NCBI GenBank assembly: GCA_021777555.1
Contig: JAJYDK010000016.1
Location: forward strand, 5,178 to 69,177
Length of the DNA stretch: 64,000 bases
DNA from: Pseudomonadota bacterium
Lineage (GTDB): Bacteria > Pseudomonadota > Gammaproteobacteria > Steroidobacterales > Steroidobacteraceae
Direction: 5' to 3'
Shown piece after piece: positions 1 to 64,000 of this stretch (position 1 is its first letter; each line of letters starts with the position of its first letter). Under the pieces are notes generated by a model. That model was not told the DNA's origin and made no database searches. It saw only the letters and a program-made list of their open reading frames with translations. A program made the translations under genes and the position numbers.

Positions 1-2
1 CC

Positions 3-1133
3 ACCCCGGACCGCTGGACCAAACTGTGCGAGCGCCAGGCGGATGCGCTGCTGCTGTTGGCCCGGGCGGAGAGCCCAGCGGGCAGCTGGGCGGCGCTGCG
101 CTGGCCGCACGATCACAGCCTGACCCCGCAGCGCTGGGAGCTGGTGCTGGCGCACGACAGCGAGATCGAGACCGGGGCCGCGGCCCGCTGGCTGGTCAAT
201 CTTCCTGACATTCCACATCATCACGTCCAGACACCGTTGGACTACGCCCGGCTCGCCCGATCACTCACGGGCCGCGGCGTTGGGCTCGTGCTCTCGGGAG
301 GCGGCGCGCGCGGGTTTGCGCACATCGGCGCAGTCAAGGCGCTGCACGAGGCCGGCATTCCCATCGACGTGGTGGGCGGCACCAGCATGGGGGCCATTCT
401 CGGTGCCGGCGTCGCTTCGCGCTGGAGCGTGCAGGAGCTGACCGAGCGGTTCCGGCACTACTTCGTCGCCTCGCGGCCGCTGCGCGATTACACGCTGCCC
501 TTCGTGTCCCTGGTGTCCGGCCGCAAGGTGAGCCGCATGCTTTACGAAGCGTTCGGTGACCTCGCCATCGAGGACCTGCCGCTGGCGTTCTTCTGCGTAT
601 CATCCAATCTGACCTTGGGCCGCGCACACGTCCATCGCCGCGATGCGCTGTGGCGCGCCCTGCGGGCCTCCGTCTCCGTCCCCGGAGTGCTGCCGCCCGT
701 CGTGCACGGCGGCGAGGTGCTGGTCGACGGTGGGGCGATGAACAACCTGCCGGTCGATGTCATGCTGGAGATGGGGCGGGGGCCGGTCATCGGCAGCGAC
801 GCCGGCGCCGACCGGGCCTTCGCCACCCACGGCGACGATATCGACGTGCCGCTGCCCTGGCAGATCATGCGCTGGGTCAGGACGCGACGGCATCTGCCCA
901 ACATTTTCCAGATCCTGTGGCGCACCGGCATGGTCAACAGCAACGCCATCACGGCCGGTCAGCGCGGCAGGGCGGACCTCTTGCTGCAGCCGCCGCTCGC
1001 GGAGATCGACATGCTCAACTGGAAGGCGTTCGACCGCGCCGTCCAGGTGGGCTACGAATACACCAGCCGGCGCCTGGACGAGCTGCCCGCGGACTCTCCT
1101 CTGTGGCGCAGCGCCGGAGTGATCGGGGAGTAA
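3..1133 (+). CDS. Patatin-like phospholipase (NTE/RssA-type), 5' end truncated by the window edge
   Basis: The frame is open from base 3. It has the patatin glycine-rich loop GGGARGFAHIGAVKAL, the serine motif GTSMG and a downstream DGG motif. The listed TTG start at 57 is probably internal. Confidence 0.85.
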   Translation, partial: TPDRWTKLCERQADALLLLARAESPAGSWAALRWPHDHSLTPQRWELVLAHDSEIETGAAARWLVNLPDIPHHHVQTPLDYARLARSLTGRGVGLVLSGGGARGFAHIGAVKALHEAGIPIDVVGGTSMGAILGAGVASRWSVQELTERFRHYFVASRPLRDYTLPFVSLVSGRKVSRMLYEAFGDLAIEDLPLAFFCVSSNLTLGRAHVHRRDALWRALRASVSVPGVLPPVVHGGEVLVDGGAMNNLPVDVMLEMGRGPVIGSDAGADRAFATHGDDIDVPLPWQIMRWVRTRRHLPNIFQILWRTGMVNSNAITAGQRGRADLLLQPPLAEIDMLNWKAFDRAVQVGYEYTSRRLDELPADSPLWRSAGVIGE

Positions 1134-1405
1134 GGGCCCGAACGCCCTACGTCGCAGATGGGCGTCGACCCGTCCAGGGAGCCGAAGCGCTGTTGGAAGG
1201 CCTCGAAGCGTCCGTGGAACCGAGCGCGGCGGCCCTGCAGCAGCCGCAGTCGCTCGATCCGCTCCCGGCGGATGCCCCGCGGGATGGCCGCGAAGCCGGG
1301 CGAGACCGCGGATCAGAACGGGCATAATACTCATGCCGGCGGATCAACCTCGCTGCTCGCCGAAATGTCGAGCGTCGCAAGGCGCATTTCCGGCCATGAA
1401 CCTGG

Positions 1406-2950
1406 ATGACTGGAGGATCCGCTGCCGTGCAAATCGTACTCATCGCCGCCCTCGCGGCCGCAACCGGTGGCATTGCGACATGGGTCGTCGCGCGTGCCCT
1501 GCGGCGGGCTGGCCTCGCCGCCACGGAGTCCCAGCTCGCCGCGCTGCGCGAGCAGCTTGCGGCGGCGGCGCGCGCTGGCGATGACCTGCGGGCCGAGTGG
1601 AACAGGGCTTCCGAAGCCCTGCGCGCGGAAACCGGACGGCGCGCCACGGCGGAAGCGGGCGCGGCGCGCGCGGTGGCACTCGATGCGAACGTGGCGCAAC
1701 TCAACGGCGAGCTGACCACGCTCAAGGCGAGTCTCGCGGCCGGCGAGGCGAGGCTCGCCGCGGAGCGCGAGGCCGCACGCCAGAACCTCCAGCTGCTGGA
1801 GGAGGCCCGGGCAAAGCTCTCCGATGCCTTCAAGGCGCTGTCCTCGGATGCGCTGAAGAGCAACAACCAGGCGTTTCTCGAGCTCGCACACGCCACGCTC
1901 GAGAGGTTCCAGCAGGGCGCGGCCGGGGATCTCGAGGCGCGTCAGAAGGCCATCGAGCAGCTCACGCAGCCGATCCGCGAGCGCCTGGAGAAGTTCGACG
2001 GCAAGATCGATGAGCTCGAGCGGGCGCGCCACGGCGCGTACCGTGCGCTCACGCAGCAGGTCGACGATCTGCTCAAGGTGCATCTGCCGCAGCTGCAGCG
2101 CGACACCGCCGGCCTGGTCAAGGCGCTGCGCCAGCCCCAGGCGCGCGGGCGTTGGGGCGAGATGCAGCTGCGGCGCGTGGTCGAGATGGCCGGCATGCAG
2201 GAGCATTGTGACTTCAAGGAGCAAGTCAGCCAGACCCGCGAGGATGGCGGCCGTCTGCGTCCCGATCTCATCGTGTTCCTTCCCGGCGGGCGCCAGGTGG
2301 TCGTCGACGCGAAGGCGCCGGTCGATGCCTATCTGGAGGCCGTCGAAGCGCAGGATGAAGCCGCGCGCGCCCAGGCGTTGGTGCGCCATGCCCGACAGGT
2401 GCGCGACCATATCGCGGCGCTCGGCAAGAAAGCCTACTTCGACCAGTTCGACCCCACGCCGGAGTTCGTCATTCTGTTCGTGCCCGGGGAGGCGTTCTTC
2501 TCCGCCGCGCTGGCCCAGGATCCCGAGCTGATCGAGTATGGGGCCGAAAGCCGCGTCATCCCCGCAAGTCCGACGACGCTCATCGCGCTGCTCAAGGCAG
2601 TGTCCTATGGGTGGCGCCAGGAGGCGCTCGCGAAGAATGCGCAGGAGGTCGCGGACCTCGGCAAACAACTCTACGAGAGGGTCGCCACGCTTGCCGGACA
2701 TTGGGCCCGGCTCGGCGATCGTCTCGACAAGGCGCTCGAGGCCTACAACAGCGCCACGGCAACCCTGGAGACCCGCGTGCTGGTCTCGGCGCGCCGCTTC
2801 ACCGATCTCGGCGCCGCACCGGTCGGCGCCGAGATCGAGTCCCTGCAGCCGATCGAGCGCGTGGCGCGCAAGGTGCAGGCGGCGGCGCTGTTGCAGGCGC
2901 CGAAGGATGAGACGCCGGCAGCGAACGAGGGCGAGGACTCATCCGCCTGA
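1406..2950 (+). CDS. rmuC: DNA recombination protein RmuC
   Basis: It has an N-terminal TM helix, a long Ala/Glu/Arg coiled coil, and a conserved RmuC core (RQPQARGRWGEMQLRRVVEMAGM, FVILFVPGEAFF). Confidence 0.9.
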   Translation: MTGGSAAVQIVLIAALAAATGGIATWVVARALRRAGLAATESQLAALREQLAAAARAGDDLRAEWNRASEALRAETGRRATAEAGAARAVALDANVAQLNGELTTLKASLAAGEARLAAEREAARQNLQLLEEARAKLSDAFKALSSDALKSNNQAFLELAHATLERFQQGAAGDLEARQKAIEQLTQPIRERLEKFDGKIDELERARHGAYRALTQQVDDLLKVHLPQLQRDTAGLVKALRQPQARGRWGEMQLRRVVEMAGMQEHCDFKEQVSQTREDGGRLRPDLIVFLPGGRQVVVDAKAPVDAYLEAVEAQDEAARAQALVRHARQVRDHIAALGKKAYFDQFDPTPEFVILFVPGEAFFSAALAQDPELIEYGAESRVIPASPTTLIALLKAVSYGWRQEALAKNAQEVADLGKQLYERVATLAGHWARLGDRLDKALEAYNSATATLETRVLVSARRFTDLGAAPVGAEIESLQPIERVARKVQAAALLQAPKDETPAANEGEDSSA

Positions 2951-3009
2951 GCCGATCGAGGATTGCCGGCGGATCGCCGGGGCTGTACGATTATCCAGGT
3001 AATGGACAT

Positions 3010-3621
3010 ATGGAGGAAGTCGCCGTGATCACGCTCTATCACCACCCCAAGACCCGCTCCTCGCGCTTCATCTTCCTGCTCGAGGAGCTGCAGGCGCCCT
3101 ACGAAATCCGCCTCGTCACGGTTCGCAAGCGCGACGGCAGCGGAGCGGTGGACCCGGCCAACCCCCATCCGCACGGCAAGGTGCCGGCGATCTCGGACGA
3201 TGGCGTCATCGTCTTCGAGTCCTCCGCCGTCGCGCTCTACCTGACGGACCGCTTTCCGAAGAACGCGCTCGGGCCACAGGTGGGCGAGCGTGACCGCGGC
3301 GCCTACCTCTCCTGGCTCGCCTACTACAGCGGTGTGCTCGAGCCGGCGTTCGTGTCGAAGTTCCTGAGCGTGCAGGTGCCGCGCGGCACAGCCGGCTGGG
3401 TCGAGGTCGAGGAGGCCATGCCGGCCGTCATCCAACAGCTCGCGCGCGGACCGTATTTTCTCGGCGAGCGCTTCAGCGCCCTGGATGTTCTCTACGGCAC
3501 CACGTTCGCGATGTTCAGTCAGAGTCCGCTCATGGAGAAATCGCCGCTGATCGACGCCTATGCGCAGCGTGTGCTCGGCCGGCCGGCCTTTGAGCGCGCG
3601 CAGGCGCGGGATGACGGATGA
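3010..3621 (+). CDS. Glutathione S-transferase family protein
   Basis: It has a thioredoxin-like N-terminus (ITLYHHPKTRSSR..., GKVPAI, FESSAI-like motif) and a helical C-terminal domain. An alternative GTG start at 3025 lies 8 nt after GGAGGA. Confidence 0.85.
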   Translation: MEEVAVITLYHHPKTRSSRFIFLLEELQAPYEIRLVTVRKRDGSGAVDPANPHPHGKVPAISDDGVIVFESSAVALYLTDRFPKNALGPQVGERDRGAYLSWLAYYSGVLEPAFVSKFLSVQVPRGTAGWVEVEEAMPAVIQQLARGPYFLGERFSALDVLYGTTFAMFSQSPLMEKSPLIDAYAQRVLGRPAFERAQARDDG

Positions 3622-3667
3622 CTCTGGCACACTATCGTCCCGAGGACATGCACCGGAGGTGGGATCG

Positions 3668-5236
3668 ATGAGCTTGCCAATGCCGCGCGGACTCCGCTGG
3701 GTTGCCGCCATCGTCCTGATGCTCTGCGTGCCGCTGCGGCCGGCCGTCGCCGCGACGGCTCGACCGGTGAGCATCCAGATCGACGGCGCCGCGCCGGGGC
3801 AGCCCTTCCCGCATTTCTGGGAGCAGATGTTCGGATCGGGCCACGCCATCCTCGCGCTGCGGGCCAACTATCAGCGCGACATGCGCAAGGTCAGGCGCCA
3901 CACCGAGTTCCGCCTGGTGCGCTTTCACGGCATCTTCGATCGGGAGGTCGGCCTCTTTCACCTCGACGCGCACGGCCGGCCGGTCTACAACTTCAGCTAT
4001 GTCGATGAGATCTACGATGCGCTGCTCAGGCAGGGCGTGCGCCCGTACGTCGAGCTGAGCTTCATGCCGCCGCAGCTTGCCTCGCGCAAGGCGGCCATGG
4101 GCTTCTGGTACGACCCGAACATCGCCCCTCCCAAGAGCTGGACGCTGTGGGGCCAGCTCGTCCACCGCTTCGCGCAACACCTGGTCAACCGGTACGGAAT
4201 CGACGAAGTCTCGCACTGGTACTTCGAGGTCTGGAACGAGCCCAACATCTCGTTCTGGGCGGGCTCACCGAAGCAGGCGAGCTACTTCCACCTGTACGAG
4301 GTGAGCGCGCGCGCGCTGAAGAGCGTCAGCCCGCGGCTGCGCGTGGGAGGGCCCGCGACCGCCCAGGCCGCGTGGATTCCGGCCTTCATCCGCTTCTGCG
4401 CGACCCGGCACGTCCCCGTGGATTTCGTCTCGACCCACGTCTATGGCGATGACACCGCCGAGAACGTCCTGCACCGGCACGAGACCATCGGCCGCCGGGA
4501 CATGGTCGTGCGCGCCGTCGAGAAAGTGCACCAGGAGGTGCAGGACTCGCCGATGCCCGGCCTGCCGGTCATCTTCAGCGAATTCAACGCCACGTACACC
4601 GGCACCGAAGTCGACGTGACGGACTCGCCCTACATCGGGCCGTGGATGGCGCATACCATCAGCGCCACCGACGGCCTGGTGAAGCTGATGTCGTACTGGA
4701 CCTTCTCCGATGTCTTCGAAGAACAGGGCGTGGTCAAGACACCGTTCTACGGGGGCTTCGGCCTGATCGCCGCCGGTGGCATTCCCAAGGCCGCGTTCAA
4801 CGACTTCAGTCTCCTGCACCGGCTCGGGACCGAACGGCTCGCGAACCCGTCCGACTCCGCGCTGGTCACGCGGCGCAAGGATGGGACGCTTGCGATCGCG
4901 GTATGGAATTACGCAGCGGCGGGACCGCACGGCACCACCAAGACCTACCACCTGGACCTGCGAAACGTCTCGGGCGCGCGGCACGCCTACATCTGGCTCG
5001 TCGACCGCGACCACGGCTCGCCGCTCGCCACCTGGCAGGAGATGGGCTCGCCTCCCTACCCGACCTTTGCACAACGCAAGGTCCTGCTGGCGGCCGCGCG
5101 CCTGCCACCGCCCCGGGTCGAGGCGCTGCAGGGCGTCTCTCCCCGGCTGACGCTCTACCTAGTGCCGCACGCTCTCGCGCTGATCGAGGTGCGACCGCAT
5201 CCGAGCGCAATCACGGCGAACGGGTCCGCGCGCTAG
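3668..5236 (+). CDS. Glycoside hydrolase family 39 (beta-xylosidase-like), secreted
   Basis: It carries the GH39 signature WYFEVWNEPNISFW with the catalytic NEP. The internal ATG at 3668 yields a signal peptide (MSLPMPRGLRWVAAIVLMLCVPLRPAVAA). The track start at 3560 overlaps the GST gene. Confidence 0.85.
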   Translation: MSLPMPRGLRWVAAIVLMLCVPLRPAVAATARPVSIQIDGAAPGQPFPHFWEQMFGSGHAILALRANYQRDMRKVRRHTEFRLVRFHGIFDREVGLFHLDAHGRPVYNFSYVDEIYDALLRQGVRPYVELSFMPPQLASRKAAMGFWYDPNIAPPKSWTLWGQLVHRFAQHLVNRYGIDEVSHWYFEVWNEPNISFWAGSPKQASYFHLYEVSARALKSVSPRLRVGGPATAQAAWIPAFIRFCATRHVPVDFVSTHVYGDDTAENVLHRHETIGRRDMVVRAVEKVHQEVQDSPMPGLPVIFSEFNATYTGTEVDVTDSPYIGPWMAHTISATDGLVKLMSYWTFSDVFEEQGVVKTPFYGGFGLIAAGGIPKAAFNDFSLLHRLGTERLANPSDSALVTRRKDGTLAIAVWNYAAAGPHGTTKTYHLDLRNVSGARHAYIWLVDRDHGSPLATWQEMGSPPYPTFAQRKVLLAAARLPPPRVEALQGVSPRLTLYLVPHALALIEVRPHPSAITANGSAR

Positions 5237-5272
5237 TGGGAGCCTTTCGCGGGTGGGTGATTCGGGCGGCGC

Positions 5273-6018
5273 TCATCCCGCCCTGAATCGTCCCGCCCGG
5301 TAGGCCCCCGGGGTCATCCCCGTGGCCCTGCGGAATTGCCGATTGAAGGTCGAGAGGTCCTCGAAGCCGGACTCGAGCGCCACGCTCGAGATGCTGTCGC
5401 TCGAGCGGCGCAGCCGCATGGCGGCGCGATGCAGCCGGCGGCGCAACATGTACTGGCCGGGCGTCACGCCGACCACCTGTTCGAAGACCCTGAGGAAGTG
5501 AAAGACGCTCACGGCCGCGTCCGAGGCGAGCGCATCGACCGACAGGCGGCCCGGTTGCATTTCGATGCGGCGCAGGGCCGCGGCCACTCTCTTCTCGTCG
5601 CGGGCGGACGGTGAGCGCCCCGATGCCGGGGACTCGCCGAGCGCGGCGCATACCGCGCCCGCCAGACGATACGCGAGCTCGCGGTACTCCTCATGCTCGC
5701 CGCCGCGCGCCGGGCACGGTGGCCACGATGGATTCGAACAAGCCCCGGCGAGAAATGAAACGGCAGGCAGCGATCGCCGTGGCCATGCTCGTGACCGCAT
5801 TCGAAGCAGGCGCCCACGTTGCCGAGGAGCAGCGATCCCGGCGCCATCAATGCCCCACCCTGAGAGGTCCGATACTGAAAGCTGCCCGCCGTCACCAGCG
5901 CGATGCTGACGCGGCTGTGCTGCTCCACATAGCTGTGCTCGCGAAGTCCGGACGTGCAGAGCACATCACTCACCTGCCAGTCGGTGTCGGAGGCCAGGAG
6001 CATCGAAGTGAGCGCCAT
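5273..6018 (-). pseudogene. AraC-family transcriptional regulator disrupted by two +1 frameshifts
   Basis: The N-terminal cupin part (..ECGHEHGHGDRCLPFHFSP) is in one frame. A short plausible segment (GLFESIVATVPGAR) is in a second frame. The HTH part (EHEEYRELAYRL...FHFLRVFEQVVGVTPGQY...STFNRQFRRATGMTPGAYR) is in the third. Confidence 0.7.
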
Positions 6019-6441
6019 GCCCCAAGAATAGCAATTTCTCCGCTGCGCCAACGCTGAGCGGGCCGCGCCCTCCATGCCCTCGAAAGGGTTGCGGGCGAGG
6101 GATCACCACCGGCGACCTCGCCACAGTGCGTCCATCCGGGAGATTCCTCATGCCGCCGAGCCCGCCCCGTCCCAGGAGCCCTGGTACAAGTGCGGCGTCA
6201 TCCTGCCGTGCCTCGAGATGCGGGTCGCGGTGGGAGTGTGCGCCGATGCGCTCTGCATGACGTTCCACGGCCGCGGCGGCTTTCCCGGCGGCAAGCGCAC
6301 CGGATGATCGACCGCGCGGGCGGATCGCCGGCCCGAGCGAGTCGGGAGGGCGCCGGACGCCAGGGCGGGGATTGCGCTGGCCTGCGCAGGTACGCAAGAT
6401 GCCGGCTGCAATCCTGCCCCGGCCGCCCCGGTCCGCCCTTC

Positions 6442-7158
6442 ATGCCGGATTCCGCCTCCGCTCGCACCGCGCTCGTTCTCTTCTGCCGCCGTCCCTCGGC
6501 CGGCTCGGGCAAGCAGCGGCTGGCCCGCCATCTCGGTGAGACGCATGCGCTCGCCGTCGCCCGTGCTCTGCTCGAGTGTGCGCTGGAGGACCTCGCCGCC
6601 TGGCCTGGCCCGCTGATCATCTCGCCCGCGCGGTCGGAGGATGTCCCATGGGCCGAGGACCTTCTGCCCTGCACCCAGTGGGTCATTCCCCAGCCCGAGG
6701 GCAATCTGGGGCAGCGGATCAACGCTGTCGATGCGGACCTGCGTCGCCGGGGCTGCGAGCGCGTCCTGTTCATCGGGAGCGACGCACCCTCCATGCGAGC
6801 CGAGGACCTGCAGGAGGCGGCTGCCACGCTCGATCACACCCATATCGTTCTGATTCCCGCGGCGGATGGCGGCGTGACGCTCATGGGGTCACGGGTGGCC
6901 TGGCCGCCGCTCGCGGACCTGCCCTGGAGCGAGTCCGGACTCGGCGCTGCGCTCGAGCGGGGCTGTCGCGCCACCGGCATGACCGTCGAGCGTCTCAAGG
7001 CGTCCTATGACATCGACGAAGTCTCGGACTTCAGATTGGCGCTCGAGGCGCTGGCGCGGGATGCTCGCCCGGCGAGACGACGCCTGAATGCGCTGCTCGC
7101 GGGCCTGGCCGAGGGTCCGGCAAGGGCGGCCGCCGGCATGGCCGAGGCGACCCCGTGA
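6442..7158 (+). CDS. DUF2064-type nucleotidyl/glycosyltransferase-like protein (rSAM-associated transferase 1 type)
   Basis: The N-terminus TALVLFCRRPSAGSGKQRLA is typical of DUF2064, and a FIGSDAP motif is present. I chose the internal ATG at 6442. Its stop overlaps the next gene's start (GTGA at 7155-7158). Confidence 0.7.
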   Translation: MPDSASARTALVLFCRRPSAGSGKQRLARHLGETHALAVARALLECALEDLAAWPGPLIISPARSEDVPWAEDLLPCTQWVIPQPEGNLGQRINAVDADLRRRGCERVLFIGSDAPSMRAEDLQEAAATLDHTHIVLIPAADGGVTLMGSRVAWPPLADLPWSESGLGAALERGCRATGMTVERLKASYDIDEVSDFRLALEALARDARPARRRLNALLAGLAEGPARAAAGMAEATP

Positions 7159-8621
7159 GCGTCACGCGGGAGGAGGCGGAGCACGCGCAGGCGGCCCAGG
7201 GCCTCGAGGCCGAGTATCCGCGGCTGGTGTTCCCGCCCGATCACCTCAATCCGCGACCCCAGGGTGTCTACAACCTGGTGGTGATCGGAGCCGGCCCCGC
7301 GGGCCTCGTGACCTCGATCGCCGCAGCCTCGCTCGGCGCCCGCGTGGCGCTCGTCGAGCGCCATGCCATGGGGGGCGATTGTCTCAACGTGGGCTGCGTC
7401 CCCTCCAAGACCCTGCTGGCCGCCGCCGCCGCGGGAGTGTCGTTCGAGGCGGCCATGGCGCGTGTGCGCCAGGTCCGGGCCCGGATCGCCCATCACGACT
7501 CCGTCGAGCGCTACACCCGGGCCGGGGTCGAGGTCTTCCTCGGCGAGGCACGCTTCGAGGATCCCCACATCGTGCGGGTCGGCGATGCCCGCCTGAACAC
7601 GCGCAAAACAGTCATCGCCACCGGCGCGCGCCCGCGGATACCCGCGATCCCGGGGCTCGTGGAACTCGGCCCGTTGACCAATGAGACGGTGTTCGAGCTG
7701 CGTACACGGCCCACGAGACTGGCCATCCTTGGCGCCGGCGCCGTTGGGTGCGAGCTGGCGCAGGCGTTCGCGCGCCTCGGCAGCCGCGTCGAGCTCATCG
7801 AGACGGCCCCTCAGGTGTTGCCCGCGGAGGAAGCCGAGGCCGCGGGACTCGTCGCGGGCGCTCTGCGACGCGATGGCGTGATGGTGCATCTGGACGGTCG
7901 CGTCGTGGCCGCCTCGGTGTCCCCGGAAGGCAAGGTCCTCGCGCTGGAGGATGGCCGCCGGGTGGTGGCCGACGAAGTGTTGATCGCCGCCGGACGGCGA
8001 CGCACCGTCGAGGGCCTGGAGCTCGACCAAGCCGGGGTCAAAGTCGATGCCCGGGGTGCGATCGAGGTCGATGCGCGTCTGCGCACCTCTCATCCGGACA
8101 TCTATGCCGCCGGGGATGTCTGCTCGGCGTATCAGTTCACGCATGCGGCGGATGCGCAGGCGCGCATCGTCATCCGCAACGCCCTGTTTCGGGGCCGCGC
8201 GCGCGCGGACCGGCTCATCGTGCCTCGCTGCATCTACACCAAGCCGGAGCTGGCGCAGGTTGGCGCGACGGCGCGCGAGCTCGAGCAGGCGGGAAGACGA
8301 TTCGAGCGGTATCGTCTGGAGTGGGGGGAGTTGGATCGAGGCGTGACGGATGCGGACGAGGAGGGTTTTGTCGAGGTGCGGGCCGATGCCGGTGGACACC
8401 TCCTCGGGGCGACCCTGGTCGGCCGGGACGCCGCCGAGCAGATCGCCCCGCTCGTGCTCCTCATGACACGAGGCGGGGGGCTCGGCAGCATCGGGTCGCT
8501 GGTGTTGCCGTATCCGACCCGCTCGGAATACCTGCGCCGGCTCGCCGATCAGTACGCCCGCCGGCGTCTGACGCCATGGGTGGCGAGAGCCCTGCGGGCA
8601 TGGCTGCGCCATGCGCGCTGA
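7155..8621 (+). CDS. FAD-dependent pyridine nucleotide-disulfide oxidoreductase (dihydrolipoamide dehydrogenase / mercuric reductase-like)
   Basis: It has the FAD fold GAGPAGL, the redox-active disulfide GGDCLNVGCVPSK, a second Rossmann motif GAGAVGCE, and a C-terminal dimerisation region. Confidence 0.85.
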   Translation: MSVTREEAEHAQAAQGLEAEYPRLVFPPDHLNPRPQGVYNLVVIGAGPAGLVTSIAAASLGARVALVERHAMGGDCLNVGCVPSKTLLAAAAAGVSFEAAMARVRQVRARIAHHDSVERYTRAGVEVFLGEARFEDPHIVRVGDARLNTRKTVIATGARPRIPAIPGLVELGPLTNETVFELRTRPTRLAILGAGAVGCELAQAFARLGSRVELIETAPQVLPAEEAEAAGLVAGALRRDGVMVHLDGRVVAASVSPEGKVLALEDGRRVVADEVLIAAGRRRTVEGLELDQAGVKVDARGAIEVDARLRTSHPDIYAAGDVCSAYQFTHAADAQARIVIRNALFRGRARADRLIVPRCIYTKPELAQVGATARELEQAGRRFERYRLEWGELDRGVTDADEEGFVEVRADAGGHLLGATLVGRDAAEQIAPLVLLMTRGGGLGSIGSLVLPYPTRSEYLRRLADQYARRRLTPWVARALRAWLRHAR

Positions 8622-9330
8622 AGCGCCCGCAACGCCCCGGTTGACCGCCATCGTGCCGGTGCTGCGCGATGACGCCGCGCTCGACGGATTGTTGGCGGCG
8701 CTGCGCCGGCTGGACGGCCCGCCCGAGCGGCTGATCGTTGCCGACGGCGCGAGCAGCGAGCAGACCGCGGCGCTCTGCCGCCGGCATTCAGCTCGCTGGC
8801 TCCCCTGCGCCCGCGGCCGGGGTCCGCAGCTGAGCGCGGGGGTGGCGGGCTCGCGGCTGCCGGGCGCCGCGGCCGAAGTGCTCTGGTTCCTGCATGCCGA
8901 CAGCCGGCCCGATCCGCGCGCGGCGCGTGCGATTCGCTTCGCGATCGCCCAGGGCGCGGTGGGAGGCTACTTCCGCTTCCGCTTCGACGGCCCGCGCAGC
9001 GGGATGAAATCCTTCCTGGAGCGCAGCATCGCGCTGCGCTGCCGTGTCGGCACGGTGTACGGCGACCAGGGGCTCTTCGTGACCCGCTCGGTGTATGAGG
9101 CGGGTCCGGGCTTCGCCGCGCAGCCGCTGTTCGAGGAAGTGCCGCTGGTCCGCTCTCTCAAGCGAACCGGCGGGTTCATCGCGCTCGATGTGCCCATTAT
9201 CGTCGACCCCCGCCGCTGGGAGCGCGACGGATACCTGCGACGCACTCTGCACAACCGCGTGCTCGCGCTGGGACACCTTCTGGGCGTGCCGCCGCTGCGG
9301 CTGGCTCAATGGTATCGAGCCACCCGATGA
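8611..9330 (+). CDS. Family 2 glycosyltransferase (rSAM-associated transferase 2 type)
   Basis: The N-terminus is GT2-like (LTAIVPVLRDDAALDGLL, ADGASSE) and the gene is small (239 aa). It overlaps both neighbouring genes. Confidence 0.75.
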   Translation: MRAEAPATPRLTAIVPVLRDDAALDGLLAALRRLDGPPERLIVADGASSEQTAALCRRHSARWLPCARGRGPQLSAGVAGSRLPGAAAEVLWFLHADSRPDPRAARAIRFAIAQGAVGGYFRFRFDGPRSGMKSFLERSIALRCRVGTVYGDQGLFVTRSVYEAGPGFAAQPLFEEVPLVRSLKRTGGFIALDVPIIVDPRRWERDGYLRRTLHNRVLALGHLLGVPPLRLAQWYRATR

Positions 9331-10262
9331 GCCACACTTCGACAGAGACCCTGCCGCGCGATGACTGGCAGTTCACCCCGCTCGGCGATCCGCGCGGCTA
9401 CATCCAGCCGCATGCACTCTCGGAGGTGTGGTTTCACACGGGGTCCGCCTGCAATCTCGCCTGCCCGTTCTGCCTCGAGGGGTCAAAGCCCGGCGACCGG
9501 CGCATCGGGCGGGTGACGCTCGAGGACGTGCGGCCTTTCCTCGAGGAAGCCGCCGCGCTCGGGGTGCGGCAGCTGTCCTTCACCGGCGGCGAGCCGCTCA
9601 TCGTCAAGGACCTGGTGCCGATCCTGGATCACGCGCTGTCGATTGCGCCCGCGCTGGTGTTGACCAACGGCGTGGATGCCCTGCCGCGGCGGTTGCCGAA
9701 GCTGCGCCCTCTGCGGGCCAGGGCGTATCCACTCAGCTTTCGCGTGAGCCTCGATTATCCCGAGGCCGCGCGCCACGATGCGGGCCGAGGCTCGGGCAAC
9801 TTCCAGAAGGCCTGCCGGACGCTGCAATTGCTGCACGCGGAGGGGTATCACGTATCGGTCGCGCGTCAGATGGAGGCAGGCGAGGACCGGGCGCGGATCG
9901 AGGACCGATACCGGCGGTTGCTCGGCGATCTCGGACTGCCGGCCGATCTGAACCTCGTGGCCTTCCCGGATTTCGGCACACCGGGGTCACACCCCGCGGT
10001 ACCTCACCTCACGCGCTCATGCATGAGCACCTACCAGAGCGAGGACTCGCGGCGCGGGTTCATGTGCGCCTACAGCAAGATGGTCGTGAAGGTGCATGGG
10101 CGCATGCGGGTGTACGCCTGCACGCTGGTCGATGACGATCCGGCCTATGACCAGGGCGGCACGCTCGCCGAGAGCCTCGGCAAGCGCGTGATGTTGCGGC
10201 ATCACCGTTGTTTCGCGTGCTTCAAGTTCGGCGCCTCGTGCAGCGAGGCGAGCGGACATTAG
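9327..10262 (+). CDS. Radical SAM protein with a C-terminal Cys-rich domain (ArsS-like family)
   Basis: It has the CxxxCxxC motif CNLACPFC, a GGEPL motif, and a Cys-rich tail (C..C...CTLVDDD...HHRCFACFKFGASCSE). The ATG at 9327 forms an ATGA overlap with the upstream stop. An alternative ATG is at 9309. Confidence 0.8.
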   Translation: MSHTSTETLPRDDWQFTPLGDPRGYIQPHALSEVWFHTGSACNLACPFCLEGSKPGDRRIGRVTLEDVRPFLEEAAALGVRQLSFTGGEPLIVKDLVPILDHALSIAPALVLTNGVDALPRRLPKLRPLRARAYPLSFRVSLDYPEAARHDAGRGSGNFQKACRTLQLLHAEGYHVSVARQMEAGEDRARIEDRYRRLLGDLGLPADLNLVAFPDFGTPGSHPAVPHLTRSCMSTYQSEDSRRGFMCAYSKMVVKVHGRMRVYACTLVDDDPAYDQGGTLAESLGKRVMLRHHRCFACFKFGASCSEASGH

Positions 10263-11104
10263 GCCGTCAGGAAATCGATGATCGCCTTCTGTCCGGCCGT
10301 CATCTGCTCCCGCGGCGTGATCACCGCTAGGCTGAGCGAGCTGCGGCAGGGGCGCGACTCGTCCTCGACATGATCCGCCACGGCGCGCGCAATGAGCCGC
10401 TGCACGCGCGCCAGGCTGTCGCGGAACTGGCTCATCACCTGATCGACCGAGACGTGTTGGGTGGGATCATCGAGCCAGCAGTCGTAATCGGTCGCGACCG
10501 CGATCGTGCAGTAGCCGAGTTGGGCCTCGAGCGCGAGAAAAGCCTCCGGCACGTTGGTCATGCCGACGAGATCGGCGCCCGCGCCACGCAGCCAGTAGCT
10601 CTCCGCGCGGGTGCCCAGGCGCGGCCCCTCGACGCAGGCGTAGGTCTTGTCCAGGTGAAGCGGCTGCCCGAGCGACTGGGCCGTGCGCGCGAGCAGCCGC
10701 GCGGTGGCGGCGCAGGTCGGATGAGCCGTCGATACGTGGGCGATGAGTCCCTTGCCGAAGAAGCTGGCGGCGCGCAGGCCCTTGGTGAAGTCGAGGTACT
10801 GCGAGGGCAGCGCCAAGTCACCCGGGCGGATCTCCTCGCGCAGGCTCCCGACCGCCGAGACCCCGATGATGGTGCGCGCGCCGACGGCCTTCAGCGCCCA
10901 GATGTTCGCCCGGAAGTTGATCTCGCTCGGCAGCAGGTCGTGCTGCAATCCGTGCCGGGCGAGGAAGGCGATCGCATGTCCGCCGAGCCGGCCCAGCATG
11001 AGGGGCGAGGAGGGCCGGCCGAAAGGGGTGTCCACCTCGCGGGTTTCCGTGACTACGAGGCCGTCCATGCGATACAGGCCGGTGCCGCCGATGATGCCGA
11101 TCAT
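10259..11104 (-). CDS. mtnP: S-methyl-5'-thioadenosine (or thioinosine) phosphorylase
   Basis: The N-terminus is MIGIIGGTGLY, and FLARHG and SAVGSLREEIRPGD motifs are typical of the MTAP/PNP family. I chose the internal ATG at 11104. Confidence 0.8.
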   Translation of the reverse strand: MIGIIGGTGLYRMDGLVVTETREVDTPFGRPSSPLMLGRLGGHAIAFLARHGLQHDLLPSEINFRANIWALKAVGARTIIGVSAVGSLREEIRPGDLALPSQYLDFTKGLRAASFFGKGLIAHVSTAHPTCAATARLLARTAQSLGQPLHLDKTYACVEGPRLGTRAESYWLRGAGADLVGMTNVPEAFLALEAQLGYCTIAVATDYDCWLDDPTQHVSVDQVMSQFRDSLARVQRLIARAVADHVEDESRPCRSSLSLAVITPREQMTAGQKAIIDFLTA

Positions 11105-11199
11105 GAGGTGGATCTCTGTTGCGTGTGTCGCCGTAAGGCTGCAAGATGCCCTAAACGACGCCGGGCAACAAGCTCGGCTCTCAGCACGGGGACCCATGA

Positions 11200-11997
11200 A
11201 TGAACACTTCCCCCTTTCCTCCGTTGCAGCCGCCGCGGTGGCCGGTCCACCTGACCAAGGCCGGCCTGTGGATCCTGGCCGTGGGCGTTCTCATCGCGCT
11301 CCTCTCCGGGCAGCTCAATCGCTTCTCCCTGGCCGGAGTCGGCACGGCGCTCATGACGCTGGTGGTGGGACTCGGCGTGACCGTGGTCGGCACCGCCCTT
11401 GCCGGCGTCGGTGTGGTGCTCGCCGCGATCAAACGTTCGCCCATTCCCGGCACCGCGACCGTGGTCGGCATCGTGGTCGGGTTGGGCGTTACGGCCTATG
11501 TGCTTTCGTGGGTCATGAAAGCACGCTCCGTGCCGCCCATTCACGACATCACAACGGACCTGACCAACCCGCCGGCGTTCGTCGCGGTCATTCCGCTGCG
11601 CGAGCGCTCTCGCGCTGTCAATTCCCCTGAATATGTACGGCAGGTGCGCGGGCCCGGGGGTAAGATCCTCGACGTTCCCCAACTGCAGCGCGAGTACTAC
11701 CCGTACATCAAGCCCCTCGAGCTCGCGCTGCCGCCGGATCAGGCCCTGGCGAGGGCGCGCAAGGTGGCCGGCGAGATGGGCTGGCGGATCGATGCCTACG
11801 TGCCGGCGCAGGGCCGGCTCGAGGCCACCGCGCATACGTTGTTCTTCGATTTCAAGGACGACATCGTCGTCAGGGTCACCCCGAGCGGCACGGGCTCCCG
11901 CGTCGATGTGCGGTCGGAGTCGCGGGTCGGGGTGAGTGATGTGGGCACGAACGCGGCCCGCATCCGGCGCTTTCTCGAACTCATGGAGAAGCCTTGA
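11200..11997 (+). CDS. DUF1499 domain membrane protein
   Basis: It has several N-terminal TM helices. The tail is DUF1499-like (PPIHDITTDLTNPP ... RVDVRSESRVGVSDVGTNAARIRRF). Confidence 0.7.
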   Translation: MNTSPFPPLQPPRWPVHLTKAGLWILAVGVLIALLSGQLNRFSLAGVGTALMTLVVGLGVTVVGTALAGVGVVLAAIKRSPIPGTATVVGIVVGLGVTAYVLSWVMKARSVPPIHDITTDLTNPPAFVAVIPLRERSRAVNSPEYVRQVRGPGGKILDVPQLQREYYPYIKPLELALPPDQALARARKVAGEMGWRIDAYVPAQGRLEATAHTLFFDFKDDIVVRVTPSGTGSRVDVRSESRVGVSDVGTNAARIRRFLELMEKP

Positions 11998-12019
11998 TTC
12001 ACCGGGCCCGGCATAGCCA

Positions 12020-13603
12020 ATGAGCAGTACCGCGATCGACATCGCCTTCGAGCGGCGCCTCTCCTCGCTCATCAACAGCGGCCAGCCCGAGATCCTCCAG
12101 GGCGGCCGCCGGGGCGTCGAGAAGGAGTCGCTGCGCGTGACGCCGCAGGGCCGTCTCGCCATGACTCTTCATCCGCGTGCGCTCGGCTCGGCGCTCACCA
12201 GCGAACACATCACCACCGACTATTCCGAGGCGCTCATCGAGCTGGTCACGCCGACCTTCACCACCACGTGGGAGCTGCTGCAGTACCTGCTCGACCTGCA
12301 CGAGTTCGTCTATCGCCACCTCGGCGATGAGCTGCTGTGGGCAACCAGCATGCCCTGCCGGATCGGCAGCGATGACGAGATCCCGCTCGCGCAGTACGGA
12401 CCCTCGCACGTCGGGCGGATGAAGACCGTCTACCGCAATGGTCTCGGCCTGCGTTACGGGCGCATGATGCAGGCGATCTCCGGGGTCCACTTCAACTACT
12501 CGTTCCCGCTCGCCTTCTGGCCGGCCTACGCCGACATCGTGAAATCTCGAGAGTACGGCACGGACTTCGTCTCGGAGCGCTACTTCGACCTGTTGCGCAA
12601 TTACCGCCGCCATGGCTGGCTGGTGCTGTACCTGTTCGGCGTCTCACCGGTGGTGTGCCAGTCGTTCCTGCGCGGCCGCGAGCACCACCTGCGGGAGTTC
12701 GCGCCCGGGACCGCCTACGAGCCCTACGCCACCAGTCTCAGGATGAGCGACATCGGCTACCGCAACCGCAATCAGGCGGACCTGACCGTCTCGGTCAACA
12801 GCCTGGAGGAGTACGTCCGCGACCTCGGCAGGGCCGTCTCCACGGCGCATCCGCCCTATGCGGCGCTCGGCGTGGAGGAGAACGGCGAGTACCGCCAGCT
12901 CAACGCCAACATCCTGCAGATCGAGAACGAATACTACAGCTTCATCCGGCCGAAGCGCGTGGCCCGCTCCGGCGAGCGGCCCACCCAGGCGCTCAGGCGC
13001 GCCGGAGTGGAGTACGTCGAGGTGCGGGCGCTCGATGTCAGCGCCTTTGATCCCGTGGGGGTCAACCAGAACAAGCTGCGCTTTCTCGAGGCGTTCGTCG
13101 CACTGTGTCTGCTGAAGGACAGTCCGCCGATCGCCGCCGCCGAGCAGCACGCCCTCGACCAGAACCACGTCACGGTGGCCAGCCGCGGTCGCGAGCCGGG
13201 GCTGGCGCTCTGGCGGGACGGTACCCTCGTTCCCATGCATGATTGGGCCCGAGAGCTGCTCGATTCCATGCGCGGCATCTGCGAGATCCTCGATCGTGGC
13301 GACCCGGCCCGGCCCTACACCCTGGCGCTCGCGATTCAGGCCGCCAAGATCGAGGACGTCGCCAAGACCCCCTCGGCGCGCATGATGGCCGAGCTCGGCG
13401 CCACCGGAGAGTCGTTCTTCGACCTGGCGCTGCGGATGTCCTCGCTCCACAAGGGGTACTTCCTCGACCTGTATCCGCCCGATGGGGCGCGCCTGCGGGA
13501 ATTCACCCGGGAGGCCGAGGAGTCCCTCGCGCAGCAAAAGGCCATCGAGGCCGCCGATCGCGGCACCTTCGCCGAGTACCTGGCGCGGTATTTCGCCGGC
13601 TGA
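12020..13603 (+). CDS. gshA: Glutamate--cysteine ligase
   Basis: The full-length protein resembles proteobacterial GshA by eye (RGVEKESLRV, ELVTP, ISGVHFNYS, EYVEVRALD). Confidence 0.95.
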   Translation: MSSTAIDIAFERRLSSLINSGQPEILQGGRRGVEKESLRVTPQGRLAMTLHPRALGSALTSEHITTDYSEALIELVTPTFTTTWELLQYLLDLHEFVYRHLGDELLWATSMPCRIGSDDEIPLAQYGPSHVGRMKTVYRNGLGLRYGRMMQAISGVHFNYSFPLAFWPAYADIVKSREYGTDFVSERYFDLLRNYRRHGWLVLYLFGVSPVVCQSFLRGREHHLREFAPGTAYEPYATSLRMSDIGYRNRNQADLTVSVNSLEEYVRDLGRAVSTAHPPYAALGVEENGEYRQLNANILQIENEYYSFIRPKRVARSGERPTQALRRAGVEYVEVRALDVSAFDPVGVNQNKLRFLEAFVALCLLKDSPPIAAAEQHALDQNHVTVASRGREPGLALWRDGTLVPMHDWARELLDSMRGICEILDRGDPARPYTLALAIQAAKIEDVAKTPSARMMAELGATGESFFDLALRMSSLHKGYFLDLYPPDGARLREFTREAEESLAQQKAIEAADRGTFAEYLARYFAG

Positions 13604-13720
13604 GGACCATCGGCGGGCGAGAGCCGGCCGGCGCCGCAAGGGCCCGCAAGGCGCCGGCCGCGCGGTCAATCTATCGACTGGGCCATTGCGGCGCGGCTGT
13701 GCTTGACGGATTCTTGGCGG

Positions 13721-14641
13721 ATGAACGCGCTATCCGTCCGGGGATTGACCAAGACCTACCGCAACGGCGTGCAGGCCTTGAAGGGCATCGACCTGAGCGT
13801 CGAGCAGGGGGACTTCTTCGCCCTGCTGGGGCCGAACGGGGCCGGCAAGACGACGCTCATCGGCATCGTCACCTCGCTGGTCCGCAAGAGCGGCGGGGAG
13901 GCGAGCATCTTCGGCTACGATATCGACCGGGAGCTCGAGGCGGCCAAGAGCTGCATCGGCGTGGTGCCGCAGGAGATCAACTTCAACCTGTTCGAGACCC
14001 CCGAGACCATCGTGGTCAACCAGGCGGGCTTCTACGGGATCCCGCGCCCCGTGGCGCGCGAGCGCGCCCAGAAATATCTCAAGCAGCTGCAGCTGTGGGA
14101 CAAGCGCAATCACGCCTCGCGCGGCCTCTCCGGCGGCATGAAGCGCCGCTTGATGATCGCGCGCGCACTGATGCACGAGCCGCGCCTGCTGATCCTGGAT
14201 GAGCCGACGGCGGGCGTCGATATCGAGATCCGCCGCTCGATGTGGGACTTCCTGCGCGAGATCAACCGCAACGGCACCACCATCATCCTGACGACGCACT
14301 ATCTCGAGGAAGCCGAGACCCTCTGCCGCAACATCGCCATCATCGACGGCGGGCGCATCATCGAGCGGGACCGGATGAGCAACCTGCTGCGCCGGCTGCA
14401 CACCGAGACACTCGTGCTCACCCTGACGCAGCCATTGGCACAGGCGCCGCGGCTCGAGCGCTACCCCGCAAGGCTCACCGATGAGCATACCCTGGAGGTG
14501 GAGGTGTCCAAGGACCAGAACCTCAACGACCTGTTTGCGCGGCTCTCGGCGCTCGGCATCGAAGTGCTCAGCCTGCGCAACAAGGTGAACCGGCTGGAGG
14601 AGATCTTCATGCGGCTCGTGGAGAGGGGGGCGGCGGCATGA
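13721..14641 (+). CDS. ABC transporter ATP-binding protein
   Basis: It has Walker A GPNGAGKTT, signature LSGGMKRR and Walker B LLILDEP. I preferred the ATG at 13721 over the TTG at 13703. Confidence 0.9.
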   Translation: MNALSVRGLTKTYRNGVQALKGIDLSVEQGDFFALLGPNGAGKTTLIGIVTSLVRKSGGEASIFGYDIDRELEAAKSCIGVVPQEINFNLFETPETIVVNQAGFYGIPRPVARERAQKYLKQLQLWDKRNHASRGLSGGMKRRLMIARALMHEPRLLILDEPTAGVDIEIRRSMWDFLREINRNGTTIILTTHYLEEAETLCRNIAIIDGGRIIERDRMSNLLRRLHTETLVLTLTQPLAQAPRLERYPARLTDEHTLEVEVSKDQNLNDLFARLSALGIEVLSLRNKVNRLEEIFMRLVERGAAA

Positions 14642-15450
14642 GCACCGTGGCGGCAAGCGCGGCCCCGCGGCCGCTCGCGCTCGGCAGGGCGCGCTGGGTC
14701 GGCTTCAAGACCATCATCATCCGCGAGTTCCACCGGATCATCCGCATCTGGAGCCAGACCATCCTGCCCTCGGCGGTGACCGCGACGCTCTACTTCGTGA
14801 TCTTCGGCAGCGTGATCGGCCAACGGATCGGCTCCATGGGCGGTTTCGGCTACATGACGTACATCGCGCCAGGACTGATCATGCAGGCCGTGATCAACAA
14901 CTCCTACACCAACGTGGTGTCCTCGTTCTTCGGCGCCAAGTTCGGCAAGCATATCGAGGAGCTGCTGGTCTCGCCGCTCCCGAGCTGGCTCATCGTCTCC
15001 GGCTACGTCGCGGGCGGGGTGCTGCGCGGGGCGATAGTGGGGCTGGTGGTGACCGCGGTGGCGCTGTTCTTCACGCACCTGCCGGTGGAGCATCCGCTGA
15101 TCATCACGGCGGCGGCGGTGCTGACCTCGGTGACCTTCTCCCTCGGCGGGTTCCTCAACGCCATGTTCGCCAAGAACTTCGACCAGGTCAGCATCATTCC
15201 GACCTTCCTGCTGGCGCCGCTCACCTATCTCGGCGGGGTGTTCTATTCGATCTCGCGGCTGCCCGGATGGGCGCAGCACCTGTCGCTGGTCGACCCCATC
15301 CTCTACATGGTCAACGCCTTCCGCTTCGGCTTCCTCGGCGTGTCGGATGTCGGCGTGGGAGAGGCGTTTGCGATCATGCTGATCGCGGTAGCGGGTCTGT
15401 ACAGCGCGGCCGTCGTGCTGATGGAGCGCGGCGCCGGGATCCGCGAGTAA
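14638..15450 (+). CDS. ABC-2 type transporter permease
   Basis: It shows six hydrophobic segments. Its start overlaps the ATPase stop (ATGA). Confidence 0.85.
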   Translation: MSTVAASAAPRPLALGRARWVGFKTIIIREFHRIIRIWSQTILPSAVTATLYFVIFGSVIGQRIGSMGGFGYMTYIAPGLIMQAVINNSYTNVVSSFFGAKFGKHIEELLVSPLPSWLIVSGYVAGGVLRGAIVGLVVTAVALFFTHLPVEHPLIITAAAVLTSVTFSLGGFLNAMFAKNFDQVSIIPTFLLAPLTYLGGVFYSISRLPGWAQHLSLVDPILYMVNAFRFGFLGVSDVGVGEAFAIMLIAVAGLYSAAVVLMERGAGIRE

Positions 15451-15455
15451 CTCAG

Positions 15456-15480
15456 GCGGGCGGCCGCCGCCGCCCGCTTT
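15456..15480. terminator. GC-rich hairpin plus TTT between convergent genes
   Basis: The stem is gcgggcgg/ccgcccgc (8 bp) with a 6-nt loop, followed by ttt. It lies between the permease stop (15450) and the ydbL-like stop (15485). Confidence 0.45.
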
Positions 15481-15484
15481 CCAC

Positions 15485-16216
15485 CTAGCCCTTCACCCAG
15501 TTGCCTTGGCCGTCGCGGTAGTACCAGCCGGTCTGCCGGGCGTGGGCGATCCAGCGCTGCGCGAAGGCGCTGCGAATGTCGCTCACCCACTCCGGATGGC
15601 CGTTGGCGAGGGCGATCTGGGTGTACAGCTGCGACAGGTCCTGATTCTGCTGCGCCACCAGCTGCGCAAGCGTCGCCCGCTGCATCAGCGGTACCGTGCT
15701 CTGATCACGCACCGCGATCGTGCCGTCCTCGGTCACCCCCACCACGCCGGCCTGGAAGTAGGGCTTCAGGTGCTGAAAGCGCTGGTGCATGTCCGCGATG
15801 ATGGCGCGGATCTGCGGGGTGGAGATGTTGAGGTTGGCCCCCCCGGCGGCCTGCGCAGGCGGGATGAGCGCATCCAGAACGTGGATTGCGGCGGAGGCGA
15901 GCATGCTCTCGGGGCGCGGACCAGTGCTCGCGCGCGAGGAGGGCGGCTGGGTCCCGGGCGCGGTTTGCGGCTTCGCCGGCTCGGCGGGGGTACCGGGCGC
16001 CGGGGCGGTGCCGCCGGTCACCGCGTTGATGATCTTGTCGGCGGCGCGCTGCGCTTCGGCGGCCGGAAAGTAGACGTTGACCGTCACGCAGCCGGCGAGC
16101 AGGCCGAGCGTCATTGCGGCGAGCACCGCGCGAGCCTTCTGAGAGCCGGCGGTGGGGGAACGAGCGCTGGATGCCGCTTGGAAAAGGGTCGAGGGACGCA
16201 TGGTCTGACTCCGCAT
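15485..16216 (-). CDS. YdbL-like (DUF1318) protein with its own lipoprotein signal
   Basis: It has the lipobox LLAGC, a Pro/Ala-rich linker, and a DUF1318-like C-terminus (GVVGVTEDG...LVAQQNQDLSQLY...W). It sits immediately downstream of the ydbH-like gene. Confidence 0.6.
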   Translation of the reverse strand: MRSQTMRPSTLFQAASSARSPTAGSQKARAVLAAMTLGLLAGCVTVNVYFPAAEAQRAADKIINAVTGGTAPAPGTPAEPAKPQTAPGTQPPSSRASTGPRPESMLASAAIHVLDALIPPAQAAGGANLNISTPQIRAIIADMHQRFQHLKPYFQAGVVGVTEDGTIAVRDQSTVPLMQRATLAQLVAQQNQDLSQLYTQIALANGHPEWVSDIRSAFAQRWIAHARQTGWYYRDGQGNWVKG

Positions 16217-16295
16217 TGGTCTTGTCTCTATTTTCGCACCGTACCATGAACCACGGCTGACCAGGAGTGCGTAGATCCGCTACCGGTCGGGTGGC

Positions 16296-18386
16296 TCACC
16301 GCACCTGGATCCCGCCCTGGGCCTCGATCCCCTGCGTGATCTGGGAGAGCAGCCTCGGCCAGTCGACCTGCCGCACGTTGCCGATGATGTCGAGGCGCGG
16401 GAGCCACGCACCCTGGACCAGGTAGTAGCCCCCGTCTGGAGCCGCTCCGGCGCCGGACATCTGGCACACCTGGTTGCGCAGCCGGCAGCCGATCGCCAGG
16501 CGCCGGTAGTGGAAGGTGTGGAAGAACTGCAGAACGCCGGATTCGAGCGCTGCCGTGACGGCGCCGCCGCCGCCGCCCAGGGCCGCGATGCGGGTGACCG
16601 CCTTCTGGCTGATCCGATGCGCCGAGCGGTCCCCCGGCATGGTATAGACCCGGGCATCGAAGGCGACGGGCGACCAGTCGAACAGCTTCAATCCGGTGAT
16701 GTCCGCGTCCACCCGGCCCGTGATGGAGCCGAAGGCGAAGGTGTGGGTGACGAGGTCCAGATCCAGGCCGCGCGCCGTCACGTCGGCGGACAGCTGCGGC
16801 CATTGCCCGAGCGGGTTCTCGAGGCGGATGTGGCGGCCGGTGATGATGCCGTTGAAGATCCGGGCCACCAGATTGCCATCGAAGATGAGCTCATGGTGTC
16901 GGTAGTGCACCAAGGGGATGCGCCCGGAGAGCTGTCCGTTCATGATCGGCCAGTGAAACGCGCGGCAGAGCCGCGGCATGCTGATGGGAGTGAGGTCGGC
17001 GTCGAAATCAAACGTGGCCTTGGACAGGCCGAGATCGCGGCCGACGAGCGTGTGGATGAGGATCGCCCCGTTGAATATCGGCAGCCGCGCATCGCCCCCG
17101 AGCAACGCGAAGTTGCGCTTCCAGGCGAGGAAGGTCAGCTTCGCCGCGCCGCCAGCGAGTCCGTAGGCGCCCACTCGGGACCACGAGAGGTGGGACGGCG
17201 CCACGGTGCCGCCCGAGGTGGCGGCCCAGTGGATGTCGCCGTTGGCCTCGCGCACGAACAGCCGCGACACGGGATCGTCGAAGGCGAACGAGCGCAGCGT
17301 CCCATCGAGACGGGTGATGGTGTTGTGGGTGATCCACGCCTCGCCGCTCGCTGTTCCGCTGCTGGTGATCGAGCCCTGCGCCGAGGAGGCGAGCTTCAGC
17401 TGCAGGAACGTGGAGAAGGCGCCGGGAAAGATCAGATGGGCGACTTCGAGCTGCGCGCTCTCGATGTCGGGGTGCGGGCCGAGTGCCACCACTCCCCGAC
17501 CCTCGGCGTCGATCACGCCCCGTTGTCTCAGATCGAGCCGCGAGACCTCGACCGGGCCCGCGCCCTGGCGACTCAGGCGGGCGCGCAGCGCCAACGGGTG
17601 CGCCGTGAGGTCGAGAAACACGGGCCCCACCAGGGCCTGTCCCTGCGAGCCGCGCAGGGTGAGCCCCAGCTTAAGCGCCTGCCCTTCGCGCGCCAGCGTG
17701 CCGCTGAGTGAGCCACCGAGCGTCTGCCCGGCAACCGTCCCCGGCGGGTTGGTGAAGCCGAGGTCCACGGTGTGCGCGCTGAATCCCGCCGCCAGCACCG
17801 GATGGTTGGTCACCGAGATCCGCGCATCGACGTGCCCCGTGACGGTGTAGCCGGCCGGAAGCGCAAACCACGGGCGCGCAAGTTGCTGAGCCTCCGCCAG
17901 ATCAACCCCCGACGCGCTGGCCGACAGCGCCCAGGCGCCCGCGTGAGAGACGGCCCTGAGCTGTACCGTCCCCCGGGCCAACGGCACCCTGGAGGCGCTG
18001 AAGCGTACGGTCTGGCTGACGGGATCGTAGTCACCGGACAGCGTCGCCTGGATCGCAGCGGGTGATCCCGCGCGAGCCGACAACCGTCCGCCGTCGCACG
18101 AGAACCGCGGCTTACCCAGATCGACACGGGCGCAGGTGAGCTCGAGCCGCCGGAGCGTCGTCAGCCCGGGCTGGCGCAGCGTGAGCGTGCCGGCCCGCAC
18201 ATCGAGAGCGGGAGCCGGGGTGTCGAGGCGCAAGGTCACCTGGCCGCCGGTGAGGGTCGCCACGGGAGAGGACACGCGCCCCACCGTGAGCACCAGCCGC
18301 TCGACCGCCGAGGCCGATCCTGCCGCGAGGCACGAGAAAACGAGCCCGGGCACGACATAACGGGCTGTTTGCAACAAAAGCTTCAT
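16296..18386 (-). CDS. YdbH-like AsmA-family intermembrane lipid-transport protein
   Basis: It has an N-terminal signal/anchor and a long beta-rich body. The conserved C-terminal block is SQKAVTRIAALGGGG...FHYRRLAIGCRL.N..C.M. It is in synteny with the DUF1318 gene. Confidence 0.6.
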   Translation of the reverse strand: MKLLLQTARYVVPGLVFSCLAAGSASAVERLVLTVGRVSSPVATLTGGQVTLRLDTPAPALDVRAGTLTLRQPGLTTLRRLELTCARVDLGKPRFSCDGGRLSARAGSPAAIQATLSGDYDPVSQTVRFSASRVPLARGTVQLRAVSHAGAWALSASASGVDLAEAQQLARPWFALPAGYTVTGHVDARISVTNHPVLAAGFSAHTVDLGFTNPPGTVAGQTLGGSLSGTLAREGQALKLGLTLRGSQGQALVGPVFLDLTAHPLALRARLSRQGAGPVEVSRLDLRQRGVIDAEGRGVVALGPHPDIESAQLEVAHLIFPGAFSTFLQLKLASSAQGSITSSGTASGEAWITHNTITRLDGTLRSFAFDDPVSRLFVREANGDIHWAATSGGTVAPSHLSWSRVGAYGLAGGAAKLTFLAWKRNFALLGGDARLPIFNGAILIHTLVGRDLGLSKATFDFDADLTPISMPRLCRAFHWPIMNGQLSGRIPLVHYRHHELIFDGNLVARIFNGIITGRHIRLENPLGQWPQLSADVTARGLDLDLVTHTFAFGSITGRVDADITGLKLFDWSPVAFDARVYTMPGDRSAHRISQKAVTRIAALGGGGGAVTAALESGVLQFFHTFHYRRLAIGCRLRNQVCQMSGAGAAPDGGYYLVQGAWLPRLDIIGNVRQVDWPRLLSQITQGIEAQGGIQVR

Positions 18387-18472
18387 CGAGCCGTCATCCC
18401 ACCGACACTTCCATCCCGCAGGCTCCCGCCCTGAGATTCAGTACCGCCCATACTGCACGTTCAAGCGCCCCG

Positions 18473-19012
18473 ATGAAAGCGACCGCCCTGTCCGAGTGGA
18501 TCGCGCGAGTGGATGCCGCGGAGTACGGCCTGTGCCGCCGGTTGAACCGCGGGGCCTCCTTCGTCGTCCCCCGGCGCATTTTCCAGGTTGCCAGCCGCCT
18601 CGGTGACGGCGTGATCTGGTATGTGCTCATCCTGGCGCTGCCCTTGCTCTACGGCCGCGAGGCGATCCGGCCGTCGCTCGTCATGGCGATCAGCGGGTGC
18701 ACGGGAGTGGTGATCTACAAGGTCTTGAAGCACGTGCTGGTGCGCGAACGGCCCTTCATCACCCATTCGGCCATCGATCTCGCGATGCCGCCCCTCGATC
18801 GCTACAGCTTTCCCTCCGGCCATACGCTGCACGCCGTGTGCTTCACGGTGCAGATGACCGCCCTCTACCCCGCACTCGGATGGGTGCTCATCCCGCTGAC
18901 GCTGACGATCGCCGGCTCGAGAGTCGTGCTCGGGCTGCACTATCCGACCGACGTGTTGGCCGGCGCGGCCATCGGATTGTCGCTTGGGGTGTTGGGCCTG
19001 ACATTCGCCTGA
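18473..19012 (+). CDS. PAP2-family phosphatase
   Basis: The three PAP2 motifs are present: KHVLVRERP, SFPSGH and GLHYPTDV. Confidence 0.85.
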   Translation: MKATALSEWIARVDAAEYGLCRRLNRGASFVVPRRIFQVASRLGDGVIWYVLILALPLLYGREAIRPSLVMAISGCTGVVIYKVLKHVLVRERPFITHSAIDLAMPPLDRYSFPSGHTLHAVCFTVQMTALYPALGWVLIPLTLTIAGSRVVLGLHYPTDVLAGAAIGLSLGVLGLTFA

Positions 19013-20169
19013 TGCGTGTCCTTTTCGTATCGGACGTCTACTTCCCCCGGGTCAACGGCGTCTCGACCTCCATACGGACATTCCGGGGCGACCTGGCACG
19101 CCTGGGAGTCGAGACGGTGCTGGTCGCACCGGAGTATCCGGGACAGGCCCCCACGGGCGAGCCTGATGTGATTCGCGTGCCCGGCGGGCGCGTGCCCGGC
19201 GATCCCGAAGACCGGCGGATGCGCTGGCGGCATCTGTATCAATCGCTGCAGAGCCTGCCCGCCGACGAATTCGACCTGGTGCACATTCATACGCCGTTCA
19301 TCGCGCACTACGCCGCGGTGAGATACGCGAGGCCGCGGCGCATCCCCTGCATCGCCACCTATCACACGTTCTTCGAGGAATACCTGCACCACTACGTGCC
19401 CGCGCTGCCGAGACGGATCGGCCGGGGACTGGCGCGCACGTTCACCCGATCGCAGTGCGCCGACGTGCGGGCGTTGGTGGCGCCCTCCGAGCCACTGCGG
19501 CAGGTGTTGCAGGACTACGGAGTCGACACGCCGGTGCACGTCATCCCGACCGGGTTGCCGGCGGACCGGTTCACGCCCGGAGATGCCCGCCGATTCCGGG
19601 CGCTCGCGGCGTTACCGCCCGAGCGTCCCCTGGTCACCTACGTCGGGCGGGTGGCGCACGAGAAGAACATCGACTTCCTGGTGCGCTCGTTCGTGCGGGT
19701 GCGACAAGCGGTTCCCGAGGCCCTGCTGGTGATCGCCGGCGAAGGGCCCGCCCGCGAGGGGCTGCGCCAGCAGGTCGAGGCGCTCGGACTCGGGCGCGAC
19801 GTGCATTTCGCCGGCTACCTGGACCGAGACACCGCGCTGTTGGATTGCTATGCCGCGGCCTCGGTGTTCGTGTTCGCATCACGCACCGAGACGCAAGGCC
19901 TGGTGCTGCTCGAGGCGATGGCGCAGGGCACACCCGTCGTGTCCACCGCAGAGCTCGGCACCCGCTCCATCCTCGCGCCGGCCTGCGGCGCAATCATTGC
20001 CGAGGAGCGCGAGGAGTCCTTCGCCGCGAGCGTCATCCGCGTGCTGACCGATGAGAGCCTGCGCCGCACCCTCTCGGAGCAGGGCCGGACCTACGCCCGT
20101 GGCTGGTCATCCTCGGCCATGGCCGCCCGCCTCGGGGAGTTGTATCACTCCATCCGGCGCAAGGGGTGA
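19012..20169 (+). CDS. Glycosyltransferase family 4 (GT-B, GT1 clan)
   Basis: The N-terminus is MRVLFVSDVYFPRVNGVSTSIRTF and the EX7E region is ETQGLVLLEAMAQG. The ATG at 19012 overlaps the PAP2 stop (TGATG). The longer track ORF from 18697 is an artefact. Confidence 0.9.
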   Translation: MRVLFVSDVYFPRVNGVSTSIRTFRGDLARLGVETVLVAPEYPGQAPTGEPDVIRVPGGRVPGDPEDRRMRWRHLYQSLQSLPADEFDLVHIHTPFIAHYAAVRYARPRRIPCIATYHTFFEEYLHHYVPALPRRIGRGLARTFTRSQCADVRALVAPSEPLRQVLQDYGVDTPVHVIPTGLPADRFTPGDARRFRALAALPPERPLVTYVGRVAHEKNIDFLVRSFVRVRQAVPEALLVIAGEGPAREGLRQQVEALGLGRDVHFAGYLDRDTALLDCYAAASVFVFASRTETQGLVLLEAMAQGTPVVSTAELGTRSILAPACGAIIAEEREESFAASVIRVLTDESLRRTLSEQGRTYARGWSSSAMAARLGELYHSIRRKG

Positions 20170-20240
20170 GAGCGGGGCGAGTGAGGCCCGGAGCAAGAAG
20201 ACGCGAGGATACTGAGCTTCACGCCACCTTGTGTTCGCGC

Positions 20241-21131
20241 ATGGATGATTGTATGTTGTCGCCCAAACAGGGTGGATATAACGACAACATCGTGCCCAGG
20301 GGGACGCTCGAGGTCATCGAGTTCGATCCACGCCAGGAAGGCCCGGCGGTGCTTGAGTGCGCTCCTGAAGCATCGTGTCTCGTTCCAGACCTTCTCAGCC
20401 ATGTCAGGCTGAGATACCGCGCCGTCACCAGCGCCATCGTGGCGTTCGTGGTCCTCGCACTGCATGCGCTGGTGCTCGCCCCGCTGCTGCTCCGCGGGTC
20501 ATCCGGCATTCCAGCCCCCAGGTACGGAGCGCTCACCCTCATCCAGGCGACACTGATCGACGATCAGTCGGCCTTTGCGATCGCTCCGCCCGCGCTCTCC
20601 CAGCCGGACTTGCGGCCGATCCACGTCAATCTTCCGGACAGTCCGAGCCGCAATGCCGATCCAGGCCTCGCCGCCCTCTACGGCCGTTATCTCGGCCAGA
20701 TCCATGCCCGGATCGACCGGGCCTGGCTGAGGCCTCGCAGCGCCATCGGAGCGCCGATGTTTCGCTGCCAGGTGGAAGTCTGGCAGCGCCGAGACGGGAC
20801 AGTGCAAACCCTCACGCTGCAGCACTGCAATGGCACGACGCGCTGGCAGCAGTCCCTCGTCCAGGGGATCGACGACGCCTCTCCGCTGCCGGCGCCCCCC
20901 GATCCCGCGGTGTTCGCCCGCCGCGTCGTCCTGCACTTCCAAGCCGTGGCGTATGCGCCGGGCCAGCGCGCTGGAGAGTACGAGCGGGCGCGGCCGACTC
21001 TGGCGGACGACCCGAAAGCCGCCGGGCCTTCACCGATCCTGTCGCTCCGGCAGGCGGTCGGGGCGTCACACCGAGGCGTGATCCAGCTTCGCATCACCGG
21101 TTCCCAGATCGAGATCGAGCCGCAACGTTAG
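20241..21131 (+). CDS. Membrane-anchored protein with a TolA/TonB C-terminal-like domain
   Basis: It has a single TM helix (AIVAFVVLALHALVLAPLLL). The C-terminal region matches the TonB_C/TolA pattern (Y...I...I...W..P, FRCQVEVWQRRDGTVQTLTLQHCNG, ASPLPAPPD). The start is uncertain, at 20166, 20241 or 20253. Confidence 0.5.
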   Translation: MDDCMLSPKQGGYNDNIVPRGTLEVIEFDPRQEGPAVLECAPEASCLVPDLLSHVRLRYRAVTSAIVAFVVLALHALVLAPLLLRGSSGIPAPRYGALTLIQATLIDDQSAFAIAPPALSQPDLRPIHVNLPDSPSRNADPGLAALYGRYLGQIHARIDRAWLRPRSAIGAPMFRCQVEVWQRRDGTVQTLTLQHCNGTTRWQQSLVQGIDDASPLPAPPDPAVFARRVVLHFQAVAYAPGQRAGEYERARPTLADDPKAAGPSPILSLRQAVGASHRGVIQLRITGSQIEIEPQR

Positions 21132-21178
21132 ATCGCGTGAATCGAGAACATTCACCATTGACGGATCCAGGGTGGACT

Positions 21179-24100
21179 ATGAAGAAGAACACGGTCAAGG
21201 CATGGCTTCTTGCACTAGCTCTTCCGGGCGCATGGTCTCCCGCCCACGCCAACGTCGGGCGCACGCCGGCAACGTTCCACGTCGACCGATACGGTGCGGC
21301 CACTTACACGGTTCCCATCTGGGCTCCCCGCGGACCCAATGGACTCGAACCTCAGATCGCGCTCACCTATGACAGCCAGGGCGGCAGCGGCTACATGGGG
21401 GTGGGGTGGTCGGTGTCCGGCATCAGCTCGATCTACCGGTGCAATCGGACCACCGCGCAGGATGGCACGCCCGCCCCGGTCGCGCTCACCTCGAGCGACG
21501 CGTTCTGCCTGGACGGCGAGCGGCTGCAACTGACCGGCGGCTCTTACGGCGTGGCGGGCTCCACCTACCAGACCGAAATCGCCACTTTCGAGCAGGTGAC
21601 CGCCTACGGGACGGCGGGCAATGGTCCGGCGTACTTCGTCGTCCAGGCGCCGAACGGAACGCAGTACGAATACGGCAACGGCGGCGGCTCGGAGGTGCTT
21701 GCGAGCGGCACCAGCACCGCCATGCAGTGGTACTTGGATAAGGTCACGGACCGCGCCGGCAATACGATGACCTTTGCGTACACCGACAGCACGGGGTCGG
21801 CCGTACCGAGCACGATCTCCTGGACCCCGACCAGCCATGGCGCGACCTCCTACGCCTACTCGATGCAGTTCGCCTACGGGACGAACGCCTCGGCAAGCTC
21901 AACATACGGCTATGTGGCGGGCACGACGGTCACGAACACGAATCTCTTGTCCTCGATCACCGTCAATTACCAGGGCGCCACGGTCAAGAAATACGCGCTC
22001 ACCTATCAGAGCTCCACGACATCGGGCCGGGACGAGTTGACCCAGGTGAAGGAATGCGCCGATGCGGCCGAGACCAATTGCCTCTCGCCGACCACCTTTT
22101 CCTACCAGACCTCTTCGGCCGGCGTTGAGACGAGCGCGACCGCTGCGACTGCGAGCGCGCCCGTCAATCTGGTCTGGAACTACGATTTCAACGGGGATGG
22201 CCGTGACGACCTTGCCTACTGCACCGCAGCGCCGAGTCTTACCGTTGAGGTGGCCTTCGCGTCCTCGAGCGGGTACGGCACGCCAATCAATACGGGCATA
22301 CCGTGCGAAACCAGCGGCGTGGATACGGCTCTATTTGGCGACGTGCTCGGAGACCACCGGGACGGCATCCTCGCCGTCCATAGCGGCACCTGGTACGACT
22401 ACCAATGGAACGGCAGCTCCTTTGTCGGTCAATCGACGGGGCTCGCCTTTCAGTCTGCCGTTCAATATGTGCTGGCCGACGTGACCGGCGATGGACGGCC
22501 CGATCTGATCTCACTGAATTACATTGGCTCGAGTTTGCCAACGGGCATGACGATCGACGTGCGGCTCAACACGAGCTCCGGATCCACCGCATCGTTCTCG
22601 TCCACCAATGCGCTGTGGTACAGCCTGTCACTCCCCTCGAACCTCGCAGCCATCTGGGCGAACATTCAAAGCACCTCGGACGGACAAAACCAGAGCCTGG
22701 GGAGCGGCGCTCTGAGGCATCTCGACTTCAATGGAGACGGACGTGATGATCTGGCGTTCGAGTATCAGACCATGATCTGTATATACATAAGAAACGTGTG
22801 CCATGATGAATACCAGGATCACGCGGACGAGCTCATATCGACGGGCAGCGGCTTCTCGACCACTCAGATGGCGACGGCCTCGACAATGACCTTTCCGGGT
22901 GTCGAGTTCCTGAACTTCAACTCTGACGCATGCACGGATTACCTCTATAACAGCATCATCTACGTCTCCGGCTGCAACGGGACGCTGCCGGCCACGGTGA
23001 CGGTGCCCTCCTCGAGTGTGGTCGGCGCCATGGACTGGAATGCGGACGGTCGCACCGACATTCTCGTCAACAACGGCGGCACCATCGGGGTCTACGTGTC
23101 CACTGGAACAGGTCTCACGGGCCTCGTCTCGACCGCCATACCGTATAACGCCAATGACGTGTACTTCGCCTTCGATCCGAACGGAAACGGACTTGATTCT
23201 CTTGGCGCGTCGAATGGCAGTTCCGTTTCGTATTACGCCCACAATGGTGCGGCAGATCTGTTGGCGTCCGTCACCGATGGCTACGGCAATACGATCAAGC
23301 CCACGTATGTCACGCTTGCACAGGGCTCGGGATCGACATATACCCCCGCAAACGATGCGCAGTTTCCTTATGAAAATTACACTGGCTCGCTGTATGTGGT
23401 GAATCAGGTCACTTACAGCGATCCGTCCAACCCTCCGAACGCCACCTATCAGCGGACCCACTATTACAGCGGGGCCTGGATGAACCTTCAGGGCCGGGGC
23501 TTCGCGGGGTTCGAGACCGCCTCCGTCTACGACTCGCGCAATCAGCTCTATACACGGCGCGCCTTCGATCTGACCTTCCCATACACGGGCATGCTGTCCT
23601 CGGAAGCGGTCACGGAGAATTCCGCCGGCGGCCAGGTCGTTTCATCGATCTCGAATACGCTTGCGGACACGACGTTGTCATCGACTTCCGGCCGACAGCG
23701 CTACTTTCTCTATGTCTCGGCATCGGCACGCAAGCAATATGCCGTGGGCGGCTCGGATAATGGCGCGCTCGTCACCAGCACCTCGCGCAGCTATTCGTAC
23801 GACAGCTACGGCAATCCGACCTCGATCTCGAGCACCGTCACGGACGAGGACGGCGGCTCGCCCGACTATGGCGACTCCTGGACCACCTCCGTCACCGATA
23901 CGCCAGACGTCAACGCCGGAACGTGGTGTCTCCGGCTCATCAGCCAGTCAGTGGTCTCCTACTCCGCCTCAAATGGCAGTACACCCGTCTCTCAGACCCG
24001 CGAGTACACCCCGGATACCAGCAACTGTCGCTACACGCAGATCGTGACGGATCCCTCGAGCAGCAGCTATGCGGTGACCGAGACACTGGGCTATGACAGC

Positions 24101-27100
24101 TTCGGGAATATCGATAGTGATACCGTGACGGGCGCCGGTATGGCCGCGCGGACCACGGCCGCGAGCTGGGGTACGACAGGGCAATTTCCGATGTCCGTCA
24201 CGGATCCGACGGGTGCCTCCACGAAGTTCAATTACGACTTTGCGTATGGCCTGGTGAGCAGCGACACCGATCCCAATGGCCTCACCACGACCTGGCAGTA
24301 TAACGATGGCTTTGGCCGTGTGACTCGGGAGACGAGACCGGACGGAACGTACACCACGTGGAGCTACAGTCCGTATTCCGGTTCGGACCCCAAGCCGCGG
24401 ATGGTGGTGACAGAGCAACCGCACGATACGCAGGGCAATGTCATCTCGACCACGTCCGAATACCTCGACAGGACCGATCGACCGTACATCACGGACAAGA
24501 CGTTGCTCGATGGCACTGCCGCCACGGTCATGCAGCGGACGTATGACGCCTTAGGCCGGGTGGTGTCCAGCCAGGAACCCTATGAAGGCAGCACCGTGGG
24601 GGCATTGACGTATTCCTATGACCTCCTGGGCCGCGTGGTCGAGGTGCAGCGCCCCATCAGCGCCACCGACAGCTCACCGGAGACATGGACCTATCAATAC
24701 GACGGCCTCACGGAGGTCATCACGGATCCAAACGGACACACACGCGCGCTGGCCCGCGATCCCGCCGGCTGGCTGCGGCGCAGCACGGACGACCTCGGCT
24801 ACGCGATAGACTTCGGATATGACGCGGCGGGAGACCGGGATCAGGTCACCGACAGTCAGGGCAATACGCTTTGGACGGGGTCGTACGCCTATGGCATCAA
24901 GCCATTCTTGACCGGCGAGACGTCCATGGACAGAGGGGCCTGGGGCTATACGGTGGATGCCCTCGGTGAGCGCACAAACTGGACCGACGCCAAGGGTCAG
25001 CACTTCTCCGAGACTTACGATGCCTTGTCTCGGCCCCTCACTCGGTCGGAGCCGGACTTCTTCACCCAGTGGACCTGGGGCTCGAGCGCGGCGAATCACA
25101 ATGTGGGCAGGCTTGCGAGCGTCTGCACGAATACCGGAACGAACCCCACCGCCTGCTCGAGCACCGGGGGAGAGTCCGAAAGCTGGACCTACGACGGCGA
25201 CGGAAGGCTCTCCCAGCGCGCCATCACGCTCCCGTCAGAGGGCACATTCACCTACACTTGGCAATACAATGCCGCCACAGGATTCCTGCAGAGCCTCACC
25301 TACCCGACCGGGTCGAGCGGCCAGGCGCTCACGCTGCAATATGCCTACGCGTACGGGTACCTGCAGTCGATCACCGACACACTCGACTCGCCGAACATCG
25401 TGGTCTGGAAGGCCGACACCATGAACCCGGCCGGCCAGGTCACCCAGGACACCCTCGGCAATGGGATCATCACGACCCGGGCCTTTGACGCCGTGACGCA
25501 CTTCCTCACTTCGGTGCAATCCGGCGAGGGCGGCGGCACCGGAGTGCAGAACATGAGCTTCCTGTACGATCCGGCCGGCAATGTCACTCAGCGCCAGAAC
25601 AATAGTCTCGGCCTGACCGAGGACTTCTACTACGACGGGGACAACCGGCTGAGCTACTCCACGCTGAACGGCACCCAGAACCTGTCGCTGACGTACGATG
25701 TGATGGGCAATATCACCAATCGGAGCGACGTGGCGAGCAACGGGACGTGGACCTATGATCCCAATCACAAGCACCAGGTGACCGAAGCGGGTAGCACTGC
25801 ATACAAGTACACGTACGATGCGAATGGAAATATGGCTTCGAGGGCGGGCGGCGCCATCAGCTGGACCAGCTATAACTATCCAAGCATCATCAATGATAGT
25901 GCTACTGGGATGACCATTGACCTTTATTATGGCCCGGGTCGCAAGGTGTGGCTGGAAACAACTCAGAGTCCGCCCCAAGGATGGGTCCCGGGGCAGACGA
26001 CCGAGACCTACAGGATTGGCGATCTCATGGACATCGTGTCCAATGGGGGCGGCATTAGCGACCGTGACTACATATTTTCAGGAAGTCAGCCTGTGGCAGT
26101 CGACGCGCGGACGCAAACCAGTAACACCTTCTATTACTTCCAGAGCGATCAACAGGGCAGCATCGCTAGTGTCACGAATGCTTCGGGACAAGTGGCGGTC
26201 AATGAGAGCTTCACGGCCTACGGGGCTCGCAGAAATCCAGCCACGTGGTCCGGCGCACCCTCGAGTACCGATCTCTCTACAATCGCAGGCATAACTCAAC
26301 ACGGCTACACTTTTCAGCGCGTACTCGGCGAGCAGATTGCCCTCAACGATATGGTAGGAAGGGTGGAGGATGCGATCATAGGAAGATTCCTGTCGGCAGA
26401 TCCGACAGTCCCGAATGCGACCGACCCACAGGATTGGAATGACTACAGCTACACGGAGAATAATCCACTGACCTACGTGGATCCGACGGGATTCAAGGAC
26501 AAGAAGAAGGGAATCACTGCGAGCGGCGGCGCAGGTGTTATCGCAGGCGGGGCGGCTGGTAACGGAGGCGCGGGCGGCTCTGGATCATCCAGCACGCCTA
26601 TGAGCGTGCCGGCACTCTCTGAGGTCGATATTTCCGGTTACAGCGGCAACCTTGCGAGCGACATCAGCATGTCTATCCTCGCTGGGTCTGGAAATGGGTA
26701 TGCCATTGACGAAACCAATGGAGGTTTGGCCTATTCTTGGGGTTCGCGAAGTGCCGGAACGCCGCAAAGTAATCCGCCAAAGACAACGTTGCAACCCGTA
26801 ACAGTCACGGCAACGCGGTTGCCAGATTTCGCGCATATCAGTTTCTCATTTCCCTTCGAGAACGAATTCACGGGACCCTTCCTGGGAATAGGGCTTACAT
26901 TCACGATTGACAGATACGGCGATGTGTATGTCTCCGTCAACGGAGTGGCTGGTTTACCGTCAGCAAAAGGCGCGAGCGGCATGGCTGGTTGGATGAATGG
27001 CTCGAGCACGCCATCTCAATCTCAACTGAGCGGAATGCTGTCAAGTTGGGGCGGTGGTGCACAAGTGGGATACGGGGGCCTCGGGTTTGGCTTTTACGGC

Positions 27101-27205
27101 AATAGTTCTGGCACCTCGGAGAGCGGAGGTCTGTCGAGCCCGGGCGCATCAGTGTATGGAGGTTACACATGGGAAGTGGGTTCGGTAAGCTCTTGGCATT
27201 GGTGA
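21179..27205 (+). CDS. Secreted SpvB/TcB-N + FG-GAP/VCBS + RHS (YD-repeat) polymorphic toxin, 2008 aa
   Basis: It has a Sec signal peptide (MKKNTVKAWLLALALPGAWSPAHA) and an SpvB-type N-terminus (TYTVPIWAPRGPNGLEPQIALTYDSQGGSGYMGVGWSVSGISSIYRC). Repeated DFNGDGRDDL / DVTGDGRPDL / DWNADGRTDIL motifs are followed by dozens of YD repeats. The RHS core ends in GRFLSADP...YSYTENNPLTYVDPTGF. The track ORF start at 20375 overlaps the upstream gene and is an artefact. Confidence 0.9.
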   Translation: MKKNTVKAWLLALALPGAWSPAHANVGRTPATFHVDRYGAATYTVPIWAPRGPNGLEPQIALTYDSQGGSGYMGVGWSVSGISSIYRCNRTTAQDGTPAPVALTSSDAFCLDGERLQLTGGSYGVAGSTYQTEIATFEQVTAYGTAGNGPAYFVVQAPNGTQYEYGNGGGSEVLASGTSTAMQWYLDKVTDRAGNTMTFAYTDSTGSAVPSTISWTPTSHGATSYAYSMQFAYGTNASASSTYGYVAGTTVTNTNLLSSITVNYQGATVKKYALTYQSSTTSGRDELTQVKECADAAETNCLSPTTFSYQTSSAGVETSATAATASAPVNLVWNYDFNGDGRDDLAYCTAAPSLTVEVAFASSSGYGTPINTGIPCETSGVDTALFGDVLGDHRDGILAVHSGTWYDYQWNGSSFVGQSTGLAFQSAVQYVLADVTGDGRPDLISLNYIGSSLPTGMTIDVRLNTSSGSTASFSSTNALWYSLSLPSNLAAIWANIQSTSDGQNQSLGSGALRHLDFNGDGRDDLAFEYQTMICIYIRNVCHDEYQDHADELISTGSGFSTTQMATASTMTFPGVEFLNFNSDACTDYLYNSIIYVSGCNGTLPATVTVPSSSVVGAMDWNADGRTDILVNNGGTIGVYVSTGTGLTGLVSTAIPYNANDVYFAFDPNGNGLDSLGASNGSSVSYYAHNGAADLLASVTDGYGNTIKPTYVTLAQGSGSTYTPANDAQFPYENYTGSLYVVNQVTYSDPSNPPNATYQRTHYYSGAWMNLQGRGFAGFETASVYDSRNQLYTRRAFDLTFPYTGMLSSEAVTENSAGGQVVSSISNTLADTTLSSTSGRQRYFLYVSASARKQYAVGGSDNGALVTSTSRSYSYDSYGNPTSISSTVTDEDGGSPDYGDSWTTSVTDTPDVNAGTWCLRLISQSVVSYSASNGSTPVSQTREYTPDTSNCRYTQIVTDPSSSSYAVTETLGYDSFGNIDSDTVTGAGMAARTTAASWGTTGQFPMSVTDPTGASTKFNYDFAYGLVSSDTDPNGLTTTWQYNDGFGRVTRETRPDGTYTTWSYSPYSGSDPKPRMVVTEQPHDTQGNVISTTSEYLDRTDRPYITDKTLLDGTAATVMQRTYDALGRVVSSQEPYEGSTVGALTYSYDLLGRVVEVQRPISATDSSPETWTYQYDGLTEVITDPNGHTRALARDPAGWLRRSTDDLGYAIDFGYDAAGDRDQVTDSQGNTLWTGSYAYGIKPFLTGETSMDRGAWGYTVDALGERTNWTDAKGQHFSETYDALSRPLTRSEPDFFTQWTWGSSAANHNVGRLASVCTNTGTNPTACSSTGGESESWTYDGDGRLSQRAITLPSEGTFTYTWQYNAATGFLQSLTYPTGSSGQALTLQYAYAYGYLQSITDTLDSPNIVVWKADTMNPAGQVTQDTLGNGIITTRAFDAVTHFLTSVQSGEGGGTGVQNMSFLYDPAGNVTQRQNNSLGLTEDFYYDGDNRLSYSTLNGTQNLSLTYDVMGNITNRSDVASNGTWTYDPNHKHQVTEAGSTAYKYTYDANGNMASRAGGAISWTSYNYPSIINDSATGMTIDLYYGPGRKVWLETTQSPPQGWVPGQTTETYRIGDLMDIVSNGGGISDRDYIFSGSQPVAVDARTQTSNTFYYFQSDQQGSIASVTNASGQVAVNESFTAYGARRNPATWSGAPSSTDLSTIAGITQHGYTFQRVLGEQIALNDMVGRVEDAIIGRFLSADPTVPNATDPQDWNDYSYTENNPLTYVDPTGFKDKKKGITASGGAGVIAGGAAGNGGAGGSGSSSTPMSVPALSEVDISGYSGNLASDISMSILAGSGNGYAIDETNGGLAYSWGSRSAGTPQSNPPKTTLQPVTVTATRLPDFAHISFSFPFENEFTGPFLGIGLTFTIDRYGDVYVSVNGVAGLPSAKGASGMAGWMNGSSTPSQSQLSGMLSSWGGGAQVGYGGLGFGFYGNSSGTSESGGLSSPGASVYGGYTWEVGSVSSWHW
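26495..27202 (+). other. Variable C-terminal (toxin) domain of the RHS protein, Gly/Ser-rich, unassigned
   Basis: This 236-aa stretch begins right after the DPTGF core boundary. It has a GxxxGxxxG run (GAGVIAGGAAG), a hydrophobic beta-like core (FAHISFSFPFENEFTGPFLGIGLTFTIDRYGDVYVSVNG), and a Gly/aromatic tail (GGGAQVGYGGLGFGFYG). It has very few charged residues or His. Confidence 0.6.
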
Positions 27206-27221
27206 CACGCACGAGGTCATC

Positions 27222-27473
27222 ATGAGGAAGATAGTCATTGTCGTTGTGCTGTTGGCGTTCTCAGCGATCTCCGCGTATCACGCGATCTGGGCTCGAGAGA
27301 TAAGGGATCGGCAGCTGATTAAATTGGAGCGTTTTCATGAAAAGGATAGCCGCATGTTGCGATTCAGTAGGAAATTGATGGGCGCTTCGTACGTCTTCAG
27401 CTTTCGTTTGATCGGCTCCGTAGGGGCTCTTGTGCTGCTGGTCCTGGCGATTTACGTTGTGATACACGGCTGA
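27222..27473 (+). CDS. Small two-TM membrane protein, candidate cognate immunity protein
   Basis: The 83-aa ORF starts 17 nt after the RHS stop. It has two hydrophobic helices (IVIVVVLLAFSAISAYHAIWA and YVFSFRLIGSVGALVLLVLAIYVVI). Its GC is as low as the toxin tip. Confidence 0.5.
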   Translation: MRKIVIVVVLLAFSAISAYHAIWAREIRDRQLIKLERFHEKDSRMLRFSRKLMGASYVFSFRLIGSVGALVLLVLAIYVVIHG

Positions 27474-27658
27474 CGCATCTCTGATGGATGCGACATGAGG
27501 TGATGAGGAGGAGGCGGGACACCGAAGGGGCCTTCCAGGAGACCTCGGTGGCGGTGTGTGGGGCGCATTGCGATCGACGCCCCCCCCCCGGGGTTGCATG
27601 CAGGATAGGCGCGGAGCGAGTTTTGTAGCCCAATTGGCTACAACGGTCAGCGGTGGCG

Positions 27659-28222
27659 TCAGCACTTCTCGCTGAGATCGGCGGTAAATCCGATAGGTCG
27701 GCGCTTGGGAGCCGGCGGGTTCATGAGCTGGCGGATGGCCGAGAGCATGGCGGCGATCGCCTCATCGTGCGTGGTGAGCTTTTTCTCGATGCGTGCCTCG
27801 AGCTCATCGAGGCGGCGAGCGAGATCCTTGTTCGAGGCGAGGAGCTTGCGGAGCTTCACGAAGGCGCGCACGACGTAGATGCCCATCTCGACGGCCCGTG
27901 GACTGCTGAGGACGTTGGCGACCTGGATGGCGCCATGCTCGGTGAAGGCGTAGGGTCGATAGCGACGCCCGCCGCGACCAGGACTTTTTGAGGTCGCAAT
28001 TTGCGACCTCAAAGGCTCCGCTTCCTCGGCGGTGAGCTGGAACACGAAATCCTCTGGAAACCGCTTGGCGTTGCGCTTGACGGCCTCGTTGAGGCGTCCG
28101 GTGGTGACGCCGTAGATCGCCGCGAGGTCGCGATCGAGGATGACGCGCTGACCGCGCAGGACGAGGATCGAGCGGGAGATGTGCTCGACGGGGAGGAGGG
28201 AGGCCTGGCTGGATCTGGCCAT
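27659..28222 (-). CDS. ORF6N domain-containing protein (KilA-N-related DNA-binding protein)
   Basis: The ORF6N hallmarks are present: RGQRVILDRDLAAIYGVTTGRLNEAVKRN..RFPEDFVFQLT..E...LRSQIATS...GGRRY.PYAFTEHG. A coiled-coil tail follows. Confidence 0.8.
   Translation of the reverse strand: MARSSQASLLPVEHISRSILVLRGQRVILDRDLAAIYGVTTGRLNEAVKRNAKRFPEDFVFQLTAEEAEPLRSQIATSKSPGRGGRRYRPYAFTEHGAIQVANVLSSPRAVEMGIYVVRAFVKLRKLLASNKDLARRLDELEARIEKKLTTHDEAIAAMLSAIRQLMNPPAPKRRPIGFTADLSEKC
27987..28013. repeat. Perfect 13+1+13 palindrome inside the ORF6N coding sequence
   Basis: The sequence is tttgaggtcgcaa-t-ttgcgacctcaaa. It encodes the conserved LRSQIATSK segment on the minus strand. Confidence 0.9.
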
Positions 28223-28245
28223 GGTGAAGTCCTATCCCGGCGCGT

Positions 28246-28562
28246 TCAGCGACCGGACTGGCTCAGGATGCCATCGAGCATCTGCATCACGACTTTCTGC
28301 TGAGCCTTCGGCAGGCGCTTCAAGCGCTCGATCTGCTTCTGGAGCAGCGGCGTGGGACCGCGGCGGCCGGCGCCGCCGCTGTGCAATCCCAATAGCTCAT
28401 CGACGCTGACACCGAAAAGCTCGGCGAACACGGGCAGCATCGAGACGGCCGGCCGGGCCCGGGCGACCTCGTAGTTGGCGTACGTCTGCTCTGCGATCTC
28501 GAGGGCATCGGCGCCCCGAACTGATAGGCCATGCGTGAGCCCTCTTACGCGCGGCTGAAGGG
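28246..28562 (-). pseudogene. XRE-family HTH regulator remnant (N-terminus lost, no usable start)
   Basis: The frame reads ..RVRGLTHGLSVRGADALEIAEQTYANYEVARARPAVSMLPVFAELFGVSVDELLG...LLQKQIERLKRLPKAQQKVVMQMLDGIL. I saw no ATG, GTG or TTG upstream of the HTH. The first ATG (28440) lies after helix 3, and the 5' end runs into the stop of the upstream antitoxin gene. Confidence 0.5.
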
Positions 28563-28565
28563 TGA

Positions 28566-28769
28566 TTACAGCCGGTCGTACTCGGCATCGTTCGGGTTGT
28601 TCCAGACGGCTGCGAAGGCGGGCTCGGACACTTGTGCGGCGCTGCGCACGAGATGATGGTCGGATTCCCGGTTTTGCAGGAAGTCGATGAAGTCCTCGAC
28701 CGCGGCGCGCCGCTCTGGCGGGAGGGCTCGCAGCTTCTCGAGCAGGAGCTGTTCAGCCTGTGCACTCAT
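28566..28769 (-). CDS. DUF2281-like type II antitoxin, apparently orphan
   Basis: The 67-aa protein (MSAQAEQLLLEKLRALPPERRAAVEDFIDFLQNRE...) starts at an ATG preceded by GGAG. No PIN or other toxin ORF follows it. Confidence 0.5.
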   Translation of the reverse strand: MSAQAEQLLLEKLRALPPERRAAVEDFIDFLQNRESDHHLVRSAAQVSEPAFAAVWNNPNDAEYDRL

Positions 28770-28962
28770 GGGGAAATCTCCGCCGGCCCTGCTCGGCGGC
28801 GATGAAGGCATCGATGATCGAGAGGCGCTCCTCGACCGGGGTATTGAGCACACGCGCCAGATCACTCGGGAGTGCGACCGGCGCAAGATGCCATCGAGCC
28901 GCAGCGCTCTACGCTAAACTGGCATCGTGATTCCGGTAGCCGGCAGAGGCGGCAGCAGTAGC

Positions 28963-30045
28963 ATGGCAGTAAGCAAGGCGTGGGACGCCGAAGAAGGCGA
29001 AACGGCTCCACAGTCCGCGTGCGCCTGGCCCCTGGAGGAGGGCTTCCGGCCCCCTTTCCTGCTGCGCGGCCGTCACCTGCAGTCCATGCTGGCCAGCATC
29101 GGGCTGCGGCGGGGTCCCATCGTGCGCCGCGCCGCGCCCTTGCTCGCCGACCAGCGAGAGCTCCTGCTCGACTGTGGCGACGGCGTTCGCCTGCAGTGCT
29201 TACGGTCCGGTGCCGGGCAGGGCGAGCCGGTGGTGTTGCTGCACGGATGGGAAGGCAGCGCGGATTCGCTCTACGTGCTCTCTCTGGGACAGCAGCTCTT
29301 CGAGCGGGGATTCGACGTGCTGCGCCTCAATCTGCGCGATCACGGCGAAACGCACGGGCTCAACCGCGGGCTCTTTCACTCCTGCCGCCTGCCCGAGGTC
29401 CTGGGCGCACTGAGGGCCCTGCAGCGGCTCACTGGGCGTTCGCTGCGGCTGGTCGGCTTCTCGCTCGGCGGCAATTTCCTCCTGCGGGCCGGCGCGGAGG
29501 CTCGTACCGCGGGCCTCGATCTCGCCCGGATCGTGGCCGTGTCACCCGTCCTCGATCCACACGAGACCCTCCTCGCGCTGGAGAAGGGATTTCGCGGCTA
29601 TTCCGTCTATTTCGCCCGGAAATGGTGGCGATCGCTCAAGAAAAAACAGCTGGCCTGGCCGCAGGACTACGACTTCCACGATCTTCACGGCACCCGGGAC
29701 CTGCGCCGTCTGACCTCCGAGCTCATCGGTCGCTACACCCGCTTCACGAGCCTCGATGAGTACCTCGACGGCTACTCGCTCACCGGCCACCGGCTCGAAG
29801 GACTCGAGGTTCCTTCGACCCTGCTCACCGCGCTCGACGATCCCATCATTCCGCCCGAGGGACTCGCCCGCTTGGCGCGGCCTTCATGCCTGGACATCGT
29901 GGTGACCCGACGAGGCGGTCATTGCGGCTTCCTGGAGCGGCTCAACGGCCCGACCTGGGCCGAGCGCCTCGTCGTGGACGAGCTGACGCTCAAGGTGGCC
30001 ACAGTCCCGGCGTCGGACGCGGCGCCCGCCGAAGAAGTGGCCTAA
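28963..30045 (+). CDS. Alpha/beta hydrolase, YheT-like
   Basis: It has VVLLHGWEGSADS and the nucleophile elbow GFSLGGN, with a length and order typical of YheT-family hydrolases. Confidence 0.8.
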   Translation: MAVSKAWDAEEGETAPQSACAWPLEEGFRPPFLLRGRHLQSMLASIGLRRGPIVRRAAPLLADQRELLLDCGDGVRLQCLRSGAGQGEPVVLLHGWEGSADSLYVLSLGQQLFERGFDVLRLNLRDHGETHGLNRGLFHSCRLPEVLGALRALQRLTGRSLRLVGFSLGGNFLLRAGAEARTAGLDLARIVAVSPVLDPHETLLALEKGFRGYSVYFARKWWRSLKKKQLAWPQDYDFHDLHGTRDLRRLTSELIGRYTRFTSLDEYLDGYSLTGHRLEGLEVPSTLLTALDDPIIPPEGLARLARPSCLDIVVTRRGGHCGFLERLNGPTWAERLVVDELTLKVATVPASDAAPAEEVA

Positions 30046-30165
30046 GCGCGGCCTCGGCAGCCCGGACACTCCAGGATCCCTTCCGGGGGATCGCTCCATC
30101 TTCCTTCCGTCGCAGGCGCCTGAGGCCGGCCCTCGGCCGTTCCGCCCGGGGCGTACACTGCCTCC

Positions 30166-31488
30166 ATGCGAAGACGCGCCCTCGTCGATCGGCCGCCGGC
30201 CGCCCGCGCTCCCGCGCTCGCGGGACGGGAATTCGTGCGCGCCGTGACACTGGCGAATGGCCTCAGGGTCATCGTCTGGCCGGTGCACCACATTCCCAAT
30301 GTCGCCCTCAATCTCTGGGTGCGCGCCGGCAGCCGTAACGAGGCCCCGGGCATCACGGGGCTGGCGCATTTCTTCGAGCACATGATGTTCAACGGCACGG
30401 TGCGGCGCCACCCGGGTGAATTCGACCGGCTGATGGAGGCGCAGGGCGGGGCCAACAATGCCTTCACCAGCGACGATGTCACGGTGTACCAGGACTGGTT
30501 CCCCGCGCATGCCCTCGAACTCGTGCTCGATCTGGAATCGGACCGGGTCGCAAACCTGGCCTTTGCTCCGGAGCTGATCGAGAGCGAACGCGGCGTCGTC
30601 ACCTCCGAGCGCCGGCTGCGCGTCGAGGACAACAACCACGGGCTGCTCGCCGAGCAGGTGCAGGCGGCCGCCTTCCTGGCTCACCCCTATCGCTTCCCGA
30701 CCATCGGCTGGCCCGAGGACATTCAGTCCTGGCGGATGGAGGACCTGCAGGCGTTCTACAGGACCTACTACGCGCCCAACAATCTCACCCTGACGCTCGC
30801 CGGCGACCTCGATCCCGAGCGCGCCCTCGCCCTGGCGCGGCGCTACTTCGAGCCCATCGCCGCGCAATCGCCGCCCGCGCCCGTCGAGACGCGCGAGCCG
30901 GAACAGCTCGCGGAGCGGCGGGTGCTGATCCGGCGCAAGGTGCAGACCCCGCTCCTGCAATGCGCCTACAAGGCGCCCGCCGCCGCCGATTCGCGCGCCC
31001 CGGCCATGGAGCTGCTGCTGTCGGTGCTGGTGGAGGGCGATGCGTCGCGCCTGCATCGCTCGCTGGTCGAGGATCAGCGCCTCGCCATCGAGGTGGGGGG
31101 GCACTGGCAGGAAGGATTCGATCCGGGGCTCCTGTGGCTCTCCCTCACGCTGCCGGAGGAGGCCGAGCCCGATGAGGTGCTCGGGGCGCTCGATCGGGAG
31201 CTGACCCGTCTCGCGCTCGAGGGTGTGAACGAGGCCGAGCTCGCGCGGGCGCGCAACCTCGCCGTCGTCGGATTCTGGAAGAAGCTGGCCACCATCGACG
31301 GCAAGGCGCACCTCCTCGGCGAGTACGAGGTGTTTCACGGCGGCTGGGCCGGGTTGTTCGAGGCGCCGGCGCGCCTTGCCGAAGTGTCCCGCACGCAGCT
31401 GCGTACCGTGGCCGAGGAGATCCTCGACCGCAGGAGGCGCACCGTCGGCATGTTGATCGACGAGGAGCCGGGGAGCGCGAGCGAATGA
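30166..31488 (+). CDS. M16-family zinc peptidase (active subunit)
   Basis: It carries the inverted zinc motif HFFEH within GLAHFFEHMMFNG. Confidence 0.9.
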   Translation: MRRRALVDRPPAARAPALAGREFVRAVTLANGLRVIVWPVHHIPNVALNLWVRAGSRNEAPGITGLAHFFEHMMFNGTVRRHPGEFDRLMEAQGGANNAFTSDDVTVYQDWFPAHALELVLDLESDRVANLAFAPELIESERGVVTSERRLRVEDNNHGLLAEQVQAAAFLAHPYRFPTIGWPEDIQSWRMEDLQAFYRTYYAPNNLTLTLAGDLDPERALALARRYFEPIAAQSPPAPVETREPEQLAERRVLIRRKVQTPLLQCAYKAPAAADSRAPAMELLLSVLVEGDASRLHRSLVEDQRLAIEVGGHWQEGFDPGLLWLSLTLPEEAEPDEVLGALDRELTRLALEGVNEAELARARNLAVVGFWKKLATIDGKAHLLGEYEVFHGGWAGLFEAPARLAEVSRTQLRTVAEEILDRRRRTVGMLIDEEPGSASE

Positions 31489-31552
31489 ACCGCCGGGAGC
31501 GGTTCATGAGGCGCGATGCGCGGCCCCGAGGGGATTCGGGGCGAGGCCCAGG

Positions 31553-32989
31553 ATGGGCCGGGCAATGACGGGCGTGCGCGTGCCCGGGCATACACGTCTC
31601 GTGTTGGACAACGGCGCCACTCTCATTCTCATCCCCCGGCGGGACGTGCCGCTGGTCGCCTGCCACGCGGTGATGCGTGGCGGCGCGCTGACCGACCCGG
31701 AAGCGCTTCCCGGTGTCGCCTCCCTGGTGGCGGGTCTCCTGGAAAAGGGTGCGGGAGCGCGTGACGCCTACGAGTTCGCCGATACGGTCGAGGGCGTCGG
31801 AGGCGCATTCGGCGCCGGGGCCGGAGCCGAGACGATCACCATCAGGGCGCAGTTCCTCTCGCGCGATCAATCCCTGATGCTCGAGCTGTTGGCGGATGCG
31901 CTGCGCTCGCCGAGGCTGGCGCCGGAGGAGTTCGAGCACCTGCGCGAGCGGCAGATCGAGCTCATCAAGGCCGCCAAGGACTCCGAGCCCGCCGAGCTCA
32001 TCGACGCCTATGGCCGTGCCCTCCTGTTCGAAACGCATCCCTACGGTCGGCCGGTGTTCGGCAGCGAAGCCTCGCTCGCGGCGATCGATGCCGCACACGC
32101 CCGCGACAGCTACCACGGCCACTTCGGCGCCGACCGGCTGGTCCTCGTGCTCGCGGGCGATCTTGACCTTACGGGCATCGAGACGGCGGCCCGCGCGGCC
32201 TTCGGAGACTGGAGCAAGGCAACCGCTCGATTGCGCCCGCTCGAGCGGCCCGTGGCCGCGGGCCGGCGCATCCTCCTGGTCGACTCGCCGGGCTCGACCC
32301 AGACTCATTTCTGGATCGGCAGCATCGGGGTCGACAAGCGCTACCGGCGCCACGCGGCGCTCGATCTGGTGAACACCCTGTTCGGCGGCCGGTTCACCTC
32401 GCTCCTGAACGCGGAGCTGCGCATCAAGTCGGGATTGTCCTACGGGGCGCGCTCGGGATTCTTCCGTGGCAGCGTTCCCGGGGAGTTCGCGATCCGCACC
32501 TTCGTCCAGGCGGACAAGACCGGGCTGGGTGTGGGCATGGTGCTCTCCGCACTCACCCTGCTCAGGCGCGAGGGAGTGACCGCGGATATGCTCGATTCCG
32601 CGCGGGCCTACACGCTCGGCCAGTATGCGCTCGGGCTCGAGACGGCCGCGGACTGGGCCGCCGCGCTCGCCGAGATCGAGCTCTATGGCTTAGGAACGGG
32701 CTACATCGACGAGTACGCCGCGGAACTCGCGGCGGTCGATCCCGCCGCCGCCCGGGAAGTGATCGAAGAGGCGTTTCCGCAGGCGGAGTCGATGTCCATC
32801 GTGGCGATCGGGGATGCCGCGGGCGTGCGCGGCCAGCTCGAGGAATTCGGCCCCGTGATCGAGATGCCGCTCACCGATCCTGATTTCCTGCCGCGGGTGA
32901 CGGGAGACGAAGCGACTACGAGGGGGGGTGAGTCGCCCCGTCTCCCGGACCCTTCAGCTTCCTCGCGCAGGCGTCCTTGTTATGACTGA
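31553..32989 (+). CDS. M16-family peptidase, non-catalytic partner
   Basis: It has the M16 fold pattern but no HxxEH. It is paired with the upstream active subunit. The last ~30 codons run through a REP-like hairpin element. Confidence 0.85.
   Translation: MGRAMTGVRVPGHTRLVLDNGATLILIPRRDVPLVACHAVMRGGALTDPEALPGVASLVAGLLEKGAGARDAYEFADTVEGVGGAFGAGAGAETITIRAQFLSRDQSLMLELLADALRSPRLAPEEFEHLRERQIELIKAAKDSEPAELIDAYGRALLFETHPYGRPVFGSEASLAAIDAAHARDSYHGHFGADRLVLVLAGDLDLTGIETAARAAFGDWSKATARLRPLERPVAAGRRILLVDSPGSTQTHFWIGSIGVDKRYRRHAALDLVNTLFGGRFTSLLNAELRIKSGLSYGARSGFFRGSVPGEFAIRTFVQADKTGLGVGMVLSALTLLRREGVTADMLDSARAYTLGQYALGLETAADWAAALAEIELYGLGTGYIDEYAAELAAVDPAAAREVIEEAFPQAESMSIVAIGDAAGVRGQLEEFGPVIEMPLTDPDFLPRVTGDEATTRGGESPRLPDPSASSRRRPCYD
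32901..32952. repeat. REP-like palindromic element, copy 1 (inside the 3' end of the M16 gene)
   Basis: The outer stem is cgggagacg...cgtctcccg (9 bp) and the inner stem is gcgact/agtcgc, around a G7 loop. It shares cgggagacgaagcg, gaggggggg and cccggaccc blocks with copy 2. Confidence 0.6.
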
Positions 32990-33006
32990 TCCGGACGGTG
33001 TGGGTT

Positions 33007-33063
33007 CCGGGAGACGAAGCGCGCCCATGAGGGGGGGATTGGACCGCTTCGCCTCCCGGACCC
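33007..33063. repeat. REP-like palindromic element, copy 2 (intergenic)
   Basis: The stem is ccgggagacgaagcg ... cgcttcgcctcccgg (15 bp, 1 mismatch) around a G7-containing loop. It lies 18 nt after the M16 stop, between convergent genes. Confidence 0.6.
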
Positions 33064-33072
33064 GGTAGTCGA

Positions 33073-33621
33073 TCAACTGCCCCGTGGGTGCACCTCCGTA
33101 CCTTGGAATTTCAGCGCAGTGAGGTTGCGCGTGACGAAACCCGAATCCGGGGACAGAGTTCGCGCCCTGGAGAAGTCCTGTTGCGCGCCGGCGTGGTCAT
33201 GCGAGAGCCAGCGCATCACACCGCGATCGGCGTAGGCGGCGGCAAGCCTCTTATCGCCGTCCCTGCTTGTCCAGACGGTCCAGGTGGGGCTGTCGAGGCG
33301 GGCGCTGCTCGCCTCGCGGACCGCGGTGTCGCAGGCCGTTTGCGCCGCATGCCATTGCGCGGTCATCGAGAGAGCCACGCAGCGGTTGGTGCTGACGGCG
33401 GCCGCATCGAGCGCCGCCGGGCTCGTGTGGCCGCGAAGCTGTTGCAGCGCGGCCGGATAGCGGCCGGCCAGCAGATCGTGGCCACCGGCGGCGGTGGGGT
33501 ACGCGGTGAGCACGAAGGGGTGGGGTTGCTCGGCGGCGAACGTGGTCGTCGCCATCGAGAGCGTCAACCCTGCGTACAGCGCGAGTGGTAACACCAGGGT
33601 GTTGCGTCTGTGTGATGACAT
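33073..33621 (-). CDS. Secreted hypothetical protein
   Basis: The internal ATG at 33621 is preceded by GGAGAG. A signal peptide (LVLPLALYAGLTLSMATTTFAAEQ) is present. I recognised no other motif. Confidence 0.5.
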   Translation of the reverse strand: MSSHRRNTLVLPLALYAGLTLSMATTTFAAEQPHPFVLTAYPTAAGGHDLLAGRYPAALQQLRGHTSPAALDAAAVSTNRCVALSMTAQWHAAQTACDTAVREASSARLDSPTWTVWTSRDGDKRLAAAYADRGVMRWLSHDHAGAQQDFSRARTLSPDSGFVTRNLTALKFQGTEVHPRGS

Positions 33622-33744
33622 GTGAGCTCTCCTATCGATCTGCGTTCCGGGGTCGGTGGCTCCTCGAGCGAGCGTTGACACGATAGAGGCCGCCCGCGGC
33701 GGCGACAAACGAAAAGAATTGCGGCGTGACATGAGCGCGGCTCA

Positions 33745-34689
33745 TCATCCGGTGGCGGCGCGGCGCGCCGGCAGACCGAGCGGCCGGCGATCGCCCCCCG
33801 GGTCCCTGAACTGAGCCAACATCCAGGCGCTGAACGCGCGGATGTCGGGTTTGTCGGCATCCTTCGGCCGGCTCGCGAGGTAATAGGTGTCCGCGGTCGG
33901 CAGCTCGATGGCGAAGATCCGCACCAGTGCGCCGGTGCGGAACCACGATTCGCAATGCGCGGTCGGTACGAGCGCCACACCTATCCCGCGCTCCGCGGCA
34001 CGCACCACCGCATGCATGGTGTCGAGCTCGAGAACGTTTTTCGGCTCCGGCGTCTCGAGGCCGACTTCCTCCGCCCAGCTCGCCCACACGTTGGGCCAGG
34101 GCTTGTGCACGATGAGCGCCATCTCCTTGAATACGGCGCCCCCAAGACGGGCCACAGCCGCGGCATGCCGCGGCGCGCACACCGCAGTCAGAGTCAACGT
34201 GAACAGGGAGGTAGCCTGCACGCCCTGCGGCGCTTCGTCGGACAACAGGATGGAGACGTCCGCACTGGCGGGGTGCTGCACGGGTCGCGGCTCGTGCGTG
34301 TCGATCTGGATGTCGATGTCGGGGTGATCGGCGCAGAAGCCAGCCAGGCGGGGGATGAACAATTCGCTCGCGAAGAACGGTGGCGCAAGCACGCGCAGCG
34401 AGCGCCGACCACCGCGCCGCACGAGCTGCGTCAGGCTCTTGTCGAGCGCCTCGAGGAGCGGGGCGATCTCATCGAGCAGCACGGCGCCAGCGTGCGTCAG
34501 CTCGAGAGCGCGCGGCTTGCGGTCGAACAGGCGCACGCCGAGCGCCTCCTCGAGCTCCTTCATCTGGTGGCTGACGGCGGACGGAGTCAGATACAACTCG
34601 TCGGCCGCGACCTTGAAGCTGCGGTGACGGGCGGCGGCGCAGAACACCCTGAGGCTCCTGGTCGGCGGCGGACGGGACAGACGCATCAT
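33745..34689 (-). CDS. LysR-family transcriptional regulator (GcvA-like)
   Basis: The N-terminal HTH is LRVFCAAARHRSFKVAADELYLTPSAVSHQMKELE, followed by a LysR substrate-binding domain. Confidence 0.9.
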   Translation of the reverse strand: MMRLSRPPPTRSLRVFCAAARHRSFKVAADELYLTPSAVSHQMKELEEALGVRLFDRKPRALELTHAGAVLLDEIAPLLEALDKSLTQLVRRGGRRSLRVLAPPFFASELFIPRLAGFCADHPDIDIQIDTHEPRPVQHPASADVSILLSDEAPQGVQATSLFTLTLTAVCAPRHAAAVARLGGAVFKEMALIVHKPWPNVWASWAEEVGLETPEPKNVLELDTMHAVVRAAERGIGVALVPTAHCESWFRTGALVRIFAIELPTADTYYLASRPKDADKPDIRAFSAWMLAQFRDPGGDRRPLGLPARRAATG

Positions 34690-34899
34690 TGCGGTGTGAC
34701 AGGGCTCGAGCATGGGGCATGAAGCTGATTTGCAAGAACCGTGCCGCCACGGCTCATCGCCCGAATGAGGCCATCCGGCCGATCGCGGCAGCCCCCTGGC
34801 GCGGCCGGCGCATCGAGTTGGACCGGGTGGGGGTTTCCATGCACCAACTTGGCGCGGCGCGGGAGGGGAGTCGCGGCGCGCCTTCGGGCCGTTCGGGGA

Positions 34900-35520
34900 T
34901 TACTGACCGAACCGCCGCGTGCTTCGAGCCAGGTACGCCGCCTCTTCGGGGGTGCTCGCGCGCCCGAGCGCCAGGTTGCGGTGCGGAAAGCGGCCGAATC
35001 GCAGCACGATGGCGCGGTGCCGCTCGGCCGACTCGAGCGCGCCCACGAACACGGGCCGCGGCCCGGGCGCCTCGGCGAGGAGTCTGCGGTAGGCGGCCAC
35101 CGATTCGTCCTGGGCATCGAGCCGCTCGGCGTGCTGCAGCGGCATGTAGAAAAAAATCCGCTCGATCGGCGAGAGCGCCGCATCCGCCGCGGCCTGCATG
35201 CCCGAGAGGGCGAGAGAGAGCGCCGCGTCATCGGTGGCGAAAGCGCGCGCCGTGCCCCGGTAGAGGTGGCGCGGGAACTGGTCGAGCAGGAGGATCAGGC
35301 TCAATCTTCGGTGCGGGCTGTCCGCCCAGGCTGCGAGCGAGCCCGAGGCGGCGCGCTCGGCGAGCGCGCCATAGCGGGTGCGGATGAGCTCATCCAGCGC
35401 GCGCAGCTCCTCGCGCGAGACGCCGGCGCCGAACCAGAGCCGCTGGCGCTCGTCCACGGATTCGAGGGTGACAGGCGCTTTTCCGAACCAGAACCGGCGC
35501 ACCTCGAGAGACTCGTCCAT
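34900..35520 (-). CDS. DUF924 family protein
   Basis: DUF924 hallmarks are present: RFWFG, LLLDQFPRHLYRG and FPHRN. Confidence 0.85.
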   Translation of the reverse strand: MDESLEVRRFWFGKAPVTLESVDERQRLWFGAGVSREELRALDELIRTRYGALAERAASGSLAAWADSPHRRLSLILLLDQFPRHLYRGTARAFATDDAALSLALSGMQAAADAALSPIERIFFYMPLQHAERLDAQDESVAAYRRLLAEAPGPRPVFVGALESAERHRAIVLRFGRFPHRNLALGRASTPEEAAYLARSTRRFGQ

Positions 35521-35553
35521 CGATGCGCTGCGGGGCGAGGGCGTTATGTCAGC

Positions 35554-35928
35554 CTACTCGCACAGACTCTCGAGATAGCCCTGGGCGACCGGCGAGAGGC
35601 GCTTGCGGGCGAGCGCGCGGGCTTTCGGGGCATCCATGATGTACTCCAGCGGGCCGGAGACCAGCATCTGCCGGATGCGCGGGTGACGTGCGGAGGCGCG
35701 GGCCATTTTGTTGAGCACCGTGAAGCCGCGGTTGATCTTCTCCCGCGAGGCGCGGTTCAACTCGATGGTGCGGGCCAGGTACTGGCCGAAGCGGGCGTAG
35801 AGGAAGTAATCGTCGTCGCCGACCTGGAAACGGGCTTCGGCGAAGAAGTCGGGGAAGTTCTTCTCGAGGTACGAATTGACGTTGCACAGGGCGGGACGGG
35901 GATCGAGGCTGCTCGTGCGCTGCTTCAT
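35554..35928 (-). CDS. Hypothetical protein
   Basis: The 124-aa ORF runs from the internal ATG at 35928. Its composition is protein-like and it has no recognisable motif. Confidence 0.4.
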   Translation of the reverse strand: MKQRTSSLDPRPALCNVNSYLEKNFPDFFAEARFQVGDDDYFLYARFGQYLARTIELNRASREKINRGFTVLNKMARASARHPRIRQMLVSGPLEYIMDAPKARALARKRLSPVAQGYLESLCE

Positions 35929-36127
35929 GTCCTGTGTCACACCTCCCGAGGTCCGGACTGCCATCGCTGGGCGCCGCGGGCGGCACCGCACCCCGCGACG
36001 CGGCGCGAATGGTGCGCGAGAAGATCGGTGGATGCAAGCGGAATATGCACCGTAGCGAAGGCTGTTGCCGTCTGGCGTCTCCCAGTCGTCTAATAGGCAG
36101 CGTCAACCACCGCAACGTCAGTTCCCG

Positions 36128-36712
36128 ATGCTCGGGCCACCTCCCAGCCAGACCGCCGAGAGTGCCACTCCCACCGAGAGCCGCGGGCACTCCCATGCCC
36201 TCTCGAAGCTCTTCGAGGAGCACAACCGGACCCTGCACTCATTCCTGCTGACGCGCCTCGGCAACGAGCAGGAGGCGCGCGAGGTGGCGCAGGAGGCCTA
36301 CGTGCGGCTGCTGCAGTTGGATCGGCCCGGGACGATCAGTTTCCTCAGGGCGTACCTGTTCAAGACCGCCGCCAATCTGGCGGTGGACCGGATCCGCCAG
36401 CAGGTCAATCGCGCGCGCCTCGATCAGATCGCGCCGCAGACCGAGCCGGTCGATCGCCTGAGTCCGGACCACCGGCTCATGGCCACCGAGGAGCTCGATG
36501 TGCTCGAGCGGGCACTGCTCGAATTGCCGCACAGCCACCGCCGGGCGTTCATTCTGCACCGCTTCGAGGACTGGCCGACGGCTGAGATCGCGCGCGACCT
36601 CGGCGTCCGGGAGCGCTCCGCGCGCAATTACATCACCCGGGCCGCCGTGTACTGCAAGCTGCGGCTGATGGGTGTTCCGCAAGCGCAGGCGAAGAAGCAG
36701 GTGCGGCTATGA
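36128..36712 (+). CDS. ECF sigma factor (FecI-like)
   Basis: Sigma-70 region 2 is EAREVAQEAYVRL and region 4 is RAFILHRFEDWPTAEIARDLGVRERSARNYI. The start is uncertain, at 36065 or 36128. Confidence 0.85.
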   Translation: MLGPPPSQTAESATPTESRGHSHALSKLFEEHNRTLHSFLLTRLGNEQEAREVAQEAYVRLLQLDRPGTISFLRAYLFKTAANLAVDRIRQQVNRARLDQIAPQTEPVDRLSPDHRLMATEELDVLERALLELPHSHRRAFILHRFEDWPTAEIARDLGVRERSARNYITRAAVYCKLRLMGVPQAQAKKQVRL

Positions 36713-37743
36713 GTGCGCCCTTGGAGATGTTGCGGCCCTCGACCTCCCCCGAGGAGGCGCAGGCCATGCACGAGGCCATGGATTGGCTGGTGCGTCTGCA
36801 CGAGCCAAAAGTCTGCGACAGCGAGTTGGTCGCGTGGACCCTGTGGTACGAGGCCGACGAGCGGCACCAACGGGCGTTCGAGCAGATGCAGGACCTGTGG
36901 ATCCGGGCTGGCGCGCTGGCGGAGGGGCCTGAGGGCTTCGCGCGCCTCGATCGACTGCTCAGGCCGCCGCGGGAGGCGGATGCGCGGCGCCGTCACCCCT
37001 GGCCGCGTATCGCCCTGGCGGCTTCGGCGGCCGCGGCGGCCGTCGGCGTCGCCTGGCTGTCGCACCGGCTCCTTCATGTGCGGCCGCCGGCGAGCGCCGC
37101 TGCACCGCTGGTGCGCCGGATGGCTTTGCCCGATGGCACATCGATCGAGGTCGCTCCCGGGACGCGTATCGTTGTGCGATATACGGCGGCCCGGCGCCGG
37201 GTCGCCGTGCTTGGCGGAGAAGCGTATTTCAGCGTGCGCCACGATCCGTCACGCCCCTTCCTCGTCACGGTGAACGGCTTGACCGTGCGCGATGTGGGAA
37301 CGGCGTTCAATGTGCGCAAGGCCGGCAGCCGCGCGAACGTCACGGTGGTGCGAGGAGAGATCGAAGTCTCGCCAAGCTCCGCCCCCGCCGCGCGAGGGCG
37401 CGCCGGAGTTCGAGTCCGTGCGGGAGAAGAGGTCAAATGGGGGCGCCGCACCCGCTTGGTGGTGGATCGGACGGACACCGGGCGGGCCCTCGCCTGGCGC
37501 CAGGGCCGGCTGGAATACATCGACGAGCCGCTCTCGGCCGTGATCGCCGACGTCGACCGCTACGCGCGCCATCCGGTCGTGCTCGGCGACAAGGCCGCGG
37601 GCCGTATCGCCTTCACCGGCACGGTCTTCGCCCGCTACGCCGACCAATGGGTGCGGGCGCTGCCGAGCGAATTTCCGGTCCGGCTGGTGTCCCGTCCCGA
37701 TCGCTCCCTGGTGCTCGAGAGCCGGACGGGCAAACGACCCTGA
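36709..37743 (+). CDS. FecR-family anti-sigma factor
   Basis: It has the N-terminal anti-sigma segment (A..W...L), one TM helix, and a FecR domain (GEAYFSV..D..RPF.V, VRDVGTAFNV). It overlaps the sigma gene stop. Confidence 0.85.
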   Translation: MSAPLEMLRPSTSPEEAQAMHEAMDWLVRLHEPKVCDSELVAWTLWYEADERHQRAFEQMQDLWIRAGALAEGPEGFARLDRLLRPPREADARRRHPWPRIALAASAAAAAVGVAWLSHRLLHVRPPASAAAPLVRRMALPDGTSIEVAPGTRIVVRYTAARRRVAVLGGEAYFSVRHDPSRPFLVTVNGLTVRDVGTAFNVRKAGSRANVTVVRGEIEVSPSSAPAARGRAGVRVRAGEEVKWGRRTRLVVDRTDTGRALAWRQGRLEYIDEPLSAVIADVDRYARHPVVLGDKAAGRIAFTGTVFARYADQWVRALPSEFPVRLVSRPDRSLVLESRTGKRP

Positions 37744-37780
37744 GCGCCGAGCGCGACGCCGCGAGGGACGAGGTGCGCGC

Positions 37781-40700
37781 ATGAGGGCCTCGCGCGTCGC
37801 TCGCGGGGCGGTCCTGCTGCTGATGATCCTCTTACCGTGGATCGGCCGCGCAGCCCGGGCCGCAGCGCCGATGGCCGATCTGCACCGCATTGCCGACTTC
37901 GACATCGGGCCCCAGTCCCTCGCCGCGGCCCTCATCGCGTACTCCCAGCAGTCGGGACTGCAGGTGATCACCCCCGCAGCGACGGTGGCGCATCTCGAGA
38001 CACGGGGAGTTCACGGCGGACTGCCTGTCGGCGAGGCGCTCACCCGGCTTCTGCGGGGCACGGGTCTGGGTTTTCACCTTGCGGGAGAGAACACGATCGG
38101 CATCGACGCTCCCCGGCGCAGCAGAGCCGCCTCGCACGCTCCAAGTCGCGTAACGCTTGCGCATCCGCCCTCGCGCGCCGGCCCCGCGTCCCTGGACCTG
38201 CTCCCGGCGGCCCCGCCTCGCACCGCCGCGGTCATGCGGCAGGTCGTGGTCAGCGGCTCGCGGTTGCTCACCCGGAGCACCCTCGTCACCGCGGTGCCGG
38301 TCGACAGCATGGTCAATGCCGGCTTCCTGCGCGCCCACGGCTACACGAACATCGCCGACGCCCTCAACGTGCTGCCGGAGTTGCAGGGCAGCGCCACACC
38401 GTTTGGCGCCCAGCGCGATTTCGGCGTGGGATTCAACTACATCGACCTGTACAACCTGGGGACCAACAGGACCCTCGAGCTGGTCAACGGCCTGCGCTTC
38501 GTGTCCGACAATCCCGCCAATCTCTTCGCCCACAGCGGCGGCACCCAGCTCGATCTGAACGCCCTGCCGGCGATCTTCCTCGACCGGGTGGACATCGTGC
38601 CGGCGACCGGGGCGGCGATCTACGGCGCCGACGCCGTCTCGGGGGTGGTGAACATCCGGATGAAGCAGCGGTTCACCGGCGCACGCCTCATCGCGAGTCT
38701 CGGCAACTCCGTCCGCTGGGACGCGGGGGAGTACGATCTCGAGGGCGCGCTCGGGAAGGATTTCCTGCATCACCGCCTGAATCTCGCGCTCGCCGCCGAG
38801 TTCGATCAGACCACCGCCGTGAGCGAGCGGCAGCGGACCTGGACGGCGCTGCAGCAGGGCTTCGTGCCGAACCCCGCCTATGCCGGAGCGGGGAGCGGGG
38901 TGCCGGCGCAGATCGTCGCCGACAACCTGAGGCTGTACGGCGTGACCAATGGCGGACTCCCCTACCGGCTCGATCAGACGCTGATCGATCTGCCCGGCAC
39001 CGCCACACCCGCGCAGTTCGGCGTCAACGGGGAGCTCATTCCGTTCAATACCGGCACGGTCTACAGCCCCACCCAGGCGAGCGGCGGCGACTCGCTCGAT
39101 CTGGCGCCCATGACGCCGCTGCTGACCCCGAACAAGCGCATGTTGCTCTATGGCATCGGCAGTTACGATGTGTCCGAAGGGGTGCGCCTCGAGACGGCCG
39201 TCGCCTTCGATTACGTGGGCTCGCGTCTCGCCGACAACCAGCCGAACTTCGCCTACACGGCCTTCGGCCTCTCGCCCGCCTACAACGATCCCTTGCCGGG
39301 CGCGGCCTGGCTGATCGGTCCGCAGAACGGCTTTCTCACTCCGCAGGCCCGCGGCGTGCTTGCGGCGGCCGGGGTCGGGGATTTCTATCTCTCGCGCAGC
39401 AATTACGACGCGACCCCATCGCCCATCTCCTCCTTCGTCCGCACATTCAACATCAATTCGACGCTGCGAGGCCAATTTCGCAGACTTGGGCGCCGCTTCC
39501 ACTGGGACCTGTCGTACTCCCACGGTCAGGCCTATTCGAGCTTCGCCCAGTACGGCTTCGTCTATGGCAACCCCGCGTACCACGTGCCGAACCTCCTCGG
39601 CTACGCGCTCGATTCCATCATGGGCCCCGGCGGCAAGCCGCAGTGCCGCATCACGGCGCAGAACTCCGGCTCGAGCGACCCCTACATCCGCAACTGCGTG
39701 CCGTTCGATCCCTTCGGCGCCGGCAACAACGGCCGCGCGGCCCTGAGTTACGTCACCGCGCGCTTCGGCGACACGGCGCTCGACTGGCAGGATGACCTCG
39801 AGGCGAACCTGCAGGCGCCCCTGGCGAGACTCCCCGCAGGCCCCCTGCGTGCCGCCATCGGCGCGGAGAGCCGCTATGAATACGGCAGCTTCAATCCCTC
39901 CACCGCCTCGCGCGAGGGGCTGGGGTACGGCGTTCCGATCGCCTCGACCCATGGTCGATTCGCGACCCACGAAATCTACGGCGAGATGCGCCTACCGATC
40001 CTCGGCGGGCGCTTCAGCCGCCGCTGGGCCCATCAGCTGACCGCCGATGGGGCCTTCCGGCGTGTGGACAGCTCGCTCGCGGGATACTCGAACGCCTGGA
40101 ACGTCGGGATCGTCTACGCGCCGAGCCGGGACATCGCCGTGCGTTTCAGCCGCGCCCGAACCTATCGGGAACCCTCGCTCCAGGAGGCGTACTCGCCCGC
40201 AACCAGCGCCTTCGATTCGGGTCTCGATCCCTGCCAGGCCGGCAACATCGCCTCGGGTCCCGACCCGGCGGCCCGCCAACGCAACTGCGCGGCGGCCTTC
40301 GCGGCGCTGGGGGCGAATCTCGCGCAGTTCACCAGCTCCAACGTCCAGAATCTCACCATCCCGGTGCAAAGCGGCGGCAATACGGCCCTCACCGACGAAG
40401 TGGCCCACTCGATGAACCTCGGTGTGGTGCTCACACCGCGCTCGGTGCCGGGGCTCACCGTGAGCGCCGATTACATCCAGATCCTCATCCGCCAGGCGAT
40501 CGAATATGCCGGCGTCGGGCTCTTGATGCAGCAGTGTTACGATGCGCCCGTCTATCCGAGCGCCACCTGCGGCGACTTCACCCGCCAACCGGGCACCGGC
40601 CAGGTCGTGGGCGCCCGCGAGACCTTCATCAACGCGGGCTTCAATCATCTGCGCCTCGTTCAGTATCGACTGCGATACCGGCGCCGTCTCGGGCGGCTGC

Positions 40701-41134
40701 CCTGGCTCGAGCGCTTCAATGCTCCGGGCACCCTCGACATCGACGCGGACGTGCTCGACATGAGGGAGAACAACAGCTCGGTCTCCGGCAGCGGTTTCGA
40801 TGTCACCGAATTCGCCGGCACGATCGGTGTGCCTCGCTGGAGCTTCGTGTCCGATATCGGCTACGGGTGGCGCCGGTGGTCGATCCGCTGGCTGACACTC
40901 TACTCCTCGCGATCCTACTTCGATCTCACCTATACCCCCGCCGACCAGCTGCCGCTGTCGATCCCCTCGAGCACCATCCATGACCTCGACGTCCTGCATC
41001 GACTCGGGCGCTGCTGCGAGGTGGGTCTGCACGTGAGCGATGTGTTCGACAAGGCGCCGCCGCAGCCCTGGGTCTATGGCGCAGATTACCTCGGCCGGAT
41101 GATCGAGCTCAGTTTCCGCGCCCGGCTCGACTAG
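37781..41134 (+). CDS. TonB-dependent receptor/transducer with an N-terminal STN signalling domain
   Basis: It has a signal peptide, an STN domain (FDIGPQSLAAALIAYSQQSGLQVI...TRGVHG), a plug (IYGADAVSGVVNI) and a long beta-barrel. Confidence 0.9.
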   Translation: MRASRVARGAVLLLMILLPWIGRAARAAAPMADLHRIADFDIGPQSLAAALIAYSQQSGLQVITPAATVAHLETRGVHGGLPVGEALTRLLRGTGLGFHLAGENTIGIDAPRRSRAASHAPSRVTLAHPPSRAGPASLDLLPAAPPRTAAVMRQVVVSGSRLLTRSTLVTAVPVDSMVNAGFLRAHGYTNIADALNVLPELQGSATPFGAQRDFGVGFNYIDLYNLGTNRTLELVNGLRFVSDNPANLFAHSGGTQLDLNALPAIFLDRVDIVPATGAAIYGADAVSGVVNIRMKQRFTGARLIASLGNSVRWDAGEYDLEGALGKDFLHHRLNLALAAEFDQTTAVSERQRTWTALQQGFVPNPAYAGAGSGVPAQIVADNLRLYGVTNGGLPYRLDQTLIDLPGTATPAQFGVNGELIPFNTGTVYSPTQASGGDSLDLAPMTPLLTPNKRMLLYGIGSYDVSEGVRLETAVAFDYVGSRLADNQPNFAYTAFGLSPAYNDPLPGAAWLIGPQNGFLTPQARGVLAAAGVGDFYLSRSNYDATPSPISSFVRTFNINSTLRGQFRRLGRRFHWDLSYSHGQAYSSFAQYGFVYGNPAYHVPNLLGYALDSIMGPGGKPQCRITAQNSGSSDPYIRNCVPFDPFGAGNNGRAALSYVTARFGDTALDWQDDLEANLQAPLARLPAGPLRAAIGAESRYEYGSFNPSTASREGLGYGVPIASTHGRFATHEIYGEMRLPILGGRFSRRWAHQLTADGAFRRVDSSLAGYSNAWNVGIVYAPSRDIAVRFSRARTYREPSLQEAYSPATSAFDSGLDPCQAGNIASGPDPAARQRNCAAAFAALGANLAQFTSSNVQNLTIPVQSGGNTALTDEVAHSMNLGVVLTPRSVPGLTVSADYIQILIRQAIEYAGVGLLMQQCYDAPVYPSATCGDFTRQPGTGQVVGARETFINAGFNHLRLVQYRLRYRRRLGRLPWLERFNAPGTLDIDADVLDMRENNSSVSGSGFDVTEFAGTIGVPRWSFVSDIGYGWRRWSIRWLTLYSSRSYFDLTYTPADQLPLSIPSSTIHDLDVLHRLGRCCEVGLHVSDVFDKAPPQPWVYGADYLGRMIELSFRARLD

Positions 41135-42327
41135 AGCGCCCCGCGGGTGCGCGCGGGTTGATCGGAGTCTGGCCGGCGGCCGCGCAACGCCTTCACCGCC
41201 CACTGCATGGCGAGGCCGATGGCGGCGAGGAAGGCGACGAAACTGATCGCCAGGGTCAGATTCAGCATCCGCTCGAGCGTGTGATTGCGCAGCCGCGCGC
41301 CGCGGTTCGACCACTGGGTGACGCGGAGCGTGGCGATCACGGTGGTGCGCCCGAGACCGTGGATCGGCGCCTCCACGTGCGTGAGCCGCACCCCATGCGG
41401 TCCAACGAGCCGCCGGTACAGCCGCGCGAGGATGCCGGGCTCGGGCGCGGGCACTTGCGGCACCGTGAGCTCATCGGCCTCGGCCAGCGTGGCGCCGTCC
41501 GGAGTGCTCACCACGAGCCGCAGCCCCGGCCGCACGAACCGCGCGAGATAGGCCGGCAGCGCCGGCGAGGCGAGAATCAGCCGGCCGCGGGTGCGCAGAT
41601 CGCTCGTGCGCAGGGTGCCGTAACTGACGGGTGCGGCGCCACGGTAATCGCGATTGTCGATGAGGACGCCGAAGCGACCATCGGTGAGCGACAGCGGCAT
41701 CGAGAACTCGACGTCGTAGCCGCCGGAGCGAGGCTGCAAAGCTCCCACGATGCGCGGGTCGACGAGCGCTCTCTTGCGTCCGTATTCGCCCGTCACGATG
41801 CGCCGCGCCACGATGGGGCCGGGGCCCGTGAGCGCGAAGAACTCCGCGTGCTGCACGCCGCGCGCATCGGCATATCCCACCCAGATGCGCTCGCCTATCG
41901 CGGAGGGGCGCAGCGGCTCGGCGAGCGGTGCATCGAATACCAGTCGAGGGTCCTTCGCCCTCAGCAGCACGTACAGCATCCGACCCTGCACGCCGGTGAG
42001 GATGCCGAAGCGGTAGGGAACCTTGCCGTAATAACGCCACCCGCCCCGCTCGCGAGGCCAGTCCTCGGAATAGCCATCGACGTAAAGCGGCGCTCGCAGC
42101 AGAACGGGGGTGAGATCGTAGCGGCCGGGAGTCGGCGGCCCGGGATAGCGATAGAGGAGCTCGGTGCGCCCCTGGAGCGATGCGGCCAGTGTCCTCGCGA
42201 CCGAGCTCAGGGTGTGCCGCTCGCTCGCGCGCAGCGCCGATTCCATCTGCCGCGCGTAGCGGATGCCATCCCACGGCAACACCAGCGCGATGAGCGCGAG
42301 CAGCAGGATTTTGAGCCAGGACGACAT
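41131..42327 (-). CDS. Two-TM membrane protein resembling a sensor-kinase input domain, with no output domain
   Basis: An N-terminal TM (LKILLLALIALVLPW) is followed by a periplasmic domain of about 330 aa and a second TM (LNLTLAISFVAFLAAIGLAMQW). Only about 25 residues follow that. The stop overlaps the TBDR stop on CTAG. Confidence 0.5.
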   Translation of the reverse strand: MSSWLKILLLALIALVLPWDGIRYARQMESALRASERHTLSSVARTLAASLQGRTELLYRYPGPPTPGRYDLTPVLLRAPLYVDGYSEDWPRERGGWRYYGKVPYRFGILTGVQGRMLYVLLRAKDPRLVFDAPLAEPLRPSAIGERIWVGYADARGVQHAEFFALTGPGPIVARRIVTGEYGRKRALVDPRIVGALQPRSGGYDVEFSMPLSLTDGRFGVLIDNRDYRGAAPVSYGTLRTSDLRTRGRLILASPALPAYLARFVRPGLRLVVSTPDGATLAEADELTVPQVPAPEPGILARLYRRLVGPHGVRLTHVEAPIHGLGRTTVIATLRVTQWSNRGARLRNHTLERMLNLTLAISFVAFLAAIGLAMQWAVKALRGRRPDSDQPARTRGAL

Positions 42328-42418
42328 CTATCGAGACATCACCATAAGGTTTAAGCAATCTTTCAGGTTGTGGGCTTATAGTGGATTTTTTGGGGAGGCG
42401 GTTCCACTGCCAGGGCAC

Positions 42419-43714
42419 ATGAAGATACCCGAGATTCTGATCGTAGAGACGGTTCACCAGCCCGGAAGCCTGGCCAAAGTGCTGCAGGTGATCGCCGAGG
42501 CGGGGCTCACCATCGAGCACCTGACCGCGGTGCGCCGCGGACAGGGCCGCACGGTCTGGGAAATCACGCTGGAGATGGACGAGGAGGCCGACAGGAGCCT
42601 CTACGATCGCATCGGCCAGCTGCCGACCGCGCGCTTCATCGGCAAGTCAGACCGGGTGTTCAACCGTCACCGCGGCGGCAAGATCCGCACCGTCGCCAGT
42701 CTGCCGATCAACACGCGGCAGGTGCTGCGCGATGTCTACACACCGGGGGTGGCGCGGGTCTGCCTCGCCATCCAGCAGGACGCCTCGCTCGCCCACGAGT
42801 ACACCAGCATCGATCACACGGTGGCCGTGATCACCAACGGCACCGCGATACTCGGGCTCGGCAACATCGGGCCGCTCGCGGGACTGCCGGTGATGGAGGG
42901 CAAGGCCGCGCTGTTCGCCGATCTCGCGGGGCTCTCCGGCGTGCCCCTCCTGATCGAGGAGACGCGGCCCGAGAAGGTCGTCGAGCTCATCGCCGCCATT
43001 CACCTGTCCTTCGGCGCGATCCAGCTGGAGGACTTCGCCGCGCCGGAGTGCTTCGAGATCGAGGCTCGCCTGCAGGAGCGCCTCGAGAAGCCCGTGCTGC
43101 ACGACGATCAACATGGCACCGCCGTCGTGGCGCTGGCGGCGCTCATCAACGCGGCGCGGCGTGCCGGCACGAGCCTGCCGCAGAGCACGATCGGGCAGAT
43201 TGGCCTCGGCGCCGCCGGCACCGGGATCGTGCGGCTGCTACGCGCTTACGGCGTGAACCGAGTGCTCGGCGCCGATCGCGACCCGAGGGCCATCGAGCGC
43301 ATCCGCGCGCTCGGCGGTGAGGGCGCGACGCTGGAGTCCATCATGCAGACCGCCGACGTGGTGCTCGCCACCACGGGCGTCAAGGGCCTGATCCGCCCGG
43401 AATGGGTGAGGCCCGGTCAGGTCATCCTGGCTCTGTCCAATCCGGACCCCGAGATCGAGCCCATGGTGGCCCGCGAGCGCGGCGCAGCCTTTGCCGCCGA
43501 CGGCAAGGGCATCAACAATGTGCTCGCCTTCCCGGGGCTGTTCAAAGGTGCCCTGAGCGCCAGGGCGACGCGCTTCACCGATGCGATGCTGATGGCCGCG
43601 GCGCAGACGATCGCGGACCTGGTGCAGGGGGATGAGCTGGTGCCCGACCCGCTCGACAAAGCCGTGCACGAGCACGTCGCCACCGCCGTGCGCAACGCGA
43701 GCCTGCAGGGCTAA
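42419..43714 (+). CDS. NAD(P)-dependent malic enzyme with an N-terminal ACT domain
   Basis: The ACT-like N-terminus is ILIVETVHQPGSLAKVLQVIAEAG. The malic enzyme core has VITNGTAILGLGNIG, PVMEGKAALF and HDDQHGTAVV. I chose the ATG at 42419. Confidence 0.9.
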   Translation: MKIPEILIVETVHQPGSLAKVLQVIAEAGLTIEHLTAVRRGQGRTVWEITLEMDEEADRSLYDRIGQLPTARFIGKSDRVFNRHRGGKIRTVASLPINTRQVLRDVYTPGVARVCLAIQQDASLAHEYTSIDHTVAVITNGTAILGLGNIGPLAGLPVMEGKAALFADLAGLSGVPLLIEETRPEKVVELIAAIHLSFGAIQLEDFAAPECFEIEARLQERLEKPVLHDDQHGTAVVALAALINAARRAGTSLPQSTIGQIGLGAAGTGIVRLLRAYGVNRVLGADRDPRAIERIRALGGEGATLESIMQTADVVLATTGVKGLIRPEWVRPGQVILALSNPDPEIEPMVARERGAAFAADGKGINNVLAFPGLFKGALSARATRFTDAMLMAAAQTIADLVQGDELVPDPLDKAVHEHVATAVRNASLQG

Positions 43715-43742
43715 GCAGCCCTGAGGGCTCGCGCCGCTCTGC

Positions 43743-44627
43743 TCAGGCGGGAGCCGGCTCGGGCGTGAGCAAGCCGCGCAGCTTCCCGAGGGCGTTGGCT
43801 TCGATCTGGCGGATCCGCTCGGCGGATACGCCGTATTGGTCGGCCAGCTCGTGAAGGGTCGCCTTGTCCTCGCTCATCCAGCGTCGCTGCAGGATGTCGC
43901 GGCTGCGCGTGTCGAGCCGCTCGAGCGCGGTGCGCAGCTGTGCGGAAGTCTCGTGTTCCCACTCCGAGCTCTCGACCTGCTCCGCCGGGTCGGCTTCGGG
44001 AGCGGGCAGATAGGCCGCGGGACTGTAGGACTCCTCCTCGTCCGCATCAGGCGCGGGATCGAACGACAGATCATGCGCCGCGAGACGCTTCTCCATCTCG
44101 TTCACTTCGCTGGGGGTCACGCCCAGGTCCCGGGCCACCGCCGCGGTCTCCTCGGCCGACAACCAGGTGAGGTTCTTCTTCAGACGGCGCAGGTTGAAGA
44201 AGAGCTTGCGCTGAGCCTTGGTGGTGGCGATCTTGACCAGGCGCCAGTTGCGCAGCACGTACTCGTGGATCTCGGCACGGATCCAGTGCACCGCGAAGGA
44301 CACCAGGCGGACGTTCAGCTTGGGGTCGAACCGCTTCACGGCCTTCATCAGCCCGACATTGCCTTCCTGGATGAGATCGCCGAATGGCAGGCCGTAGCCC
44401 CGATAGCCCCGGGCGATGTGCACCACGAAGCGCAGGTGCGAGAGCACCAGCTTGCGGGCGGATGCGAGATCTTCCTGGCCACGGTAGCGCTCGGCGAGCG
44501 CGCGCTCCTGCTCCCGCTCCAATACGGGTATGCGGCTGACCCGGTCGATATAGGCATCGACGCTGCCGACCGGGCCGGTGACCGCCAGGTCGCAGGGCCG
44601 GGCGATCAATGCTGTGCTTGCGGTCAT
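43743..44627 (-). CDS. rpoH: RNA polymerase sigma-32 (heat-shock sigma factor)
   Basis: It has LVLSHLRFVVHIARGYRGYGLPFGDLIQEGNVGLMKAVKRFDP and the RpoH box QRKLFFNLR. Confidence 0.92.
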   Translation of the reverse strand: MTASTALIARPCDLAVTGPVGSVDAYIDRVSRIPVLEREQERALAERYRGQEDLASARKLVLSHLRFVVHIARGYRGYGLPFGDLIQEGNVGLMKAVKRFDPKLNVRLVSFAVHWIRAEIHEYVLRNWRLVKIATTKAQRKLFFNLRRLKKNLTWLSAEETAAVARDLGVTPSEVNEMEKRLAAHDLSFDPAPDADEEESYSPAAYLPAPEADPAEQVESSEWEHETSAQLRTALERLDTRSRDILQRRWMSEDKATLHELADQYGVSAERIRQIEANALGKLRGLLTPEPAPA

Positions 44628-44655
44628 GCGTGCTCCAAGACTCTTGGTAGGAAAT

Positions 44656-44684
44656 ATTAGCACTCGCGATATTCGAGTGCTAAT
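44656..44684. promoter_or_regulatory. Perfect 11-bp inverted repeat upstream of rpoH
   Basis: The sequence is attagcactcg-cgatatt-cgagtgctaat. It lies 29-57 nt upstream of the rpoH ATG. Confidence 0.35.
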
Positions 44685-44830
44685 CCGCCCAATAGGTTCC
44701 CTGGGGGTGGCCCTAAAGGGGGAGGGAGCGAAGCGTGAACTAAACCGCGACCATCATTTCCAAGAGTGCTCAGGTTTTCGTCAGGATCTTCCTTTATCGT
44801 CAGCGGCGCAACCGCCTCACAGGTATCCCC

Positions 44831-45403
44831 ATGCACCGCCCCTCCCTCCGCCCGACCTCCGCCACCCTGGCCTCCCATCCGAACTACGACGACCTCAGCA
44901 TCCTTCTGCATTGGCTCACGGCCTTCCTGGTGGCCAGCCTGTGGACGCTCGGCCAGACTTTGAGCTATTTCCCGAAGGGCACGCCGCGCGATGCGGCGCT
45001 TTCGGTGCACATCCTGCTCGGAATCACGGTGGGCGCGGTCCTCCTGGTCCGCATCGCGTGGCGCTCGAGCGCCGGCCGTCGCCTGCCACCGACCGATGCC
45101 GGCTGGCCGGGCCGGCTGGCCCAGAGTGCCCACCACGGGCTCTATGTGCTGCTGGTCGTGACGGTGGCTCTCGGTCTATCGCGCGTCTGGCTGCACGGTA
45201 ACAGCGTGTTCCACTGGTTCTCGTTCCCCAAGCCCGCCTTCAGCACGTGGAAGCTGACGCGCACGATCGGTGGGTTGCATGGCGATCTCGCGGACATCGT
45301 GGTCATCGTGGCGGGCCTGCACGCTGCTGCTGCGCTCGCGCACCACTATCTCCTGCGGGATTCGGTACTGAGGCGGATGCTGCCCGGAAAGCGCAAGGGG
45401 TGA
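44831..45403 (+). CDS. Cytochrome b561 family protein
   Basis: It has four TM helices with conserved His ligands (LLHWLTAFLV, SVHILLG, HHGLY, GLHAAAALAHHY). Confidence 0.8.
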   Translation: MHRPSLRPTSATLASHPNYDDLSILLHWLTAFLVASLWTLGQTLSYFPKGTPRDAALSVHILLGITVGAVLLVRIAWRSSAGRRLPPTDAGWPGRLAQSAHHGLYVLLVVTVALGLSRVWLHGNSVFHWFSFPKPAFSTWKLTRTIGGLHGDLADIVVIVAGLHAAAALAHHYLLRDSVLRRMLPGKRKG

Positions 45404-45427
45404 GCGGATTGGGGTAAAACGGGGGCC

Positions 45428-46243
45428 ATGCCAGAGCTTCCCGAAGTCGAGACCACCCGCCGCGGCATCGAGCCGCATGCCCTCGGCCGCCGGATCGTGG
45501 CGCTCGAGGTGTACGAGGCTCGCCTGCGCTGGCCGGTGCCCCCGTCCCTGCCGGCGCGCGTCGCGGGACAACGCATCACGACGACCGGCCGCCGAGCCAA
45601 GTACCTGCTGATCGGACTGGAATCCGGCACGCTGCTGGTGCATCTCGGCATGTCCGGCTCATTGCGCGTGTTGTCCGCAGATACGCCGAGGATCGCGCAC
45701 GATCAATTCGATTTGCGGCTGGATTCGGGGCGGATCCTTCGCTTCAACGACCCCCGCCGCTTCGGGAGTCTCCACTTCACCCCGGAGGACCCGGCGCGGC
45801 ACCGGTTGCTCGAGCATCTCGCACCGGAGCCTTTCGACGACGCATTTGACGCGGCCTACCTCTGGAAGGTGACCCGCGGCCGTCGGCTGACGATCAAGCA
45901 GCTGCTGATGAACAGCCGTCTGGTCGTCGGCGTCGGCAACATTTATGCGAGCGAGGCGCTGTTTCGGGCACGGATCCGGCCGGGGCGGCAGGCCCGCAGC
46001 CTCTCGCGCGCCGAGGCGGCGCGGCTGATACGGGCGATCCGCGGGGTGCTGGCACAGGCCATCCGGGTGGGCGGCACGACGCTGCGAGATTACGTGGGCG
46101 CCGATGGGTCGCCGGGATACTTCCGGCAGAGACTGTACGTGTATGAGCGGGCGGGCAAGCCCTGTCGGGTGTGCCGCACGCTGATCCGGCAGATCACCCA
46201 GCAGGGGCGCTCGACGTATTACTGCCGGAGCTGCCAGCAGTGA
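45428..46243 (+). CDS. mutM: Formamidopyrimidine-DNA glycosylase
   Basis: It starts MPELPEVETTRRGI and has an H2TH region and a C-terminal zinc finger (CRVCRTLIRQITQQGRSTYYCRSCQ). Confidence 0.95.
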   Translation: MPELPEVETTRRGIEPHALGRRIVALEVYEARLRWPVPPSLPARVAGQRITTTGRRAKYLLIGLESGTLLVHLGMSGSLRVLSADTPRIAHDQFDLRLDSGRILRFNDPRRFGSLHFTPEDPARHRLLEHLAPEPFDDAFDAAYLWKVTRGRRLTIKQLLMNSRLVVGVGNIYASEALFRARIRPGRQARSLSRAEAARLIRAIRGVLAQAIRVGGTTLRDYVGADGSPGYFRQRLYVYERAGKPCRVCRTLIRQITQQGRSTYYCRSCQQ

Positions 46244-46246
46244 TGG

Positions 46247-49035
<2,789 letters not shown>

Positions 49036-49042
49036 CACCCCG

Positions 49043-49966
49043 ATGAATCCGGCCACATTCGCCACACATCATGCGCAGGCCCTGATGGGCGCCTTGGGCC
49101 GCCTCGCGAGGGCGCCGCTCGCCACGATACTCACGCTGCTGGTCATCGGTCTCGCGCTGGCCTTGCCGGCGGCCCTGGGTCTGCTCGTGACCAACGCGGA
49201 AGTTGCCACCGGCGGCTTCAGTCAGGCCGTGGACATGTCCGTGTACCTGAAGTCGGGAGAGACCGTGCAGCAGGCGCAGCGGCTTGCCCATCGCGTGCGC
49301 ACCATGCCCGGCGTCGCGAAAGTCACGGTGATTTCCGCTGCACAGGGGCTGCGGGACTTCCGCAAGTACTCGGGATTCGGCGCGGCGCTCGATGCTCTCA
49401 CCAGCAACCCCCTGCCGAACGTGCTGCGCATCGTGCCGCGCCCGGAGGCGAGCTCGGCTGCCGATCTCGAGCGGCTGCGCAGGGACATCGGCGCGTGGCC
49501 CGAGGTGCAGGTGGTGCAGCTCGATGCGCAATGGGTGTTGCGCTTCAATGCCATGCTCGGGGTGTTGCGGCGCCTCGTGCTCACCGCGGCGGTGCTGTTC
49601 GGGGCTGGCGTGCTGGCGGTGATCGGCAACACGATCCGGCTCGAGATCCTCAACCGCCATGCCGAGATCGAGGTGACGAAGCTCGTCGGTGGCTCGAATG
49701 CCTTCGTCCGCCGGCCGTTCCTGTACACCGGGATGCTGTACGGGCTCGGCGGGGCGTTGCTCGCCTGGATGATTCTCGAGGCCGTGGTGATCGGGCTGAC
49801 CGGCCCCGTGGCGAGGCTCGCGCAGCTCTATGGCAGCGCGTTCATCCCGACGGGACTTGCCGCACGGCAGTGTGGAGTGCTGTTCGGGGGCGGGGTGGTG
49901 CTGGGATGGCTGGGGGCGTGGATTTCCGCGCACCATCATCTGCGCCGCATCGAGCCCCGGGCCTGA
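49043..49966 (+). CDS. ftsX: Cell division permease FtsX
   Basis: It has four TM helices and a periplasmic domain, and lies downstream of ftsE. Confidence 0.9.
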   Translation: MNPATFATHHAQALMGALGRLARAPLATILTLLVIGLALALPAALGLLVTNAEVATGGFSQAVDMSVYLKSGETVQQAQRLAHRVRTMPGVAKVTVISAAQGLRDFRKYSGFGAALDALTSNPLPNVLRIVPRPEASSAADLERLRRDIGAWPEVQVVQLDAQWVLRFNAMLGVLRRLVLTAAVLFGAGVLAVIGNTIRLEILNRHAEIEVTKLVGGSNAFVRRPFLYTGMLYGLGGALLAWMILEAVVIGLTGPVARLAQLYGSAFIPTGLAARQCGVLFGGGVVLGWLGAWISAHHHLRRIEPRA

Positions 49967-49999
49967 GGGTCGGCCCGAGCTTCCTTCAGCGATCGCATG

Positions 50000-50028
50000 C
50001 CGATGCCGCGCGCTGCGCGCGGCATCGG
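50000..50028. terminator. 13-bp GC hairpin between convergent ftsX and rpmG
   Basis: The sequence is ccgatgccgcgcg-ctg-cgcgcggcatcgg. There is no clear U-tract on either strand. Confidence 0.4.
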
Positions 50029-50029
50029 A

Positions 50030-50185
50030 TCACTTGATCTTGGTCTCTTTGTAGGAGACGTGCTTACGCGCCATCGGGTCGAACTTGCGCACTTCCAGCT
50101 TGTCGGGATGCAGGCGCTTGTTCTTGGTGGTCACGTAGAAGTGGCCGGTGCCGGCCGAGGAGAGCAGCTTGATCTTCTCGCGCAT
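50030..50185 (-). CDS. rpmG: 50S ribosomal protein L33
   Basis: It is not in the ORF track (51 aa). The hand translation is [51 protein letters not shown]. Confidence 0.9.
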
Positions 50186-50198
50186 GGGTGAGCTCCTG

Positions 50199-50435
50199 TC
50201 AGATCTTCATGCCCTGGGCGCGCAAGGAGGCCACGACCTGGTCGATGCCCTTCTTTTCGATCGTGCGCAGGCCATGGGCCGAGATACGCAGGCTGACCCA
50301 GCGCTTCTCGGTCTCCAGCCAGAAGCGCTGGGTGTGCAGATTGGGCAGGAAGCGGCGGCGCTTCTTGTTGTTCGCGTGAGAGACGCGATTTCCGACAGCC
50401 GGCCCCTTGCCGGTGATCTCGCAGACGCGGGACAT
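50199..50435 (-). CDS. rpmB: 50S ribosomal protein L28
   Basis: It reads [34 protein letters not shown] chose the ATG at 50435. Confidence 0.92.
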
Positions 50436-50513
50436 ATGCAACGACCTTAAAAATCAGAGACTTGGCAAAATATCGGGCCTGGGGCGGCCTCGGCCTGCCC
50501 GCAGGAGCCGGAC

Positions 50514-50542
50514 TTTATACCAGCACCGGGGCAGCCCGGCAA
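50514..50542 (-). promoter_or_regulatory. Candidate sigma-70 promoter for rpmB-rpmG
   Basis: On the minus strand it reads TTGCCG, a 17-nt spacer, then TATAAA. The -10 hexamer ends 78 nt upstream of the rpmB ATG. Confidence 0.35.
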
Positions 50543-50570
50543 GAGACTCCCCCGTCCGGCGGGGGGGGGC

Positions 50571-51272
50571 TCACAGCAGGCCGTGCTCGGCAAAAGAATA
50601 ACACCGGCTGCCGCCGACGATGATGTGGTCCACCACCCGTACGTCCATGAGCGCGAGGCCATCCCGCAGACGGCAGGTGATCGCATCGTCGGCCGGGCTG
50701 GGCTCGATGCCGCCGGAGGGGTGATTGTGCGCCACGATCACGGCCGCGGCATTGTGCGCCAGCGCCTGGCGCAGCACCTCGCGGGGATGGACCTGTGCGC
50801 AGTCGACCGTGCCGCGGAACAGCTCTTCGAAGGCGATCAGCCGGTGGCGGATGTCGAGGTACAGGCAGCAGAACACCTCGTACGGGCGGTCGCGCAGCTG
50901 GGCGAGCAGGAATCGGTGGGTTGCCTGGGGGGTCGTCAGCGGCTGCCCGGCGCGCAGATCTTCCTGCAAGAGGCGCCGGCCGAGTTCCACCGCCGCCTGG
51001 ACGGTGGCGTAGCGGGCCGGCCCCATTCCCTTGCGCCGCCAGCGGGAGCGTTGGGCGGCGAACAGCTCGCGCAGTGAGCCGAAGTCATTGAGCAGGGCGC
51101 GGGCGAGCTCCACGGCCGAGCAGCCGGGCACCCCCGAGCCGATCAGCACCGCCAGCAGCTCCGCATCGGAAAGGGCGCGCGGGCCCCGGACCAGAAGCTT
51201 CTCGCGCGGGCGCTCCGAGAGCGCCCATTTGCGGATGGGCAGCAAGCCGGCTTCTCTGACCTGGGTCTCCAT
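50571..51272 (-). CDS. radC: RadC-family (JAB/MPN) protein
   Basis: It has PRERPREKLL-like (ERPREKLL), ELLAVLIGSG and the JAB motif HNHPSG. I chose the start at METQV (51272). Confidence 0.85.
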   Translation of the reverse strand: METQVREAGLLPIRKWALSERPREKLLVRGPRALSDAELLAVLIGSGVPGCSAVELARALLNDFGSLRELFAAQRSRWRRKGMGPARYATVQAAVELGRRLLQEDLRAGQPLTTPQATHRFLLAQLRDRPYEVFCCLYLDIRHRLIAFEELFRGTVDCAQVHPREVLRQALAHNAAAVIVAHNHPSGGIEPSPADDAITCRLRDGLALMDVRVVDHIIVGGSRCYSFAEHGLL

Positions 51273-51418
51273 CGGGGGCACTCCCAAAGGCGTGGCGGCG
51301 CATCTTGAGGCGCGCGGGGCGGGCCCGGCAGGGGGTAAATCGGGGGTGTTCATGCACAAATGCGCAGTTCCTGCGAGTCTGTTTGCGCCGGCGGGGACAG
51401 CCGCCGGATAATCGGCCG

Positions 51419-52645
51419 ATGCAAGGCAAACGTATCCTCCTCGGCGTGACCGGCGGCATCGCCGCGTACAAGAGCGCGGATCTGGTGCGGCGGCTGCGCG
51501 AGCGTGGCGCCGAGGTCCAGGTGGTCATGACCGCGGCCGCACGCGAGTTCATCGGCCCGATCACTTTCCAGGCGCTGTCCGGACGTCCCGTGAGAACCGA
51601 CCTCTGGGACAGTGCCGCCGAGGCGGCCATGGGGCACATCGAGCTCGCCCGCTGGGCAGAGCTGGTGTTGATTGCGCCCGCGAGCGCCGACTTCCTGGCG
51701 CGCCTCGCCACCGGCCAGGCGGACGATCTCCTTGCGACGTTGTGTCTCGCGACCGAAGCGCCGATCGCCGTGGCGCCGGCCATGAATCGCGTCATGTGGA
51801 ACAACGCCGCCACGGCGGCCAATATCGCCCTGTTGCGCCAGCGGGGCCTGCGGGTCTTCGGGCCCGCCCAGGGCGAGCAGGCCTGCGGGGAGATCGGCGA
51901 GGGCCGGATGCTCGAGCCGGTGGAGCTTGCCGACCGCGCCGCGGAGCTGCTGCCCTGCGACGGGCCGCTCCGGGGCCGGCGTGTGCTGATCACCGCCGGG
52001 CCGACGCGCGAGCGGATCGACCCGGTGCGCTTCATCAGCAACCGCAGCTCGGGCAAGATGGGATTTGCGCTCGCCCAGGCCGCGCGCGAATCGGGCGCCG
52101 AAGTCGTACTGATCAGTGGGCCGGTCGCGCTCGCTACGCCACCGGGTGTGCGCCGGATGGACGTGGAAAGCGCCGAGGCGATGCTCACTGCGGTGCAGCG
52201 CGAGGTCGCGCAAGCGCACATCTTCATCTCCACGGCGGCGGTGGCCGATTACCGGCCCGCCAATCCCGCCGAGCAGAAAATCAAGAAAACCTCCGACCGC
52301 CTGCACCTCGATATGGAGCGCACCACGGACGTGCTGGCGACGGTGGCCGCACGGCCCGAGCGCCCGTTCGTGGTGGGCTTCGCCGCCGAGACCGAGTCGG
52401 TTGAGCAGAACGCGCGGGCGAAGCTGCTGAAGAAGAACCTCGACATGATCGCGGCCAACGAAGTGAGCCACACCAAGGGATTCGACTGCGAAGACAACCA
52501 TCTCGTGGTCCTGTGGCGCAATGCGCGGCAGGACCTCGGCAGCGGACCGAAGCTCGCGCTGGCGCGCGCTCTGATGCGTCTGATCGCAGAGTCCTACGCC
52601 GCCTCCCTCGCCGGGGCGGGCCAGCGCGACACGGTCCACGCTTGA
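51419..52645 (+). CDS. coaBC: Bifunctional phosphopantothenoylcysteine decarboxylase / phosphopantothenate-cysteine ligase
   Basis: It starts [26 protein letters not shown] and has [28 protein letters not shown] and AAVADY. Confidence 0.95.
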
Positions 52646-53118
52646 GCGCCGCATCCGCCACGGCGCGGCCGCTCAAGGTCAGGATCCTCGATCCGCGGCT
52701 CGGCCGGGAATTTCCGCTCCCCTCGTATGCGACCGCCGGCTCGGCGGGGATGGATTTGCGCGCCTGTCTCGACGGGCCGCTCACCCTGGCGCCCGGCCGC
52801 GCCGAGCTCATCCCCACCGGCATGGCGATCCATGTCGAGGATCCGGGCCTCGCGGCCGTCATCCTGCCGCGCTCGGGCCTCGGCCACAAACACGGGATCG
52901 TGCTCGGCAACCTCGTCGGCCTCATCGACTCGGACTACCAGGGCCAGCTCATGGTCTCCTGCTGGAACCGCGCCCAGGAGCCCTTCGTGATCCACCCGGG
53001 CGAGCGCATCGCGCAACTCGTCGTGGTGCCGGTCGTGCAGGTGGCGCTCGAGGTGGTGGAATCGTTCGAAGAGAGTCGCCGCGGCGCCGGCGGCTTCGGG
53101 CACTCCGGCCGGCACTGA
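52642..53118 (+). CDS. dut: dUTP diphosphatase
   Basis: It has [37 protein letters not shown] and [10 protein letters not shown]. No ATG is available, and the TTG at 52642 overlaps the coaBC stop. Confidence 0.9.
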
Positions 53119-53122
53119 GCGC

Positions 53123-54703
53123 TCAGGCGGCGAGCATCCAGAGGCCGAAATCGGCCGTGCCGAGCAGCGTGCGGAAACCCTCCGGCATGCCCTCATGCAG
53201 CACGGACTTGAGCAGGCCGTGCACACCGAGCGAGCCGAGCTCACGCCACATGTCATCCGTCAGCGGCGAGGCCGCCGCCTGCATGGTAAGCGCGAGCAGA
53301 TAGATCAGGATCAGATGGTTGTACGCCGTCGTCAGGTCGAAGGGATAGGAGTACACCTTGCAATACAGCGTATTGCGCAGGATCTGCATCAGGATGGGCG
53401 CTTCGCGCATCTCCAGCGCGGCGAGCTGCGGTGGGATCTCGCGCGGTAGAGCGCGCAACACCGCGCGGTCCCAGCCGATGATGCGCGCCAGCATGCCGTG
53501 AATGGCCGTCCGCATCTCCGTGGAGACCGTCGCCGGAGGTTCCGCCGCCCAGGCGCCCGGTTGAATCGGCTCGCCGTTGCGAAGCGCGCCGAGCAGCCGT
53601 GCGCCGACATGCAGCCGCCGACGCACCGGCAGGTCGGCGGCGAGGAGACAGTCGCACAGTCCCTGTTCGATCTCGCGAAAGCGTGACCAGGGGATTTCGA
53701 GTCCGGGCGACAGCCGATACGCTTCGGTCGAGCGAGGCAGCGCATGCGCCAGGCGCTCCCGCAGGTCCTGAAGCCGCTCCCGCGGGCTGATGCCGAGCCC
53801 GAGCCGCGCACTGGCGCACACCGGACTCAGGCCGACCGCGATGCCCTCCGGGGTTCGCGCAAACGAGAACGGGAAGACACAACACGGGCCAAAGGGCTGC
53901 CGGCCGAGCGTCTGGTGAATCAGGCACTGGCCGTGGGAGCCGAGGAAGCGACAGCTCTCATCCGGTCGCTTCAATTGCAGCTTGCCATCGGGGCGAGGCG
54001 AGAGCCGCGTTCCGGAGAGCCGAGGCTCGATCCTCTGCCAGGGCATGGCGTCGATGAGCCACTGCGCCTCGGCCGGCAGCGTGATTTCATAGTCGTGTCT
54101 GCAGCACGCCGTGCTCATCCGGCAGCTGAAGCGCGTATCCGGCAGTGTCTGGAACTCGACCGCGGTCGGATATTGCCGGAAATAGCCGGCATCGAGCAGG
54201 GCCCGCGGCGTTGCCGGATCGGTTGTGCGCATCCAGGGATAGTCGGCGAGCGACTGCAGGAGACCCTCGCGAAATGTCCACGGCTCACGCTTCCCGGCCG
54301 GTGCGCACCAGACGATCCGCTGCGCGCCGCCGATCGTGCGGGTGCCGAGCGCAACCACCAGTGAGCGCCGCGAGCGGTGCTCCGTCACCTCAAACCACGC
54401 TACGGCCTGCGGATCGACCGGATCGACGATGACGTGCCGTAACCGCGGATTCAAGAAGAGCGGCAGCCGCTCAGCGCCCTCGAGGCAGATCTCGCGATGA
54501 CGCCGGGCAAAGGCTGCCGGAGCGATGTTCTGCGCCGGCGCGATCCCCTGCGCATCGCGCAACGGCGCATCGGCGCTATGCATCCGGTAAAGCGCGCCCC
54601 CGCCCTGCGGGTCGCAGAGCGCCTCGAGGAAGGCTGAAAACAACTCGGGCAGCTGCGCGCCAGGGTCACGGAGTGGTGCATCGCCGCTGGTTGGGGAGCT
54701 CAT
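53123..54703 (-). CDS. Hypothetical protein with a FliB/YkgJ-like cysteine-cluster domain
   Basis: The central FSCRMSTACCRHDYEITL ... CRFLGSHGQCLIH ... CCVFPF resembles the Cys cluster of flagellin lysine-N-methylase / UPF0153 proteins. The N-terminal ~200 aa and the C-terminal half are unassigned. Confidence 0.5.
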   Translation of the reverse strand: MSSPTSGDAPLRDPGAQLPELFSAFLEALCDPQGGGALYRMHSADAPLRDAQGIAPAQNIAPAAFARRHREICLEGAERLPLFLNPRLRHVIVDPVDPQAVAWFEVTEHRSRRSLVVALGTRTIGGAQRIVWCAPAGKREPWTFREGLLQSLADYPWMRTTDPATPRALLDAGYFRQYPTAVEFQTLPDTRFSCRMSTACCRHDYEITLPAEAQWLIDAMPWQRIEPRLSGTRLSPRPDGKLQLKRPDESCRFLGSHGQCLIHQTLGRQPFGPCCVFPFSFARTPEGIAVGLSPVCASARLGLGISPRERLQDLRERLAHALPRSTEAYRLSPGLEIPWSRFREIEQGLCDCLLAADLPVRRRLHVGARLLGALRNGEPIQPGAWAAEPPATVSTEMRTAIHGMLARIIGWDRAVLRALPREIPPQLAALEMREAPILMQILRNTLYCKVYSYPFDLTTAYNHLILIYLLALTMQAAASPLTDDMWRELGSLGVHGLLKSVLHEGMPEGFRTLLGTADFGLWMLAA

Positions 54704-55098
54704 TCGGCAAGCGTAACGGCTAAGGATCGCACGCGGCAATCGGCGCGCGGGGTCATGGCCGGGCCGGCGCGACGCCCTGGCGCCCGCGGAATAAGGCGCG
54801 CATCCAGGGGATGAGGCTCTGCGCTCTCGTCGGGGGATGCGCCCTGCGGGTCCCCGACAGTCTCAGTCCGGTGCGCAGCCCGCTTGCCGAGGTGAAGCCG
54901 GTTGGCAATTATCCCGCGCGCATGCGCGGAGTGCTGTCAGGAACCGCGTCCGTGAGGGTGCCCGGCGATGGTGCGTACGCGGCCTCCTAACCGGCAATGG
55001 CGACGCAACCGCGCTCGCTCGATCTATCGGCAGACCGGAATCCGGTGGCTAGTACAGCGCGCGCTGCGCGCCGAGCCCTCACCCGATACCATACTGAC

Positions 55099-56682
55099 AT
55101 GGCGCTCTTCGAAGTCACCGTCGCACTGCTGCTCATCGGCGCCGTGCTCGCGCTCTGGGCGGATCGGATCGGCGTGCCGTACCCGGCGCTGCTCGCGCTC
55201 GCGGGGGCCGCTCTCGCGCTGATCCCCGGCGCGCCCCACGTCACCCTCGATCCGGAGCTCGCGCTCGCGCTGTTCGTCGCACCGGCTCTGCTCGATGCCG
55301 CCTACGACGCTTCCCCCCGCGACCTTCGCCGGAATCTGCTGCCCGTGAGCAGCCTCGCCGTGATCGCGGTTCTCTTGACTGTCGCCGCGGTCGCCTTCGT
55401 CGTGCGTCGTATGGTGCCCGGTGTCGGCTGGGCCGCCGCGATCACGTTGGGGGCCATCGTCGCGCCCCCCGACGCATCGGCCGCCACCGCAGTGCTGCGC
55501 AGACTGCGGCCACCGCACCGGCTGCTGGTCGTACTCCAGGGTGAGAGCCTGTTCAATGACGCGACGGCGCTCTTCATCTACCGCCTGGCGGTCGGAGCAG
55601 CCGTGGGTGCGAGCGTCTACGGCTGGAGAGTGCTGCCCATGCTTCTCCTGTCCTCCGTGGGCAGCGTCGCCGCCGGCATCGTGCTGGCGAAGGCGTACGT
55701 GAACCTCACTTTGCGGGTCGCGGACGTCCCGATCTCCATCCTTCTGCAGTTCATCGGCACGTTCGCGGTCTGGCTGCTCGCCGATCGTGTGGGGCTGTCG
55801 CCGATCCTCACCATGATCGGCTACGCGATGACCCTCGCGCGCGTGGCGCCCGGGCGGGTGGGCGCGCGGCGGCGCATCGCTTCGTACGCCGTATGGGAAG
55901 TGGTCGTCTTCGTGCTCAACGTTCTGGCGTTCGTGCTGATCGGACTGCAACTGCGCGTCATCGCGATGCGGGTGCAGCCGCAGGAATGGCCGCTGTTCGT
56001 CTCGACCGCGGTGGCCGTGTGCGGCACCGTCATCGTGGTGCGGATCGCGTGGGTGCTGTTGCACGGTCTCGGTGCGCGTTGGTGGTCCCGGCGGCCGAAT
56101 GATCCGCGGCCTTCGGTCCGCAGCGGCATCCTCGTCTCCTGGTCCGGGATGCGTGGCATCGTGACGCTCGCCACTGCGCTGGCCCTCCCGGGCGCCGCCA
56201 CGGGCAGTGCGTTTCCGCATCGTGACCTCGTCGTGTTCTGTGCCTTCGCGGTGGTGCTCTTTACCCTCATCGCCCAGGGATCGACACTCCGGCCGCTCAT
56301 GCGCTGGCTCGATCTGAAGGACGACGGCTCGGTCGAGCGCGAGACGATGCTCGCGCGCGCCGAGACCGCGCGCGCGGCGATCACGATGTTGCGCGAACGG
56401 TCCAATGAGCCCATTGCAATGGCGCTGAGTCGGGAATACGAGGCGCGTCTGCTCGCCGGTGAGCGCGGACTGCCCGTCGAGACGACAAGCGAGAGCGCCG
56501 GGGCGCTCGCCGAGCTGCAGCGCGCTGCCGTCGACGCCCAGCGCGCGCGGCTGATCGACCTGAGGGCCCGTGATGTGATTGGCGACGACGCCTTTCATCT
56601 GCTCGAGGAAGAGATCGATCTGCTCGAGCTCTCCGCGGATGCCCGGGTGCGGCCCTGGACGGGCGAGCCTGAGGCCGTCTGA
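55099..56682 (+). CDS. Na+/H+ antiporter (CPA1 family)
   Basis: It has about 11-12 TM helices, the ESLFNDA motif, and a cytoplasmic C-terminal tail. I chose the ATG at 55099. Confidence 0.85.
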   Translation: MALFEVTVALLLIGAVLALWADRIGVPYPALLALAGAALALIPGAPHVTLDPELALALFVAPALLDAAYDASPRDLRRNLLPVSSLAVIAVLLTVAAVAFVVRRMVPGVGWAAAITLGAIVAPPDASAATAVLRRLRPPHRLLVVLQGESLFNDATALFIYRLAVGAAVGASVYGWRVLPMLLLSSVGSVAAGIVLAKAYVNLTLRVADVPISILLQFIGTFAVWLLADRVGLSPILTMIGYAMTLARVAPGRVGARRRIASYAVWEVVVFVLNVLAFVLIGLQLRVIAMRVQPQEWPLFVSTAVAVCGTVIVVRIAWVLLHGLGARWWSRRPNDPRPSVRSGILVSWSGMRGIVTLATALALPGAATGSAFPHRDLVVFCAFAVVLFTLIAQGSTLRPLMRWLDLKDDGSVERETMLARAETARAAITMLRERSNEPIAMALSREYEARLLAGERGLPVETTSESAGALAELQRAAVDAQRARLIDLRARDVIGDDAFHLLEEEIDLLELSADARVRPWTGEPEAV

Positions 56683-56728
56683 TCGCCCCCGGGTGCGGCG
56701 GGCTCGAGCCGCCGCCGGGGAAAAGCCG

Positions 56729-57436
56729 CTACCAGGGAACGGTCCGGCCGAGATAGTCGAGGTAGCGCAGGCCGGGAGTACCGTGCGCGGCGAGCAGCGT
56801 GCCGACGACACCCGGAACGCTCTCCTCGATGGTCAAGCGCGCATCCGGACCGCCCAGGTCGGTGCGAACCCATCCGGGCGCCATCAACACCATCGCTCGT
56901 CCGTGGGCGCCGTGGCGGGCCGCGAAACTTCGCATGAACATGTTCAGCGCGGCTTTGCTGCCACGATACACTTCCCGCTGCCCGCTCGTGTTATTCGAGA
57001 CGCTCCCCTGCCCGGATGACATCACTCCGATCGTCCCGTCCCCAGCCACGAGTGGATGGAGGGTCTCCACCACGCGCATCGGGCTCAGCGCATTGGTAAC
57101 CATGACGCGGATGAACTCCTCCGTCGACACCTCGCCGATGGTCTCCTTCGGGTCATTCGTGACGCCGGCGTTCACGAACAACATGTCGAAGGTCCGATCC
57201 GCCACTCGAGCACGCAGCGCGGCAATCTGCTCCTGCATGGTGATGTCGAGGCTCTCGATCGCCAGCCGGCCCGCAGAACGCTCGGCCAGCTCGTGCAGGC
57301 GGGTGCGCGCCGACCCCCTGACTGTGCCCACCACATTCCAGTCGCGATTCAGGAATTCCGCGGCCATCGCGTAGCCGAGTCCGCGCGAGGCGCCGATGAG
57401 CAATACGGTCTTGCGCAAGGAGGATTCAGGAGTCAT
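56729..57436 (-). CDS. Short-chain dehydrogenase/reductase
   Basis: It has the cofactor motif IGASRGLG, an NAG segment and the catalytic Y..SK (YRGSKAAL). An alternative start is at 57448. Confidence 0.85.
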   Translation of the reverse strand: MTPESSLRKTVLLIGASRGLGYAMAAEFLNRDWNVVGTVRGSARTRLHELAERSAGRLAIESLDITMQEQIAALRARVADRTFDMLFVNAGVTNDPKETIGEVSTEEFIRVMVTNALSPMRVVETLHPLVAGDGTIGVMSSGQGSVSNNTSGQREVYRGSKAALNMFMRSFAARHGAHGRAMVLMAPGWVRTDLGGPDARLTIEESVPGVVGTLLAAHGTPGLRYLDYLGRTVPW

Positions 57437-57600
57437 CAGGTTTTCCATTGCAGTGTCAAGGCGGAACAGATTCCGCTCGTGCTCGGGTCGCCGGACAGCG
57501 CCGCCGCTGTTCGATTTCCCGCACGGCCCGTGCGGACTGCACCCCATTATCGCGCGTTCGGACAGCCGCTAGAGTACGGTCGATGCAAAGGAGTCTGACC

Positions 57601-58479
57601 ATGTCCCCTGGCAAGTCCGATACGTTCCCCCTCGGCGCCCGCGCGGCCCGGCGGCTCGGCTATGGCGCAATGCAGCTCGCCGGCCCCGGCGTCTTCGGTC
57701 CGCCGAGGGATCCGGATGCGGCGATCGCCGTATTGCGAGAAGCGCTCGCACGCGGAGTGAATCACATCGATACCAGTGACTTCTATGGTCCGCGTGTCAC
57801 CAATCAGCTGATTCGCAAGGCCCTGAGCCCTTATCCCGATGACCTGATCATCGTGACCAAGATCGGCGCCAGACGAGGCCCGGACGCATCATGGCTGCCG
57901 GCCTTCTCCGCGCAGGAGCTGACCCAAGCCGTACACGACAATCTGCGTAACCTCGGCGTGGAGGTGCTCGAGGTGGTCAACCTGCGCAGCATGTTCGGCA
58001 TACACGGGCCGGCCGAAGGTTCGATCGAGGCGCCGCTCAGCGTGCTGGCCGATCTGCAGCGCCAGGGACTGGTGCGTCATATCGGTTTGAGCAACGTGAC
58101 GCCCGCTCAGATCGAGGAAGGGCGGCGGATCTGCGACATCGTCTGCGTGCAGAATCACTACAACCTGGCGAACCGCGAGGACGATGCCCTGATCGATGAC
58201 CTTGCCCGCGCCGGCATCGCCTACGTACCGTTCTTCCCGCTGGGAGGCTTCACCCCGCTGCAGTCGTCCACCTTGTCCGAGGTGGCGAGGGGCCTCGGGG
58301 CTACTCCAATGCAGGTTGCGCTGGCCTGGCTGCTGCGCCGCGCACCGAACATTCTTCTGATTCCCGGCACTTCCTCCCTCGCGCATCTGCGCGAGAACCT
58401 CGCCGTTGCCGAATTGAATCTGACCGAGGACGCCGTCACGGCATTGGATGGGGTCTGGGCGCGCAGGGGATCGGCCTGA
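57601..58479 (+). CDS. Aldo/keto reductase
   Basis: AKR signatures are present: GYGAMQL, HIDTSDFYG and LIPGTSSLAHLREN. The ATG at 57601 follows AAAGGAG. Confidence 0.88.
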   Translation: MSPGKSDTFPLGARAARRLGYGAMQLAGPGVFGPPRDPDAAIAVLREALARGVNHIDTSDFYGPRVTNQLIRKALSPYPDDLIIVTKIGARRGPDASWLPAFSAQELTQAVHDNLRNLGVEVLEVVNLRSMFGIHGPAEGSIEAPLSVLADLQRQGLVRHIGLSNVTPAQIEEGRRICDIVCVQNHYNLANREDDALIDDLARAGIAYVPFFPLGGFTPLQSSTLSEVARGLGATPMQVALAWLLRRAPNILLIPGTSSLAHLRENLAVAELNLTEDAVTALDGVWARRGSA

Positions 58480-58616
58480 AGGGGCCGCGACCATCGCCTC
58501 CATCACCTCTCAGAGTGCTCGGCTCCCACGGTGAGCGCCCCAGGAAGGGTCGCCGGCCCGGCCGGCGATCCCTGACCTCGGCGAGATCAGGCCGCGGCGG
58601 GCAAGGAGCGTGCGCG

Positions 58617-59105
58617 CTATGAGTGAGCCGTTGCGCGCCTTGCCGCCTCAATCGCAGCGATGTCGATTTTGCTCATGGTCATCATCGCCTCGAACGCGCG
58701 TTTGGCGGCCGCCCGGTCAGGATCGGCGATTGCTTCGAGCAGCATGCGCGGGGTGATCTGCCAGGACACGCCCCATTTGTCCTTGCACCACCCGCAGGCA
58801 CTCGCAGCGCCTCCGTTGTGGATGATGGCGTCCCAGTAGCGATCGGTTTCGGCCTGGCTCTCGGTGATGATCTGGAACGAAAAGGCTTCGGTGTGCTTGA
58901 AGGCCGGGCCGCCGTTCAGGCCGAGGCAGGGCACGCCCGCCACCGTAAACTCCACCGTGAGCACCTGCCCCTGCCTGCCGCTCGGGTAATCGCCGGGGGC
59001 AAGATGGATGGCCGTCACTGCGCTGTCCGGGAAGGTGCGCGCGTAAAATCCTGCGGCTTCCTCCGCCGTGCCGTCGTACCAGAGACAAATCACGTTTCGG
59101 GTCAT
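58617..59105 (-). CDS. VOC-family protein (PhnB / 3-demethylubiquinone methyltransferase-like fold)
   Basis: It has ICLWYDG.AEEAA.FY...F, LNGGP and CGWCKDKWGVSWQI. Confidence 0.8.
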   Translation of the reverse strand: MTRNVICLWYDGTAEEAAGFYARTFPDSAVTAIHLAPGDYPSGRQGQVLTVEFTVAGVPCLGLNGGPAFKHTEAFSFQIITESQAETDRYWDAIIHNGGAASACGWCKDKWGVSWQITPRMLLEAIADPDRAAAKRAFEAMMTMSKIDIAAIEAARRATAHS

Positions 59106-59244
59106 CGTTTGTCCTCCTCTGGTCGTGAGTTGCGTGACCGTAGCGCCGCGGTATCCGGGCCGTCAATCGCATCTCGGGGTCCAAGGCAGACTCAACCCCG
59201 ACCACGCGTGAGGGAGTGACACTCCGCGCCGGGTCTTCGGCGGA

Positions 59245-59838
59245 ATGCTTCACGTTCATCCCGAGTGGGCGCCGGGACGCGAGCCTCGGGAGAATCCCCT
59301 ATACTTCGAGCCACCCGAACGACGTGCACAAGGCGAGGGCGCATTCTTGAAAACGCTGGGCACCGCACTACTCGACAGTCTCGCGGATGCGGCGCGCGGC
59401 AGCCCGCGGCAGCGAAGCCACCACAATCTGCATCCCTCCCACGAGGCGCCCATCCAGCGTCTGGCCATCGCGATGGAGCCCGATACGTATGTGCGCCCCC
59501 ATCGTCATCGGCACACCTGGGAGTTGCTCATTCCCTTGCGCGGGCGATTCCTGTTCACCGCCTTCGATGACCAGGGCGTGGTGCAGTCGCGTCAGCTTCT
59601 GGGCGGAACGGACGGACTCTCGGCGCTCGAGTTCGACGCAGGCACGTGGCACACGGTCACCTCTCTGGAATCCGGGAGCGTCATCTTCGAGGTCAAGGAG
59701 GGTCCTTACGTGCCGGTGCCGGAATCGGACATGGCAGGTTGGTCGCCTCCCGAGGGGACGCCGGAGGCGGCTCGTTTCGTCAAAGCGATGCGCGCCGAGG
59801 CGGTGCAGCTGTCGCGGGAATCGGCCCGGTTGGTCTGA
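59245..59838 (+). CDS. WbuC-like cupin-fold protein
   Basis: It has SPRQRSHHNLH, YVRPHRH and W.LLIPLRG.F. The true start may be the TTG at 59347. Confidence 0.55.
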   Translation: MLHVHPEWAPGREPRENPLYFEPPERRAQGEGAFLKTLGTALLDSLADAARGSPRQRSHHNLHPSHEAPIQRLAIAMEPDTYVRPHRHRHTWELLIPLRGRFLFTAFDDQGVVQSRQLLGGTDGLSALEFDAGTWHTVTSLESGSVIFEVKEGPYVPVPESDMAGWSPPEGTPEAARFVKAMRAEAVQLSRESARLV

Positions 59839-59992
59839 ACGACGATCCGTCCGCCCAGGCCTCGACCCCGGGGCGGACCTCAATCCGGTCGGATGGATTC
59901 GCACCGGCCAACGCTGCGGATTTCTTCGCCGGATCTGGCAGAATCCGCTTCCGGTCCGCGGCTGACGTCGCGACACACTTTGCGGCTGCCCC

Positions 59993-60925
59993 ATGAACAC
60001 GATCGCCAAAATCATCGCGCTCCTGGCCGTGTTGCAGTGCCTGCCGGCGCTCGCCGCCTCCCCCAAGGGCAGGAACACCCCGCCCGCCGCGCAGATACTC
60101 GCCGAGTCCAAACCCTCGGAATGGCGCCGGCCCGCTGCCGAAGACCTCCTGGTGATGCGTCTGCCTTCGGGGCGCGTCGTCATGGAACTCGACCCGGCCT
60201 ACGCGCCGCTGCACGTGGCCAACATCAGGACCCTGGTTCGGGAACATTACTTCGACGGCCTGGCGATCGTCAGGGTTCAGGACAACTTCGTCGCCCAGTG
60301 GGACGATCCGGCGGCTGACGACGGAGGCGATCCGAAGAAGATCCGCTCCCTGGGAACGGCGCAGGCCACAGTGCCCCCCGAGTTCACGCGCCTCATCAGG
60401 CCCTCGCTTCCCTGGGTGAGCCTTCCGGACGGCGATGTCTACGCCCCCGAGGTGGGATTCACGCGGGACTTTCCCGCCGCCCGCGATCCGGCCCGACAGG
60501 AGACCTGGCTGGTGCACTGCTATGGAGCGCTGGCCGTCGCCCGGGATGACGCACCGGATTCGGGCAACGGGAGCGCGCTCTACGTCGTCATCGGCCAGGC
60601 GCCCCGGTGGCTCGATCGGAACCTGACCGTGGTCGGACGGGTCATCGAGGGCATGGACAAACTTTCGGCTCTTCCGCGCGGACACGGACCGATGGGCTTC
60701 TACGCCCACGCGAAGGATCGCGTGCCCATTCTGGACATCCGTGTTGCCGCCGATCTGCCGCCGGCACAGCGGCCCGATGTCGAGATTCTCAGGACTCACG
60801 GCCGCACCTTCCAAAGGCTGCTCGAGGCCAAGCGCAGCCGGCATGACGCATTCTTCCTCACGCCACCGGGCAAGATCGATGTCTGCGGCATGTCGGTGCC
60901 GGTGCGGGATTTGTCCAGACACTGA
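59993..60925 (+). CDS. Cyclophilin-type peptidyl-prolyl isomerase, secreted
   Basis: It has a signal peptide ([16 protein letters not shown]) and a cyclophilin-like core ([42 protein letters not shown]). Confidence 0.75.
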
Positions 60926-61326
60926 CCCCGCGCCCGCGGAGACCAGGAAGACTTTGCTGATGTCGGGCAGCGCTGCAAGAGGAACGGGCGAATCTCGCGG
61001 GGGTTTGCGGATCAGCAGCTACGTGAGTAATGCCAGCACGCCAAGGACTCCCACGAGCGCTTTCGCGCGTGGCGGACCTCGATCGCCCCAGTGCTCGCCG
61101 CCACACTCGTCCACCTGCAGCATGTAGAGCAGCGAGAGCGCCCGAAATGCGACGCTGCTGGAAGTGCCGCGTACCCACGGCGCGGCAGAGAGGTCGTGGC
61201 ATGCCTTTCTGATATCATTCTTATGTCATGACGTGTCAGAGAGGCACACAGATCATGTTGTCTGAAAAGTCATCGTGTTACCGGACGCTGCGCGACACCG
61301 CAAGACCGTCTCCCGTGGGGAGATGC

Positions 61327-61794
61327 ATGACGCCTAATGCACGAGCCATTGTCGCGACGGCCTGTTTGCTCGCGGTCGCCAGCACGAGGATTGCAATGGC
61401 AGCATCGCCTCATGCGCAGATCCAGGCGAAAATCGATGCCATGACCGTTGCGGCCAATGCCCACGATGCGGACGAATTCCTCAAGCCCTTCACGCGCGGA
61501 CCACGACTGGTGTTCGTGATCAATGGGCAGGTCATCCGAGGCTGGAACGCCCTGCACGCCGCGCAGTTGAAATGGTGGCGGAACGGCGCGTCCCATGCGC
61601 GGTACACGCAGCTCAGTCCCACCAGCTTCATGGATTTGGCGCCCGGGGTGGTGGTCACTACGCAGGAAATGGAATCGCAGCGGACGGGACCGGACGGTAA
61701 GACGCAGAAGAATACGTTTGCCGTGAGCGCCGTCTGGCGCCGGGGGCGCAACGGGTGGCGTGTCGCTTATGCCAGCGAATCCTGGGCGCGCTGA
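61327..61794 (+). CDS. SnoaL/DUF4440-like (NTF2-fold) secreted protein
   Basis: It has a signal peptide (ACLLAVASTRIAMAA), then a pattern typical of NTF2-like proteins (I.A..DAM..A.N..D...F). It lies in a lower-GC context. Confidence 0.5.
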   Translation: MTPNARAIVATACLLAVASTRIAMAASPHAQIQAKIDAMTVAANAHDADEFLKPFTRGPRLVFVINGQVIRGWNALHAAQLKWWRNGASHARYTQLSPTSFMDLAPGVVVTTQEMESQRTGPDGKTQKNTFAVSAVWRRGRNGWRVAYASESWAR

Positions 61795-62149
61795 ACGCCA
61801 TGAGCTATGGTGGAGCGCAGGGGCGCTCCCCTCAACAGATAGCATCTATCCGACCGTGAACAATCATTACAGTGCGTGGTGAAACTTCCGACTTCTGAAT
61901 TGAACGACAGCTTTGGAGAAGTCATTTGGTTCAAGTGAGCTGCCGGTCATGGCCGCAGGCCGTCGGCCAGGACCGAATCTAGCGGCCTGGTGCTCTACCC
62001 AACGCCATTTAAGCGTCCGAGAACCTCGGCACCTTGTCCGGATTCGGCCCAGCCGATCGGCGACCTTTACATGCCTCGCAGGTGTTCCGATGTAATCGTC
62101 CACGCAGCAGCGGCCGATGCCGTCGCGAATTCCAAGGAGCAACTTGCGG

Positions 62150-62545
62150 TCAATCGTCGTCCTCGTGGTCATCCCGACGCTCCCAGCCGCGGTGCTCGCC
62201 CCGGTCATCCCTCATCCACCGGCCGCCCGCCATGCGCCACCCGTCCTCTGCACGCACCCAGCGGTGCGGCTCCCAGCGGTAGCCGGCACGGGGTGCTGAC
62301 CAGTAGCCGCGCTGCCACCGGTATCCGCCCCCCGTCCATTGCCAATACCCGCTGATCCAGATGTCCGCTGCGTTCGGAGCCGGTCCGTAATACTCGACCC
62401 GCGGAGCGGGCGGTGCGAGAAAGATGCCGGCGCCGTAGTAGCCGTTGCGGTAATACCCCGGGGGCTCGACCACACAGGCGCCGAGCGCTAGCGGCAGCAG
62501 CAAGGCGATCGCTGCGTTGCGGATGCGGCACACAGATATACGCAT
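62150..62545 (-). CDS. Lipoprotein with YxWxxGxW-type Trp/Gly repeats and an acidic tail
   Basis: It has the lipobox LALGAC, repeats GYWQWTGGGYRWQRGYW / GYRWEPHRW / DGWRMAGGRW, and the C-terminal HEDDD. Confidence 0.6.
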   Translation of the reverse strand: MRISVCRIRNAAIALLLPLALGACVVEPPGYYRNGYYGAGIFLAPPAPRVEYYGPAPNAADIWISGYWQWTGGGYRWQRGYWSAPRAGYRWEPHRWVRAEDGWRMAGGRWMRDDRGEHRGWERRDDHEDDD

Positions 62546-62881
62546 GCGGAGATCTCCCAAGACCGTTGCAACCTCTTGAGCTTTTCTGTTCGTCAGGCGA
62601 CCCCGGGCTCGCGAAGTGAACCTTCGCTCATCGTGGCTGACCGCCGGCTGAACGGGTTCACGGCCCGCTCTGCAGCCGTCTCGCTTCCTTGATGCGCGTC
62701 ACAAGTCGGTCAGGAGCTGCCCAGCGGAGCGGCGATTCCCGGTAGCGGCCGCCCGGGACGATCCGCGGAGCGGGAACGCAATGACCGCTCCGAAGGAGCT
62801 CAGAAGGTGCAGGTTGATGGCTGCAATTGGTCGATGGGGCCCGACCTGCGGCCCGAGCCGTCGGTGGTCGGCCCCTGGGTC

Positions 62882-63423
62882 CTAGACTTCGGTCTGCTCG
62901 GCCATCTCCAGCGCCTCATCCACCTCGATCCCAAGGTACCGGACGGTGCTCTCGAGCTTGGAATGCCCGAGTAGTAGCTGCACTGCTCGAAGGTTCTTCG
63001 TACGGCGGTAGATCAGGGATGCCTTGGTGCGCCGCAGCGTATGGGGCCCGTAAGCTGCGGCATGGAGTCCGATCTCCCGGATCCACCCGCGGACGATGCG
63101 CGCGTATTGCCGTCTCGAGAGGTGGGGTGATGCGTGTACTCTGCTGGGGAACAGGAAGTCCTCTGGTTTCAGATGCGCGTGCTGAATCCAGCCGGAGACG
63201 GCCTCCCGGGTCTGGTCAGTGATCTCGAACTGTACGGGTCGCTGAGTCTTCTGCTGCATGATGATGGCCCGGACGGCCACACGGCTCCCATGCGCTCCCC
63301 GAGCTGAAGCCGGACACGGATCGCCCAGATCTGCCTGAGCCTCAGCGGTGCCTTTTGGCCGCCCAATTTACCCTTGTTCCAGGGCTCCCGGCGGTGGACG
63401 ACAATGATCGATTCTGCATTCAC
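62882..63423 (-). pseudogene. Tyrosine recombinase/integrase with an internal deletion and a frameshift
   Basis: The N-terminal piece (PWNKGKLGGQKAPLRLRQIWAIRVRLQLGER) is in one frame. The catalytic part (QKTQRPVQFEIT...HTLRRTKASLIY...LLLGHSKLESTVRYLG) is in another. The expected ~30-aa segment between them is missing. Confidence 0.75.
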
Positions 63424-63734
63424 GACACTTCTCCCGCTTCAGAAACCGGCAGAAGTGTGCGGCGTTTGCTCCATTGACTACCAAGGCCACCGAAAGTGCC
63501 GAAAGCGACCCAAAGCCATCTGATTTGGATGTCTGCTTTGCAGACGCCCAAGTGTGCCTCAACCGAAGCAGGGGGACCTCGGCTGTCGGATCGGCATTGT
63601 GGCAAGCGTGCAGGACGAGGACTGGGCGTGCGGAACGGCTCACCGGCCCGGTGGGGCAGCGCAGGGCTGACTGGAGTTCGTACCCTACGCTATGATGGGC
63701 GGACCCGTTGAGAATTAGAGAGTCCAGGGTGGTC

Positions 63735-64000
63735 ATGCATCGTCGCTACGGGCTGTTGATCCTGCTCTCGGCCGTCACGGTAGCCGCAACTGTCTACGCG
63801 AGCTATGCGCTCTTTCAACCGCGGGCACAATTGCCCTTCACGGTGCGCTGGGTGGATGCACATCACGCGCTCATCGAGCCGATCCCAGGCCTCACACCTC
63901 CCAGCGTGCATGCAGGCGACCGACTTGATCTCACCAACCAGCCGAGCGCCACCCGCATCGCGCTGGTCGTCAGCGATTTCATCAATCTTCCCGCCTCGAA
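63735..64000 (+). CDS. Partial ORF, membrane-anchored hypothetical protein (3' end beyond the window)
   Basis: The ATG at 63735 opens a frame that stays open to the window end. It begins MHRRYGLLILLSAVTVAATVYASYALF and is not in the ORF track because it has no stop. Confidence 0.35.
   Translation, partial: MHRRYGLLILLSAVTVAATVYASYALFQPRAQLPFTVRWVDAHHALIEPIPGLTPPSVHAGDRLDLTNQPSATRIALVVSDFINLPAS

Follow-up and report, generated by a model that had tools for sequence, protein, structure and literature searches.

A Gly-rich barrel at the tip of an RHS protein and its two-helix partner probably represent a new family of membrane-attacking toxins with an antidote

The window, a stretch of 64,000 nucleotides of contig JAJYDK010000016.1 (assembly GCA_021777555.1) from a Pseudomonadota bacterium, contains an RHS polymorphic toxin gene followed by a small open reading frame (ORF). 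The annotation of this region is provided in Table 1. The RHS ORF extends from 20375 to 27205, and its true start is likely the ATG at 21179, where translation would begin with a signal-peptide-like sequence (MKKNTVKAWLLALALPGAWSPAHA). With this start the protein has 2008 aa and, therefore, its tip comprises residues 1773-2008. The protein showed Pfam matches to SpvB, FG-GAP_3, FG-GAP and RHS_repeat, and NCBIfam matches to YD_repeat_2x and Rhs_assc_core (residues 1713-1775); outside the linker described below it is 70-80% identical to its 2049-aa orthologue in locus L004. The core ends in NPLTYVDPTGF, which is presumed, by analogy with the role described for the DPxG[LF]-type motif of Tse5 (PMC9637101), to be the autoproteolytic boundary that frees the tip. 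A previous sequence-only reading had described a variable RHS toxin tip after this boundary and an 83-aa ORF next to it, and its coordinates, sequence, core end and small ORF were all found as described, with RHS_repeat and the Rhs-associated core ending in DPTGF.

Table 1. Genes and features identified around the RHS toxin tip (positions in the window).
Feature	Position	Strand	Basis and remarks
TonB_2 C-terminal-domain protein gene	20166..21131	+	Pfam TonB_2, E 7e-8; membrane-anchored; start codon uncertain
RHS polymorphic toxin gene, 2008 aa (likely start)	21179..27205	+	Signal-peptide-like N-terminus, SpvB, FG-GAP propeller, RHS/YD shell, Rhs-associated core, variable tip
Rhs core end, NPLTYVDPTGF (DPxG[LF] motif)	26462..26494	+	Sequence; Rhs_assc_core match stops here
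Hypervariable Gly/Ser/Pro-rich linker, ~105 aa	26495..26809	+	Outside homologue alignments; 31% identity to L004
Conserved toxin domain, 131 aa, residues 1878-2008	26810..27202	+	Family alignment, AF2 model, Foldseek, motif counts
Shine-Dalgarno-like GAGG	27213..27216	+	Sequence reading; 5 nt before the ATG of the small ORF
Candidate immunity gene, 83 aa	27222..27473	+	TM1 ~residues 4-22, basic 40-aa loop, TM2 ~residues 63-81
ORF6N (KilA-N-like) gene, convergent	27659..28222	-	Pfam ORF6N, E 5e-32; PADLOC PDC-S05, E 6e-51

The TonB_2 gene is a conserved neighbour, as it also adjoins the upstream side of the orthologous RHS gene in loci L004-L008 (269-297 aa). The ORF6N gene occupies an equivalent position in L003-L008 and L010; it is thus kept in the close lineage and probably stands outside the toxin system. 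Among the window ORFs examined there were no T6SS, PAAR, VgrG or TcA genes.

The tip (26495-27202) consists of 236 aa, of which 48 are Gly, 39 Ser, 22 charged (9.3%) and 2 His. It had been taken as a single toxin module, yet its homologues align solely with the last 131-146 aa and only the last ~131 are conserved; the tip is a linker plus a conserved domain. The linker is hypervariable: the first ~90 aa of the tip share 31% identity with the orthologous L004 protein, against 70-80% in the flanks, its position is occupied by unrelated sequence in L004, L010 and P0002, and its length across the family ranges from 3 to more than 1000 aa (median 67). Its final 15 aa (QSNPPKTTLQPVTVT, from 26765) are kept in the closest subfamily only. 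The glycine-zipper run previously proposed as a toxin feature (GAGVIAGGAAG, 26528-26560), with the only strict GxxxGxxxG motif of the tip at tip residue 14, lies inside this linker, and that role is not supported: unrelated sequence takes its place in close homologues, and distant homologues, with linkers that can be as short as 3 aa, lack it.

At 50% identity, the family to which the conserved domain belongs comprises at least 201 clusters, and in all members the domain forms the extreme C-terminus. The carriers are nearly always Rhs/YD scaffolds; RHS_repeat was matched in 27 of the 76 longer members, and most of the others show Rhs-core ends by eye. The pair was not found behind CdiA or PAAR scaffolds, where the sequence-only reading had suggested looking for it. 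The family-wide composition of the domain is 16.8% Gly and 8.5% charged residues, and its hallmarks are PD[FY] (D1883; 106/116 members), DRYG (D1911 and R1912; DRxG in 87/116) and a C-terminal Trp (W2008). In the alignment, the two Asp and the Arg (D6, D34 and R35 of the domain) are invariant or near-invariant, and no other polar residue is conserved. No Pfam, NCBIfam or PADLOC family and no PDB sequence matched the tip, in agreement with the earlier remark that it bears no recognisable enzymatic motif, and neither the tip nor the 76 + 40 members matched an enzymatic or other family even at E<=10.

AF2 predicted with high confidence (pLDDT 92.9, pTM 0.84) that the domain folds as a compact, soluble-type, Gly-rich eight-stranded beta-barrel in the order b1-b4, helix, b5-b8. 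In the model, hydrophobic residues face inward to form the core, the Gly/Ser/Thr surface is nearly free of charge, and the strand order places D1883, D1911 and R1912 at one shared end of the barrel, with the PD motif at an N-cap and DRYG at a beta-turn. No hydrophobic helix was found in the tip (Kyte-Doolittle maximum 0.83). Given this absence and the soluble appearance of the barrel, membrane insertion would need oligomerisation or refolding. The Foldseek search, also suggested earlier, returned no solved enzyme and gave as its only compact matches VapG and VapD of Rhodococcus equi (probability 0.98 and 0.91; TM 0.51-0.55, rmsd 4-5 A over ~124 columns, E about 0.01-0.1), and these were obtained with both AF2 models.

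The small ORF starts at ATG 27222, 16 nt past the stop codon of the toxin (27203-27205). It must be considered a real conserved gene, since it has 14 homologues of 82-88 aa with 65-77% identity. The two TM segments previously ascribed to its product correspond to two 19-aa windows of strong hydrophobicity (Kyte-Doolittle 2.44 and 2.85). In 52 of 53 such small proteins the loop contains more K/R than both tails (mean 7.4 vs. about 1 per tail), so that, according to the positive-inside rule, the protein would form an inner-membrane hairpin with its basic loop in the cytoplasm. The first hydrophobic segment could instead be a cleaved signal peptide, in which case this topology would be reversed.

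The expectation that the small ORF should accompany the toxin homologues was borne out. A hydrophobic ORF of 45-98 aa starts between -29 and +141 nt from the toxin stop in 42 of the 44 loci examined, which include an orphan cassette and IS-truncated copies; two helices are predicted in all but a few truncated cases of this set, and 53 of 56 small ORFs belong to one family. The paired loci span 31-62% GC. The pair persists as an orphan cassette in L003, orphan tips without RHS body still carry the small ORF (L003, L013 and L015), and in L001 and L002 the toxin is IS-truncated and the immunity gene retained. In addition, pairwise identities of toxin and immunity protein are correlated (r = 0.67; 0/2000 Mantel permutations as high), which may be mere genetic linkage, and the immunity protein diverges much faster (mean identity 21% vs. 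46%). The small protein thus behaves as a cognate immunity gene product, and we are largely confident that both genes constitute a toxin-immunity pair.

With respect to known systems, the closest match for the probable mode of working is Tse5 (RhsP1), the Rhs pore-former of Pseudomonas aeruginosa, which depolarises cells and has a two-TM immunity protein, Tsi5 (PMC9637101). Both tips follow a DPxGL-type motif at which they would be freed from the Rhs shell, both lack an enzymatic signature, and both immunity proteins are predicted to cross the cytoplasmic membrane with two TM segments. However, for Tse5-CT, set apart here by its description and not by sequence, the prediction is a helical fold that includes TM and amphipathic helices, while our tip is predicted to be all-beta; and Tse5 is PAAR-like and delivered by VgrG/T6SS, whereas the protein studied starts with a signal-peptide-like sequence and carries SpvB/FG-GAP at its N-terminus, with no T6SS genes seen nearby. 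The alpha-helical CDI ionophores (CdiA-CT EC93 type) are also polymorphic pairs with a rapidly diversifying two-helix hairpin CdiI (PMC11630599), but their toxin, which diversifies rapidly too, is a five-helix bundle instead of a barrel, and for CdiI a cytoplasmic location of the termini is predicted, whereas here the positive-inside rule places the loop there. Ntox25 (PF15530) CdiA-CT and Tse4 are likewise small, Gly-rich, mostly-beta toxin domains, modelled by AF2 as beta-barrel ionophores that dissipate the membrane potential and have integral membrane immunity proteins (PMC11630599). No relation to Ntox25 was detected in a comparison confined to sequence: none of the 116 members matched its Pfam profile even at E<=10 or contained its defining FGPY motif, and hhalign against the EC93 Ntox25 domain gave 0.3% probability. 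Moreover, its carrier is CdiA and not Rhs, and the EC93 CdiI is a multi-spanning protein of 162 aa, not a hairpin of ~83 aa.

The Vap proteins form eight-stranded barrels in which a helix lies between b4 and b5; their 'bald' surface is rich in Gly and binds detergent, and their Gly-rich C-terminus ends in a core Trp (PMC4118825). The predicted domain shares with VapA, VapB, VapD and VapG the strand number, the position of its single helix, the Gly-rich strands, the very few charges and, at the C-terminus, a Gly-rich strand with a conserved Trp after it. VapA can bind liposomes and make them permeable (PMC10100859), the Vap mechanism itself being unsettled. No Pfam match or sequence relation was detected (hhalign 0.4% probability); the resemblance is at fold level only (TM about 0.5), and homology is unproven. 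Furthermore, Vap proteins differ in that an actinomycete secretes them or displays them on its surface as stand-alone virulence proteins, with neither immunity gene nor Rhs carrier.

In attention to the above, we give an even chance to the reading that the pair is an interbacterial Rhs toxin-immunity family whose action takes place in the cytoplasmic membrane, and weigh equally for and against the membrane itself being the target. Membrane-directed action, as the sequence-only reading had proposed, is the best inference, but not through a helical pore-former, since a beta-barrel with no hydrophobic helix is predicted. In this regard, the conserved D/D/R trio may have a catalytic function, which counts against pure membrane action. 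The barrel might then be an enzyme or tight binder of a lipid-linked or membrane-embedded small molecule (lipid II, undecaprenyl phosphate or a phospholipid head group), with the trio as active or binding site and the hairpin occluding the toxin at the membrane surface. The near-invariance of the trio and its clustering at one barrel end fit this reading, a membrane-embedded immunity protein would suit a membrane-bound substrate too, and ligand binding has been proposed for avidin-like and Vap-like barrels (PMC4089522). We nevertheless consider it unlikely: no conserved His, Cys, Glu, Lys or Ser completes a known catalytic set, no enzymatic toxin family or solved enzyme was matched, an N-cap and a beta-turn are typical structural positions, and the immunity protein leaves hardly anything exposed outside the bilayer.

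Equally improbable, in our judgement, is that the barrel blocks a specific inner-membrane protein (a transporter, a respiratory complex or Sec/YidC) and leaves the bilayer undamaged, the immunity protein competing or shielding. Other polymorphic toxins do need such proteins, as CDI ionophores depend on AcrB, SecY, YciB, PuuP and DtpA (PMC11630599) and Bte2 on Rnf (PMC12718326), and a compact, soluble-looking barrel with a wholly membrane-embedded immunity protein is compatible with it. However, since the hosts cover such a GC range, only a very widely conserved protein could serve as target; the Gly-rich surface and the extreme scarcity of charge suggest contact with lipids and not a specific protein interface, and no candidate target is encoded nearby. 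Less probable still is a Tc-like (TcB/TcC-type) toxin against eukaryotes, whose Vap-like tip would, in the manner of VapA, disturb the endolysosomal membranes of the host and whose small ORF would only guard the producer membrane. SpvB, FG-GAP, RHS and signal peptide occur together in TcB-TcC fusions, one relative matches TcdB_toxin_midN, and the nearest fold is that of virulence proteins acting on macrophage vacuoles; but Tc toxins need no immunity gene because their tip stays encapsulated, the linked, co-diversifying immunity gene, the orphan cassettes and the retained orphan immunity genes are hallmarks of interbacterial polymorphic toxins, no TcA-like gene lies among the window ORFs examined, and the carriers are environmental MAGs. 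Finally, an export, release or chaperone accessory (holin-like or adaptor) is very improbable for the 83-aa protein, which is small and has two TM segments like class II holins, but whose ORF tracks the toxin domain and not the scaffold, outlasts toxin truncation (L001) and diverges at the fast rate typical of immunity proteins, and whose long basic loop and near-absent tails are unlike those of holins.

Under the preferred reading of a membrane-directed toxin, the RHS shell would enclose the tip until autoproteolysis at the DPTGF boundary frees it, the Gly/Ser linker being a disposable segment before the barrel. Once delivered into a neighbouring Gram-negative cell, the barrel would associate with or enter the cytoplasmic membrane and dissipate its potential or permeability barrier, possibly after forming oligomers or refolding in part. 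In the inner membrane, the helical hairpin would block the toxin inside the bilayer or at its surface, the only places where they could meet because just 2-4 residues would be exposed outside. The toxin domain and the small TM protein are two families previously without annotation and, given that this barrel domain almost always precedes a tiny two-helix membrane protein, they probably represent a new membrane-attacking toxin family with its antidote.

The RHS gene has its likeliest start at an ATG that opens the product as MKKNTVKAWLLALALPGAWSPAHA.., giving a protein of 2008 aa, with which the residue numbering of the earlier sequence-only reading agrees. The coordinates of this gene and of the other features are provided in the table. 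RHS_repeat was matched in seven stretches (Pfam, E 5.5e-26) and YD_repeat_2x was matched as well (NCBIfam), and the Rhs-associated core (TIGR03696, NCBIfam) ended in ..NPLTYVDPTGF, directly followed by the tip. In addition, Pfam placed an SpvB N-terminal domain, an FG-GAP_3/FG-GAP propeller and the RHS shell in a single chain, as in TcB/TcC-type carriers. By every feature open to test (repeats, core with DPxG[LF], downstream gene), the protein is an Rhs polymorphic toxin. The G+C content stepped down from 67% in the window to 61% in the RHS body, 56.5% in the tip and 51% in the small ORF that follows it. Promoter and terminator scans gave counts not above those of shuffled sequence. The gene directly upstream of the RHS gene, here and in all five orthologous metagenome loci (L004-L008), encodes a membrane-anchored protein that carries TonB_2 as its C-terminal domain, and this conserved neighbour suggests an accessory role in the export or delivery of the signal-peptide-bearing SpvB/FG-GAP-type RHS protein.

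Coordinates of the features in the window and in the related loci from MAGs and metagenomes (L numbers)
Feature	Sequence	Position (strand)	Detail
TonB_2 protein	window	20166-21131 (+)	
RHS ORF	window	20375-27205 (+)	likeliest start ATG 21179
Rhs-associated core	window	end at 26494	residues 1713-1775
Tip	window	26495-27202	residues 1773-2008
Linker	window	26495-26809	
Toxin domain	window	26810-27202	residues 1878-2008
RHS stop codon	window	27203-27205	
GAGG	window	27213-27216	
83-aa ORF	window	27222-27473 (+)	ATG at 27222
C10-GGGG tract	window	27580-27593	intergenic
ORF6N gene	window	27659-28222 (-)	convergent
Small ORF	window	28246-28440 (-)	
Small ORF	window	28566-28886 (-)	
Candidate island	window	~20.1-28.9 kb	
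IS3-interrupted cassette	L001	9466-10252	
IS3-interrupted cassette	L002	1162-1948	
Orphan cassette	L003	~7700-8431	
RHS tip and immunity gene	L010	2626-4888	
Degraded second copy	L012	6702-8371	same MAG as L010
Second partner family	L027	439-645	
Second partner family	L038	3246-3398	
Second partner family	L044	3457-3675	

The tip comprises 236 aa, with 48 Gly, 39 Ser, 22 charged residues and 2 His. The sequence-only reading had described it correctly in its coordinates, its composition and the two-TM ORF that follows. It had also seen no recognisable toxin motif, and HMM searches of the tip in Pfam, NCBIfam and PADLOC gave 0 matches. Homologues covered only the last 131-146 aa. Compared with the RHS protein of locus L004 (2049 aa), the body showed 70-80% identity and the last 140 aa ~80%, with only 31% over residues 1746-1844; the linker position held unrelated sequence in L004, in L010 and in the homologous protein P0002. 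Family-wide, the DPxG motif and the domain lay between 3 and more than 1000 aa apart (median 67). Gly runs were abundant in the linker of every close relative, and this hypervariable segment may act within the shell as a flexible tether or an unfolding leader. The glycine zipper GAGVIAGGAAG, to which the same reading had drawn attention, sits in this linker and is no family feature. The sole strict GxxxGxxxG of the tip starts at tip residue 14, in the non-conserved linker, and such spacing occurred somewhere in the domain in 37 of 116 sequences, at no fixed position, as expected at 17% Gly. A glycine-zipper class of membrane toxin was rejected, given that no positionally conserved GxxxGxxxG helix was found.

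In a profile search, 1.84 billion representative proteins yielded 201 matches at E<=1e-3 (34 at E<=1e-10), and the family counts at least 201 clusters at 50% identity. The match was always at the extreme C-terminus, in proteins of 67 to 2270 aa. Among the 76 longer members, RHS_repeat was found in 27 (Pfam), others matched DUF6531, DUF6443, TEN_YD-shell, SpvB, FG-GAP or TcdB_toxin_midN, and none matched a toxin-domain family. Where the strict DPxG was lacking, the end of an Rhs core was visible by eye in most members, and one had LysM instead. A one-genome-per-species GTDB scan with toxin-domain alignment A2 gave only 4 loci, all in proteobacterial MAGs, and a tblastn search of plasmids with the main-clade domain gave no match. 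In A5, a trimmed alignment of 40 sequences reaching down to ~27% identity, P5, D6, P68 and G107 were invariant and G26, D34, R35, G37, G48, G92 and P111 nearly so. PD[FY] was present in 106 and DRxG in 87 of the 116 domain sequences, and the family composition was 16.8% Gly and 8.5% charged residues. No Pfam or NCBIfam model was touched consistently by the domain, even at E<=10, and searches of Pfam, NCBIfam, PADLOC and PDB sequences found nothing across the tip, the trimmed domain, the 76 and 40 family members and 10 immunity proteins.

The 83-aa ORF begins shortly after the RHS stop codon, behind a GAGG. Its product has two strongly hydrophobic segments (Kyte-Doolittle 2.44 and 2.85, against a tip maximum of 0.83) and 14 homologues of 82-88 aa with 65-77% identity. 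In the close lineage (L004-L008 and L010) the small ORF follows the toxin domain by 7-16 nt. To cover distant members, a metagenome scan with a main-clade alignment gave 40 loci, and two further proteins were looked up. The pairing proposed from the sequence alone was borne out beside the homologues, the small ORF being present in 42 of 44 loci, orphan cassettes included; there, a hydrophobic ORF of 45-98 aa begins -29 to +141 nt from the toxin stop, with two predicted helices, save for a few that are truncated or edge-cut. The loci that did not conform were L053, whose toxin is frameshifted, and L028. By phmmer and iterative HMM, 53 of 56 partner proteins joined into one family, and the other three formed a second two-TM family. 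The latter, found in L027, L038 and L044, is shorter (68-72 aa), carries ..WWI(V/M)(L/F)P(E/Q)SVI.. and is unlinked to the main family; it may represent a second immunity solution for the same toxin fold. Partner proteins gave 0 Pfam matches above cut-off.

Pairwise identities of toxins and partners were correlated (r = 0.67, reached in 0 of 2000 Mantel permutations), a correlation that genetic linkage alone could yield. The partner diverges much faster than the toxin, with a mean identity of 21% versus 46%. Its loop of ~39 aa contains a mean of 7.4 K/R, versus ~1 in each tail of 3-4 residues, a pattern seen in 52 of 53 proteins. Following the positive-inside rule, the loop would be cytoplasmic and almost nothing would be exposed outside, unless TM1 is cleaved off as a signal peptide. 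A holin-like role of the 83-aa ORF was rejected for this architecture and for its tracking of the toxin. By the gene logic described for polymorphic toxins (Zhang et al. 2012, PMC3482391), the RHS tip and the small ORF are very probably a toxin/immunity pair. As far as sequence can tell, the toxin domain represents a genuine and conserved family that has so far gone without annotation, with a dedicated family of putative membrane immunity proteins, carried here on a Tc-like RHS scaffold.

AlphaFold2 modelling of the domain with 6 sequences gave pLDDT 70 and was repeated with 22 sequences, reaching pLDDT 92.9 and pTM 0.84. The latter model consists of four strands (7-15, 25-34, 38-49, 54-62), a helix (70-77) and four further strands (80-88, 91-98, 101-109, 112-125), all-beta except for that single 8-residue helix. 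Residue types alternate along the strands, L25, I27, L29, F31 and I33 with G26, G28, T30 and T32 for example, which would place a hydrophobic core behind a Gly/Ser/Thr exterior. In two Foldseek runs against the PDB, the only low-rmsd neighbours were VapB, VapG and VapD of R. equi (probability 0.91-0.99, TM 0.49-0.55, rmsd 4-5 A; E 0.07-0.1 for the model from 22 sequences), with a Brucella COG5400 barrel as a weaker low-rmsd match; neither run gave a match at E<=1e-3. GFP-like and RNA-polymerase matches were discarded as noise (rmsd 12-19 A). Against the viral BFVD, the one compact match lacked a useful E-value (E 0.5, probability 0.69).

VapD forms an eight-stranded barrel, its one helix lying between b4 and b5; its glycine clusters form a 'bald' detergent-binding surface, and its Gly-rich C-terminus has a core Trp as the last residue (PMC4118825). 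The secondary-structure order of the domain fits the eight strands and the b4-b5 helix, a comparison of order and not of strand topology (b4/b8 transposition). The window domain ends in Trp (..GASVYGGYTWEVGSVSSWHW); a Trp is terminal in 57 of the 116 domain sequences and falls within the last 4 residues in 68. The likeness to Vap is suggestive. However, hhalign of A5 against an alignment of VapA, VapB, VapD and VapG gave a probability of 0.4%, and we therefore claim a resemblance of fold and not homology; with no Pfam match either, membership of the Vap family is not demonstrable. A literature search for Rhs or polymorphic toxins linked with Vap-like domains found nothing.

Among known toxins, Tse5 is an Rhs protein with a tip that depolarises cells and an immunity protein, Tsi5, in which two TM segments are predicted (PMC9637101). 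However, Tse5-CT is a pore-former predicted to be helical, whereas the window tip has no hydrophobic or amphipathic TM helix in the 19-aa Kyte-Doolittle profile; given the all-beta model, it would belong to a different structure class. Ntox25 and Tse4 are ionophores for which a beta-barrel is predicted; among helical ionophores, the CdiI partners form two-helix hairpins (PMC11630599). Membership of Ntox25 (PF15530) was ruled out on sequence and profile: the model gave no match at E<=10 in the tip, 76 family proteins or 40 trimmed domains (the same library detects Ntox25 in EC93 CdiA at 4.5e-23), the Ntox25 motif FGPY (Zhang et al. 2012, PMC3482391) occurred in 0 of 116 domain sequences, and hhalign against the EC93 domain gave a probability of 0.3%. 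Moreover, the EC93 CdiI differs in being a multi-spanning protein of 162 aa. Ntox40 (DRxxG) and Ntox23, two all-beta toxins in the same survey (PMC3482391), were rejected with 0 Pfam matches, the family having DRxG and only 2 of 116 sequences DRxxG.

We infer a membrane site of action because the partner is essentially intramembrane, the toxin is extremely charge-poor and has no catalytic signature, the nearest fold is that of membrane-active proteins, and precedents exist in Tse5, Ntox25, Tse4 and CdiI. That the domain permeabilises or depolarises the membrane is, by these analogies, about evenly poised; against it we count that the predicted model resembles a soluble barrel with no visible means to breach the bilayer. 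An enzyme or a binder that uses D1883, D1911 and R1912 (D6, D34 and R35 of the domain) on a lipid-linked substrate would draw on conserved residues and is unlikely in a domain so lacking in catalytic signature. A blocker of one specific membrane protein, which would also act where the partner resides, seems to us equally unlikely. A Tc-like toxin directed at eukaryotes, for which the carrier architecture speaks, is very improbable: no TcA translocator partner was found among the neighbours and the scanned window ORFs longer than 330 aa, nor any T6SS or TcA gene near the RHS gene among the window ORFs examined.

In L001 and L002 the 5' portion of the toxin domain has given way to an IS3-family element (rve/HTH_Tnp_1 genes), with ~80 codons at the end of the toxin and an intact immunity gene kept; this orphan immunity gene adjoins HigB/HTH toxin-antitoxin genes and a Tn3 fragment. 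L003 carries an orphan cassette of toxin domain and immunity gene, with no RHS body, within an apparent integrative element (primase, phage integrase, IS21 and IS66 transposases). In L012, a degraded second copy, frameshifts affect both the toxin domain and the immunity gene, as in a decaying duplicate. Just downstream of the immunity gene of the window lies an ORF6N (KilA-N-like) gene, found in the same place in L003-L008 and L010, which matches the PADLOC candidate defence family PDC-S05 (E 6e-51). Between it and an alpha/beta hydrolase gene there are two small ORFs, one with a weak match to the antitoxin-like DUF2281 (E 1e-3). These small ORFs and the low G+C content suggest a small acquired island at the RHS locus, flanked by a GT4 glycosyltransferase gene and the hydrolase gene. 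A C10 homopolymer followed by GGGG, after the immunity gene, may be prone to slippage or sequencing error.

Rhs and other polymorphic toxins are a main source of new antibacterial activities. To our knowledge, few tips target membranes, and those that do are helical except for Ntox25 and Tse4. The domain described here is widespread (201 or more clusters at 50% identity; hosts of 31% to 62% G+C) and unnamed in the libraries searched. Its fold is confidently predicted, and a family of putative membrane immunity proteins of ~80 aa is dedicated to it. The kind of system is already known, and the interest lies mainly in the fold, a Vap-like beta-barrel, and in an immunity that would act within the membrane. 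If the barrel depolarises cells, it would be a new structural solution for membrane attack and would offer a small, easily assayed toxin-antidote pair. The mode of action of the R. equi Vap proteins has long been debated and still is. VapA binds and permeabilises liposomes, and it neutralises the pH of the vacuole (PMC10100859). The fold-level link to these proteins is a lead that can be tested in either direction. It is conceivable, and in our view rather doubtful, that the domain is an ancient relative of Vap, both being Gly-rich 'bald' beta-barrels that would enter bilayers and conduct protons or ions, the Rhs form as an antibacterial with an intramembrane antidote. If so, a beta-barrel class of Rhs ionophores would be defined, and the Vap mechanism would gain a genetically tractable bacterial model, with toxicity in E. 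coli and the immunity protein as a specific inhibitor.
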